Shown: positions 1-64,000 of the stretch, piece after piece
Layout: each line of letters opens with the position of its first letter
Numbering within the stretch: the first letter of the stretch is position 1
Assembly (NCBI GenBank): GCA_951406725.2
Contig: OX597832.1
Span: 36,580,001 to 36,644,000, forward strand
Direction: 5' to 3'
Source: Octopus vulgaris
Lineage: Eukaryota
Length of the DNA stretch: 64,000 nucleotides
Translations under genes and position numbers: made by a program
Notes under the pieces: model-generated
Told to the model about the DNA's origin: nothing
The model's input: the letters and a program-made list of their open reading frames with translations, nothing else
The model's database searches: none

Positions 1-25
1 TCCAAACCCAACCCTTTTTTTGACT

Positions 26-330
26 AATGGAGTACTCTGTTCTCATTCCTAAGGTATTCTGTTTTGCAGTTGTTTTTTTTTTTCTGTTGATATTAAGTCC
101 CAGGCAGGGACTTGGGAAATAATATCAACAGAAAAAAATAATGTCAGCAAAAAAAAAAACCTTAGGAATGAGAACAGAGTACCCCCATTATTCAAAGGCG
201 TCCGAAATTACACCAGAACACCTGATGAATGCTGGAGAGCACATTAGCCAAAACATTGTGGTAACAACAAACAAGGTGAGGACATTGTAAATAATGTAAT
301 AATTCCTCATCTCAAAAATATAGATTGGTA
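26..330 (+). mobile_element. Palindromic short element followed by a degenerate hammerhead-like motif (Penelope-like/retrozyme-type end)
   Basis: GTACTCTGTTCTCATTCCTAAGGT (~31-55) is the reverse complement of ACCTTAGGAATGAGAACAGAGTAC (~159-182). Inner arms TTTTCTGTTGATATT/AATATCAACAGAAAA and AAGTCCC/GGGACTT. CTGATGA lies at 222-228. Confidence 0.55.
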
Positions 331-788
331 AACTTCACTCATTGGGTACATGTATCTATAGTTAGTATATATATATATATATATATATATAGATATAATC
401 GTCATCATTTAACACCCATGCTAGCATATATATGTATATATATATTGTGTGTTTTTGATATTTTGTAAGAGTCATAGAGGTTGGTGGGAAAAGTTGAAGT
501 TATATTTGTAGGATGTAAACATTTATAATGTTTATAAAACTACAGATTGTATGGTTCATAGAATGGCCAGTTAAGGGCTGGAGATAAATAGCCAGACGTA
601 TTATATAGATGACTTATCTTTGCTCTGTGTGTGTGTTAATCTATGACATAATCTGGCTACAGATGTGTTAGATGTCATTACCCATGTCACTATAGACTGC
701 TATGCTCCATGAACTTGACCACTACATTATACAAAGTGCTGCTAGAACTATTGATATATACAACTATTGCTATATATGTGTGTATGTA

Positions 789-826
<38 letters not shown>

Positions 827-1849
827 CTTCTTTCAGTTCTGAATGTGGGTGTGAAATTCAGATTAAGTGATCTTCTGAGAGCAAGAGATCACTTAGTAAC
901 CGAGATGTCACCAAGGTCTCATAGCTGTCTGTAAATACCATTCCTCTTTGTGGCAGCTGCCAACCTGTATGAATTCATGTTAATTCTAAACTGGCAATAT
1001 AGTTGTCGTGCGTATGTCAGCGTTAAATTTCTGGTGTATTATTTTGAAGTTGACAAATGGTTGCAAATATTTTTGGTAAAAGCTTTTAGCTTTAATAATC
1101 CAATGAGCTGTGTGCCATTATTTTCATGATGTGCTGAGCACTTTTTGCAGTTACTTTACTTAAGCTGTCTTCTGTATTCTTCACTGTCTTAAACCAGAAT
1201 GGATTGTTTTTCATATTTTGTTCTTTGAATATTATGTAAAATACTGATTATGCAAGCATGTGTGTATTTGTGCTTGTGAGTGTGTATAATATCAGCTGTA
1301 CAGCTGCCGTTGTGCATGTATACAGCAATATATACAGTCATACAACTCAGTTTGGTAATTGTGTCTTATACAGATTTCTATAGGTGCAAGAATTGAGGTT
1401 TTGTGACAATAATGCCTTTCTTGAGTAAGATGGTTGGAATAAATATGAACTCCCTGCTGGGAGATTACTTTTTATTCCTCCTCTTCCCCCCATTATGACA
1501 GGGGCCACCAGTTATGGAATGGTGTGAAGTTCATTAGCTAAAATCATCATGTTACTGAGAATGAGGTGGAGTAATTCATTATGCAACTGGCATGTTGTTA
1601 TGCACCCCCCTCCATCCTCCAATACATGGTTTGTACTTTATTTTATCAGATCCAGTATTTGATCAGTATTTCTATTTTTATCAACCTCCATTTTGGTTGG
1701 GACTTATGAACCTCAGTATTTGACTGGTACCTTATTTTATGATCCCCGAAAAGTATTGACACTAACAAATGAAATCCTGCTCTCTCCCAGACATCAAATT
1801 GTGAAAATGTCTCAATCATTTCTATTTGAATATTCCTGCTGCTCAAAGA

Positions 1850-2030
1850 CCCTCCCTGTGGTTGCTTGAGGTGTTAGAAATAACTGCTAAATCTTCCTCA
1901 AATCATACCATCGTAAATAAAAGAAACTGGACAGTGTAATCGTAGATATACAAACATTCAGGATGGTCATGGCTAGAACAAATTTAATGAATAAGCCTGC
2001 TTGATGAGAGTTAAATGCCAGCAACCACAA
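1850..2030 (+). repeat. Old interspersed repeat family C (SINE-like); other copies at ~5495-5560, 9700-9880, 10950-11110(-), 13470-13700, 14455-14560(-), 36095-36280, 38605-38737(-)
   Basis: Recurring degenerate motif AGAAATAGCAGC(C/T)AAATCTCCCTCAAATCACAC...GGATGGTCATGGCT...AAACAACAAC found at several sites. Confidence 0.6.
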
Positions 2031-5000
2031 CATGGACTTGATATTACTTATATCACAAGAACATACCAAGTTTGTTCTTGCCTCACTTACAAAGGTGTAA
2101 TGGGAAAAAATAGTCATTGTTTCAGAGCTTTCAAAAAATTATTTTGTTTTTTTGAGGTTTTTTTCTTCATTCTTTTTCTGATTTCAGTTATTGAACTATG
2201 ACCAGTCTTTGGGCAGAAGTCCACTGTCTCCACCTCTGCCACCTTCAAGAGTTTCTATCAGACACAGCCTTTACTTATAGGGTTTAATACATGTTTGTTA
2301 GTGTCTACAAATAAATTGACGGAAATAGCAATGTCTCCTGCCTGAAACTAACATCCAACCATCAGAAGTTGAGCTTTTTTCACTGCATGCCTATAAATTT
2401 ATCTGTACACACACACACATACACACACATAATGCATGTGTGTGTGTGTATGTGTGTGTATTTTAAATAAGTTGTATTTATCTATTTGATGTGTTGGATA
2501 TATTATGTATATAGACTTGATTTTGAAATTCTTTTGAAAATGGTTTATATTTATTTATGTATTACCATTATTTATTTTTTTTTTTTTCACTCTGGTTTTG
2601 GGTTTGAATTAGATTAAAACTAATACAAAAATCTGCTAAATCCCTCCTGATGTGAAAAGAAATTTTTTTTTACAATTTCAAGATTCCTTATCAAATATGT
2701 TTGAACAATTCTGTAATTATTCACCAATTATGGTTAAAAGCAATGAAACTTGTGAAACAAAGATCAAAGTGTTTATCTTTTATATGGATGCAATTTTTAA
2801 TATTTTTTTGCCTTTTTCTTAAAACCAATTTGATTGTTTTGTTTTTAAAATGGTTTTATCTGTATTTAGCTATAATTCTGTTGCTTAAGTTTCTGTATAA
2901 ATAATGGTCAGCTGGATTAATATTTGAAATGACACCCATTTATCATGCTGTGACAATTTTAAAGAACTTCAGTATAAGTGGTGTATAAATTATATATATA
3001 TGTGTGTGTGTGTGTAGCTAATGCACACACACACACATATAAACACACACAAACACACATTCACACATTCACATACACATGTAAATGTATCAAATCTCAG
3101 CACTTCTAATTTTCTCAAATGAATATCTGTTGATTTCAGTGTTAATTTATAATGCGTATATACTTGCACAACAACCTGAATGTTATAAATTATTGCGATA
3201 CTCCAAATCTACTTTCTAAAATCTAATATTTTGTTATAGTGAAATCCTATATTTGCCATCTCAGACTCACTTATGTTCTTCATACTTTGTATTTTTTTTT
3301 TTATATATTATTTAATATATTTTACAAATTTTGTATGTCTGGTGATTGTATGTCATTGACTCTCTATTTCTTGCTGTATATGGAAACCTTATGTTCACTG
3401 AGGTGTCTCATTTTTCAAGTGACTCTGTACAGCTAGGAGCCATTTTGAGTTTTTGTAGCTATTTTAGCAGACAACATGAGAAATTGCTCTCCTCTGGTGC
3501 TGATTCCTGGACATTTATCAACTTCCTGCCTTCGATTCTCTTCTTCACCTCAGTTACCTAAGTAGCAACACTTCACTGGTACCTCTCCGTTTTTTTTATT
3601 CTGCTACACCCTCACACTAGTAACTCGTGCCTTTTTATTTTCTCAGAATCGGTATGTTTTCCTTCAGACTTCTTTCTTTTTCATATGGTCTTGGTTGAGT
3701 TTGTCATGCTTGTAGCTAGAGTTTTTACAATGTATCCACAGAATTCTGTACCAAAAATTAATTCTAAAGAAATAAACCTGCGAATATTTTTCCCCATTCA
3801 ACTTAATGAAGTTTAGTTGTGTCAAAAAAGGAAAAAAAGAAAAAGAAAATCTCAAACAGCAATCAAATGCAAAAAAAATAAAATAAAAGAAACAAAAAAA
3901 CCCCTGCTTAATGTTACCTAATGGTTTTCCTTCCTGTTGGTTATTTTAATGGCTAAAGTAATTTTAATGGGTTGTTTAATGGTCTGAAATGTTATGCTAT
4001 AGTTAGATACTTGGCACCGAAACCAAATGGTAAACTATAGAGCGTTATTAGCAACAATAAGATATTTATAAGATGTCCTTTAGTTAGTTCTTCCTGTCAA
4101 CACACAAACATTCTCTGCTGACAAATCTTAAAACATTTTCCTCTTTCTACTCATTGAAATATCTCTTGGTTTCTCCTCATTAATACCAGTAATTAATTAC
4201 AGTTCCTAGTGTATAGCAGATATACAGATAAATACATACTTTGTGTGTGTAATATATATATATATATGGATTTTGTTAGGAATTTTGTTATGTTTTTTAA
4301 CTGATTCTCTCTGAGTTTATTCTTGGTGCAGTACTCTGTTGATATTCTTGTTGGAATTTCATTTTGTTTGAAAAAAAAATTATTTTTTGTTGGATTATTA
4401 TTATTATTTTTATTATTATTATCATTATTTTATCTACTTTTCGTTTACATATCACTCTGTTAGTCAGACCAGCACCTCACAAATTTTTTGATTCTTCACA
4501 TTTCTGGTTTCCCACTCCAGAACAACTGCCTGAGACCTGAGACATTTCTAAACTCAATCACCTAATGATTAACGATAGCAACAACTGCACACTTACAAAA
4601 TAAACAAAAAAAAAGAAAAGAAAAAAAGGAAAGTAAAACAAAAAAAACAAAGGTCTGATCTGCTGCTTCTCACATAGCTTTCTTTTTTTTTTTTATAATT
4701 TCTAGTTCTTGTTGGTTGAACATGCTTTTGGCTTGATATATATATATGGCTTTCCTAATTTCTTCAGTTCTTATATACCTGTCTGTGTGTGTATGTGTGT
4801 GTGTGGAAACAAAGAATGATGTGTTTCCCAATTTTGAAACTGCCTTCAAGAAGTTTTGGTATCAAAGTATTGGCTGTTGCCTGTTTTAGAAGTAACTCAT
4901 TTTGCTGTTAGTTAGTGTCTATGGCTGATCTGTATGTGGCCTGCACACACACATACACACTGACAAACACACACACTTGCATGTACGCACATGCTCTTAC

Positions 5001-5834
5001 ATATATATATATATGTACACACATTCTTAACTCACATACACAAACATACACACTCACCCTTACACTCAATCTCTTTTTGCACAAATGCACGTATACATTT
5101 GCACTACCACATATACATACAAAACATACACATCACATTAATATGTAATTAATTGATAATTATAGTATATGCATACACAGCAGCAACAAACACCCGAACA
5201 CAGCAGTATATACAAGCACACGCACATATGCACCCAGATATATATGCATACATATATTTACACATAATGTGCATATACATGTACATCAACATCATCTTCA
5301 TCTTAACATTGTGTTCACATCTTGGCATCAATTCATTGGATCACAGCTTTCTTTCATTCTGTACCGAAATACATATCCACACACACACACACACACACAC
5401 ACACATCATGGTTGTGATCATCAGAGTATCACAAACTAAAGGACATACATCCACACACACACACACATTTAACATTGTGTATTCACAAAACCAATGAGGC
5501 CACCTCTGTGTCACTGTGACAAATAGCAGCTAAATCTCCCTCATACAACACACATGTTAGCATGGCTTTCATGGGAAAGTATTTAAGGCAAGATGTTTAT
5601 GGCCACATACTTTCCCCATTGCCAATCCTTAACTAAGAGGTTTCTTTTATTGCAGAGTAATTTGAAAGTGCAGAGCTAATGGACAGCTTAGTTGACGGTA
5701 ATGTCCACAACCATCTCCTGTTGCAGCCAAGTCATAAATGGTGGCATTACTGTTTGTAACCATAACTCAGTATGGAGTCTAATCCTTTACAGTGACATAC
5801 ATGCACATACAGATGTGTACACATTCACACACAT

Positions 5835-5995
5835 GACAGGCTTCTTTCAGTTTCTATAGACCAAATCCTCTCAAGGCAATAGTCACCCTGGGGATGTAGA
5901 AGACATTTGTTCAAAGCACTGCACAGTAGGGACTGAACTCAGACCTACATGGTTACAAAGTGACCCTCTTAACCACACAACCATGCATACTCCTA
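5835..5995 (-). mobile_element. SINE family A (tRNA-derived, CORE-like), 5' fragment
   Basis: GGCTTCTTTCAGTTTC...AGAAGACATTTGTTCAAAG...GGGACTGAACTC matches the other family A copies in reverse. Confidence 0.7.
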
Positions 5996-6074
5996 TCATT
6001 GTGTGTGTATGTGTGTTTAGTTGCTAAATTTTTGGTAATGTCAAGTGTCCAGCAGATGGTGACTTTTGTTATTA

Positions 6075-6590
6075 CAGACACCTCTTGCCCACTTTCTACA
6101 GCCCCAATATGGTAGCTGAGAGTGGATTTTGTTAAACATTTAAAATTCTCAAAAACACATCATACCAACAACACTTTGCCCACACATGATCTTCATCTCA
6201 AATTCTATGAAGATGGCTATCATGTAGGAGCCAACTGTACCTTGGAAAGAACACACATAGAGGAGGCTCGTGTGGAATAGTACACCAAATACCAGAAGCT
6301 GGTAGAGCAGAGTAGAAATTGAGGCTGGTGGAGTTACTTTGAGTCAGTTTAAGTAGGTTACTGAAAGTTTGTTGGGCAATCATTTTGCAGAGCTCTTAGT
6401 AAGCTTAGAGTCAGTGGTGCAGGCCATAGAGAAAGCCACTAGATAGTTTGGATAAAGAAGGCAGCCCCGTGGGCTCACTGCTTACTGGGATGTAAGCCAG
6501 GGCTTGATAAATGCTTGCTAGATCAGTTAGCTAGGGGTCTGGTGTTGAAAGGATCATTTTTCGTCTTACATCCCAGAGCATCTGTAAGTT
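6075..6590 (+). pseudogene. Decayed 3' end of an RLE-type non-LTR retrotransposon (HERO-like): endonuclease domain plus 3' UTR
   Basis: Hand translation across stops and frameshifts: LSTAPIW*LRVDFVKHLKF..IIPTTLCPHMIFISNSMKMAIM*EPTVPW..IEEARVE*YTKYQKLVEQSRN*GWWSYFESV*VGY*KFVGQSFCRALSKLRVSG..AIEKATR. This parallels the HERO pattern TTLRPDIVL...ELTVPWE...KYQELV...GW...PIEVGCRGF. Confidence 0.7.
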
Positions 6591-6688
6591 GTATCTTAAA
6601 ATCATACAGGCAAACTGACACACATCCTGAGATAAATTCATTATATACCCTAACATAGAGGGAATGAATACTTAAATGAGTTTTATAC

Positions 6689-6733
<45 letters not shown>

Positions 6734-6936
6734 AAGATGCAGAAAATGTAACAGGTATTTTTAATCTTTAAATAGCCAATGCGCATCAGCATCGGTCACC
6801 TTATGGAACAACATTTGGCTTTCAAAAAAATGTGCATATGTTAAATAAAGCTTGAAAATATCAGTGGATTTTTCTGCATTTTTAAGATTTCTTTGTAACA
6901 CGGCTTGGATTCTGCTCACTAGGTTATCCAGTTATA

Positions 6937-7184
6937 CAGGGTTATCCAGTTTTACAGTTATACAAAAGTCACCCGACAGTAAATCAAAATTCCATAAATA
7001 CTTCGATTTTATTTATTCATTCCAATTATGAATGTTTAATAATTGAATGCTGTGAGTTAAAAATTACTGTTTTTTTTTCAACATTTGTCTGTTTATTAGC
7101 AGAGTCTCATTCAGTTGTTAAGCATATATAAATCTTGGACTTAAATAGGTTGATTTACTGTCAGGTGACTTTTGGCCAACCTTG
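6937..7184. mobile_element. Tc1/mariner-type MITE with TA flanks
   Basis: AAAAGTCACCCGACAGTAAATCAA (~6964-6987) vs TTGATTTACTGTCAGGTGACTTTT (~7150-7173). Termini TA|CAGGGTT and CAACCTTG|TA. The left end is disturbed by a small local duplication. Confidence 0.7.
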
Positions 7185-8183
7185 TATAATGGTTATTTTC
7201 AAACTGTGTAATATAGGTGTGGGGCTGTTTACTGAGCTCAAATATTTTGGTGACATGTCATCTCTACCAGTACACTTTTAAACTCTGTGTGTGTGTGTGT
7301 GTGTGTGTGTTCTATTCAAACTGAAATCTATTCCCTGGTGTGTTATTGATAGTGAAATAAAGTATCATCATCATTAACATCATAACCCATTCTACTGTTA
7401 GACATGTTTACACATATTAATGTTCAGGTTGTATTTTTGAAGAAATGGTGTTCTAGAAATTTGGGATAACATGAAGCGAGAGAAGGAGAGAGAGCAAGGG
7501 CAGAAAGTGTTGGGTGGGGGTGGGGTTAAGGAGTTGTAGGGCTGGGAGAAGAATTGGGCTATGTGCAAAATGGGATACAATGTAGGGGTACTGAAAGGAG
7601 GAGGAGGAGGAAGAGTAGTTATGAAGTGAGTTGACCAAATTACAGGTGAAAATGGTCTAGTAGTGGCAGCAGTAACAGCGAATAAGGTGAGAAGAGCAAA
7701 CATAGGTGTAGTGGTAGTAAATGATCCCAAGAAAGGACACAGCTTATTAGAATAATGACTGTAGATTTGTTCATCAGATAAGGGAATTGGTGGAGTAGGA
7801 TCAGTGTTGTCCAGCATGCTAAGGATTCTGCCAACTCACCGCCTTCTTCATAATAATAATAATAATAATATTAATCATAATAATTTTCAATAATATAGTA
7901 GCAGGAAGAAGGACAATATGTGACCTTTTTCTAGAGTCTCTGGTATTTAGAAAGGAGAAAAATATCCTCAGACCAGAGAATATTTTCAAAAGAACTGATT
8001 TCACTATAGATACCTAAGGGTCAGTTGGTACAGACAAGCATGATTTGGCTTCTAACATAGATACACAAGGCCATGACTTTAGAGGGTGGTGGCTTTGAAC
8101 TGGAACGTAGAGCCATAGCTAAAATACTGCAAGTTCACTACCCTAATGATCCTGCTAACCCAACACCTTAATAGTAATAATAA

Positions 8184-8390
8184 TCCTTAGCTCAAGGCCT
8201 GAAATTTTGGGGGAGGGAACTAGTCAATTATATTGACCCCAGTACGCAACTGGTACTTATTTCATCAACCCACAAAAGATAAAAAGCAAAGTTGACCTTG
8301 GCAGGATTTGAACTCAGAACGTAGCAACAGGCAAAATTTCAATAAGCATTTTGGCCAGTGTGCTAACAATTCTGCCAGCTCACTGCCTTA
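8184..8390 (-). mobile_element. SINE family B (tRNA head plus Meta-like central domain)
   Basis: Reverse complement reads AAGGCAGTGAGCTGGCAGAATTGTTAGC...GTTCTGAGTTCAAATCC...AAGGTCAACTTTGC...AAATAAGTACCAG. Confidence 0.85.
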
Positions 8391-8408
8391 TAATATTAAT
8401 AGTAATAA

Positions 8409-8616
8409 TCTTTTGTACTATAGGCACAAGTTCTGAAATTTTGGGAGAGGGACTAGTTGATTACATTAACCACAGTACTTGACTGGTACTTAATTTATCA
8501 ACCTTGAAAGAATGAAAGACAAAGTTGACCTTGACAGAATTTGAACTCGGAATGTAATGTATGAAATTCTAAGCATTTTGTCTGGCATGCTAACAATTCT
8601 GCCAGCTCACTGCTTT
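8409..8616 (-). mobile_element. SINE family B, tandem second copy
   Basis: Same motifs directly after the previous copy, separated by an (AAT)-rich spacer. Confidence 0.85.
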
Positions 8617-10739
8617 AATAATAATAATAATAACAATTTCTAACTTAGACACAGTTCCAAACAGAGTAATAGACCCCCAACATCTGATTGGTACTTTATT
8701 TTATGGACAATATAATATATTACATAAATCTAAAGAGTCGTTGGATGGTGATTCTTTTGGTAAATGAAAATAAATTGTTGTTAAAGCAGGAACATTTTAT
8801 GATGATGTGTATCAAAACCTATTTCTTAGATTCTGTTATAATTTTGGTGAGTGCATTCTTAGCAGATTCCTTTCAAAGAAAACCAACAATTGTTATGAAT
8901 ATCAATTATTCTTTAATCTTAACTCAATAATATTTATTCTTCAATATTTCTGAGATTAGTGTTTCATCCTTGAAGCATTTCTTTGAGGTATTTTTCCCTA
9001 CTTCTCAGCATTTATATATTTGTCCATTTATATTTCTTCTCAGCGTGGAAATAGCTTTTAGTCACCTGATCTTGCCTCACTCCATTATTTTCTTCTGTTC
9101 TTTATTGATTCTCAAAGCCATTTATCATATTTTGATATTCACCATTTAATTACCATCTGCAGACTTTTCTTGAAACTTGGCTGTCACCAATAAATTATGC
9201 CTTTCTCTTGACATTTCTTCTCTTATTATCTCTCGGGTATTAGCGTCTTCAATAATCCACTGAATTTGGTTTTGCTGCCTGTCAAACTCTTAATCCACAA
9301 CTGTCTGCAATTATTGGAAAATTAGTTGTTGTGGTGGTGGCTGTGGTCTTGGTGTCAGTTGTGGTAATGATAGTGATAGAGTGGGGACAATCATGGTGAT
9401 GCCACTAGTGGTAGTCATGGTAATGATGACAGTAGTGGTTGTAGTAGTAAAGGTTATTTTGAATTTTAAAATTTCTCATCCCAGTTATACCTGATGGTCC
9501 ATAACCTGTCTGTGATGGTGACTCTATGGTGAACATAACAGATGAGAGAATATGGCTTAGTGCTGTGTTTGATTCGTCATGCAACAACACAAGGTGCAAC
9601 ATTTGTATTGCTAGAGATGCAGGTGCATACATCTCTGTTAAGAAATCTGCAGAAATAGCAAAGTCTGCTACACTTCTAGTTTCAGTACACTATTCCTCAC
9701 CCATGAACCAGTGAGGAGGTCTCTACATGGTTGCTTACTCTGCCAGGAAAAGTAAGCAAATTTGCTCAAATGACCCTCTACCATCTTAAAACAAGAAGGC
9801 ATTATTGGACAATATAGAACTGTTTTGTGGGTTTGCTTGATCTTTGGTATGAAACAAATAGCATAATGAAATACATCAACTTCTCCAGTGGAACCCAATC
9901 TTACCATCAATGGTGTCTATTAATCAGTTTCACTATGTCTCAAGATCTCATATATACATTTTAATACTAAAACTACCCCATTTCACTACTGATAAATAAA
10001 TTATAGCATTTGTTTCTGTAGCAGTCTGGCCACATGTTTGAGCATCTCCTTTATACATCTTCATGGTTGAAATCAAATGTCATTTTGTTGTTATGAGTTC
10101 AAATATAATGTTGGTATCTCATATATGTGTATTTGTGAAGTGGAACATGAACTGAGGAGGAATAGTTAGCATTTCTTTTGAGAAATCATCTCAGGCTGGC
10201 AACCTATTATGAGTAGAAAGATTTTACTTCTATCATTTTAATACCATAAAACTGGTGCTAAACTCTGCTCCTTAGAAATCAGTTGGTGCTAAGGGACATT
10301 TATATTAACTTACAAACTTTATTTTCCATCAGCAATTTTCAAACAAGACTTTTATACTTGGTACCGTCTCAGGCAACTATTGACATAGGAAGCCATGTTT
10401 GCAGTGGTGGTGGTGGGTCAGAATGGGAAGTCATGCAGGTTGTGGGAACTCATGTTGGTTGATGACATAAAATAATAAACAGATAGCCTATCTATAGAGC
10501 ACCTGCCAAAATCTGATCACAACATAAGCACTTATCAAAGAAACCATAAGGGTCCACTTATCAACTTGATTACAAAAGGACTACTTAAACACTACCCTAC
10601 CTCTTCACTTGATGTGTATTCATCTTGTTCAACCCTTCAAATAACTATCAACTGTGATCAACTTTTCTTCCATCATACGGACCCATCACTAACCAATTTT
10701 AATAAAGTATTTGTATTTAAGAGCAAATCTCAACTGAAA

Positions 10740-10834
10740 TCATCATCATCATCGTTTAATGTCCGCTTTCCATGCTAGCATGGATTGGACGATTTTGACT
10801 GAGGGCTGGCGAACCAGATGGCTGCACCAGGCTC
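10740..10834 (-). mobile_element. Extreme 3' end of RTE LINE with (GAT)n tail
   Basis: CATCATCATCATCGTTTAATGTCCGCTTTCCATGCTAGCATGG, same as 20146-20230. Confidence 0.85.
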
Positions 10835-11321
10835 TACATAATAAATGGTGGCCTAAGGTTTTATCAGCTTTAAGTTCCTTCATATTGCCAGTTTAATTAT
10901 CAATACTTCTAAATATCAGTCCATGTAATTGGTCATTGTAGCCATGTGTTGGTGTTTAGCTTCAGGTCAGCTCTGGACCCAGCAAATTGATAATCAGACA
11001 AGTTCCATCCATGACCAACATGTCCTTTTCTCATGTATTTTATATTCAGGACTACATAATGTGGCTTCTTGTGAAACCTCATGATTTGAGGATAAGTCAG
11101 TTGTTATTTCTTTCCACCATGTTGGGATTCCAAAAAAGGAGTTGTTTGTGTATCTCAAGATTTTGTGATCTCCTTGGTCTTTCGGCAGATCTTTGTTCTA
11201 CTCTGTGTCCAATCAGTTTTCGTTAATCATTAAAATATTGCAATCCTAGCCATTGTTTCCAGATCTTTCTCGAGCAAAAAACAGACGTTTTCTCTTTTCA
11301 CTGTTTTACATTCATTTCAAT

Positions 11322-11570
11322 ATGTTAACATGTAGTGGATGCTTTAGCTATTAGAACATCTATGTTAACATGGGTAGGGGTGGGGTGTTATCAGTTGAAA
11401 CAGCTGTGTTTATATGTGGCAGTGAGTGGTTTATCCATTGGAGTATCCATCATAACATGTGGCTATTTGGTTTATCAGTGAGAACAGCAATGTTGACATG
11501 TAGCAGTGTGGTTTATCAATTAGAGCTGGTGGTTCATTTTTGAAGCAGTTGTTTCCCCTCGTTAACATGT
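11322..11570. repeat. Degenerate minisatellite, unit ~40-45 nt
   Basis: Recurring TGTTAACATGT(A/G)GCAGTGTGGTTTATCAGTTAGAACAGC-like unit, about 5-6 copies. Confidence 0.6.
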
Positions 11571-12606
11571 AAAGGGGTGGCATAAATTGTCTACCCAGTT
11601 GTTTCTGCAATTGGGGAGTTAGAGTCCCTGTTTTCCACTAATCAGTCATTTGTACACATTCCTTCATACATATATACACATTAGTGTATAACATGCGCAC
11701 TTGTGTACACTCATATCACATGCACACACACATTGAGGCATGTGCACACAAATATACATGCATGCATACACAGACCTATGTACACATGCATGTATAGTCA
11801 CACACATACACAGCACACATTCTCTCTCTCTTACACACTGCTGGTTTCAAGGCATTGATTATCTACTTTGTAAGCTTTAATAATCTTCATTATAAGCCTT
11901 GTTATTTTTCCATACCTTAAACTACTTTAGAAGGTTTTGTAAATATTTGTTTATTATCCTTAATTATATTTTTAAATATACTACAGAATTCTAACTTCTA
12001 CTAGTATTTAATTTCTTAATTAATCACTCAAATTAATAATATTTCTCCAAGTTTAAATTATATATTTATATACATATATCAATATAAAAAAGAATGCAAC
12101 CCAATTTAATATATACATACATATATTTAGATAAGAAATGCAACAGTTAAAACTTGAGAGTTTTTAAATCGTTATAAATGTTTAATTTTAACGAGTATTT
12201 TAAACTGTTTTTATTGTGCCTTTATACAAAAATCCGTTTTGAAATTTTTTTTTTCCCTTACAACTCTTGTTCCTGCGATATCAGTCTCTGTCAAAACTGA
12301 AGAGTCTTTATAATCTGTTGTAAGAAGCAACACTAATTGCTTGCTGCCTCCTGTTTTTATTCTCCAGACACTGATGGTTGCAATGTCTCTAAGTTTCAAT
12401 ATAAATCGTTAAACATACCTGATGCAGTTCTCATTTATAAATAGTACCTGTCTTATGCTTTAAATTCTTTAAGTTTTCTTTGATAAATTCTGACAATATT
12501 CCATTTTATTTCTGGTTTTTATTGAAATGAAAATTATTTTGTAACCTAAGTTTTTGTTTTATTTTGTGTTTACATGTATAAGTGTATCTGTGTGTAAGTG
12601 TGGTGT

Positions 12607-12638
<32 letters not shown>

Positions 12639-13211
12639 GTGTGTGTAGGTACATAAAATGGTATGGTGGTATCTGATGTGGTTGGTGCTTTACAAATTGT
12701 TATGGTAGTATGTGATGTATTGATGTATGAAATTATGAAGTGTTACATAGAATGGTGTCTGCTACTTCCCATCAATACTCTACTAACAATCTGTAAAACT
12801 ACGTCCTCTCCTTTACTCTGATGGTCTGTCCTTCAATGGATGCATTAACTGAATCCTACCAACACTATATCTTCATTTCATTTATATCTTCTCTTTTCAC
12901 CTCTTTCATGCCTCTCATCGTAATTACTACCTCTAGTTTGTCCAAGAATACAGCGACCTCTGTAGGGTTAGTGCCATGATAAAATACATCTAGTGCCCAC
13001 TGTGGATTCAGCCATGTTGTTCACTTAGAAGAGAAGTCATTTTGAATAAGAACTGACTTGGATTACTATGACCCATCCAACCCATGTCATTATGGAAAGC
13101 AGGTGCAAAAAATGATAATACACCTTTCCCTACTTTTTCCCAGTGCTGCCACTAACTTCTGACAATCCAAGCTAACCAGTAACTACACTAACCTCACCCT
13201 AATTCGATCTA

Positions 13212-13390
13212 CCATATTTTAATGTGTATAAGGAACCCATTTTTGTCAAAAATTAAGTTAAAAAAATATGGGAGTTTCTAATACATGGATAGTATTATAA
13301 TCCTTTACAAAACTGTTTTTCCAAATTTTAAGCCTAAAGCATTAGGGGGTTCTATATACACGAGGGTTCTTTAGACACGTTACAATACAA
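13212..13390. mobile_element. Decayed pogo/Tigger-like MITE
   Basis: Starts TA|CCATATTTTAATGTGTATAAGGAACCC and ends GGGTTCTTTAGACACGTTACAATACAA, an imperfect inverted repeat with a pogo-type CC(G/A)TATTTT terminus. Confidence 0.45.
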
Positions 13391-13971
13391 CCAATCCCTC
13401 CTGCCTACAAGAGTTTATACACTAGATATATGCTACGTACATAATGCAACTTAACAATTGCATCTGAGAGGGTGCCTCTAAGTTGCTGCATAATATTCTA
13501 GAAATAATAGCAACCAAACTCCCTAAAATTACACTCTACTATGTTGGAAAAATGAATGGTATACTAAATGATGGAGTCCTAGGTGCACTGTGCCTAGAGC
13601 AAAATGAACAAAAATAACCATTGGATTATCATAGCTAAAAACTTTAATCATAAATCTACTCAATCATAGCTGACTAAGAACTAAAAGAAAAAAAAACAAT
13701 TTAAACGGTTGAAACTATTTAGTAACCCCTGAGTCCCAGTCCAGGAAGAGTTAAACAGAATCCTAACTCTTGGTATAGAAAAGGCTAAGCAGCCTTCTAA
13801 CTCCTAATCTTAAACTAACTCACACAAAACATATTTTCCTGCTTCTTAAAACAGACAGCCGGGGCACCTGCTGTCAAGTTACATGAGACAGGATATGACC
13901 AGTTAAACACTAGTGTATCCAACTTATAACCCCTCCCCTAAACATTGGTCAAATGTTCTATAATTAATATT

Positions 13972-14222
13972 GATTTCAGATTTTTGCGCAAGGCCAGCAA
14001 TTTCAGGGACATGGGTTAGTCAATTGCACCTGAGCACTGTATACAATAATTTCATTATTATTATTATTAACCCCAGTGTTCAACTGGTACTTATTTTATC
14101 TACCTTGAAAGGATGAAAGGCAAAGTCAACCTTGGCAGAATTTGAACTTTGAATGTAAAAACGGGCAAAATGCCACGAAGCATTTTGCCCCGCATGCTAA
14201 TGATTCTGCCAGCTTACCACCT
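13972..14222 (-). mobile_element. SINE family B
   Basis: CAACTGGTACTTATTTTATC...AAAGGATGAAAGGCAAAGTCAACCTTGGCAGAATTTGAAC...GATTCTGCCAGCT. Confidence 0.85.
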
Positions 14223-15172
14223 CATGTTCTTTACCATTAACTGAAATTTTTTCTAAACACACACACACACATGAAGGAGTAAAATATATTGATTATTTGA
14301 TTGACTTTGTTTCGTGGTTAATATTTGAAGAAAGCTGAATTTTCCACAGTTAATGTTAAGAGAGATCCTTAACAAACATTCCTTAGTTATTTCATTGGTC
14401 TTATTGTTTAGCACCCATTCTATCTTTTATTGTCTTTTAATGTATTCTTCCTTGTTCTTTTATCCCCATGTCAGCCTTGGTCCTGACAACCTGAGATCAA
14501 TTCTGTTCCTGACATGATCTGTCTTTTATTCAAATAACGTGTCTAGGATTACATTAAGCTGCAACCATTCATTTCTCACCATCACCCTGGGTCCTCAGTG
14601 CTGACACATTGGCTGCCCCAGATGTGATAGCATGAACAAATAAACATCCAATAGTATCCATATGGTTTCTTGTTTGGTTTCCTCAGTTTTCTGGTTCTGG
14701 CTACCTTGGCAGAGCTGCTACCCTCCTTCTTTTGCAGCTGGGCATGGGACCATCCTTGGCAGTGTATTATTGGAAATAAAGAAGAAAAAAAAGAAAGATT
14801 ACATTAATGTTTCCATCATTTCTAAGAAAGTCAGCTGAAGTGTAAGATCTTGCTGCAGTTTCTTGCAGATCGAGTGTAGATCCTCCCTTATCAACTCAAA
14901 TCTTTCATGGTTGATTATGTATAGCCCCTGCAATTCCCTACATACCTATTATAATTGGTCAAGCATCTTGATGTGGTCTGCAGATCCATCATCTTAGAAT
15001 ATCATGATATGGCTCTGTTGCATTCTGAACCATCTTCTGGAATGTTGTTATAAAACAACTCTGTGTACATGTAGCATAATTGTTACATGGACATTTTGTC
15101 CACATGTAGCATAGATTTATAAGATAATTTTGTGCACATGTATGTTTGGTGTTATTATGAGACCTGAAAATA

Positions 15173-15375
15173 AAGCAGCAAGCTGGCAGAATCGTTTGCA
15201 TTGCATGCTGAGCAGCATATCACCTGGCTTTATGTTCTCAGTTCAAATTTTGCAAAGGTCAACTTTGCCTTTCATCCTCTCGAGGTTGATGAAATAAGTA
15301 CCAGCAGCCAAGCAGGGGGGAAGGGGCAGTAATTGACTATCCCCACCATCCCACCTCACAAAATGTTTAGTACAA
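15173..15375 (+). mobile_element. SINE family B
   Basis: AGCTGGCAGAATCGTT...GTTCAAATT...GGTCAACTTTGCCTTTCATCCT...AAATAAGTACCAG. Confidence 0.8.
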
Positions 15376-15734
15376 AACCTGAAAATGGTTAATGTTACCT
15401 GGAAGATAGGAGTAAGTTTCATTACTTATATTGGCAGATCAAGTATATTGTATTGTTAACGGGAGAATGGAACAAACATTATTATATTCGAAAAAAAAAA
15501 ATTCATAAAACTGAATTAGATTGTGTCTTTTGAAGATTTTTCTCTTCTGTCACATAAAATTTGGTTTAATTTTAAGAATTCTTTTTTTCACTGATGTAGA
15601 ATATGTTTTAGGGCGTGTGTTTTATTTTTGTCTCTTATGCTTGCTTTATTTGCATTTTATTGATAATTTGTGGCTTGTTATAAAAGGTGTGTATAGTAGT
15701 GATGTTGAAAAACAGAACGTTTCATGGTCAATGT

Positions 15735-15985
15735 CCACCTGGTGCCTTATAGCTTGTTGTTTGTACACCTGGTATCTTGTTGTTAGTTATTAGTATACTT
15801 TGTGTCTTTTTATTACAGCTGGTGCCTTGCAGTTGTTTGTACATCTGTGTCATATTAGTTACATTGTGTCTTCGTGTTAGTTACTAGTATACCTGGTGTT
15901 ATGTCAATAGTTATTATTGCAACTGGTGTTTTGCAGTTAATTGAGTTGTCTTGTATCATTAGTTATTAATGCACCTGATGTATTA
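15735..15985. repeat. Degenerate minisatellite, unit ~30 nt
   Basis: Repeated (A/C)ACCTGGTG(T/C)CTTG..GTTAGTTATTAGT units. Confidence 0.6.
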
Positions 15986-16535
15986 GAGTCCGTTGTGAGT
16001 TCTCTTGATGTGTTGTAATGAGTTGTGAGTACATCATTTGATTTGTTGCTTCTCTAACTAGAGAGAGGAAGCCCTATCAGACCACTGCAAAGGACAGTTA
16101 AAATGTAATGATTACATTGAAATCTAAATTACATAATTAGAGCTACTATTTATTGAGTTTTAATTTTTAAATTGAATTACTGTTGCAGAAATGATATAAA
16201 ATTATACTGGAGTTAATTAATGTAACTCAGGTAACAATTTAGTGTGGTCGAGGTTGGTGAGGTGGATGCACACACACAGGTAGTTCATGTGTGTCAGTGT
16301 AGTACAGTTTTGTTACCTGGTGTCAGTATGGTTCACTACTGTTGTCTTCTGTTAGTTTTAGATACTGCTGCTACCTCGTGTAAATATGAATCACTGCTGT
16401 CATATGGTGTAGGTGTTAAGGTTATTCACTGTTTAAGGTGGTGGTGGTGGTGGTGAACAGAACACTGTCAAATATGATGTTCTAAACTCTAAACTCTCTC
16501 TATATATATACACACAATCACAGTCACACATATAC

Positions 16536-16594
<59 letters not shown>

Positions 16595-16659
16595 TGCATT
16601 ACATTTTGTTATCAAAATTTAATAGAATTTACAGACAGAATTCAATCTTTCCTATGAAT

Positions 16660-17625
16660 ACCTATTTTCAAAGTGATGACTATTCTGGTCCAAACACTGC
16701 TGATAGCATGAAGTAATAGATTTGGAAACATCAAAAAACAGTATTTCAGTATTTGTATGAATTCTCATTCAATGACTGCCCTCAATTCATCACCTGTTGC
16801 TGCCTTTGTACTGTAAACTTTATCTTTTGCGGTAAAAGAGACTAGTTGTGTGAGACTCAGTGTATGTGGAGAGTATTCTAATAAACCTTGTCATTCCAAT
16901 CTACCTGTTTGGTAAAATCTCATCAACGTAGGCTCTTACATTTCTATTGTAGAGTGGAGATATCTGATCTTGCTGGAAATAAAATTCTGTGACTTCAAAA
17001 TCTTCTTGAAATGCTTGGCATGAGAGATTGTTGCAACAAGCTCAGTATATGGGACCAGTCACAGTACCATCAAAAAGAAAGGTTCAACTAATCTTTTTAA
17101 TAGGCCACACCATACTATAACTCCTGGTAAATTAACATGAGGTTCCCCCATAATATACATATTTTTACATCTTCAGTAAATGCAATTGTAGCAGTTAATT
17201 AGGCCATTTAATTTAAATATAGTCACATCACTCCAAACAAACTTCATTGGAAAGTGTGCATCTTCTACACATCTTGCAAGTATCACTTGTAAGACCAATC
17301 CTTTGGTCTTGAGCATCTCTATTGAGAATGTAGATTATTCAATGAAAATTCTTCAAAATGTGGTGAATACTTGATCTCACCATTCTCTTGTCATACAGAT
17401 TTTTTTGAATTCTGGTAATATTTTTGTAGTGCCTTTTCTTGGTTTGTGAAGTAGTTTGATGTCCATGGTCTTGTTGACATTCTGAATAGTTACATCTCCT
17501 GCAAACTTGCCTCTAATTCAAGTGATGGTAAATTATGTGGGTGGATTTGCTTGACCCCACCTCCTAAAATGTCTTTGCACTTCGACTGCATTTAAAAAAA
17601 TTCGTTGTTATCAACATTCACAGCA
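16660..17625 (-). pseudogene. Decayed Tc1/mariner-superfamily transposase (maT/DD37D-like, DUF4817-type HTH N-terminus)
   Basis: Hand translation of the minus strand across stops: NAVEVQRHFRRWGQANPPT*FTIT*IRGKFAGDVTIQNVNK...[22 protein letters not shown]...HVNLPGVIVWCGL...PFFFDGTVTG...FYFQQDQISPLYNRNVRAYVDEILPNR*IG...KDKVYSTK...CYQQCLDQNSHHFEN. Not present in the ORF track. Confidence 0.8.
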
Positions 17626-17874
17626 TATTGTGAATCTTCAAGTTGTTAAACCATTTGATAAAGTGTCTAATGGTATTTATTGTAGCCCCTTACATTCTGA
17701 TTTCAAAGCTCACCTTGGCCTACATGAGTGATAGACTTTTTCCATCATCTGGTTTACCATCACCATCACTACGACCTTGGCTGCCTTTACCAGAAGTGTT
17801 CACTTTCTTGCAAGCCTTCAAGCCAGGTCTCCCATTTGATACCTCCCTCTTTTCACTGTTCCTGGAGAACCCAA

Positions 17875-17939
17875 AAAAGGGCCATGGGCATTGTTTTCTC
17901 TCCTCGGGAAAAGGGCCACGGGCATTGTTTTCTCTCCTC
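17875..17939. repeat. Tandem duplication of 31 nt, 1 mismatch
   Basis: AAAAGGGCCA(T/C)GGGCATTGTTTTCTCTCCTC at 17875-17905 and 17909-17939. Confidence 0.9.
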
Positions 17940-18949
17940 ACTAAGCAATAAGGAAAATGGTCTTCAACTCTCATCTCCAGCCACAAGGACAGGCCTCAAT
18001 TGTCTCCCAGTGGAAAGAAGAAATTTTGTGAATGCCACGAGCAATACTGTCACTTCTCCTCCTCCTCTTCCTCCTCCTCTCACTAATTTATTAAACAAAA
18101 CAAAAAAATACAAAAGCATCAGAGTACTTCATTATTGCATAAACCAGTCATAAATATCAGAGACTTCACTACCAAAACCCATAAATGCTGCTATAAACTG
18201 GTAAAACTTCAATCTAAACTCTATAGAATCTTCAGCACAGTTTAAGTGCAGTCACAACACTTCTTCTGTCATTATAGCCACTACATCACAGCAACATGGT
18301 TTCTTTATGTCATTTCTGATAATGTCTTTTACAGTTATTGGTTGACTTGATAGCAGCAAAATTATTTTTATTGAATCAATGTTGAAGTTTGTGTGTATGC
18401 GTGGTTACGCACTCCTATGTACATATATGTACATACATGTTGGCACACACAATGTCACTTTATATATATATGTGTGTATGCACACACATTATGTATACAT
18501 GCTCAACATGTATGTGTATATATATATAGATAGATAGATGCATGTAAGTATACACATGTACACATTTGTTAGGGCATAAATTTTTCTATATTTGGAGAAA
18601 AGTTTTTAGCTTTAAATTTTCTTTTATCTGGTTCTGTCAAAACCATTTTTGTAAATAATAAATATTTGGTAGACATGTTCCGATTGGAGGAGGTTTCTAT
18701 GATACACTCCATGTCAAACTGATTTTTCCTGAAATGAGAAAAACGAAACAAAAAAAAGCTGACTATCAAACTGTCTTTATCAGTTTGTCCATTGAAAAGT
18801 GAGGTGTTTTATGACTATTATCTCTCGTGTACCAATAATGTTGTACAGCATTAACTGCTGTATGAACTCTTACTAACTGTATTTACAACAACACTAAAAC
18901 AATTTATAGCTTGTAATATTTTCTTAGTGTTGTTATTATTATTAAGAAA

Positions 18950-19357
18950 AAGGCAGTGAGCTAGCAGAATCATTAGAGCATTGGTAAAATGCTTGGTGGC
19001 ATTTGTTCTGGCTCTTTGCATTCTGAGTTCAATTCCCACTGAGGTCAACTCTACCTTTCATCCCTCCAGGTTCAATAAAACAAAATACCTGCTAAGTACT
19101 GAGATTGATGTAATCAACTAACCACTCTCCCCAACCTTTAAAAATTGCTGGCCTTGTGCTAAAATTTGAAACAAACGTGGTGAGCTGGTAAAATTGTTGC
19201 CCGTTGGACAAAATGCTTAATGTTTCTTCTGGCTCTTTGTGTTCTGAATTCAAATTTCACCGAGGTCGACTTTGCTTTCAACCTTTTGGAGCACTGGGAT
19301 TGGTGTAATTAACTAGCCCCCTCCTCCAAATTCTAGGCCTTGTTCCTATAATAGAAG
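18950..19357 (+). mobile_element. Two head-to-tail SINE family B copies (18950-19172, 19177-19357)
   Basis: Each has a GTGAGCT(A/G)G.A.AAT head, TTCTGA.TTCAA and GAGGTC.ACT.T.CTTTCA central motif. Confidence 0.85.
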
Positions 19358-19522
19358 AATACTTGATTAATTTCCTTCCAGGCTTACTTATACCCTGATT
19401 TAATTCTCATTTGCTACCATGCAGCTTCACACCATACTATATGGTGGTTATCTATTCCTTATGCAGTTTCACTACTTCCTGTACCTACTGCTTAGGACCA
19501 TCATGGCATCTGATGTGGCATT

Positions 19523-19932
19523 TTAAATCAATGCTTTGAAAAGACATGTACGTAGATTGCATATCCAATTTGGAGCTGCAGTTAAGTTCTGATCTTTGTG
19601 CGTCTTAAAATGTCTTTTGAAATCTCTTTTAGATTTGCAGTCATTCTGGCATACATTGCATCGATATGTATGCACAGGCATGTAGGCAGAATAGCTGGTG
19701 CAGATTCGTTTCCAATGGGTTGGGAAATGAGATTTGATCCTAGCAAACGAAAAGCATGGTCTGTCACAAACTGTGCACAAAAAGACATTGTGATACACCT
19801 TCGTGATTGTAACAAGTTTTGCATGTATGTCCCTGACCACTTCAAATGCTTTCACTCCAGTCTTTTGTTCGCCATCCAGCTCGATATGCAGCAAGAGTCT
19901 CTATGCCCTCTCGATTAATTCCAAAGGACATC
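19523..19932 (-). pseudogene. 3' end of an RTE-like LINE ORF carrying two C2H2 zinc fingers
   Basis: [24 protein letters not shown] (RTE C-terminal WETLA.DR..WR type) is followed, after a frameshift, by FLCTVCDRPCFSFARIKSHFPTH and YRCNVCQNDCKSKRDFKRHFKTH. Confidence 0.65.
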
Positions 19933-19940
19933 ATATATAT

Positions 19941-19978
<38 letters not shown>

Positions 19979-20055
19979 ATGTATGTATGTACATATATAA
20001 AAATATATGAATATGTATGCATATAAATATATATTTATATATATGTATACACATA

Positions 20056-20134
<79 letters not shown>

Positions 20135-20145
20135 AATTATATATG
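19933..20145. repeat. Compound (TA)n/(TG)n microsatellite
   Basis: Read directly from the sequence. Confidence 0.95.
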
Positions 20146-20972
20146 TCATCATCATCATCATCGTTTAACATCCGCTTTCCATGCTAGCATGGGTTGGATG
20201 ATTTGACTGAGGTCAGGCGAACCAGGCTCCAATCTGATCTGGCAGAGTTTCTACAGCTGGATGCCCTTCCTAATGCCAACCACTCTGAGTGTGTAGCGGG
20301 TGCTTTTAGGTGCCACCAGCACGAGGGCCAGTCAGGCGGTACTGGCAACGGCCACACTCAAATGGTGCTTTTTATGTGCCACCTGCACAGGAGCCAGTCC
20401 AGTGGCACTGGCAATGGCCTCGCTTGAATGTTTTCTCATGTGCCACCAGCAGGCAGTACTATCATCAGCCACGTCATTGATTTTTATTTGTTTACACTTG
20501 TCTCAATAGGTCTTCGCAAGCTAAAGTTCATTATCAAATGAATGAGGGGTACTCATAAGTGAGCTGGTTACACCCCATGTTTGGATGTGCTTTTACCGTT
20601 CCACTGGCACGCATGGCAATCAGGCGGTACTGTCATTGGCCATGTCAGTAATTTCGATTTTGATTTCACTTGCCTCAATAGGTCTTCACAAGCAAGGTTT
20701 ATTGTCCAATGAATGAGGGGTATTCATAAATGGGCTGGGTACACCCACTGGCATAGGCCATGGGCTATGGTCTCACTTGGCTTGTCAAGTCTTCTCAAGC
20801 ACAGCATATCTCAAAAGATCCCGGTCACTAGTCATTGCCTCGGTAAGGCCCAATGTTCGAAGGTCATGCTTCACCACCTCAGTCCAGGTTTTCCTGGGTC
20901 TACCTCTTCCACAGGTTCTCTCAACAGCTAGGGTATGATACTTTTTCACACAGCTGTCCTCATTCATTTGCA
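20146..20972 (-). mobile_element. 5'-truncated RTE LINE (ORF C-terminus, 3' UTR and (GAT)n tail), inverted relative to the adjacent copy
   Basis: ORF 20785-20991(-) MNEDSCVKKYHTLAVERTCGRGRPRKTWTEVVKHDLRTLGLTEAMTSDRDLLRYAVLEKT is homologous to 22560-22762(+). The UTR mirrors 22830-23282. Confidence 0.9.
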
Positions 20973-23282
20973 TGAATGGATGATGGTGCACTTGCTTTTA
21001 GTGATTCTGAAAAGAAAGAGACTTGGAGAAGCCATTATGAAAGACTGCTGAATGTGGAGAATGAATGGGAGGAGGAGAGCCTTCCAAATGTTGACCCAGT
21101 AGAGGGACCAGCTATCCCAATAGACAGTTCCCTAGTAGATAAAGTAATTAAGGGTATGAAGCCAGGAAAAGCCCCTGGCCCATCAGGAATCACTGCTGAG
21201 ATGCTTAAAGCATCTGGTGGTGTGGGCTATGGCTTAGTCACCCGCAATGTAAACCAGGTAGTACATAACAGAGTCATACCCAATGACTGGTGTAGCAGCA
21301 TCATAGTCAGCTGCTACAAGGGTAAAGGTGATGCTCTAGATAGGAATAACTACAGGAGTATTAAACTGCTGGATCAGGTGATGAAGGTCACAGAGAGGGT
21401 CATAGTCCATCTCATTAGATGAGATGCAGTTTGGTTTTGTTTTGGGTAGAAGCACCACTGATGCTATATTCCTGGTTCGACAACTGCAGGAGAAATACCT
21501 AGCTAAAGATAAACCCCTCTACTTAGCTTTTGTGGACTTGGAGAAAGCCTTTGACAGGGTCCCCCAATCCCTTATCTGGTGGGCAATGCGGAAACTGGAG
21601 ATTGACGAATGATTGATAAGGGCTGTACAGGCCCTATACAGAGAGGCCATTAGTAAGGTTAGGATTGGCAACAAGTATAGTGAAGAATTCCGGGTAGAAG
21701 TAGGGGTCCACCAAGATTCAACCCTTAGTCCCCTTCTATTCATCGTAGTCCTCCAGGCAATAACAGAGGAATTCAAGACGGGTTGCCCTTGGGAGCTCCT
21801 CTATGCTGATGACCTAACCCTCATAGCAGAATCACTACCGAAACTAGAAAAGAAATTTTGGGTGTGTAAGCTAGGTTTAGAATCAAAGGGCTTTAGAGTA
21901 AATGTAGCAAAGACCAAAGTTATAGTAAGCAGAAAGGCGAACTCATCACACACACCTTCGGGCAGGTGGCCCTGCTTGATCTGTAGAAAAATTGTAGGTA
22001 GAAACTCCATAAGATGTACCCAGTGTAAGCTATGGATGCATAGGAGGTGCAGTAACATCAAAGGAATATTAACCGATAAGATAACTTTCATGTGGGTTAG
22101 ATGCACAGGGGCAATTGACACCACAGATACTCAGAAAACAAATTCCATCACACTCCAGGGGAAGAAACTAGAAGTAGTTAATAGTTTCCGCTACCTAGGT
22201 GACCAAGTTAGTAGTGAAGGTGGATGCTCAGAGAGTGTCACCACTAGAATACGAATATCCTGAGCAAAGTTTAGAAAGCTCCTACTCCTACTGGTGACAA
22301 AGGGTCTCTCACTCAGAGTGAAAGATAGATTGTACGATGCATGTGTGCAAACTGCCATGCTTCACGGTAGTGAAACATGGGCTGTGACTGCAGAGGACAT
22401 GCGTAGGCTTGAAAGTAATGAAGCTAGCATGATCTGCTGGATGTGTAATATCAGTGTGCACACACGACAAAGTGTAAGCACTCTGAGAGAAATGCTGGAC
22501 ATAAGAAGCATCAGATGTGATGTACAAAAGAAATGTTTGCGCTGGTATGGTCATGTACTGCGGATGGATGAAGAGAGATGTGTGAAGAAGTGCCACTCCC
22601 AAACAGTTGAAGGTATCCGGGGGGGGGGGAGGTAGACCCAGGAAGACATGGGATGAGGTAGTCAAGCATGACCTTCGAACGTTGGGCCTCACAGAGGCAA
22701 TGACGAAAGACCAAGATCTCTGGAGATATGCTGTGACTGCAAAGACCCGAGAAATAATGTGAGTTCATGGCTGCTTCCTGCACTAGTTTTGCATAGCCCC
22801 AATCCATCTGAAGTGCCGTGGATTGCAGAATGACCTGCTGTGCTTGAGGAGACCTATTGAGTCAAGTACATAACATCAACATCAAAATAAATATTAAATG
22901 GAAATTATAGTTGTGATACCTGTGCTGGCGGCACGTAAAAAGCACCATCCGAACATGGTCGATGCCAGTGCCGCCTTGACTGGCTTTTGTGCCGGTGGCA
23001 CGTGACCTGCTGTCCTTGAGGGCACCTATTGAGTCAACTACATAACGTCAACATCAAAATAAATATCAAATGGAAATTATAGTTGTGATATCTGTGCTGG
23101 TGGCACGTAAAAAGCACCCACTACACTCAGGCAGTGGTTGGCGTTAGGAAGGGCACCAGCTGTAGAAACACTGCCAGATCAGACTGGAGCCTGATGCAGC
23201 CTCCTGGCTTCCCAGACCCCAGTCGAACCGTCCAACCCATGCTAGCACGGAAAACGGACGTTAAACGACGATGATGATGATG
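20973..23282 (+). mobile_element. 5'-truncated RTE-clade LINE: disrupted reverse transcriptase ORF (20976-22762), 3' UTR and (GAT)n tail
   Basis: RT motifs GKAPGPSGI, NYRSIKLL, QFGF..GRSTTDAIF, AFVDLEKAFDRVP, GVHQDSTLSPLLF, LLYADDL, FRYLG, HGSETW, LRWYGHVLRM, GRPRKTW. Broken by stops and frameshifts near 21422, 21612, 22263 and 22630. Confidence 0.95.
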
Positions 23283-23602
<320 letters not shown>

Positions 23603-23915
23603 TTAGAAGAAATAAGGTACTCAGAAATCTGGATGGTTTTATATTTACAGATATTTATTTATTGATATGTCATGTTTTTATAAAACATATACCAGCGCTT
23701 GTGTCCACTCTAGTGGAGTCTTCAGATTGAATTTTTGCAGGAGATTTTGTCTCTTTATAGTAGTATTGAGTGTGTAGGGGTGGAGAGAGATAGTACAAAA
23801 GGGTGAGGAATGGGGAGAAAGTGAGAGAGTGCGTGTGTGTGTGTGTGTATTATTTTTCAAAAAATTGTCTGAATTTCTTTTTATCATTGTCTTGTGTGTG
23901 TGTGTGAGAGATAGA

Positions 23916-23949
<34 letters not shown>

Positions 23950-24115
23950 ATGTCTGTGTATCTGAAAGGGGTGTCAATTGAAAAGAGAAGGAAAGAAAGA
24001 AGGAAGAGAGAAAGAAGAAAAAGTGTGTTGACATCTTTGCAGCTGGTCAGTTCTTTCAATAAAAAGTAATTCTTGTCCCTTTAAAAATGGTAAAATCAGG
24101 TGGCCACCTGATTTT

Positions 24116-24298
24116 ACCATACTGGTGGCACATAAAAAGCACTCATTACTCTGTTGGAGGGGTTGACATTAGGAAAGGCGTCTAACCATAGAAACCATGC
24201 CAAATCAGACTGGAATCTGGTGTAGCTCTTTTTGCTTGCTAGCTCTGGTCGATCCATCCAACCCATGCCAGCATGGAAAACAGATGTTAAATAATGAT
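24116..24298 (+). mobile_element. RTE 3' UTR fragment
   Basis: GGTGGCACATAAAAAGCAC...CCAACCCATGCCAGCATGGAAAACAGATGTTAAATAATGAT. Confidence 0.8.
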
Positions 24299-24328
24299 CA
24301 CACACACATTGTTATGTATATGTATATA

Positions 24329-24361
<33 letters not shown>

Positions 24362-24957
24362 TGTATATGTTTGTGTGTATATATTTACATATATTTAATA
24401 TATCTAATTTGGGAATGTTCACTACCTTACTCTCCCACTTCATCTCTCTTCACACTTATCTTTTTCCATTCCATCTCAATTTCCAAATCCCTTTGAACAA
24501 CAGTTTTCCTTTAATTATTATATTTTGCACATCACTTGCACTATACCTCCACTTCCAACCACCTTGCTCTCTCACACACATTTCTAATCATTCTTGTTTC
24601 ATTTTGTTTAATAATTACAATAATTAACTTGTTCCAATAAAACTTTTGTAGAAATTGTCTCTATTTTAAAAAAAGAAAAAACAATATTCTTCATCAGTTT
24701 AGTGTTAATGTTATTATTAAAACTATGGATGCAGTTATAGAGTGAGTGGTGCAGCACTGTACGTGTAGTGGTGGCAATAGTGGGAGTCTTTCTGTGTAGG
24801 TGGTGGAGTTATTGTGGTGATGGTGATAATGATAGAATTGTGTGGTGTTGGTGGTGGTAGGGGAATAAGTAAAAGAACATAAATCCACCAGTGTGGTGAC
24901 CAAGTGCTAGATAGGTACAAAGAAAAGAAAAGCAAAAGAAACAAACATCCACACATA

Positions 24958-25822
24958 CAGTATACGCAGACATGACTGAATTAAATAGACGCCCTTATAA
25001 TTGTTAAAATTTATTTAAATCTGAAATTATACATTCAGATTATTTATTAATTGTTATAAAGTGAATATTTAGTAGACATGCACCTTGCATTTTTCAATGC
25101 AAGGACCCTGTTAGGCATCTTACTGATCAGATGGCAAATGTTCCCTTGAGGTGTTTCTTGCCAAGTTTCAAGCTGTAATCTCAAAAGAGCTGGCTTTGAA
25201 GATGCTTTCTTGTTCTTTTATGAAATGTCCTATCCATTATGTCCCAGAGGTGATCAGTAGGGTTCATATCTGGTGACTGGTTTGGCTATGGAATCTTTTT
25301 AATGCCATTCTCATCCAACAAATCTGGGCCATTTTAACCATGTGACATGGAGCCCCATCTTCATAAATAAAGACTTCTTTAATCATTTCACCACTGGAGA
25401 AGATTGGAAGGAGTTCTTTCTGCAATATGGATGTACATTTATCTGAGTTTATGTTTCCCTCACACTCCACCTGCTCTGATTGACCATTGCTCTGAATCGT
25501 TCCCCAGACCATCACAGAATAACTGCTGTGTTTCATTGTTGGCTGCAATCTTTTCACATCAAATTCTTGATCACGGAGTCTCGAGACCCACACTCTACTA
25601 CTGTCAGGAAATACAACAAATCTGGACTCATTGGAGAAAATGACAATGTCCCAAAATGCTAGTGGCCTCTCCACCATCTCACTGGCCCAATCTTTTCTCC
25701 ACTTGACATTGACTGGTCAAAGAAGTGGCTTGCTTCTTGCTGCTCTGCCAGAGTAACCAAGTTTGTGGAGCTACTTGACAACTGTTTTGGGACTGATAAT
25801 GTGTTCTGCTATATCATAGTCA
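24958..25822 (-). pseudogene. Tc1-family (DD34E-type) transposase relic, 5' part cut at a SINE
   Basis: ISPKTVVK*LHKLGYSGRAARSKPLL*PVNVKWRKDWA...WDIVIFSNESRF...VMVWGTI...EGNINSDK...YEDGAPCH...PNQSPDMNPTDHLWD...MSTKY. Possible terminus TA|CAGT at 24956-24961. Confidence 0.88.
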
Positions 25823-25825
25823 TAT

Positions 25826-26044
25826 TCTTTTACTTGTTTCAGCCATTTGACTATGGCCATGCTGGAGCACTGACTTGAAGGGTTTTAGTCAAGCAAATTG
25901 ACCCCAAGACTTATTTTTAAAGCCTAGAACTTATTTTATCAGACCCTTTTGCCAAACCACTAAGTTACAGGCCCTCGTAAACACACCCGCACCAGTTATC
26001 AAGCTGTGATGGGAGGACAAACACAGATATAAAGACACACACAT

Positions 26045-26092
<48 letters not shown>

Positions 26093-26255
26093 GGACACAC
26101 AACTGGCTTCTTTCAGTTTCCATCTACCAAATCTACTCATGAGGTTTTTGTCAGCCTGGAGCCATAGTAAAAGACACTTGCCCAAGGTGCCATGCAGTGG
26201 AACTGAATCCAGAACCGTGTAGCTGGGAAGCAAATTTCTTACCATACTGCTACCT
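25826..26255 (-). mobile_element. SINE family A, full length with internal microsatellite
   Basis: TTTTACTTGTTTCAG...GGCCATGCTGGAGCAC...(TA)n...GGCTTCTTTCAGTTTCC...GACACTTGCCCAAGGTGCCA...ACTGAA.CCAGAACC. Confidence 0.88.
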
Positions 26256-26324
26256 ATACGGACACACGCATGCACATACACACACACACACACACAAACA
26301 TGTATCCACCCATTTGATTGAATG

Positions 26325-26895
26325 TATCTACCAAATCCACTTACACAGCTTTGGTTGGCCTGAGGGTATAGTAGAAGGTGCTTGCTCAAGGTGCCATGAA
26401 ATGGGACTGAACTTAGAACCATTTGGTTGGGAAGCAAACCTCTTACCACCCCCAAGTTTGCACCCATATGTGTGTGTGTGTGTGTGTTGTGTGTGCATCA
26501 GAGAGAGAGAATGAGCAGACATGAAAGAAATAGTAGATTGTATGACATGTAAGTTGATGGGGGGGGGGGGGTATATTCATGTTGAGTGGTTAGGGCATGG
26601 CTATGTGGTGAGGCATCTTTTTTGTTTTTGACAATCACATAGTTATTGGTTCATTCCTTATCTGCATCACTTTGGCTGCGTGTCTTCTACTATAGCTCTG
26701 AGTTGATCTGTACCCTCTGAGTCCGGTTATCTTCCGTGTGTGTATCAAACACTAAACACATACACAATGGGCTTGTTTTAGTTTCCATCTGTTATATCTA
26801 TTCAAGGTTTTGGTTGGCTCGGGTCTGTATTAGAAGACACTTTGCCATGCAGTGCAATTTAAGCCAAACCCTCATGGTTGGTAAGTGCACTTCTT
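26325..26895. mobile_element. Cluster of partial or degraded family A SINE heads in both orientations
   Basis: TCTACCAAATCCAC...CTTGCTCAAGGTGCCA (minus, 26325-26465); GTGTCTTCTACTATAGC (plus, ~26680); AGAAGACACTTTGCC (minus, ~26835). Confidence 0.65.
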
Positions 26896-27097
26896 CATTG
26901 CATCAATGTGTATTTAAGGAAAATATTGACCGTGACTTTGAAGTTTTGCTAATTTTGGCTTCTTAAGACTGTTAAACTCTGAATTAACTGTCATTGTTTT
27001 CCTCGTTAAAATAATTTGATGCTCTACTTAAATGTATGTGGTGTTCCTTTAATAAATGTTAGACTATTTTTATGGATTATCTTTTCCCTTTTATCAC

Positions 27098-27840
27098 TTA
27101 CTTGTTTCAGTCATTAGACTGTGGCCATGCTGGGGCACTGCTTTGAAGAGTTTTAGTCAAACTTATCAACCTAAGTCTTTATTAATTGTTTTAAAGCCTA
27201 GTACTTATTTAATCAGTCTCTTTTGCTGTACTGGTTGTCAAGTGGTGGTGCGGGACAAACATAGGTATGTTAAGAAGCTTGCCTCCCAGCTACATGACCC
27301 TGGGTTCAGTCCCACAGTGTGGCACCTTGGGGGGAATGTCTTCTACTGTAGCCGCAGGTTGGTCAAAGTCTTGTGAGTGGATTTTGTAGACGGAAACCGA
27401 AAGAAGCCCATCATACTTATATATTTATGTATGTGTGTCTTTGTGTCTGTGTTTGTTCCCCCGCCATTGCTTGACAACTGATGTTGGTGTGTTTAAGTCC
27501 CCATAACTGAGTGGTTTGGCAAAAGAGATTGATACAGTAAGTACTAGGCTTACAAAGAATAATTCTTTGGGTTGATTTCTTTGACTAAAAATAAACCCCT
27601 TTGAGGCGGTGCTTCAGCATGGCCACAGTCAAACTACCAAAACAAGTAAAAGACTAAAAGAATATATACACACACACAATAAGCTTCTTTCAGTTTCCAT
27701 CTACTAAACCCACTCACAAGGTTTTGGTTGGCCTAGGGCTATAATAGAAGACACTTGCCCAAGGTGCCACACAGTGGAAGTGAACCTAGAACCATGTAAT
27801 TGGAAAAAGAACTTCTTACCACAGAACCACACCTGCATCT
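27098..27840. mobile_element. Nested family A SINEs: a plus copy (27265-27662) inside a minus copy (27098-27262 plus 27680-27840)
   Basis: The tail half and head half of a minus copy flank a complete plus copy, at the position of the internal microsatellite. Confidence 0.8.
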
Positions 27841-28614
27841 ATTGTACCTAATAAAAAAAAATGTGTGGGTAGAGAGAGAAAGAGAGAGATTAATGTGTCT
27901 ATAGTCAGCTTGATATGTTTGTATGTGTAAACTTTAGTGTGTATAAGAAATTGGACTGATAGATACACATGGTTGTGTGTCTGTGTGTATAAACTTGTAC
28001 TTGTATAATTGGATGGATAGATATATTCTGTATATAGACTTATATGTGTATAATCAGATTCATAGATTTGTATACACTTGAGGATGTTTATACAGTTAGT
28101 CTGATAGATATGTGTGAGCATGAGTGTGGTTGTGTATTCCAATGTTGGAAGGAGAGAGAGAGAGAGAAGGCTGGAAGTATTGTTGAGAGTGAAATTTGAT
28201 TGTATGTGGATGTTTCTGAAATAGCTGCACATTAGTTTATTAATTACATAGCATTCTATGCAAGCAGGTTTTTCTCATGCATTGTGATGATCACAGTATG
28301 AATTACCAAAGTCTCAGTAGTTCCTGCTAAATCAAATAGAATCTTATAATTACAATTGTGATGCCAGTAATTATAGTTGTGACACAGCTCTGCAGTATTT
28401 TCTACCATTTCTATTGCTTTCCTCAACATTTTCCCAAAGTTTACATTGATCACAGAATTCTTGGATTGTTTGACTTTCTAGCAGCATTGTGGTAGTGTGA
28501 TGATGTGAGTTGGGGGTGTTGTATTATGTGCATTAGCCTGGAGTGCTCTAGTGTTGTGTTGTATCATATCCATTATAAACGTGTGTGTGTGGGGGTGTGT
28601 GTTTATTTATTGAT

Positions 28615-28915
28615 ATAGGTGCAGGTATGGCTGTGTGGTAAGAAGCTTGCTTCCTTCCCAACTGTATAGTTCTGGGTTCAGTCCCACTGTGTGGCACATT
28701 GGGCAAGTGTCTCCTGCTACAGCATCAGGCTGACCAAAGCCTTGTGAGTGGATTTGGTGAATGGAAACTGAAAGAAGCCTGTCATATATATTGTGTGGGG
28801 GTGTTTTTGTATCTGTTTACATTCCTATCCTGGGGTTGATTTATTCCACTGAAAAACCCTTCAAGGCAGTGCCCCAACATGGCCACAGTCAAATGACAGT
28901 AACACGTAAAAGATA
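28615..28915 (+). mobile_element. SINE family A (internal deletion)
   Basis: GGCTGTGTGGTAAGAAGCTTGCTTCC...GGGTTCAGTCCCACTG..TGGCAC.TTGGGCAAGTGTCT...CATGGCCACAGTCAAATGAC. Confidence 0.85.
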
Positions 28916-29269
28916 TATGTATATCACTCTGGAAAAGAAAGAAGTGTAATACCCATGACCATTTATTTCTTTTCAGAGCATCCAGAACTATTGGGAGAGG
29001 AAGGTATCCTCAAACAAGTGCCCTGTCTGGTTGCTTGTAACAATGGGCATGGGGATGGGTCTCTTACTAAAAGCACTCCACAAGAGGATCAGTTGTAATG
29101 TTAAACTGGGGGTATGTTTTAAGTCTGCCAATTTAGAACTTCCACTAGGCATCTGATCCAGTCTTTTGCCAATCCACTTCACTGTCAGTTATTTTCTTTT
29201 TTTATTGACTTCCAAAAGATAAAAAAGGCAAAGTTGACTTTAATGAGATGTGACTCCCCTAACTGCCAA

Positions 29270-29735
29270 CATAAGAAAAAGAATATGCTTAGAGAACTTT
29301 ATCATAGAAAACAAAAAAGCAATATGTGTATTTTTAACCAAGCAGCTACCGGTTTCTGTCATTTAAGATGACATCTTCATGCTGCAATAAAATGGAAAAA
29401 AATGAAAAAAAAAAATTGAAATAAATTTCATAATATCAGTTGTTCTGGTTGTTGCTAGTTGCAGCCATGACTACCCTCAAACAACGATCAGGACAGAAAA
29501 TATAGCACAGTGTGATCTTTCTGAGGAAAATATATGAACTTCCAGAACTGATATTATGAATGTTCAATTGAATTTATTTCAGTTTTTTTCTCTCTATTTT
29601 TTTTTCCCCATTTTATTCAGGCATAAATATGGTCATCCTAATTGACAGAAATAGATAATTGCTTCGTTAAAAATATACATATTGTCTTTCTGTTTTCCAT
29701 GATAAAATTCTCCAAGCATTTTCTTCTTATTTTGT
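29270..29735. mobile_element. Fold-back element with ~175-nt imperfect inverted arms containing a hammerhead-like motif
   Basis: 29270-29445 is the degenerate reverse complement of ~29545-29735 (e.g. TTCATAATATCAGTT / AACTGATATTATGAA; TTTATCATAGAAAACA / TGTTTTCCATGATAAA). Confidence 0.75.
29342..29385 (-). ncRNA. Minimal type-I hammerhead-ribozyme-like motif (first core C replaced by A)
   Basis: Minus strand: GCAGC-ATGAAGA-TGTCAT(CTTAA)ATGACA-GAAAC(CG)GTA-GCTGC. Stem I 5 bp, stem II 6 bp, palindromic ACCGGT at stem III, GUA triplet. Confidence 0.6.
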
Positions 29736-29789
29736 CAATATATATTTACTCATGTGTAAACTCATAAATTTGTAATCTATTTTCTACCT

Positions 29790-30008
29790 ATTTCAGTCAT
29801 TAGACTATGGCCATGCTGGGGCACTACCTTGAGGAATTTCTTAGTTCTATGAATTGACCTCAGTACTTATTTTCTGTTAAGTTTGGTACTTAACAGTTTG
29901 GCAAAAATTGATGGATAGAAATCCATCACTTTTTGCTGAACTGTTAAGTTACAGGGATGTAAACATAGCAGTACTGGCTGTCAAGCGGTGGTGGGGGACA
30001 GACACACA

Positions 30009-30044
<36 letters not shown>

Positions 30045-30203
30045 TATATGACAAGCTTCTTTCAGTCTCAGTCTACCAAATCCAGTCACAAATCTTTGGT
30101 TATAGTAGAAGACACTTGCTCAAAGTGCCATGCAGTGGGACTGAACCTGGAACCATGTGATTGGAAAGCAAGCTTCTTCCCACACAGTTGCACTTGTGCC
30201 TTT
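29790..30203 (-). mobile_element. SINE family A
   Basis: Same tail, internal (CA)n and head motifs as 25826-26255. Confidence 0.85.
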
Positions 30204-31166
30204 ATATTTCATATTAAAATTATGAAATGTGGATGAGTGCAGTGTTTACATTTGTCCAAATTAGCTTCAAATACTGCAATTTGCTTCTCCCAACACCCAG
30301 AGTCCTAGACTTAATGTTACCAAATCAACAGGGACAAGGGACTGGAATGTGTATAATGATAATTTCACATGGATTGAGGTCAGTTTTTCTTTAATCATTA
30401 GTTGTCATTATTGCATTCACTAAGTGGTTATTACATTCAGTAGTGTTATTACAACATTTCCTTCAGGTTAGATTCTTGGGATTTGATTGACTCTTTTACC
30501 AGACTGTAATAATCAATTATATGTATCTCATCACATTCATTCTGCCAGTTCAATGTGAGCTCTTACCTTTGACATAGAATATGTAGGTCACTCTGTCCCA
30601 TCGTGGGCCATAGCTGAGGGAGAGAGAGATGGTGACAGATTAACATTGTCTGCGAAAAAATTTTGTTTTTGTTATTTAAAGGTGGAAGATGTGTGTGTGT
30701 GTGTGTGTGTGTGAAAGAGAGAGAGAAGAAAGTGAGGGAGAGGAAGTCTCTCTCTAGTGTTGGTATGTATGTTTGTGTATGTTGCTGGAAGCATGTATGC
30801 GTATGGCAGGGAACCCTATTCTATATATGAAGAGTAAGCATGTGTTTATGACTAACTCATGATTGTGTATTGTGTGTGGTATGTATATGCTTATGTGTAA
30901 CTGCTGTTGATAATGTTGGTGGTGGTGGTGTGTGTGTGTGTATGTCTGTGAAAAAGTCTGCTATTCCCTTCAAATTTCCATGCTTTTATCAAAGTGTTTC
31001 CAAGTTTCCTGCCCTCCAAAAGTAACCTTTAATGGCATTGGGTTCCTGGCAGACCACTTATTACCATTCTATTGAATGTCTTTGTGTGAATCTATCTGGC
31101 AATAAGTCTTGAAGTTGCTATATACATACATATATAAGTATGTATATACCCGTTTTAGATGTATAA

Positions 31167-31201
<35 letters not shown>

Positions 31202-32567
31202 CCTTACCTAACCCCTTCATATACACAAGTATTATAGTCAGTTACTTGACCTTTTGTGATCAGAAGTGTCCATCAATTAATGGACAGCCCCATTGATCTC
31301 AGAGAGGTTTTAGGGAATGGAATTGGAGGTGACTATCCCTTTCCTGTGGGCATTCAAAGCATAGGTGGAATTGCTGAAATTGAGAATCAAACTTAATTTC
31401 CAGATCAGCAAATATACCCTCTGCACTAAGGTAATCCTATGGTTTTTCATCAACAGCAGTTTTGTGCCTTTATTTCTATGCTGGCATGGATTGGATAAGA
31501 CTTTTAGACAGTTGGATGCCCTTCATGATGCCAACCCTTTTAGTCCCATCCTACAATACACGCGCGCGCACACACACACACGCACACACATGTACGTATG
31601 TGTATGTGTGTAAGTACATGTGTAAGTCTTTCATTTAACAGATTTTTTTTTAAAATTTTGGTTGGTTTTTGATTTTCTTTCTTTTATTTTTCTTATAAAT
31701 GAGCAAATGTGCTGCATCAAAGATTAACAACCTACATTGTATTCTCAACCATGTTAATGGTAAATGGAGTGCCAGCCGTACAGAGATTCTATATTCATGC
31801 ATATACACTGTTTCCTTACAAGGTCCACAACATGTGCCAAAGTAAGCATATTGTCTTACTGAAGTGGAATCATTCATCCTCATCCTTTGACATGGTTGAA
31901 CAATAATTGGTCAGGATTCACAGTACAGTCGACTTCCAAACATGACTCTGCTGTTTGATTTGTTGTGCTATCATTTCAGTAACTGAATACAAGAATGTGA
32001 CTTGCGAGACCTTCATATGGGTGATTTTTTTACTGAGTCACCATCTCACCCTTGTAACTTTCTTTCATTCCATTGACCTTTCTGTGTATGAGCTAGTCAT
32101 CCCCGCTTCACTTCCATTTCCATTTCCTACACAATATCAGATGGCTGTTGACTCTCCTGAGTTCTTCTGCCCTTCATTGGATTTTGCTTCTTATTCTGCT
32201 GGGTGGCATTCAATAATCACCCTCCTTACCAAGTAAGGTTGGTGTGGGTTGTCACTTTAGTCACCAATGACCCAAAGACCCAACAAGCAGTGCATTGGGT
32301 TACGTGTTACCAGTAGCACACAAGAGTAACCTGACATAGATACTGTACAAAGATATTTCAAGACATTTTTATAATACTGAGACATGTCTATCAGTAAATA
32401 TTATGGAATTGTTTGTCTGAAATACACAAACTGTATATTACAACTACCCCTAATTATCTTTCCACTTGAAGATCCACTTAACAAGATAAATGTTTATTAT
32501 TAATCTAGTAGCCCCTTATCTCTATCCCCTTCCACACTCACACACACAACAGTTGTGTCCTTCATAT

Positions 32568-32815
32568 TCCTACCAGTTCAAATATGCTTGGAACATATTT
32601 GAACCCGTTAGAAAGCCATTCACTGTATTTTGTCTTGGAGAAAATTTCTTGCTGTATGCAAACGGTGTAAATATGTAAAATAGGTGTTTTGTGGTGATTT
32701 TAGGTGTTTTTATACTTTTTGTCTATAGTGAGAAATTTTCTCCAAGAAAAATGAACAGTGAATATGTCTTTCTCACAGATTTGAATATGCACCAAGCATA
32801 TTTGGACTGGAATAA
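32568..32815. mobile_element. MITE-like inverted-repeat element
   Basis: CCAGTTCAAATATGCTTGG...CATTCACTGT...TCTTGGAGAAAATTTCT vs AGAAATTTTCTCCAAGA...ACAGTGAAT...CCAAGCATATTTGGACTGG. Confidence 0.7.
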
Positions 32816-33293
32816 CCGTGTATTAATATACATTCCTGCTTAGCACTACCATCCTGCAACTCTTACCGGTTCCCCGACTATTTGCAGCGTGGTACAAGTG
32901 AGGTTACAACCGATAAGTTGGAATATAGAGTTGTTGTTAGATAATTGAGTCTTGTCTTGTCTTAGAACTGTCCACTGGTTGAGCAGTGTCAGGGTGCCAG
33001 TAAGGGGCAGCAATCTGAATCCTGAAGATTCTCATTGGTACTGCTTTTCAGTTAAGAATGTTGCTATAGTGACTATAACAATATACTCTATACAACAAAT
33101 CATCTTTTAGCCCAGAAACTTAATAACTAATGCCTATAAAAATTTATGTAAATAATATTATCATTTAACATTAAAAATCATAATTAGTAATTAATTTAAT
33201 GATGAAGGAATTAACTAATTATTTGAGTGAATATCTCAATGCCACATTTTCTGCCTTTTATTTAATGTTGTTTTATTGTTGTTGTTTGTACAG

Positions 33294-33509
33294 AAAACTC
33301 TATCCCCAACTGAAGAGGAACTTCCACCTCCCCCACCGGAGTTGGCTGAAAATAACCAAAGTGGCAACCATCGCACAGCTACGCCACCAGTCAACAATGC
33401 CGACCAGTCTGTTGCAGTTCCTGCAAGTAGTCATAATAATGCCATAACAGTTGCCACGGCATCTATCAACAAATCTCTTGATATTGACGATGTCGATGCC
33501 AAAGAGCAT
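33294..33509 (+). CDS. Internal coding exon (72 codons, phase 0/0) of an unidentified host gene; Pro-rich, probably disordered: KTLSPTEEELPPPPPELAENNQSG...SLDIDDVDAKEH
   Basis: T-rich tract plus TACAG acceptor (33291-33293). Open frame of 216 nt with raised GC/CpG. CAT|GTGAGT donor at 33510. Confidence 0.85.
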
Positions 33510-33567
33510 GTGAGTTTTAACAATTTTCTTTTAATTTTTACCTTTTACTAATATTTTATATTATCCT

Positions 33568-33785
33568 AAGGCAGTGAGTTGGTAGAATCGTTAGCACGCC
33601 AGGCAAAATGCTTAGCAGCATTTCGTCTGTCTTTACATTCTGAGTTCAAGTGCTGCCAAGGTCGACTTTACCTTTCATCCTTTCGGGGTTGATAAAATAA
33701 GTACCAGTTGAATACTTGGGTCGATGTAATCGACTTACTCCCTCCCCGAAATTGCTGGCCTTGTGCCAAAACTTGAAATCAATAT
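33568..33785 (+). mobile_element. SINE family B, well-preserved copy
   Basis: AAGGCAGTGAGTTGGTAGAATCGTTAGCACGCC...GGTCGACTTTACCTTTCATCCTTTCGGGGTTGATAAAATAAGTACCAG...GCTGGCCTTGTGCCAAAA. Confidence 0.9.
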
Positions 33786-33819
33786 TTTATATTTTTCTTC
33801 TTGGTTTTGTTTCTTTTGT

Positions 33820-33963
33820 TGTAAATATGTAAAATAAGTGTTTTCTGGTAATTTTAGGTGTTTTTATACCATGTCTTTCTCACTGGTTTGAATATGCCCC
33901 AAGCATATTTGGACTGGAATAACCTTGTATTAATACACATTCCTGCTTAGCACTACCACCCTG
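33820..33963 (+). repeat. Direct duplicate of 32666-32856 (with ~48-nt deletion)
   Basis: TGTAAATATGTAAAATA.GTGTTTT.TGGT.ATTTTAGGTGTTTTTATAC and CCAAGCATATTTGGACTGGAATAACC.TGTATTAATA.ACATTCCTGCTTAGCACTACCA occur at both sites. Confidence 0.9.
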
Positions 33964-36584
33964 TGAGGGTTTTGGAAGTTATCCTTTCACTTATACTTAT
34001 ATTTAGTAAATATACATATTTTCAGAATATTTGAAAATTGGAAAATTTTTTAGCATGTGCAAATGCCATTATCTTCCAAAACCTATTTGTTAAAAACACC
34101 TTGGTGAAACTGGATCAAAACCAGTCAAAATTTGAAAGCAGCGCACTGATATCCTGTTCCTTTGTACTTTTTACTTATTTTATAAACTATATTCCTGTCA
34201 TTTAAATAAGCACAATTATATTAAATGTTTTCGATGTAAATTAAGTGGAAATGGTATAATTTTTCATTGAACTTCAATAAAAATGGCAGCATCCTTTGAG
34301 AGTAAAATTATTCTTGGACTTATTGCATAAATATGCCAATTTAAACTTTGTACTTATTAAGTACTACATTTCACTTGGCCTAACAATTAAAGAATAAATC
34401 CTATGTTTATTTTTGTACCAAATACTGAAACTTAATTATTATAAATAATATCATAAATATGTCTGCTTAATACCAAATTTAGGTCTCTGAATTGTATTAG
34501 GTAAAATTGGTGAAATATATTAAAATTTGATAAATTAATGGAATTAGGAATTAAATATTTATCATCAACCAATTTTTTATGTGAAAAATATTTATTTTTA
34601 TTTAAATGACTTTTAACAGTGATTATTCTTATTTGAACATCAATGGAACAAAAAGTCCTAATGTGGTTTTCGGTTTTGGTAGTTTGACATTTCAAAAAAG
34701 TATTTTAACATCATTGCTTACTGTTATTGTCCTGCTCGCATTTTTATCGCCCTCCGCTTGATCATGTCTGGATGTAGCAAGCACCACAAACGACTGGGCA
34801 AGGAAGATGCCAAGCATCACCAAGCTTTGTGTGTCATAGCTGTGTCAACCACATCTTGGCCTGATCTATGAGGAGATTTGCACCAGTGCGTATATATGTT
34901 AAAGGAGTTGTGTTGGCGGTGGTGTTTAAGTTGCACTTAAACACTTGTTGTAATGCTGAGTGGTCACATAGGAAGTCACAACGGAGACCAAAGTTATTTC
35001 ATACCTGATTCATTTAACCCTTTCCTTGCCTGTGTATCGAAATACAGGGACAGTATAGTTCTGCTGGAGACAATTTAGAGTGGCAGGAGTATAGGAACAT
35101 AGATTTATTGATTGATTAAAGATTACATTTCTTAAGACACCTACTTACGAACAGCTTTTTTTCTTCTCTCTCGTTTTCTCCTCTGTCGTCTTATCTCTCG
35201 TTCCCTACTTTCCTCTTACCTTCCGAATATTGTTCATCATTCGTGTTACTCTCTTTTTCTCATAGTTCCTGCTTCCCTATGTCTCTCCCTACCTCTATGC
35301 CTTCTGTGCGCCGTTAACATCTTGTAGTTAACAGCTAAGGTGTTCAGTCATGTATTGTGATACAGCTTCAAACGTAGAACTCTGGTCACATTGTATACTC
35401 GCTACAAAATAGCGGCATTTGTAAACATCATTATCATTGCCATCAATTTCTATCATTCTTTATCGATAAAGTTGCTTACTGCCAAGGGAGATAACTCTAG
35501 AGCTCTTTTGACATTTATCTCCCTTTACATTAAACTGTTGCTGCTTTCCATAAGCTTCACTGTGTGTGTGTTACGACTTTATATCTTTGATTATTTATTG
35601 GTGTGATTATTTCTTCGTATATTTTGCTGAAATTTTCTTGTTTGCATCATCCTGTCTGACATTCTTTGACAATTTAATCTCTATATATAATCTAGATTTG
35701 CGTGTGCATGTGCGTCGTCGTACGAATGTTTCGTTATATAATATTTTTTAATATTTTCCACATGTCCCCTGATATCCACCGTTTAATGTTTTTATATCAT
35801 TATTGGAACGCTCTGGTCTGTGGTTAAATACCAATATACAGATCTGCAACACAACTGCTGTCTGGACAAGCTGCCAAGGGATCACACTGTACTGTTTGAG
35901 ACAGATGGATTGGTTACGGCTAGAATATAGTTAATTATAGATGTGCTTGATTAAAGTTGACCTTCGATTAAAGAACACTTACAATTACTGGCGGGCGTGT
36001 GATCCTTAACTAGTATATTCTAATATCCCAGTTGGTGTGCATATTTCTCACACTGTTGTTGGAAATTGGTGAGGATAATAATGAGCAAAATTCTCTTGTT
36101 GCCTGTTCTCCTCGGTACAGCCGCCAAATGTCCCTTAAATCACACATTACTGTATTAAGGAAGAACACATCAGACAAGGTAATTCTAGATTACACGTCAG
36201 GGTGGATGTATAAAAGCGCTAAAATGTAATTGATGTTGTGGGGCTCTTTAACCAGGATTGACCTGGTGTTAAACAATAACAGCTGATCCTTACAACACCG
36301 TTTCAGTGTATATCTGCTCTAACACTCTAATCAGGTTTACAATACAACAACCGTGACTTACGTCTTCTGTGGCAGATTAAGCTTCGCTACACAATTGATA
36401 ATTGTGTTGTGCACCTGTTCTAGCTAATTGGCCAAGTCTTGACAAAAATTGTGCATAGTTTCTCTTAGACTATCCCTTTCTATTTCATCAGGCTCACCAC
36501 CATGCGCACATATGCCAAACCCCTAATCTTGACCGTTTACCTTTCATTGTATACTAGGTGTAGTTCATACCCATAGCAAATCCC

Positions 36585-36659
<75 letters not shown>

Positions 36660-36661
<2 letters not shown>

Positions 36662-38420
36662 AATCTTGGGATACACAAGATAGTGTGTGCCATTCCCAAG
36701 AGTAATAATCTTTTGGTCACATCCAACCATTGTCCTGCCATACTCCCTTCCAGAATCAATTCCAATATGATGAACATGGTCATTAACAACAATTTCTTCT
36801 ACCACCTTCAATCTCTCTCCCTCTTTAATGAGCACTAGTATGGCTTTCATAAAGCCAGATCATCAGTCACCTGTGGGCTCTGGAAACGAAAATATGTGGT
36901 TTAAACTATTATTTTTTTATGCGATCAACGAAACTTTTTAACAAACAAATCTGGCAGAACCACCCAGGTAGCTACTCCAGCCATCTCTCACCTTTTATAT
37001 CAGTGGGTCCCCATCAGATTACTAATCCGCAGTGTATACTGTTGGCACACTGACCAACACTCTGTCGACTTCAGTGTACTTCAAGGCTTGGTTATGTCCC
37101 CTACACTCACTCTCCTATAAAGCAGCAAACTGCTGGCTGATTTAAACAATAATACATTTCATTTGTCTCTAATGTTCTGTGATGCAAACTGGACTCCTGA
37201 CACTAAATGTGTATTTACTCTGTGCGGTTTAATATCATCACTCTTAATTACCAAAAGACACTGTCACTAAATATTTTAAGAAAATATTATTTACTGAATA
37301 GCATGCAACTAGAATTTTTTCAGTTGCTGCAAGTGCTTGATCTGTTATCACTAAGGATCCCTTGTGATAATTGCAGCTCCTTACCAGACAAAAAAGAAAA
37401 AAAAAAGTAAAACAATCAAAAAGCATGACCCTCCTCTTCAACATCAGAAAATAGTTTGTCAACAATTAATCTGCTACGAAGCTCACGTGAGACCCACAGC
37501 AGGTTACTTCTCTTGCATTTCTGATGAGAATATTGTTACATCTCTATCTTTTATCTTTTACTCATTGGACTGTGGCCATGCTGGAGCACCAACTTGAAGG
37601 GTTTGGGTCAAACAAATCAACTGCGGAACTTATTCCTTAAGTCTGGTAACTTATTCGATTGGTCTCTTTTTGTTGACTTTGGAAGTCCCTCGGGCCTAAA
37701 CCAACTAGCACTAGTTATTGCCAAACACTGGAGGAAGAGCAAACACTAAAACACACACACACACTCTCTCTCTCTCATACACGTGTTTACAGCAGGTTTC
37801 CACACAGTTTCCGTTTACCAAATTCACTCATAAGCCACTGGTCAGCCTGGGGCTATTGTAGAAAACAATGTGCTGTGCAGTGGGAGTGAAGCCAAAGCTA
37901 TATAATTGCAAAGTGACCTTCTTAACCACCCAGACTGTACTCAGAGTACAGTCCTTCAACTGATTGACCTGAAACCAGCTGCCATTGTGCTTCAACCTCT
38001 TGCTGAAAAACATACTCTGTCTTCTCTCTCTGGTTTTTCTCCTAATACACCAGCAATGGTCTCTATTCTTTATTGGGGATTGGTCTTTGCGATTTCTATT
38101 CTGGTACTTCCAGCTCACTCATCTCTCCTCCTCCCTCACATCTCTCCTCCTCCCTCACGTCTCTCCTCCTCTCTCTCGTCTCTCCTCCTCTTTTTCAAAT
38201 CCTCCTCCTCCTTTTCTCATCTCTCCTCCTCCTCCTCTCATCACCCATACTGTTTCCTCCACCATGTTAACTCTTCTGTCCAGTCCCTCCTCCTCACAAT
38301 GACAGTCTTTTTGAATTCTCCCCCGATATGTTTTTACTTGCAACAAAAATGCAAGGCTTCAAGAGAAATGTTAATACATCAGTCTCCCCTATCTTGCACA
38401 GAGTTTGAGGCTTAAAGACG
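36660..38420 (+). pseudogene. Heavily decayed Jockey/I/CR1-group LINE RT and C-terminus, interrupted by a SINE
   Basis: VCAIPKSNNLLVTSNHCPAIL...HLQSLSLFNEH*YGFHKARS (cf. PIPK..SNYRPI..QYGFR); SVLQGLVMSPTL (cf. GVPQGSVLSPTL); YEAHVRPT (cf. YKAQVRP); LQPLAEKHTLSSLS (cf. LQPLAHRRAVSSLS). Confidence 0.6.
37545..37935 (-). mobile_element. SINE family A inserted in the LINE relic
   Basis: GACTGTGGCCATGCTGGAGCACC...(CA)n...GTTTCCGTTTACCAAATTCACTCA...CTTCTTAACCAC. Confidence 0.8.
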
Positions 38421-41400
38421 TAGCTCCTTCTTCCATATCAAACCATTACACAAATGAATTAATAAAAGAAACTGTTACCAATTCTGTCAACCTCTCAATG
38501 TATACAGATGGTTGAATTGTTATTTCATTTCCTCAAAGAATTAATGTAAACCAAACAAGTATCTTCTTTATATTGAATGATCAGATTATAAAAGTTTAAT
38601 TAGGATAATGCTCTGATTCAGCAGAACTATGATCAATGTTTCCATCCATAACCATCCCAATTTTTTTCCTTGTATGTATGAAACCCAGGGTCACATTATC
38701 TAATTCTAACATTTGAGGGACCTTTAGCTGTTATTTCAGATTGAATATGGACATACAGGCTCTGTCTTTGGTTCATTTGAATTAGTATGGTTTGAGGAAT
38801 GTAGCTTTTGAGATGTTTTGGTGAAATAATTTATTACAGAATGGGTGAGGGGCAATGGTGGGAGAGTGTGGGGGAAACTTTGAGCCAGTGTGAAGTGGGG
38901 GAGGGCAGTGTCAGTTTGGGTCAACAGATTCAGTGGAGGGGGAGTGTACAGTACATCATAATGGTTGATCTTTTTCTTTGTTGATTGGTGGTATTGCAGA
39001 GACTGTAACTTAACCACCTCTGCTGATGTTGGGCCGTTTCCAGAAGCAACTTCCTAGCTCCAAGTACACTTACCACCTCTCCACTCATGGATACAGCATG
39101 AAGGAAAGACATTTGCAGCACCCATGGAGCCACAGAGGATGCCAAATATATGGTCAAATATAACTGTTCATATCAGCCTTAGGGTTCATCCCTCCAAATT
39201 TTCTGGGGAGGTGGGTTACTCCCTTAACCTTTTTTCTTTTTCCTTTTTGATGGTGTTGACCGTCCGCAAGTGCAAGCCCTGCGAATCAGTGGCTGTTCCA
39301 GCATATGTCTCTCACCATTCTCTTGAGCAATGCCTTTTCTATTTTATCTGCTGGGGCCACGGGGCAGTCTGACTTAGAAGAAAATATATGCTCCACTCCT
39401 TAAATGCTTAGATCCATGCAATTATTTATTTTAACTCTACCATAGTAACAGTTGATAAACTGATATAATTCAATGCAAGCGAAACAATTGTTGAATGATG
39501 GTGAGTGATGGTGATTGAATGATTGTATATCAAGCTGATAGCTTTTTATTACATATTTAACCTGGTTTCAAAATAATCTACCTAGCTTCCAAGAAAAGTT
39601 TCTGTTTTATTGAGAGCCTTTTTATCTTTATTTTTTATTTTAATTTCCTCTGCCAAATAACAACCCTTCCTAGCTTTCTTTTGTGAATACTCCTCCTTTC
39701 TATACTACTCTTTGACATCAAACGAAATAATTTGCTTAAATCAATGATATTAAAGTCTGAATAATTGTTTTGGTTTGCATAAAAACGTCACCAACTCAAG
39801 GGGATCATTTTGTAAGGCTCACAATACAATTACAAACGGTTGTTTTGACAAACATGATCCTGGCTTTTATACAGTCAATTAGATGAAGGAACACATTTCT
39901 GATATTCTCCTCTAATATTCCATTACTAATATATTTTGTTTTTTTCTGCTAATTTTCACTGTTGAGAGGCAGGAAATAACAAGTTTAAAGCTCGGCGGTC
40001 GATGATAAGGGTGATGATTTCAATTCCACCTCTTCTATCCGAATCAACTCCTCAATGAATTTTACTTGAAGAAATTAAAACTTGGAATCGGTATTTGATG
40101 TTCTGAATGAAACCTTCTACTGTGATTAGTTCTGCGATTTTTTTGATTTTTTTTTTGTTTGATAAATATTTCTATCATGTTCAGGAGTTGTGTTCAATTG
40201 AGTTTGATGCGGGGTGTTTTTTTTTCCCCCTCTTTATACCTTGAAAACAAAAAGAACAGATTTGCAAAGAATACAAACTGTGTGTGGATGTGGGTGTATG
40301 TATGTTTGTGTATACATGTACATGTTATTGTGTGTATGTGTGTGTGTTTGTATATATATATATATGTGTGCACACACACACACACACTCACACCACGTGT
40401 GTGTGTGGATGTGTCTGTGTGTTCTATTTGATTTTATAAAAATTCTCTTATTTTGAAGGCCTGTTTTGTAAAGTCCAACCATTCCTGCTGCACTCTCACA
40501 ATATTCCGCTGCCTCTCTACTGCATCCATACTGCTGCTTCTCAATTGCCTTCCTACTGTAACGTTTTTAAAACCCATTAACTGATTCATAATTACAGTCT
40601 TTATTCACTGAAAAAAATAAATGGTTTCTGTTTTGTTTCATCGTGGTGGGTATTCAATGTTCTCAACTTTCTCCTACAGTGTGGTGATTGCGATAGTGGA
40701 GTGGAGGGGTTGTTAGTGGTGGGCAAGGCTTTGGTGGTTTGTGTTGTTGTGGGAGGTAATTGTATTAGAGATGGGCAAGGTTGTGATGCTGTGATGATAC
40801 ATGTGTATGTATGTGGCTGGGGGGCGGGGGGTACAGGTTGTGTGATGCATTGGTGGTGTAGTGGTTGAGATGTTATCTGTAATGGTGGTGGTGGTGGTAG
40901 TGTTACATGTGATGATAGTAATGATGATAATAATGGTTGTCCATTCCTTTTGTCATAGTTGATGCTTTTAAAATTGAATAATTTTTTTTAATGATTAGTT
41001 GCAACAAATGTATTTGCTATCATCATCATCATCGCTTTTGGAACCACCACCATCCACATTATACCTGCAATAACTCCTCTTGACACCATTGCTTCTGCCA
41101 CCACCACTACCACTGTTGTCCCCTCCCACTGTAACCACTACTGCCATTGTTGTGGTCATCATCATTACTAGCAATGAAGATGTTTCACCAACTAATGGTA
41201 CACACATACAGTCCACCAACTGATCCACACACACACACACACACATTATAGTTGGTCTATATACACATAACTACTGCTCTGTTTTGGTCCATACAAACAC
41301 ACAATTCTCTAGAGTTCGCCCACACATACACACACTTGTTTTCAGTTGACATTGTGTTTAGGTTGTGTAGTATGTTTGACTGTGTCCCTGTTAAGAGCCA

Positions 41401-41469
41401 CCTATTAGTATCTACTGTCTATATATACTAATATATAACTGTCTATATATACTAATATATATATATATA

Positions 41470-41658
41470 GGGAGAATTCACAAAAAAAACAACAAAAGAT
41501 GAAGACAGGTGGTGTAGACAACAAACAGATGTATTAGTATAACGCTCGGGAAGTGAAAAAGTCTTTAACATTTCGAGCCTACGCTCCTCCACAGAAAGGA
41601 ACACAGAAAGAAACAAGGAGAGAAAATAAAGAATGTGTAGTGGCTAGCGATCCACCAT
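41470..41658 (-). mobile_element. Short Penelope-like element end inside a (TA)n tract, with a variant hammerhead-like motif at 41563-41598
   Basis: Minus strand: CTTT-CTGTGGA-G-GAGC(GTAG)GCTC-GAAA-TGTT-AAAG. Microsatellite on both sides. Confidence 0.55.
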
Positions 41659-42100
41659 GTATGTATGTATATATATATATATATATATATATACATACAC
41701 ACACACACACACACATCATTTGCATATATATATGTGTGTGTGTATGTGTACACACACACATGCACATGCATGCACACATACCTCCCACACAACACACACA
41801 CTGATACATACACGCACACAATTACACATACATGGGCATATACACACACACACACGCACACAGGAACACATATACTCCACACACAACCCCATGCACATAT
41901 GCACATATGCACAATTACATGCACATACACACACGAACGTGCATATGTGCACAAAACACACTTATACCTCCACACAAAACCCCTTGTTCACATACACCTA
42001 CACACACACGTACACTCACATGCACACACACACAACACACACTCATACACACAATTACACACACACACATAATCTGTATATAAAATAATATACGTGTATG
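41659..42100. repeat. Compound (TA)n/(CA)n low-complexity tract
   Basis: Read directly from the sequence; it produces the spurious HT/YI/CV ORFs. Confidence 0.95.
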
Positions 42101-44154
42101 TATTTAAAGTCCCTAGGGTTGATTCATTTGACTAAAATTCTTCAAGGCTCTGCCCCAGCATGGCCTAAGCCTAATGACTGAAATAAGTAAAGGATAAAAA
42201 AAATATATGTACATAGATATGCGTGTATCTATGTACGCAGTTTCTGTGTATGTATGTGCGTAGGTGTATAGAGTATGTCTATATGTGTATTTCATGTTTT
42301 TTATGTACTTTGTGTGTGTTTGTATGTTGTCAGGTTATGTGTTCCTATCTGGGTGTAAAGAGTATGTATATGTGTGTGTGTGTGTGTGTATTTTATTTCA
42401 TGTGCATGTAATTATAGGCGTTTGAAATGTGTAAATGTGTGTGTTTCAGTATTTCTGCCTATTATGGGTGTTTCCTAATTTCTAGCAAAGTCAGATTTAC
42501 CAAATTACGATTCTTATATACAAGTTATTCAACATTTTCTGTGGTGTCTTGTTGAAGAAATCGTAATTTGTAATTAAGAAAGTCTTTTTAAGAGAGCTTT
42601 CAGTTTGTTTTAATGATCCGTTGCTTCTTACTTCCTGCAATATTGTCTACAGACAGAGAGAAATAGGTCAACCGGATTAAAAGAAGTAATTCTAACTTCA
42701 GAATAAGTAAGTTCTTTGATGACAAATTGATTTTAATTCCAGTGAGAAATGACAACCACCACCACTTCAGCAGCAAGAAAAATAAATTATAAAAGAAACT
42801 CTCAGACAGATTTTTAAAAAAATTATAAATGATTCTGATGAAGAATTGTGAGACACACCCTGCTTGGATTGAACCAGTTCTTGCTGTCTTTGCATCCACA
42901 CTCAACAACATGACTGTATTTTGTCTTGTGTTCTTTGCATCTAAGTTAGAAAACAAAATATGAAGCTGTTAAAGGAGTTGATGTTAATAATGTGGAAATT
43001 TTGAAATTATCATTGCAGGAATTCATTTCAAGAGATTTAGATAAAAACATTGGAGAAGAAAAAAAAAATATTAACACACCTTAAATAACAAACAGGTGTG
43101 TTCAAGTTGAAGATTGCTAGATAAAGATGGGTAGAAAGATGGTTAGATTGAAAGAGGCTGAGTTAGTTATCTAAATGAATTAATTAGTGGAAAGAAATAG
43201 TTGATAGGTAGAGAGAGGTGGGATTTAAAGGCGAATGTTATTAAAAGGAAGAATGTACAAATATGGGGGAGATACAGGAGTGAAATGGGGAAAGGATCTT
43301 TAGGAGAAATAACAACAAAAGAAGGAGACTATGTTGGTTTTCCCCCCTCCTGTTAAAATCAGGGGTGGGGCTAACTAACTGCTGGTTTAACAAGGTAGAG
43401 TGGTGGATGATGGGGGTGAGGTATAGCTAATGAGAATCTAATTGAAATCAATAGCAAGAGGAAATTCTTTCTGTCAGTGATACTGAATATTTCTTGTGTT
43501 CTACCATTGACAGATTCCTTATCCTCCAAGATATACAATACAATTCCAAACTGCTGCCTACTTCCTTTTTATTTCAATTTACTTTCCATTCAACTGGAAT
43601 GTCAATATCATTGTCCTACTGAATGTTCTCATTATACACAATTATTGTGTGTGTTTAACACAATACAGCTTCTCTTTTACATGCACATAGGCGCACGCAT
43701 GCATGCATGCACACACACACACACACACACACAGAATAACTTAGTTTTTAACTACAAAATGTTAACTGAGAAAGAATTCAATGCATATGGTTAAGTTACA
43801 GATTTATTTAATGTTAGATAGTTATGTTTGTGTAGATAGGTGATAGATTGATAAATATAGATAGGTGATAGATACATACATACATGCATCGGTGGGTAGG
43901 TAGGTAGATAGATAGACAGATAGATAGATTAATAAATAGAAAGACAGCTAGATAGATAGATGTGTACATGCAGAAAGTGTAATGTTATGCGGGTGTGAAA
44001 TGTGGGTATTGAATAGAAAGGATGTGTGAAAGGTGGAAAAGAAACGAAGCAAGTATTCTTTGCTGGATGTGAGAACAACGGAGTATAAAGGAATTGAGAG
44101 AAAACCTGGGTAAAAGAGAAATCTAGTATGGAATGGAGGAGGCGGCACTGGTAT

Positions 44155-44345
44155 CTTTTACGTGTTTCAGTTATTAGACTGTGGCCATGCTGGGGCACCA
44201 CCTTAAAGAATTCTTAGTCAAATGAATCGACCCCAGGACTTAGTTTTTAAAGCCTCGTACTTATTCTATTGGTCTCTTTTGCTGAACAGCTAAGTTAGGG
44301 AGACATAAACACACTAACACCAGTTGTCAAGTGGTGGTGTGGAGA

Positions 44346-44387
<42 letters not shown>

Positions 44388-44568
44388 GACATACATATGT
44401 ACACACAAATACACAATGAGCTTTTTTCAGGTTCCGTATACCAAATCCACTAACAAGGCTTTGATTGGCCTGAGGTTATAAAAGAAGATACTTGCCTAAG
44501 GTGTCACACAGTAGGACTGAACCTGGAACCATGTGCTTGAGAAGGAAACTTCTTACCACACAACCATG
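44155..44568 (-). mobile_element. SINE family A, full length
   Basis: Tail, internal (CA)n and head motifs as in the other copies. Confidence 0.88.
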
Positions 44569-45003
44569 TATGGTCTGGGCATTTAGCAGAGATGCAGGAG
44601 AGTGAGATTTGAGCAAAAAAATACTAACTTATCCAAGTGGATTGTACCTGAAGTAGAGGAAGACCCAGGAGGGGAAGATACTAACAAATGTGTGAGAAGC
44701 TAATCAGAAAAGACCAAATCTCTCAAAGGAGAAAATAGACAAGTGGTAGACTGCTGTGTTGGGGAAGCTATGTTTAACCCATGTGGGCCTGGGGAAAAAT
44801 TGGGAATGAATTATAATGATGGTTGTGATGATGGTGAATCCATTATAATGTCTATCATCCATCCAGCTACCTATCTATGATTTGGGAAAAGTCTATGACT
44901 GTGACAGTCAGTCCAACTCATTCTATAATGTCAGGCAGATGTAAATTGGTGGTACTGTTAGTACAATACTTACAGATAGCAGTCATACATGCAATATTAT
45001 ATT

Positions 45004-45380
45004 ATGGTGACGAACTGGCAGAATCATTAGCATGCTGGCCAAAAATACTTAGTGGTATTTCCTCCATCTTTATGTTCTGAGTTCAAATTCTGCCAAAGTT
45101 GACTTTGCCTTTAATCCTTTCAGGGTTGATAAAATAAGTCCTGGCTGAATACTGTTGTTGATTTAATCAACTTACCTTTCCTCCAAAATTGCTGGCCTTG
45201 TGCTAAAATTTGAGATCATTATTACGTAGTGTGGTTCGTCCGAGCTCATCCTCCACCGAGGTTGACTTTGCCTTTCATCCTTTCAGTAAAATAAGTACCA
45301 GTTGAGCGCTGGAGTTGCTGTAATCGACTTGACCTCTCTCCTGGAATTGCTGGCCTTGTGCTAAAATTTGAAACCAATAT
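45004..45380 (+). mobile_element. SINE family B full copy plus a 5'-truncated second copy
   Basis: GTTGACTTTGCCTTT.ATCCTTT...AATTGCTGGCCTTGTGCTAAAATTTGA occurs twice. Confidence 0.85.
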
Positions 45381-46104
45381 TATATTGTTTGTTGTATACA
45401 CTCCATCATCTTGTCATATATACACCCAACTGTTATTTCTTAAACGTGCCACCCCCCTTACATTAGGTGCCATCACAGCCATTATAAGCACCACTCTACA
45501 ACTATCGCTAACACCACTACGCTACTACTACCACAACCACAACCTTTCCTGACTATCACATAAACCCTCTGAGTACATCTGCAATCTCCCTGATGTAAAC
45601 AAAAAATAGCCCCCCACCCCCACCCCAGCAATCCCTCCCTCTCTTGCCTGCCACTACTTAAAGGAATTACCAATCAGAAAGAGAGACCAAAAGAGATCTC
45701 TAAATAATTTGATAAGCACCTGCTTGCCTTCATTACCATAATTTGTTACATTCATTAACTTTCTTATTAGTTGTTTTATTGTTTTTTACTGTTGTTGTTA
45801 TTGATGTTGACATTGATTCCATTGTTGTTACTGTTGTATTTAATCCACTTCATCTTAATTTAGTCTGTGTTAAGCCCGTTGTGTGAATGCCATAGATAGA
45901 TGAGTACTTTGTGGGGAGAGTGGTCCTAGGTTGGGCTCTGTGTCTACCCCTACTCCACTATTAACCCTTTTTACTGTGGTTGTTGTCTCTAGTCTCCTTG
46001 AGGAGGAAAGATATGGATGTTATAATTTCTCTGTTTACTTCATTCACTCTCCCCTATCATTCCTCCCTAAATTTATTCTATCAATGTTAATATACAGATA
46101 CAGG

Positions 46105-46465
46105 CAACCTTGCTTCCCAACCACATGGTTCCAGGTTCAGACCCTCTGCATGGCACCTTGGAGTAAGTGTCTTCTACTATAGCCTCAGGTTGACCAAAGC
46201 CTTGTGAGTGGATTTCGTGGACAGAAACTGAAAGAAGCCTGTTGTGTGTGTGTGTGTGTGTCTGTCTCCCTCCACTGCTCGGCAACTGGTATTGGTGTTT
46301 ATGTCCTCCATAACTTAACAGTTCAACAAAAGAGACCGATAGGATAAGTACCAGGCTTAACAAAAAAGTAAGTCCTGAGGTCAATTCATTCAACTAAAAA
46401 TTCCTCAAGGCAGTGCCCCAGCATGGTTGCAGTCTAATGACTGAAATAAGTAATAGGCGAAAGAT
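46105..46465 (+). mobile_element. SINE family A
   Basis: CTTGCTTCCCAACCACATGGTTCCAGGTTCAG...GCACCTTGGAGTAAGTGTCTTCTACTATAGCC...GAGACCGATAG.ATAAGTAC...GCAGTGCCCCAGCATGG. Confidence 0.88.
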
Positions 46466-46536
46466 ATAGTATATATGTTATATTTTTGTTAACATTAGTC
46501 CTGCCAATATCCATGACTTGTTTAGATTGTAAGCAC

Positions 46537-47275
46537 CAAATCTTGCCATTCTTCATGGGTTAGTAAATACTAGCCATGTACTGGTTTAGCTATCTCCTGG
46601 TCTTTTCATAGGCTATGATCCAAAGAAAAGACCAAATTCATAGTTGCACTTCATCTGTCTTTACAGTCTGAGTTCAAATTCTGCTGAGATCGACTCTGCC
46701 TTTCATCCTTTTAGAGACTATTTCAAAGTTTCAAAGGACATTAAGATGGGAAGTCATTTTATTGGCTAAAGTAAGGAGTGGTGAAGAAAGAGACAGAAAG
46801 CTCAAGTGTAGCAGCACAGGATCAATCAATCAGAACAAGGTAAATGGGGAAGAACATGGATAAGGAAGTCATCATGCCTGAAAGAAGGATGTGTGGTGGA
46901 AGAGAAAACACCATTACAAATAGTCTCTAAAAGGATGAAAAGCAAAGTCGATCTCGGCAGAATTTGGACTCAGAATGTAAAGACGGAAGAAGTGCTACTA
47001 AGAATTTTACCTGACATACTAACGATTCCACCAGTTCATTGCCTTAATGATGATGATGATGCTAATAATAAATATAATAATGATTTCTGACATTGGTACA
47101 GAGCATTTGTCACAGAGAGATTCTCTTTTACTGTATCTTTTATCTTTTTACTTGTTTCTTCATCACCACCACCACCATCATTATCCTCTTGGTCTTTTCT
47201 TTGGATTATAGCCTATGAAAAGACCAGGAGATAGCTAAACCAGTACATGGCTAGTATGAAGAATGGCAAGATTTG
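46537..47275. repeat. Near-identical inverted repeat, arms 46537-46635 and 47189-47275
   Basis: TACTAGCCATGTACTGGTTTAGCTATCTCCTGGTCTTTTCATAGGCTAT.ATCCAAAGAAAAGACCAA and its reverse complement; the left arm has a 12-nt insertion. Confidence 0.9.
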
Positions 47276-49049
47276 AACTAAACTTAAAGACAAAGCTATC
47301 CAAATCTTTTGAATCTTGCCATAGAGCTGTAGATCATCCATGATTAGCCAACAGTCAGCTCTTGCCTGGTCTTTTCATCGGCTATAATCCTAGGAAAAGA
47401 CCAGCATCATTATTATTATTATTGGAAATGAGGTGCTTCAGTGATTTAGTTGTTGGGCTACATACTCATAAATCAGGGTTTCCTATCCACTCTAACAATA
47501 TCATTGTGTTTCTCAATATAAGACTTTTATTATAATTTTCCCAGACATGCTGTATGTTCATCATGCTATGCCTGTTTTTCATGACTGTAGAGTGATTTGA
47601 GATTTCACTGCATTTTCTAGCTGCCTCCATAACCATGTAGATGTTGTCATAATAATAAATTTACAGCCATAGTTACTGTTGTGTTGCATTCATCCTCTGT
47701 GTCACAACTATATTTTAATGTCCGTTTCACAGATATGACTGCCGTTACAGTTAACTATAACTCAACCAGTTTCAGTTGTCATAGTTACTACTGTCAGTTA
47801 CACTTAGTGTTACACCACGGTGACAGTTGTGTCTTAACGTCACTTAAGACAATCTTCTTCCTTGATTTATATTTTTCTTTCAGTTTGTCAGATTATTTAT
47901 CTTTTTCATCTCATCATTTCTGACACCTCACAAGATTCTTTGTTCTGGCTGCTCTCCAAATCCGGCTTTTAAATTACTTTATAAAACAATTTCCTCTTCC
48001 AATATACGTTCTTCCCTGTTGTTGATGAAGTAAACCATTTCTGTGACTTTCATCGTATTATTAAAATCCTTTTTAAATATTGTTTGTTTCGCTACAGCTC
48101 TTGTCCCATTCCATCATCCTTGATCTTCAATATTTGGTGAAATGTTGCTAAGAAAATATGATAAATCCTTAAATTGATTATTTTTTTTAATGTTCTCTGG
48201 TTAAACTTTGAGAAAATCATTACAACTACCCATCTTTTATTGACAACACCACTCAAAAACTTACACAATTTCACTTCCATAGCTGAAGTGAGTGCTTATT
48301 GATAAAAACTCATGTTCAAAGCAGATATGATGATTAACCAGCATTCTAAGTAAACATCGGCACCAATTTAGGAATAAAAGAAAACAGTTCTGTGTTTGTT
48401 TCTTTATTTAGACTTTTTTTTTCACTTTTGAAATTGTGGGGGAAAAAAAATAGATTTTCAAAAATTTCTACAAAAAGAAACAATTTTGAAATTTTCTTCT
48501 TTTATATATATTTTTTCCCCACTATGTGTAAAATATAAAATGGAAAACAAATCAAAGATTATTCTAAGAAATGCCAATCCTTTTTAATTGTTTTCCTGAT
48601 GAAGATTATTATTTTTTTTTTCTATGTGTTTAATTTAGGGTTAAGAATTATTTGTTTTATATCTTTTAAACTAAAGAATTTATCGACCTTCTAATGTTTT
48701 TACTATATTTCTGGAGATACCACATTCCTTGTCATCTTAAATATTTTACATTCTACTTTTCTGAGATGTTCTACATTCCTACATTATTAAATATCCAAAT
48801 ACCTATATTCTTAAAATATTCTCTGTTGCATTCAAACACACATACACATGTCTGTATCTGTGTGTGTCACTTGTAACAGAAGCAGTATTAGATTAAAATA
48901 GCTTTTTATGTATCATACGTAATATAAATACATTGTTGAAAGGTAAATTTGGTGCTGTATTTGTCCAGAAATTACATGTCTTGTGGACATGCTATGTTTA
49001 AGAACACAGTATATATCAGAAGGAGACAAAAATGATCCTAGCAGTGGCC

Positions 49050-49440
49050 AGTGAGAACACCAGAAGCATTTCTGTTTTGTGCTTAGATGAAATTTGTCTT
49101 CACCACCAATATACATGAGTAAACCTTATAGCTGTCTGTTGCATGTGCTGCTATGGACACATCTTTTGTCTCCCACTAGATCTTCCTACCAGGGCTTTAC
49201 TCTCATTTGACACAGCAGCTGCAGGTTGGAAGAGGCCTTGAGGCAGGTACCGCACAAGATGGCTGGACATGATTGGGAAAGGTCTCCAGAGGCTCGACGT
49301 CACCTTGGAAGATGCAGAGGGGCTGACATGGGGCCGCCAGTGATAGAGAGCACTGGTGGCCCTGCATGATGGTGTCTTGGTGCTATTAGCCTAGGATGAC
49401 TCCAGCCTCATCAAGCAAGAACATGAAGCAAGCAGTGTTA
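49050..49440 (+). pseudogene. 3' end of a second RTE-type LINE family
   Basis: YGHIFCLPLDLPTRALLSFDTAAAGWKRP*GRYRTRWLDMIGKGLQRLDVTLEDAEGLTWGRQ**RALV (cf. WYGHV.R...WKRPRGRPRTRW.D...A.DR..WR). Confidence 0.75.
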
Positions 49441-49511
49441 GTGGCTGTGAATACACACTTTTGACAATGCCTCAAATTCAGAAATCAAACAACACTGCTA
49501 AAAGTGATGGT

Positions 49512-49730
49512 GTTCATAATTTAGGTCCAAGGTCAGTAAATTCTGAGGGATGGCAGTTGGTCCATTGACCCCTCTGCTTGACTAGTTACTGTATCGTATT
49601 CACCTTTGAGAAGATGAAAGGCAAAGTTGACCTTGGTTGGGTTTGACCTCCGTACATAAAGGGCTGGAGCAAATATGCCAGGGCATTTTTTTTCTATGCT
49701 CTTAACTATTCTGCAATTCCATTGCCAATA
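49512..49730 (-). mobile_element. SINE family B, degraded
   Basis: GATGAAAGGCAAAGTTGACCTTGGTTGGGTTTGA. Confidence 0.65.
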
Positions 49731-50344
49731 CTACGAATGATTTCTTACATTAATAATCATAATGACAGCAGTGATGGCTCCCAATCTCTCTATTTCTCAG
49801 CCTTTCTCTTCCTTTCCCTCTTCATCATCCTCTTTTTGTTTTCTCTTTCTCTCTTGTCATGGCTCAATCTTCTCTCTCACACACACACACACAGAGCTAC
49901 ATATAAATTTCCAATTGACTAAGAACACTCATTATATATGGACGATGTTGTGTGGTGGTGGTGTTGGTGGTGTGGGGATAGTCATATGATGTTGGTGTAT
50001 AGTCGTGGCTGTGGTCGTGATGTAATAGAGAGAGAGAGAGAGTATATGATGTAATAATCGTGGCGGTGGTAGTGTAGGAGGCTATCAGTGACAACAGATC
50101 ATTAAATGTTGTGGTTATTGAGTTTTATTATATCAATAAATCATACTTAACTGTCCATTCTACTCCTACACCCTTTTTACCTTTCTTTCTTTCTCTCTCT
50201 CTCTCTCTCCCCCTTCTCATGCACATACACCTATACCATGGACTCTCATTCAAGTAACCCATTTCACAGTCTCCTCAGTCACCATCACACATTTACCCCT
50301 ATCTCTCTCTTTTATAATGAGGTATGTATGTATGTATGTATGTG

Positions 50345-50401
<57 letters not shown>

Positions 50402-52631
50402 ATGATGATGATATATATATATATTGTTGGAACATTTGCTGTTAGAGCTAAATAGTGATGTCCTTATCACTAACCACTGAACCATGAGTGAGCTCACACA
50501 CACAGATAGAGAAATATTGAAACAGCTGTTTTTATAGCAGGGATGTTATCTCTCCCCACTCAACTGTAAAGTAGGATTGAGGCTTTGTATTCCTTTAGCT
50601 GGACAGAGCAGAGTTATGGACCTTGCTGAAGGGAGTCACTCATACACTGGCTGCAATAAGATCTGAACTGATGACCACAGCATCAAGAAGTTCAGTAAAT
50701 TAACCTTACAGCTACTGTGCCTATCTTAAAATTTCTCTGCAGATAAAAATGGCCATCCTGCTGCTACCCTTTTCCTACCCTTTCATTAAATGAAGGGATG
50801 TTATGAAGGATGAAGGTTGTTGCTGAGGAATACAACAGAAATGGCAGTTACATGTTGCAGACATTGCAGTTGACCATCTTAAACATAGTCTGTGCTGTAT
50901 ATATATACATATATATAAAAGACAGGATGTGACTATTTGGAGCATCTTTGGCCGTAGAGTTGTCCTGTGCCTAAACAACAGCAATACACTTAGGATGGTT
51001 TTCAATGGTCAACATATAAATAAACAACTCACTACTTTGCCTATTTGGTCATTTTATTTTGCCGTACACCTCATCAGTTTTCTTTTTATTCTGTTATTTG
51101 TTTTGGTCACTACTGAGGCCATGTTGTAGCACTTTAAAAGAGATAAAAGCAAAAAAACCCCACCCATTTCTAAATTAGTCATTTAGTTTATACTTATTGG
51201 TTATTTCCACTCTTTTTTCTTTCTTCCACATTTCTCATTAATGGAAACTCGTAAGCGCTATTTCATTTATCAGTCTTTCTTCTTTTTCAGTTCCCCTTTC
51301 TTCCTCCCGCTTCAGATGTTACAGCTTTAGTTTAACTAATTTGACCATCGTTAGGCACTACATAATTCCAGGCCTTTTTGTTACCTGTTCGTTAACGTAC
51401 CTGTCTTACATGAAACTTCCCTTTAATTAATAGCGCCTCAATGGTTTTTTTCTTTTCTCTTTCTCTCTCTTCTCGGTACTCCCCACCCTGGCTGGTAACA
51501 TCTTCCAGCTAAATTAACAACAACCCTGTTAACTCCCTATTCATTATACACAAATGATATTGTATAGTCTTGTGCACCATATATATCAGTAAGTGTGTGT
51601 ATGTATGTATGTATGTATGTGTATGTATGTTCCTCTGCATTTGTGATTTGTGCTGTCATTACTATCATCATTAGTATCATCCAACATGCTTTTTGGTTTG
51701 TTTTCCTTTGATGGCATTAATTGGAACAATTTCCAAAACCATCTTTCTTTCTTTCTCTCAATTGTCTGTTAGTTTGAACATAGCAAACAGTTAGTCTTCA
51801 CTGACCAAGCTCTGCTCTAGCTACCATTCACTACTGTTACTAGTCCGTACTGCCATCACCTACCGCTACACTAGTTACCATCACATGTCCATAACGCAAC
51901 CACCAACCTCTCTTCACTTCCTTTCACTAACATCACATGACCATACCATTGAAATTTGTGGGTGGTGCAGTTGGTGGTACCGCTGCATTGTCTTGCAGTT
52001 GACATGTGTGTGTGTGTATATTAAGTGCATATCTGTATATCTTATATGTGTTTGTGTTTATATATTCTGAAACTATCAATCAACTCTGTGATATTGCCAC
52101 ATCTAAAAACACCGCAGACCTACTCAAATCTTTGATGCAATATGTTGCAGATATGCATCTGCACATTTACCATATAATTACATCTAATTAGTGTGCGGTA
52201 GATTATGTGCAACACGGCTGCACTTTATTGTGATTGGCTCTGCTGCATGATGAAGCTAGCAGAGTAAAAAGACTCAATGTGCAGATACACAGTTGCAACA
52301 AACGATGCTGTTACATTCTCCATTCAACAATTCCAACCATCTTTGATTAATCTCATAGTTTTCTAATCACATTTTCTCAACTCAAAAAATTCCATCAACT
52401 TTCATTATCTTTATTGTCTGCATTGCTTTGTTATTGCTGGTAGTGGTGTTGTTGCTATTGTTGTTTCTGTTATTGTTTGTGTTGATTATTTATGGTGTAG
52501 TAATGGTGTTGTTGGTCATATTATTGCTGTTGGTGATGGTGGTAGTGGTGGTGTTGTTGGCGATGATGGTTGTGTTATTAAGGTATTGTTGTTATTAGTA
52601 ACGGTGTTATTGGTATTGTTAATTCCTGATC

Positions 52632-52948
52632 GTCATCATCATTTAGTGCCAGTTTTCCATGCTGGCATGGGGTCAGGTATCTTGACTGGAACTTGTAAGC
52701 CAGAGAGCTTGCACCCGGTTCCAGTCTGTCTTTACTTGGTTTCTATGGCTGGATGCCCTTCCTGACAGCAACCACTCCATAAAGTGTACTGGGTGCCATA
52801 AGCATGTCACTGGCATGGGTGCCTTTAATGTATCACCAGCACAGGTGCCTTTTATGTGTTACTGGCATGAGTGCCTCTAACGTGTCACCAGCATGGGTGC
52901 CTCTAACATGTCAGCAGCATGAGTGCCTTTTACGTGTCCCTGGCATGT
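52632..52948 (-). mobile_element. RTE 3' UTR fragment with its ~26-nt module expanded in tandem
   Basis: TCATCATCATTT...TTTTCCATGCTGGCATGG...GGCTGGATGCCCTTCC, then about 6 copies of GTGCCT(T/C)T.A.(G/A)TGTCAC..GCAT(G/A). Confidence 0.8.
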
Positions 52949-53226
52949 CATATCTAAGTAGATCTATTACTGTTGTTGGCATTATTACATGCAGTGGTGT
53001 GGTATTATTAATTTCAGTGGTGGTGGTGCTGTTGTTGTTGCTTTTGATGCTGTGCTAGACATTTGCATTCATTGAAAATGATATAAACCTGTCAGATGAC
53101 CAATCTGTCAAACACATTTAAGCAGATTAAAGCACTCTGAGTTTCGGTCAGTGTCACTTCTTGCATCTAACGAAATCAGATTATCAGAAGAATAAAAGAA
53201 GTAAAATCTCAAACTAAACAACAAAG

Positions 53227-53394
53227 ATGAAAATGTGCTCTTCAGACTCCCTCTTCCTCCTCCTCTGTAAAACCTCACCAGAGTATTTTAGTAATTTGAG
53301 ACTCAGTGAAAACAAGATGAGGAAAATAGTCTTGCTGGAAAAATTCTGGATTCTTCTGTGTAAAAATTTGTTAAATTGTGTGTTTGGGGTGGAG
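53227..53394 (+). CDS. Candidate alternative first coding exon (56 codons, ends phase 0)
   Basis: AAAG-ATG start in unique sequence, open frame, strong GAG|GTGAGT donor at 53395 exactly at a codon boundary. No homology recognised. Confidence 0.35.
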
Positions 53395-53612
53395 GTGAGT
53401 CTGTGTTCCTTTTATCTTATAGAATTGTGGTAAAAATGGTGAAACAACAAACAGTTTTTGGAATAATCAAGGTCTTTGTTCTGCCAATGCTCCATTTCAG
53501 CTTTTTGTTCATTTCTTCTGAGACACATTCAAAGACATTTTTTGCTGTTTATGTCATTTCCTTACTGTTTATCAACACACCACACACACACACACACATA
53601 GACACAACTATA

Positions 53613-53664
<52 letters not shown>

Positions 53665-55152
53665 CACAATTTATTGTAAATATAGATTTTGATTTTTCCT
53701 CTCATAATTTCCCTCTCTCCATGTTTTTGCATGTTCTTTCCCCCCCACCTTCTCCACCCACCTTCTCCAATGAAACGTCATTCTGATCTTCTCACCTCAC
53801 TGATAGAACATGATTTCTACTGATGGATGCCTTTTCTCTGCTGGAAATCAATATAGTTCCATGTAATTTTACTATTTGGACAGTTATACTCACACACACT
53901 TAGATATCTAAGCCAAACACTTTCTTCAAACCATGTCTCTCTCTCACACATCTTAGTCTTTCTGTATCTCTCTCTGTCTCACACACATCTTAGTCTCTCT
54001 CTCTCTCTCTCTCTCTCTCACATGCACACTTCTCTTTCTTCTTCGTCTCTGTCCTCATATCATCTTCTCTATTTGTCCTCTCTTTGTCTTCTATACCATC
54101 TGGTTATTTGGTCTGTTGATCATAACCTCATCAATATTGCCAATGGAAGCTAACTTCTATGGATATTCTTATGATATATTCTAAGTTTATGGTTAATATT
54201 AAGCTTTAGGCCATAGTGTAGCTGTAAGGCTCAGTTTACAGCCCTTCTAGTGTATTTGTAAGGCCCAGCTTTTTCGTTTTTTTCTTATTCCTTCCTATGA
54301 CTCTTAGCTAGTTTGAGGTAAACATGTCTGTGGCAGACAGAAATGAAAATCTGTTGATGCAACTTTCATAGTTTCAGTTTTATTGCAGAGATGAAATGTC
54401 GAACCTGTGAATATTTCCAGTTTTGGAAGGTTTTGAATGTCCACTGTTCTATATTCAAATGAATGAAAGCTGTATGTCCCCTGGATAGTCAGCAGGTGTA
54501 TTCCAGCTAACATCATTCCCACTTGGTTTGGTACCTGTACATGATACATCTAAGTGAATTGGTACAATGTAAATCCCATAGTGTTACACACAGTCCTTCT
54601 AGCTGCAAAGAAGTACCATGAGGGGATACAGGCCTCTCTGTGAAGAAAAGGGACACATTGTGATTGGCCAGTGATTCATTAGCTTTTTGCATTGGGGTCT
54701 CATTCTCTCAAAGGTAAAGCCTGGGACAGGTGGTCCTTTGGGGGCATCTCTCACCCACTTTAAATTTTAGAACATTGCAACACTTTTCTGCAAAATAAAT
54801 AAATGAATAAAACATGCAAATAGGTAAAAAACATTTTAAGGGTCCATCAGCTCACTGAAAAATAGGGGTATAATTGGTCAAGAAAAGCTAAATATACCAT
54901 GAAAGGATTATCTTTCACTATAACTATTTACCTGTTGATAGTGTCCATGAATCCTGTTGTACAGTAACTGTTATTGGAAATTCCATCTCCAATTAACAAG
55001 ACTTGGTTTCAAGGAATCTATTTTCAGAATCATTCCCAGTAACAGAAACCTTTTATACCTATTGGAAATACCTTACTGATTCACTGGAATAGATTGCATT
55101 TCTTTCTTGTTACCTTTTTTTTTTAATTCATGGAAAGCATGTTATTTATTTC

Positions 55153-55188
<36 letters not shown>

Positions 55189-55209
55189 ATGTGTGTGTAT
55201 ATGTGTGTG

Positions 55210-55246
<37 letters not shown>

Positions 55247-55311
55247 GTATATATGTATGTATATATATATATATGCGTGTGTGTGTAGGTAGGTATGTAT
55301 ATACATATATA

Positions 55312-55351
<40 letters not shown>

Positions 55352-55373
55352 TGAGTGTGTGTGTGTAGGTATG

Positions 55374-55404
<31 letters not shown>

Positions 55405-55426
55405 CTGTAGGTATGTATATGTGTTT

Positions 55427-56357
55427 ATCATCATTTAACATCTGTTTTCCATGCTGGCATGGGTTGGACAGTTTGACTGAAGACTGTTGAGCCAGATGGC
55501 TGTACCAGGCTCCAATCTGATCTGGCAGTGTTTCTACAGCTGGATGCCCTTCCTAATCCCAACCACTCCGAGAGTGTAGTGGGTGCTTTTACGTGCCACC
55601 GGCACGAGACCCAGTCAGGTAGTACTGGCTATAGCCATGCTCAAATGGTGTTTTTTACATGCCACCTACATAGGCACTCTCACTCAGAGTAAATGGTAGA
55701 CTGTATGATGCATGTGTAGAAACAGCCATGCTACATGGTAGTGAAACATGGGCCGTGACTGCTGAGGACATTCATAAGCTTGCAAGAAATGAAGACCATA
55801 ACCCATGGTATATTCCAGGGATGTAACCAGCCCACTTATGCATACCTTTCCTTCATTGGACACTAAATTCTGCTTGCGAAGACCTGTTGAAGGAAGTGAA
55901 ATCGAAATCAAAATCAAATTTGATGACTGGCATCCGTGCTAGTGGAACGCTAAGAACACCATCTGAGTGTTATCATTGCCAGAGCATCTGACTGGCTTCC
56001 GTGCTGGTGGCATGTAAAAAGCACCATTCGAGCAAAATCATTACCAGCGTCACCTTACTGGCACTTGTGCCGGTTGGACATTAAAAATATTCGGCTGAGG
56101 TCATTGCAAGTGCCACTATACTGGCTACTGTGTAGTTGGCATGTAAAAAACACCATTTCGAGCATGGCTGTTGCCAGTACCACGTAAAAGCACCCACTAC
56201 ACTCTGAGTGGTTGGCATACGGAAGGGCATCCAGCTGTAAAAACACTGCCAGATCAGATTGGAGCCTGGTGCAGCCATCTGGTTCACCAGTCCTCAGTCA
56301 AATCGTCCAACCCATGCCAGCATGGAAAGCGGATGTCAAACGATGATGATGATGATG
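55427..56357. mobile_element. Fold-back RTE composite: minus 3' UTR (55427-55676) plus an internally deleted plus-strand RTE (55677-56357)
   Basis: 55677-55794 encodes LSLRVNGRLYDACVETAMLHGSETWAVTAEDIHKLARNE (cf. 22305-22420). Both ends carry outward-facing (GAT)n tails and are flanked by (TA)/(TG) microsatellites. Confidence 0.9.
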
Positions 56358-57166
56358 TGTGTAAGCATGTATGTGTGTATATATGTATATATATATATGT
56401 TGGTATGTATATGTGTGTGTGTATATATATATATATATGTGTGTGTGTGTTTATATATATATATATATATAGGTGTGTGTGTGTTTATATATATGTAGGT
56501 ATGTATATATGTGTGTGTGTGTGTGTATATATGTGGGTATGTATATGTAGGTATACATATAGGTGTGTTTGTATGTTTGTGTATATATATGTGTGCATAT
56601 GTATCTATATATATATATATATATATAATGTGTGTGTAGTTGTGTGTCTATATATGTAGGGGTTTGTATATATGAATGTATATACACTTGTGTGTGTATG
56701 TATTCTTTTGTTTCATTCACTTGACTATGGTCGTGTGTGTGGGTAGGGAGATGTGTATATGTCTGTGGGGATGTGTATATGTATGTATACATACATACAT
56801 ACATACATACACACATCTCCACATGCATATATATCTATTCCTTCTCAGCTAAATTTCGATATTGGTGAAAGTCTTGAAATATCTAAATTGATTCATACCA
56901 TTCTCTGTTATTGTGTTTGCAAGAACAATTAACTACAATAAGTTTAGATTTTTGTATTTGCTATATTTGTAGGTTTTTTTTTTGTTTTATTTTCCTCCGT
57001 CTTACCTGCTGAAACATACCAAATTTACCAAAGGGCTGTCGAGAAGAATAACAACGATTCTTTACTGTTAGGTTTTTAAAGAATTACGTTTCCAACTGCC
57101 TCCATTATTCCCCAGTGTACTTACAGGACAATTCCATTAATGTCGAATGTCTATGTATGAACGTAT

Positions 57167-57196
57167 ATGTGCATGTTTGTGCGTTTTTTGTTTTGC

Positions 57197-57237
<41 letters not shown>

Positions 57238-57289
57238 CCCCTTCTCCTCTGAAAGAAATCTGCATAGATTCTGGAATAGGCGTGCAGCA
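57167..57289 (+). CDS. Weak candidate alternative first exon (41 codons, ends phase 0)
   Basis: ATG frame MCMFVRFLFCG(VC)n LFPFSSERNLHRFWNRRAA ends at GCA|GTGAGT (57290). It spans a (TG)n tract, which argues against coding. Confidence 0.2.
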
Positions 57290-57724
57290 GTGAGTATTGA
57301 CAACAGTCGGTGCATGAGGGGGAGGTGCCTTGTTAAATGGAACACTGCACGAACACTTAAAACATACAATTCCAAAGCTCCTGAATATGTTAACAATGTT
57401 TTTATATTTATATTTCTTCTTCATTTAAACTGACATTCTGTTGGAACGGAAGCACCAGTTCTTTCTGCTAAACTGTTGCCTGCTTTTCCTCTCTTATCAT
57501 CATCACTCTTCCTTGTTCTGGTATCCCAACTTTATCATTTTTTTTATGCCAACAGGGGTTAATCTACCATTCTGATGCAGCAAATCTCGCCAAATGTTTT
57601 TGTGGTGATTTTGGTTGGGTTTTCTTACATTCACAGAGGGACAATGTTGTTATATCATTTCTTATGTCAGCCCAAAACCTAAAGAGAAGAGGAATATTTG
57701 TGTATTCATGGCTTTCCAAAGAAT

Positions 57725-57801
57725 AATTGCAATGCAAGTGAGGGGAAATGGCTTCAACAGAACCCTGTTGAAAGCCATTTCCCCTCACTTGCATTGCAAT
57801 T
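57725..57801. other. Near-perfect 77-nt hairpin (pre-miRNA-sized)
   Basis: AATTGCAATGCAAGTGAGGGGAAATGGCTTCAACAG-AACC-CTGTTGAAAGCCATTTCCCCTCACTTGCATTGCAATT: 36 bp, one bulged A, 4-nt loop. Confidence 0.9.
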
Positions 57802-57919
57802 TAGCGCTTGAAAATCTCAACATTTTCAACTATGCATTAGCATAGGGCTAAGTAGCAAGGACGGTGGTTGAAGGTTGGTCTCCAGCATATTACTGGTACT
57901 TTACTTCATTGACTCAGGA

Positions 57920-58562
57920 GGCACAGACATGGCTTTGTGATTGAGAGGTTTGTTTCCCATCCACAGAGTTTTAGGTTCAGGCAAGTGTCTTCCACTTTGT
58001 CCCCAAGCCAACAAAAGCATCGGGAGTGGATTTGGTTGACAGGAACTAAAAGCCTGGTGTGATTAAGCATGTGTGTGTGTGTGTGTGTACATGCACATAC
58101 ATTTGTGTGTGTCTTAATCATGCAGTGCAGCTGTAAAGGTATATAACTATAAGCAGTGTCATTCATTTCTAATCCTCCGTGAAAACCTGTCGGGCCAGAA
58201 ATATCAGCTTACTTGGAAACAGGTGGTACTTGGTCTCAAGGAAGGCATTCAACTGTAGGAAATCTTCCTCAGTAAATTCCATCTGACCCATGCAAAGCTT
58301 ACTTCCCAACCACATGGTTCTGGGTTCAGTCACACTTTGAGGAACATTGGATCAATGTCGTCTACTATAGCCTGAGGCCAATCAAAGTGTTGTAAGTGGA
58401 TTTAGTAGCTTAGCAGTTCAACAAAAGAGATCAATGAAATAAGTACCAAGCTTTAAAAAAGAAAGAAACTACTGGAGTTGATTCATTTGACTAAACTTTC
58501 TTCAAGGCAGTGCCCCAGCATGGCCACAGTTTAATGACCGAAACAAATAAAAGATAAAAGAT
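57920..58562 (+). mobile_element. Two adjacent partial SINE copies of family A or a related family
   Basis: GGCAAGTGTCTTC...GAGTGGATTTGGT (57980-58040), then CTTCCCAACCACATGGTTCTGGGTTCAGTC...GCAGTGCCCCAGCATGGCCACAG...AAAAGATAAAAGA. Confidence 0.75.
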
Positions 58563-58845
58563 TGATAATGTTAACAATGATGGGAGGTGAGTGTTGGTGG
58601 TGGCAGCTCTAGAAGTACTGGAATATAGAATGGGTAACAGAATGGGTAACTGAAAAGTGCCTGGTATTGTTTCTCTGATGCTCGACCAGTTCTACCATCC
58701 ACCCCACTGATACTCTACCAATACTGTCCTCATTCATTAATATCAACACTGTGTGGGGAAATTGTGCCTCAGCAATAAAGTTGTCTTTCTTTAAATTTTT
58801 GTTTTGAAAGCAAAGGAATATTATTCCAATCTTTGTTCATTTGTG

Positions 58846-58886
<41 letters not shown>

Positions 58887-60989
58887 GTTTGTCTCTCTCT
58901 CTCTCTCTCTCTCTCAATTTGTGGCTGACTTTTATCTAGCTATCAATTTCTCTTGGCTGTTAAATTTAAAATATATCAAATGATATTTTAAAATTAACTT
59001 CCTTTTTCTAAATTTTCATTGATATGTTTTGATATAACATTTATTTAATGTCTTGCTGTGCTTCTTCACAAAATTCTCTTTGATTCTTTCGAGATAAGGT
59101 CTCCCCTCTGGACTACTTTTCATTATAAGGTCAACTGTAGTAAATAGAACTTCCCTTGTTATATATAAAGTGTCTTCTGTTTAGCTGCCTTTTATGGTAA
59201 TATATCATATCAATGCAAGCTTGGACCCAGATCACTGGTCACCAGTTGCCTTGGTCCAGTTCGACATTAGATTCATACTCTGTCTGTTAGTATATTTATA
59301 TGTGTGTACTGGGGGTGGGGTTGTTGTAGCAGCCCATTCTACATCAAATTCGTCACACATAAAATATCCAGTGGCCATCTTCCTTTGCCACAACCATTTT
59401 CTTCTCAGATATTTTATTGATGTCTTAGAAACCCTAAAATTCTTCAGTATCTCCCTAAATCCTCCCTATTGTATTCCATACACAAAACATGTCGGCATTT
59501 GCTTCTAGATTGTTTTTAATTAGATTTTCTCTTAGATTCCCCCCTGTGTGTGTTTGTTCACGTCTGAGCCATTCATTGTCGGTAGAATTCAAGTAGAATG
59601 AGAACTTACTGGCAATGTATGCTCTCATTCATATTTCATTATGGACATTGTTTAGGTTTGGCAGAGAAAATTCATTCCATTAATGAAAGATTTCTAAATT
59701 GTCTGTAAACTTTAATGTTTTACAATGCTAAAAGCACCACCATTATCTCTCTTGTTCTAATCAAGCAAAATTCATAATTGAAATTATATTTAGGTCAAGG
59801 ATTTTTGTTGTTATTTTTTTCTTGTCCAGTTTGCTGCAGCTGTTGAGGTGAGGAGGGGGGGTATAACAAAGCTGCAGTGGTGGTGGTGGTGGTGGGGGAG
59901 TATAATGAACTTAATACTAAAATTAAGTATTAATTTCAACTATAAATGAATTGCAACATGAACTTATAACATTCTTCAACAACAAATGTGCAATGAAGCA
60001 TGCTTCATTCAGGTAGCCTGAGATACTAGCTTTTGTAAGTAGCTCTGAAGCTGCTTTAATCTGATAGCAGTATTCTTATACAGGAAGAATGGTGAAGCCC
60101 ACTCCGTTAAGCTTGAGTAGGTCTCTTGTTAAGTATGTCTTCTGTAGTCACTGTTTCTCACTCTGTATTTTTACTAAGATTTTTCAGTCTTTTCTGATCA
60201 ATATCTCTCGTTTTCATAGATTCAGTGTAGTGTTTTTGTTGTTTTTCCTTTTGCTTCTTTCAATCAATTTTCATTCTTTTCTTCTTACTGACATTTCAAA
60301 GCTAATGCCTGAGGAGCCTTCAAGGTAGTGAGGAAACCAACAAAACCTATACAAGATCCTTAAAATTTAGATGAATGATTTGTCACAACTGTTTTAGAAA
60401 TAAATATTTTAATACTGAAATTTTCTGCTATGAGAAACATCCACAAAAAGAAGAGGCCTCAATTAAAATGAAAAGGTTTGACTCCTGAACTAAAATAAAA
60501 ACAATGTTTAATATATTTTGTTCTGTAAAAGAGCACATTTTAGAATTGTTCTTTTTCTTTTTTCTTTCTGTATAAACTTTAAAAAATTTTTTTTATTGTT
60601 TTTCTATGTTTAACTGAAATTCCACTAATAGTGAACTAAGAAAAAAAAAGCCATTAGACTGAAAAGTACTTTCTGTTAGCAGCAGCTATTTCTAAAGAAT
60701 ATTTCTCTTGAATTTTGAGGAAATCCTGTAAAACATTAAGTTTATTATTTTGGTTAAAAAAAATAAATAAATAAAAACTGATGTCAAGATTAAAATAAAA
60801 AAGAATATTCCCTGTTTAAACTTGTTAAAGATCTAAAAAATGACAGCCAAAGCTGTAAATTTTGAAATCAATTCTTCCTGGTTCAGTGGAGGAAATATAT
60901 TTTTCTTATGTATTCTTGGAGATATATTTTTAACAAGACTGCATTGTTACCTTCATTGTTTGAATTGCTCTGAGAAATTTTGTCTACAG

Positions 60990-61225
60990 AGTATACTACT
61001 GTCAAATATATACAGTATATCACTGTATGTGCTGTGTATTATTATAGATAACTTGTAGCTGTCTAATATGGACCATGTACTACTTCATATATAGAGTATT
61101 ACTGTTTATATAGTATATTGTTGTATAGAGCGTATTTGTCTGTATTAAGTGCATTGCTGTGTATACAGTGTATGGCTGTGTATGCAGTGTTTGGCTGTGT
61201 ATTGCTGTATACACAGTGTATGACT
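60990..61225. repeat. Degenerate ~20-nt minisatellite (ATACAGTGTAT.GCTGT.T)
   Basis: Recurring self-complementary ACAGTGTAT/ACTGTAT units. Confidence 0.55.
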
Positions 61226-61230
61226 ATATT

Positions 61231-61441
61231 GCTTTCAAGTTTTGGCACAAGGTCAGCAATTTCAGGGCTGAGACAAGTCGATTAGATTGACCCCAGTGCT
61301 CAACTGGTGCTTATTTTATCAACCCTGAAAGGGTGAAAGGCAAACTAGACATCAGCAGAATTTGAACTCAGAACATAGACAGGCAAAAGGCTTAGCAGCA
61401 TTTTGCCTGGCATGCTAATGATTCTGCCAGCCTGTTGCCTT
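61231..61441 (-). mobile_element. SINE family B
   Basis: TTTCAAGTTTTGGCACAAGG...CAACTGGTGCTTATTTTATC...GAAAGGCAAA...GAATTTGAACTCAGAAC...GATTCTGCCAGC. Confidence 0.85.
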
Positions 61442-61581
61442 ACTATATGTAGTATGTTGTCGTATAATATATACACTGTATTATTTGTCTAATTATATAC
61501 ACTGTATTACTCTCTAGACATTCTAAGCCATGTAACGTCTTGCTACCTAACTCAGACTGTGCTAAAATAAGTATCAAACAT

Positions 61582-61988
61582 TTACTCTTTTACTTGTTTC
61601 AGTCATTTGACTGTAGCCATGCTGGAGCACCGCCTTTAGTCGAGCAAATTGACCCCAGGACTTATTCTTTGTAAGCCTAGTACTTATTCTATCAGTCTAT
61701 TTTGCCGAACCACTAAGTTATGGGGACCTAAACACACCAACATCAGTTGTCAAGTAATGTTGGGAGAACAAACATATACACACACAAACATATACACACA
61801 CATACATACATATATATACATACACACATATATACGATGGGCTTCTTTCAGTTTCTTTCTACCAAATCCACTCACAAGGCTTTGGTCCGCTGAGGCTATG
61901 GTAGAAAACATTTGCCCAAGGTGCCACACAGTGGGACTGAACCCGGAACCATGTGGTTCATAAGCAAGCTACTTGCCACACAGCCACT
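61582..61988 (-). mobile_element. SINE family A, full length
   Basis: TTACTCTTTTACTTGTTTCAGTCATTTGACTG..GCCATGCTGGAGCACCGCCTTTAGTCGAGC...TTGCCCAAGGTGCCAC...GGGACTGAACCCGGAACC. Confidence 0.9.
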
Positions 61989-62197
61989 AAGTGTACTGTT
62001 GCTTTAATGGCAAGGAATACTGTGGTGGTTGGAGTGGCTGTGGCAGGGATGCGTACTGTAGTAATCATGATAGTTAAATTTATTTTCAAAGTTGCTGTTC
62101 CTACTATTACTACTACCATTATTACCCCTATGGCAAATGAAAAAATATTTACTATTATTAGTATTATTATTATTATTATTACCATCATCATCATCAT

Positions 62198-62410
62198 GGG
62201 GGCAAGCTGGCAGGATCGTTAGCATGCTGAGTGAAATGCCTCATAGCATTTCTTCTGGTTCTATGTTTTGTGTTCAAATCTGCCGAAGTCAACTTTGCCT
62301 TTCATCCTTTTAGAATCAATGAAATAAGTACCAGTTGTGCACTGGGGTCAATGTAATTGACTAGCCCCCTTCCCCCCAAATTTTCAAGGCCTTGTGCCTA
62401 GAGTAGAAAT
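62198..62410 (+). mobile_element. SINE family B
   Basis: GGCAAGCTGGCAGGATCGTTAGC...GTCAACTTTGCCTTTCATCCTTT...AAATAAGTACCAG, preceded by an (ATT)n/(CAT)n tract. Confidence 0.85.
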
Positions 62411-63175
62411 AATAATTGTTATTATTATTAATTATCTTCTGTTTCCTACCATTCTTTATAACATCGGATCAAATGGAAGTTTTTTTCTTAATTTTCTTAT
62501 TTTGTAAACCTTTTTATTCGTATATTTTTTTAAGGTTTTCCTTTTTACTTTGTGCCATTTGCTAATAGAAGATGGAAGAAAACCAGCATTACGTTCTTGA
62601 TTCTTTCAAATATTTCAATATATATTTAGAACATTACTGTCTTGGAACACTGCAAAAAATAAAGAATTCCAATTTTGGTGAAATACATGGTTTTACATTC
62701 CTTCTGCAATTTGTAAAACTTTCTCTGATAGTATATGATCCCAAGACCAAATGCATCAGCTTAATTTACTTTGATCTGTCCACACAGGTCTACTCGCTTC
62801 TGTTCTGGGTTTTTTACATCAGATTCATTTGGAAATGGTTTTTTTTCTTTTAGTTGATTCTGTTTCTCTAACTTTGATAAACTGTAATTCAGTAACAGAT
62901 GTAACAAAATCTTCATGAATTACTTTTATAACCTGAAGGGATATTTTTTTAAAGTATAACAACAATGTACAAGTTTGCATCTCTTGAAAACCCAATGTGT
63001 GAGTAATATATGTAATGTTGATCAGTTTATGGTTGCACAAAAGTACTTGCTTCATTCATCTGTACACACGTAACTGGTACTCCATCTGGTACAGCAATGA
63101 GGGTTCCAGATGATCCACTCAGCAGAACAGCATGCTCATGAAATTCATGAGCACTCCACAGACACGCACATACCC

Positions 63176-63405
63176 TTAACGCTTTAGCATTCTGATAATT
63201 CTATCTAATGTGTTACTTATTGGGTTCACCATGTTTGGAATGAATCCTGCCTTAATTGGTAGCTTTGACATTTCAGTGATGTGATTATTTATTTTTTTAG
63301 AGTGACACTCTAGGATGTATGAGAGGCTGAATCTGGCCAGTTTGAACTTAGAAGAGATAGAAAACTTGTGCCTGATCTGGCTGGTTTGGAATGCTAGAGA
63401 GTTAA
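63176..63405. mobile_element. piggyBac-type MITE with TTAA target duplication
   Basis: TTAA|CGCTTTAGCATTC ... GAATGCTAGAGAG|TTAA. Confidence 0.65.
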
Positions 63406-63409
63406 TATA

Positions 63410-63560
63410 GGGCTCAGAGAGATTCAATGTGACCCAATGTGACAAGGCTGACCTCTTTTACCAGCAACGTGAAATAAAATGTCTTGCTCAAGACACAACC
63501 AGGTATTGAACCCATACCTCATGATAGCGAACTGAATACCCAAACCACTAAGCCACGTGC
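63410..63560 (-). mobile_element. tRNA-derived SINE fragment of another family (V-SINE-like)
   Basis: TGTCTTGCTCAAGACACAAC...ATTGAACCC...AACCACTAAGCCAC is the reverse complement of an A/B-box head plus TGTGTC.TTGAGCAAGACA. Confidence 0.6.
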
Positions 63561-63767
63561 ATTTACTATCCATATACACTTCAACAACTGCAGTTATTGT
63601 GTCTCCATTTGTTCATGAAATTTTGACCTTCGCTTCATAGTATTCTATTTCATTTATGAATCTGAAGCAGATATCCATCATGTGACTCGTTATAAAGCTT
63701 TATTTGGCCATCTTAATTTTCGTCTTAATTTCTCGCTTTTCTTTCAACTTCAGATGATGAGGATATC

Positions 63768-63798
<31 letters not shown>

Positions 63799-64000
63799 AT
63801 GAGTACTTGTGTATGTGTGCGTGTGCATTCACGTGTGTGCAGTCCATGAGTGTTCACCCTTCAATCACGTTTTATGGTCTTAATTCTTCAGTATTGGCTT
63901 CATGATTGATTTATTGATTATAAAGAGCAGTGAGGGTAAATCAGAAAGCATTCAGATCTTAAACCTTCAAACTTAGACTTCTCTGCCAATTATGGAACAA

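What the first reader, a model, noticed from the sequence alone, without database searches (positions are those of the whole stretch)
20146..23282. Fold-back RTE composite: two LINE 3' ends fused head-to-head, tails outward, inside a microsatellite
Seen: a minus-strand RTE 3' end (~830 nt) abuts a plus-strand 5'-truncated RTE with no spacer, so the unit has long terminal inverted arms ending in (GAT)n. The junction is itself a small hairpin, CATTCAT-TTGC-ATGAATG (20961-20978). The two arms differ in sequence (e.g. NEDSCVKKYHTLAV vs DEERCVKKCHSQTV), so this is not ordinary single-template twin priming, which does not duplicate the 3' end. The same design recurs at 55427-56357. Inference: two different RTE RNAs primed on opposite strands of one break in a TA/TG tract and were joined by microhomology. 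The product would form long dsRNA in the host pre-mRNA, a potential ADAR or siRNA substrate in a lineage known for heavy A-to-I editing. This is my best candidate for an undescribed mechanism here.
Basis: partly seen in the sequence, partly recalled or inferred. Interest (0 to 1): 0.78.

Follow-up and report, generated by a model that had tools for sequence, protein, structure and literature searches.

The report
Two retrotransposon copies fused head-to-head
Two different, truncated copies of a jumping gene sit joined at their cut ends with tails pointing outward inside a simple repeat; they were likely copied into one DNA break at the same time, a route already proposed and seen for human L1, although two separate insertions followed by loss of the DNA between them is nearly as likely.

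Summary
The structure is real: a minus-strand LINE 3' end (20146-20972) abuts a plus-strand 5'-truncated copy (20973-23282), both with (GAT)n tails, in a TA/TG tract. The arms are 76-82% identical and come from different subfamilies.

Such units recur but are rare: 0 among 125 3' ends in a 1.6-Mb sample. A genome-wide pattern gave 50 short head-to-head loci; of 47 read, 12 are two-tailed fusions, 6 are spaced, 26 are one-template fold-backs and 3 are other. Fusions also occur tail-to-tail (7) and in tandem (about 10), so the head-to-head excess is only about twofold (p=0.06).

The mechanism is not undescribed: 'dual priming' was proposed for L1 in 2010 (PMC2837659), and two-RNA inverted insertions are reported from L1 cells and tumours. 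Best reading: dual priming (0.45). Rivals: later spacer deletion (0.30) and insertion with target deletion (0.15). The target-duplication and read tests had no power. The dsRNA claim is ordinary: 55 of 125 copies already have an inverted partner within 3.2 kb.

The parts
19933..20144 (.). left (TA)n/(TG)n microsatellite, target tract
   Evidence: TRF period 2, 106 copies
20146..20163 (-). (GAT)n tail of the minus arm, pointing outward
   Evidence: sequence
20146..20972 (-). minus arm: LINE subfamily A, last ~60 codons of the ORF plus 3' UTR (internal 126-nt repeat at 20450-20575 / 20621-20746, 82%)
   Evidence: nearest genomic relatives 90-93% over 273 nt; family sequence continues past 20972 in relatives; internal repeat
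20961..20978 (.). blunt 5'-to-5' joint at 20972/20973 with a 7-bp hairpin formed by look-alike ends of the two arms
   Evidence: only one genomic match spans the joint among 40 scored of 3296 candidates; overlap 0 nt; hairpin null 0.013
20973..23282 (+). plus arm: LINE subfamily B, 5'-truncated just before the RT domain, frameshifted and with stops; RT, weak PHD-like finger, C-terminus, 3' UTR with a 116-nt repeat (22831-22946 / 23003-23118, 93%)
   Evidence: RVT_1 E=4.5e-7 and 2.1e-9, PHD E=0.0013 below cut-off; relatives 96-99% over the first ~97 nt, 85-93% over ~1.3-1.6 kb
23270..23282 (+). (GAT)n tail of the plus arm, pointing outward
   Evidence: sequence
23283..23603 (.). right (TA)n/(TG)n microsatellite
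   Evidence: TRF
55427..56357 (.). second head-to-head unit: minus arm 55427-~55672 (3' UTR only), plus arm ~55670-56357 with an internal deletion; about 3 nt overlap; terminal identity 0.91
19526..19900 (-). neighbouring open frame with two C2H2-type zinc fingers, a likely host exon; not part of the unit
   Evidence: zf-C2HE E=1.5e-5, zf-C2H2_4 E=0.0013, both below curated cut-off

Best explanation
The unit is two 5'-truncated LINE copies from different subfamilies joined bluntly at their 5' ends, and it likely formed in one event by dual priming at a single break in a TA/TG tract. Inferred steps: one RNA primed reverse transcription from the bottom-strand nick and a second RNA from the top-strand nick, each at its (GAT)n tail. 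Both cDNAs stopped early and their 3' ends were joined without direct microhomology, by end joining or by a template jump of the reverse transcriptase. The look-alike motif at the two ends would have let one cDNA end pair with the other RNA and hold the ends together (speculative). The product is an inert, decayed insertion with no shown function.
For: Shown: two templates (76-82% alike, each with closer relatives elsewhere); both tails intact and outward; no 5' part of the plus-arm family in the window, so not nested; blunt joint. Ages agree: private non-CpG differences 15/351 vs 76/1452, p=0.59. Class evidence: 12 two-tailed fusions among 47 loci read (of 50), on top of 6 spaced pairs, which match the 7.6 expected from independent insertion. 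Mirror tail-to-tail fusions number 7; about 5 head-to-head fusions were expected from deletion (my scaling, 0.75 x 7), 12 seen. Fused arms are more alike than random pairs: 6 of 12 at 0.90 or more vs 13%, p=0.002; 0 of 6 measurable tail-to-tail controls (8 fetched) reach 0.90. They differ more than fold-back arms (124/1123 vs 66/1067, p=5e-5), so they are not copies of one cDNA. The two 5' ends match in the same sense over 8 nt now and 10 nt in 4 of 5 relatives tried; null 0.009 and 0.002 (post hoc). Precedent: PMC2837659, PMC11702581 section 7, bioRxiv 10.1101/2024.08.27.596794.
Against: The excess over the mirror class is marginal (p=0.06; p=0.18 at equal odds). Fused pairs occur in all three orientations: about 10 single tandem fusions by eye among the 100 of 274 matches listed, so plain deletion happens. 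Copies pile up in one TA tract in every orientation (about 184 close tail-to-tail pairs). This unit's arms are only 0.79 alike at the terminus, below the median of random pairs (0.82) and below 11 of the 12 fused loci, which fits independent insertions better. No complex target-site duplication flanks the unit or any of the fused loci that one search scored (best for this unit: a 10-nt TA-rich match), although that test has no power here. The second unit has no look-alike hairpin.
Confidence: 0.45

Rival explanations
1. Two independent insertions into the same or nearby TA tracts in head-to-head orientation, followed later by a deletion that removed the spacer and part of both 5' ends (a TA tract at the centre of an inverted repeat is a likely break site).
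For: Spaced head-to-head pairs exist at the expected rate (6 seen, 7.6 expected; also L028). Fusions exist tail-to-tail (7) and in tandem (about 10), roughly the ratio a deletion process predicts. Arms are no more alike than random pairs. Solo copies rarely keep a complex target duplication (2 of 106), so these flanks are unstable.
Against: Head-to-head fusions exceed the expectation about twofold (p=0.06) and their arms are on average more alike than random or tail-to-tail pairs. It gives no reason for the look-alike ends. Some of the 7 mirror loci have near-identical arms in the listing and may not be deletions, which would lower the background.
Confidence: 0.3
2. A second copy inserted next to an older one and its 5' end was joined into the older copy, deleting the target DNA between them during the same insertion.
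For: Explains head-to-head above tail-to-tail without two simultaneous RNAs. Fits different subfamilies and the scarcity of target duplications. Deletions and other changes at L1 insertion sites are reported in PMC11702581.
Against: It predicts a matching excess of tandem fusions; the tandem count (about 10 single loci plus arrays) is already close to what plain deletion predicts. The arms do not differ in age (p=0.59).
Confidence: 0.15
3. The joint is one bridge of a larger rearrangement (inversion or translocation) made by two synchronous insertions at distant sites, so the two flanks were not neighbours before.
For: This geometry is described for L1 at a 2.67-Mb inversion in a tumour (bioRxiv 10.1101/2024.08.27.596794). 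No target duplication ties the two flanks together.
Against: Both flanks are the same kind of tract. Nothing tested here shows a break in synteny.
Confidence: 0.05
4. Assembly error joining two repeat copies.
Against: Fold-back chimeras give identical arms, not two subfamilies. Both arms carry CpG-type differences from their relatives at the joint, as aged genomic copies do. The design recurs at other loci with diverged arms.
Confidence: 0.05

Closest known systems
Dual priming, proposed for primate L1 (PMC2837659, Mob DNA 2010; abstract and passages read)
   Same: [quoted passage not shown]
   Different: There the second arm was only poly(T), so twin and dual priming could not be told apart and validation was left open. 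Here both arms are long, from distinguishable subfamilies, with (GAT)n tails in a TA tract; but no target duplication can be read.
Two-transcript insertions in opposite orientation after induced L1 expression (PMC11702581; section 7 and passages read)
   Same: Opposite DNA ends extended by reverse transcriptase from different templates and ligated.
   Different: Human cells, de novo, with target duplications and poly-A; nine two-transcript cases in all, orientation split not given in the text read. Here a decayed genomic copy of another LINE type.
L1 bridges of two 5'-truncated elements joined at their 5' breakpoints in tumours (bioRxiv 10.1101/2024.08.27.596794; passages read)
   Same: Identical geometry: inverted, joined 5' to 5', each with its own tail.
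   Different: There the bridge marks an inversion or translocation between two sites; no rearrangement was shown here.
Twin priming (as described in PMC2837659 and PMC11702581)
   Same: Both nicks prime reverse transcription; inverted internal joint.
   Different: One RNA, one tail, adjacent non-overlapping segments. This unit has two tails and two templates.
Double insertion of elements at one target site (PMC5932611; passages read)
   Same: Repeated use of one target gives close pairs; seen here in all orientations in TA tracts.
   Different: Double insertion leaves target sequence in the joint; this joint has none.

Membership tests
RTE-clade LINE | Reverse transcriptase domain of non-LTR type | tested here: met
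   RVT_1 above curated cut-off in two frames of the plus arm
RTE-clade LINE | AP-type endonuclease at the start of a single ORF, no separate ORF1 | tested here: inconclusive
   Cut off in this unit. A longer relative (L007) has Exo_endo_phos hits at E=5.5e-5 and 1.7e-4, below cut-off, and three relatives show that frame near their 5' end; absence of an ORF1 was not tested further upstream
RTE-clade LINE | 3' end in a short microsatellite-like repeat (PMC6007223) | tested here: met
   (GAT)n on both arms and on 106 solo copies with a callable tail
RTE-clade LINE | Reverse transcriptase groups with named RTE elements in a tree | not tested
No reference sequences in hand.
Dual priming product | Two different RNA templates | tested here: met
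   Arms 76-82% alike, each with closer relatives elsewhere
Dual priming product | Both arms keep their 3' tail, pointing outward, 5' ends joined with no target DNA between | tested here: met
Dual priming product | One target-site duplication flanking the whole unit | tested here: inconclusive
   Only a 10-nt TA-rich match; solo copies show complex duplications in 2 of 106 vs 6 of 522 shuffled pairs, so the test has no power
Dual priming product | Both arms arose at once: empty orthologous site, no one-arm allele | not testable with these tools
   No related assemblies held; contig lays were swamped by repeats. Ages agree within error
Twin priming product | Single RNA template, one tail | tested here: not met
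   Two subfamilies, two tails
Nested insertion | 5' remainder of the host copy on the far side of the inserted copy | tested here: not met
   Upstream 1.5 kb of six plus-arm relatives gave no LINE match in the window, only other repeats and microsatellites
Fold-back (snap-back) duplication of one cDNA | Arms are copies of one sequence | tested here: not met
   0.79 terminal and 0.76 ORF identity against 94% in the fold-back class

The most novel reading that the evidence does not exclude
This LINE family resolves its free cDNA ends in the germ line by two regular, countable routes that leave inverted structures: snap-back copying of one cDNA (one tail) and true dual priming by two RNAs (two tails), the latter helped by pairing of one cDNA end with the second RNA. 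The genome would then hold hundreds of natural dual-priming products with distinguishable arms, the first population-scale test set for a mechanism left unvalidated in 2010.
Probability: 0.3. Interest if true: 0.55.

Novelty: new member of a known kind. Interest (0 to 1): 0.32.

Why it matters
If dual priming is right, it extends a mechanism known from human L1 to another LINE type in an invertebrate genome. The arms can be told apart by subfamily, which removes the twin-versus-dual ambiguity that PMC2837659 could not solve. It would also mean two retrotransposon particles often meet at one TA-tract break. The fold-back class found on the way (26 of 47 loci) shows a second route to short inverted repeats. 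If the deletion rival is right, the unit is an ordinary by-product of crowded insertion into fragile microsatellites. Either way it is a decayed insertion with no shown function, and it adds little double-stranded RNA potential beyond the many inverted neighbours already present.

Tried and rejected
1. Multi-copy composite element: rejected. Only the window itself matches across the joint among 40 scored candidates for each unit; scored candidates are a lower bound.
2. Nested insertion, twin priming, one-cDNA fold-back: rejected for this unit.
3. Target-site duplication test: no power. Its automatic tail caller also disagreed with my reading at 6 of 47 loci (L249, L252, L256, L259, L266, L274), so classes were set by eye.
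4. Random sample: 16 blocks of 100 kb, 125 3' ends, 0 complete zero-gap head-to-head units; too small to measure enrichment.
5. Public runs: no RNA holder listed. Lays on contigs of 7 different runs listed no piece bridging the joint; repeats swamped the tables and the tool states that a hole proves nothing. A contig matching 20450-20566 without differences is listed in runs X2 and X4 (organisms B, C), and two pieces with 0 and 1 difference in X1; I draw no conclusion from this.
6. Tandem control at 141-201 nt: 701 matches, dominated by satellites, unusable. Head-to-head count at 121-181 nt: about 39 loci, not fetched or classified. The 8 mirror loci and the tandem loci were read from listings only; their flanks were not seen.
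7. One search mixed loop sequence into the arm comparison and was redone as (23 of 26 fold-back and 10 of 12 fused loci used; L249, L256, L270, L232, L262 left out for short, tailless or foreign arms).
8. Earlier findings of this scan: none returned.
9. Literature: 'dual priming' with 'retrotranspos' returns one paper. Searches showed no report of such units for RTE elements or cephalopods; subscription journals are not covered. No supplements were read; Fig. S7 of PMC11702581 may hold closer examples.

Full report
Setting. The window is G000:C19:36580001-36644000 in a 2.8-Gb genome of 227 contigs. I take it to be an octopus from its size and repeats; this is inference, not a tool result.

Anatomy. 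A minus-strand LINE 3' end runs 20146-20972 and a plus-strand 5'-truncated copy runs 20973-23282. Each ends in (GAT)n, and period-2 microsatellites flank both sides. The arms align in three patches: 82% over 192 nt, 76% over 183 nt and 81% over 83 nt. The plus arm carries a broken reverse transcriptase (RVT_1). A longer relative carries an AP-endonuclease frame below Pfam cut-off. The label RTE was not tested by a tree.

The joint. A 191-nt probe across it matches whole only in the window; the other 39 scored places match the plus side alone. Relatives of each arm show where each family sequence continues. The minus arm follows its family to 20972 and the plus arm begins at 20973 or 20974, with no shared bases. 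So the joint is blunt. The 7-bp hairpin is real and occurs in 1.3% of simulated random joints. It exists because both arms stop at a look-alike sense motif: 8 matching bases now, 10 in 4 of 5 relatives tried, null 0.9% and 0.2%. Both statistics were chosen after seeing the sequence. The second unit at 55427-56357 has about 3 nt of overlap and no hairpin.

What it is not. It is not a multi-copy composite. It is not a nested insertion, since no 5' part of the plus-arm family lies in the window. It is not twin priming or a one-cDNA fold-back, since the arms belong to different subfamilies: nearest relatives are 90-93% for the minus arm and 96-99% for the start of the plus arm. Private non-CpG differences are 15/351 and 76/1452, not distinguishable.

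How common. In 16 blocks of 100 kb there were 125 3' ends and no complete zero-gap head-to-head unit. Copies share TA tracts in every orientation. I then counted genome-wide with an exact 12-mer of the 3' UTR. Head-to-head at 61-121 nt gave 50 loci, intact tail-to-tail at 221-281 nt about 184, and tail-to-tail at the mirror distance of 61-121 nt 8 loci, 7 of them fusions of this family. Same-orientation pairs gave 274 matches, mostly satellites, with about 10 single fusions by eye among the 100 listed.

Classes. I fetched 47 of the 50 head-to-head loci; the 3 left out resemble L277 in the listing. By eye: 26 fold-backs, 12 two-tailed fusions, 6 spaced pairs, 3 other. The 6 spaced pairs match the 7.6 expected from independent insertion at the tail-to-tail density. 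In the fold-backs the tail-bearing arm reaches further 5' in 19 of 22 untied cases (25 scored, 3 ties; p=0.0009), usually with 1-5 nt overlap. That is the pattern predicted if a first-strand cDNA snaps back and copies itself. Their arms differ at 66/1067 sites against 124/1123 in two-tailed fusions (p=5e-5), so the latter come from two templates.

Simultaneous or sequential. For one event: 12 fusions against about 5 expected from the mirror class (p=0.06), and arms more alike than random pairs (6 of 12 at 0.90 or more vs 13%, p=0.002). For two events: fusions exist in all orientations, and this unit's arms (0.79) are less alike than the median random pair (0.82) and than 11 of the 12 fused loci. 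The target-duplication test has no power, since only 2 of 106 solo copies show a complex duplication against 6 of 522 shuffled pairs. Contig lays could not settle it. I put dual priming at 0.45, later deletion at 0.30, insertion with target deletion at 0.15, a rearrangement bridge at 0.05 and misassembly at 0.05. The two sequential routes together equal the best single one.

Double-stranded RNA. The terminal and ORF-end patches can pair in a duplex calculation (143-166 pairs each), but the longest perfect match is 17 nt, and 55 of 125 sampled 3' ends already have an inverted partner within 3.2 kb. A zinc-finger open frame lies on the minus strand at 19526-19900, so the unit may be intronic or upstream of a gene; transcription and editing were not tested.

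What is known. PMC2837659 (abstract and passages) names dual priming, draws this geometry, finds no microhomology at the inner joint and asks for validation. PMC11702581 (section 7 and passages) reports nine two-transcript insertions and explains those in opposite orientation as ligation of two reverse-transcribed ends; it also discusses cDNA self-annealing. bioRxiv 10.1101/2024.08.27.596794 (passages) describes two 5'-truncated L1 copies joined at their 5' breakpoints with both tails. bioRxiv 10.1101/2022.05.18.492429 (passages and section 8) describes short fold-back inversions at L1 sites. PMC5932611 (passages) covers double insertion. PMC9115989 (passages), PMC13282606 (part 1 of 3 and passages) and PMC6007223 (passages) cover octopus repeats and RTE tails; the passages seen do not mention such units. 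No supplements were read.

Verdict. A real and recurrent but rare structure. It works like L1 dual priming if it arose in one event, which is plausible but unproven. It is a new member of a known kind, not an undescribed mechanism. Interest 0.32.

Noticed in passing
L233, L234, L239-L241, L243, L244, L246-L250, L256, L258, L259, L263, L264, L266-L274: A fold-back class: the 5' end of a copy carries a short inverted duplicate of its own downstream sequence without a tail (26 of 47 loci). The tail-bearing arm reaches further 5' in 19 of 22, as expected for cDNA snap-back. In L270 the duplicate runs on into flanking DNA.
   Followed up: yes
16 sampled blocks, L041-L200: The family is very patchy: 0 3' ends in 6 of 16 blocks of 100 kb, 1 in two more, 5-23 in the rest. 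A probe from another LINE reverse transcriptase at the start of block C4 hit only blocks with 0-1 copies (C4, C8, C9, C25), a hint of separate genome compartments; numbers are small.
   Followed up: partly
L005 (reverse strand, about 490-810 and 929-1207); L021 about 2310-2430; L239 left flank: Near-perfect palindromes of unrelated sequence, arms of about 60-160 nt, set in TA tracts; possibly fold-back ends of another element.
   Followed up: no
G000:C16:18.7-23.9 Mb, C28:22.13 Mb, C28:3.69 Mb, C21:26.02 Mb, C7:4.476 Mb, C7:14.39 Mb, C1:6.283 Mb: Tandem arrays with units of about 39-200 nt built from the 3' UTR of this or a related family: satellites born from the element.
   Followed up: no
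L237: A spaced head-to-head pair with a 36-nt direct repeat around the whole unit and a partial copy between the arms; either serial target duplications or a local minisatellite.
   Followed up: partly
L253: A perfect palindrome of two tailed copies with a TA centre, arms 100% identical; a very recent fold-back or an assembly artefact.
   Followed up: no
window 19526-19900 (-): Open frame with two C2H2-type zinc fingers about 30 nt from the left microsatellite; no other exon of the gene was identified.
   Followed up: partly
window 25267-25716 (-): Decayed DDE transposase fragment, DDE_3 E=0.03.
   Followed up: no
window 10739-10834 (-), 24122-24291 (+), 52629-52796 (-): Three further solo 3' ends of the same LINE family.
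   Followed up: no

Follow-up and report, generated by a model that had tools for sequence, protein, structure and literature searches.

The window, the whole 64-kb stretch of Octopus vulgaris DNA analysed here (G000:C19:36580001–36644000), contains at positions 55427–56357 a fused pair of RTE retrotransposon fragments, which sequence alignment places inside one TA/TG microsatellite array; the left half of the array occupies 55153–55426 and the right half 56358–56627. The minus-strand arm (55427–55674) is the 5'-truncated 3' end of an element, comprising UTR and a short tail, (ATC)2 on the plus strand. It is joined at its 5' end to a plus-strand piece (55668–56357) composed of 127 nt of RT sequence, an internal deletion, the full 3' UTR and a (GAT)n tail. 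The alignment shows no target DNA between the two arms at this 5'-5' junction, where a 7-nt stretch (55668–55674) can be aligned to both arms as imperfect microhomology. The RT-ORF fragment (55668–55794, plus strand) lies C-terminal of the RT core, retains 39 open codons (55677–55793), shows 91–93% identity to genomic copies and corresponds to the same region as the ORF in copies L007 and L010. It ends at a second junction, with AG microhomology (55793–55794, plus strand), where alignment to intact copies reveals the loss of about 336 nt (336 nt against copy L002, 332 nt against copy L004), taking out the C-terminus of the ORF up to the stop codon. The remainder of the arm (55795–56358, plus strand) is 3' UTR and (GAT)n tail, with internal repeats of ~65 nt, a private 26-nt deletion and a 14-nt palindrome. 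The alignment confirmed the anatomy given in the original prediction, a minus-strand UTR fused to a plus-strand RT piece and UTR, and bore out the microsatellite reported on both sides, which is in fact a single array in two halves. The RT piece is likewise present, but is longer than the 118 nt first assigned to it, and the outward (GAT)n tails exist on both arms, although the left one amounts to merely two ATC units.

A rare repeat unit, TAGGTATGTATA/GGTATGTATAT, recurs in both flanks in the same orientation; in sampled genome blocks it was present in 3 and 1 of 257 arrays. We thus conclude that the pair sits within a single array. A bridge between distant sites created by a long-range rearrangement was also considered and was rejected, because one array motif is common to both flanks. 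The 5'-5' junction is bridged by a 72-nt contig from run X3 with zero differences, which speaks against an assembly artefact, with borderline support on the short side (~31 nt). No contig among those listed for runs X2, X6 and X11 bridged the inversion junction, and positions 55797–55832 were uncovered in every run; neither gap is evidence either way. Contigs aligned to the whole unit gave a family-wide signal only, and none took in the arms together with the flanks.

In a small correction to the ~240 nt of pairing originally estimated, the left arm, 247 nt long, is complementary to 220 nt of the right one, with 201 of 219 aligned bases matching (92%) and one 26-nt bulge. The fold energy was −507.7 kcal/mol, versus −279.7 ± 5.5 for 20 shuffled sequences (z = −41.8). 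Rfam searches at E ≤ 1 returned only below-threshold matches to the microsatellite and none in the element body. Judging from its sequence, the composite would be inert repeat DNA that, if transcribed, would form a hairpin of ~220 bp.

The family has the features of a non-LTR retrotransposon. RVT_1 was found in copy L007 (E = 8e-33), and many relatives of ~1050 aa carry PF03372 and PF00078, so that RT and an AP-type endonuclease occur in one ORF, with the endonuclease seen in relatives and not in the fetched copies; the nearest protein match that bears a name comes from an octopus. There is also a simple-repeat tail, and many copies are 5'-truncated, extending for a median of 252 nt beyond the motif end on its upstream side (n = 94). 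The family ORF contains a C-terminal W-[FY]-GHV motif, which we take to be an RTE-type feature. We kept RTE as a provisional label on the basis of the architecture, this presumed motif and the original prediction. A conserved 14-nt palindrome lies just before the (GAT)n tail, at 56312–56325 in the window and in every tail, and likely represents an RT-recognition stem. Between the RT core and the C-terminal domain there is a PHD/C1-like cysteine region (L007:1172–3121, minus strand; window 21613–22260), which is below the Pfam cut-off here; PF00628 is common in relatives. Compared by features, the family resembles the RTE-clade elements described in PMC9115989 and PMC2887409, including the octopus RTE-2_OV, in its single ORF, frequent partial 3' copies and simple-repeat tail; an association of RTE-clade 3' fragments with microsatellites is also reported in PMC2887409. 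Unlike the RTEs as described there, the present family has a repeat-bearing UTR of ~550 nt and the internal PHD/C1-like cysteine region.

A larger head-to-head RTE pair, aligned for comparison only, lies at 20146–23282 (minus strand, 20146–20972; plus strand, 20968–23282). Its arms belong to different subfamilies (139/179 in the RT), and its junction was spanned by no other match among the best 40 scored. The two composites have different junctions, in agreement with the independent origin claimed for them. The window also contains another inverted pair from a different repeat (46634–47007), with 90-nt arms that are 90% complementary and 194 nt apart, and a frame of 150 aa (25264–25716, minus strand) that by eye resembles a decayed Tc1-like transposase and had no Pfam match at E ≤ 0.01.

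Genome searches were centred on each junction of the 55427–56357 unit and on both, and the best 40 of 1,336–1,692 candidates were scored in each, giving a lower bound on the number of copies. Among these best 40, only the locus itself spans either junction: the other 39 matches stop at the 5'-5' junction, and the internal-deletion junction had no second copy. As a spanning copy should rank first, scoring the best 40 is still informative on this point. Around the unit we found no target site duplication (TSD) longer than a 5-nt TGTGT, itself within the microsatellite. The ends of the unit are (GAT)n LINE tails and not terminal inverted repeats (TIRs) of the transposase superfamily screened for, and the Merlin-like TIR motif used in this screen is absent from the 64-kb window. 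The original prediction held that the unit resembles a MITE and that multiple matches to its exact junctions would make it mobile. With no second copy of the junctions in the matches scored, no dispersed copies sharing ends and internal junctions among the best 40 of each search, no TIR of the screened type and no TSD beyond TGTGT, this reading fails; by the searches run, the locus is single-copy, a one-off rather than a novel mobile element.

Genome-wide, the copies closest to the left arm show 89–92% identity to it, about as the right arm does. Of 289 unselected copies, only one matches the left arm as closely as its partner does, and 17 reach 89%. The arms are also age-matched, at 6.9 and 6.5% from their nearest copies. 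Nevertheless, at two lineage markers (55491/55471) the left arm reads C-C and the right arm T-T. Both are non-CpG sites and are tightly linked in the family (250/17/16/54; 376 copies), also among the 60 near copies (18/3/2/24; linkage p = 7e-8). Across 217 columns, both arms depart in the same way from the subfamily majority at 4 positions, 3 of which are CpG-type sites; this is no more than expected, and no inverted flank was found at the locus. Opposite linked haplotypes point to two source lineages and exclude a simple snap-back, in which both arms would come from a single template; the fold-back that had been proposed is contradicted at both markers. From these sequence comparisons, the arms are two different RTE copies from closely related source lineages.

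To place the locus in a genomic context, head-to-head pairs were counted genome-wide by the 14-nt palindrome near the tail, in spacing bands of 230–260, 306–336 and 400–430 nt; the spacing of the locus itself (~850 nt) is not countable by this pattern. At 400–430 nt, the whole 2.8-Gb genome contains 49 head-to-head pairs versus 84 tail-to-tail and 213 tandem pairs, with ~34 head-to-head pairs expected from body exclusion alone, before nested cases; the other two bands yielded 28 and 39 head-to-head pairs. Head-to-head pairs are thus not enriched at the 400–430 nt spacing, and the genome-wide bias towards this orientation implied by the original prediction did not appear in that band. Counts in random 100-kb blocks were too uneven for pair statistics, because 20 of 29 elements fell in one block and three blocks had none. 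The density of RTEs over the eight blocks (L021–L100) is itself very uneven, with 0–1 elements in six blocks and 6 and 20 in the others.

We examined the sequence of 106 of the 116 head-to-head loci, the other 10, with one very short arm, being counted as not fused. The 106 loci, which include a few uncollapsed segmental duplicates, divide into 29 fused pairs, 32 pairs separated by a short stretch of microsatellite and 45 with spacers of other kinds; in 8 of the 29 fused loci, an RTE remainder outside a tail indicates nesting. Fused non-nested pairs amount to 21 of 108, where a strict 12-nt window predicts 8.9 (p = 0.001), a 25-nt window 16.7 and a 37-nt window 23.4; the boundaries of the pairs have an error of 10–25 nt. 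Since the expected count hinges on the boundary window, an excess of fused pairs is possible and not firm. Mean arm identity was 86.7% for 23 fused pairs, compared with 85.7% for tail-to-tail pairs (34 of the 84 were retrieved and 30 of these scored) and 85.1% for 400 pairs drawn at random. An identity of 95% or more is reached by the arms of 4 of 15 non-nested fused pairs versus 15 of 400 random pairs (p = 0.003; p = 0.027 versus other pairs). Age concordance, by a noisy nearest-copy measure, did not separate fused, microsatellite-spaced and spaced pairs (n = 13, 20 and 18), and arm ages are discordant in some fused pairs (distances to nearest copies of 7.7 versus 17.4% in L118, and 4.2 versus 9.1% in L123).

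Several individual pairs stand out. L167 (G000:C11:25901522–25901978), one of these four, in which the arms are 98% identical, 25 nt of flank are inverted and ~100 nt are internally triplicated, is the best candidate for true fold-back synthesis, and L120, L136 and L195 are similarly clean fusions with arms 97–98% identical. Even these near-identical pairs have few rare shared variants (0–1 each in L120, L136, L167 and L195), so that a fold-back class is suggested and not proven. L142 (G000:C8:76821225–76821512) consists of two RTE tails that match at 103/103 positions on either side of a TA spacer, forming a perfect palindrome, and is either a very recent duplication or an assembly artefact. 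In all, head-to-head fusions recur by several routes, namely nesting, insertion into a shared microsatellite target and deletion, with a small class of near-identical pairs besides. The recurrent process suspected from two cases in the window is therefore real in the sense that fusions are repeated across the genome, but not as one mechanism.

Two fused pairs, L140 and L233, have common flanks, and a family search from them retrieved 30 loci, 28 of them distinct (L284–L313), with the same AT-rich arm joined to the same RTE tail in at least 23. By comparison with the 972-nt natural half in L293, this family is a palindrome of ~1.95 kb whose arms each hold the RTE tail in their innermost ~270 nt; examples are L293:1080–2957 (G000:C4:98.13 Mb) and L298:414–3029 (C1:219.08 Mb). 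Tails are kept on both sides in eight loci (L284, L286, L293, L297, L298, L301, L306 and L312), and most other copies show one-sided centre deletions with differing breakpoints. The ends of the family begin with GGTA, and an 8-bp TSD is perfect (8/8) in two of the four loci with both ends detected, L290 and the two-tailed L298, as against 3/8 in L292 and 0/8 in L293. According to PMC8101967, Merlin elements have GG ends and TSDs of 8–9 bp. The palindromic family is, from these sequence features, likely a non-autonomous Merlin-like foldback transposon. The MITE idea, not supported at the locus, does fit a different family elsewhere in the genome, a DNA transposon that would spread inverted LINE tails and that offers a natural series of palindrome centre deletions.

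For the origin of the fusion at 55427–56357, we favour, as about an even bet, two insertions into one hotspot array followed by a microhomology-guided deletion between the 5' ends. This account builds on what the locus contains: arms of two lineages within one array, directly joined over a 7-nt overlap, and junctions that are single-copy among the matches scored. The RTE tail would prime on TA/GT-rich DNA, so that the array could be struck repeatedly and in both orientations; two copies from related source lineages would insert one after the other, head to head, and the DNA between their 5' ends would be lost by microhomology deletion, leaving the 7-nt overlap. The loss may have been a target-site deletion when the 5' end of the second copy was joined, or a later deletion at the centre of the inverted repeat while this was still young and nearly identical, and the 336-nt internal deletion may have arisen likewise. 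Palindromic inverted repeats undergo centre deletions, and the many centre breakpoints among copies of the palindromic TIR family indicate that such events are frequent in this genome. The opposite alleles at the linked markers and the rare unit shared by the flanks support two insertions; the 32 of 106 head-to-head loci with a short microsatellite spacer indicate that repeated insertion in one array is common, the age-discordant arms of L118 and L123 that a sequential route exists, and the counts of 49, 84 and 213 pairs are consistent with it in that head-to-head pairs are not in excess. Against it stand the unusual closeness and matched ages of the arms, with no target remnant between them, and the possible excess of fused pairs together with that of arms at least 95% alike, all of which also fit a single event. 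Such an event, in which two RNAs were primed at both ends of one break in the array and microhomology linked the truncated cDNAs through their 5' breakpoints, is a substantial possibility that we nonetheless consider less than probable. The locus does consist of two distinct truncated copies, joined 5' to 5' with their tails outward; the arms agree in subfamily group and in age, the junction is direct within one array, a second microhomology deletion lies inside the plus arm, and somatic L1 bridges provide a precedent (10.1101/2024.08.27.596794). The L1 cases described there, however, bridge distant sites in inversions and translocations, whereas the flanks are here one array; no TSD is readable beyond TGTGT, and head-to-head pairs do not exceed tail-to-tail ones. 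The closeness of the arms favours the two-RNA event, but similarity-driven deletion predicts the same and accounts equally for the enrichment of alike arms. A bolder version, that germ-line RTEs of octopus prime two RNAs at one break and join the cDNAs 5' to 5' in one step, with the locus as a fossil, and that one such pair became the centre of the spreading palindromic Merlin-like transposon, is offered as speculation that we think rather unlikely to hold in full.

The other explanations fare much worse than these two. A snap-back, in which the 3' end of the cDNA folds on itself and copies its own tail, as for R2 insertions, agrees with the short arm being a subset of the long arm, with the imperfect homology at the turn, with the R2 snap-back junctions described in PMC11371274 and PMC11204384, and with the small class represented by L167. 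The opposite haplotypes, the unremarkable number of shared differences and the lack of an inverted flank at the locus largely refute it, and make it very improbable; it could be rescued only if one of the arms had since undergone gene conversion by a copy of another lineage. Equally doubtful is a nested insertion, one copy having entered the other in antisense and the outer remainder having been lost later: nesting does explain 8 of the 29 fused loci, but both flanks are here microsatellite, with no RTE remainder beside either tail. A mobile MITE-like composite using LINE tails as TIRs could draw on the terminal inverted arms, the small size and the existence in the same genome of a TIR family that does carry head-to-head RTE tails; with neither junction spanned by another match scored, no TSD beyond TGTGT, and the TIR motif of that family missing from the window, we give it hardly any credence.

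Should the two-RNA route be real, both strands of an RTE target would be primable by separate particles in the germ line, which would bear on the question of second-strand priming in non-LTR retrotransposition. Octopus shows heavy A-to-I editing, and head-to-head tail pairs would supply long hairpins in such an animal. Our literature search, with subscription journals largely outside it, brought up no description of two-tailed RTE fusions, of MITEs bearing LINE tails or of TIR elements centred on such tails. The locus is a new instance of a known junction type. The somatic human bridges described in 10.1101/2024.08.27.596794 consist of two inverted, 5'-truncated L1s that meet at their 5' breakpoints and each end in a poly(dA) tail; the octopus pair likewise comprises two distinct 5'-truncated, inverted copies with joined 5' breakpoints and outward tails. 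Those L1 bridges are presented as two synchronous insertions that link distant sites, with heteroduplicated TSDs, whereas the octopus locus belongs to an assembled genome, is RTE-type and occupies one array, and its two copies may have been inserted successively. For Alu elements, PMC3215922 describes a local excess of head-to-head pairs and the loss of inverted pairs, which is comparable in the close spacing of inverted retroposons and their instability; that excess concerns full-length elements with 24–36-bp spacers, whereas the two octopus copies are truncated and have no spacer between them. R2 snap-back products resemble the locus in that the element's sequence recurs in antisense at the 5' junction, but, as described in PMC11371274 and PMC11204384, they copy one cDNA, and the octopus arms differ in lineage haplotype. 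The sole likeness to MITEs and to the non-autonomous Merlin elements of PMC8101967 is the terminal inverted arms, since the locus has no copies among the matches scored, no GG-terminal TIR and no 8–9-bp TSD.
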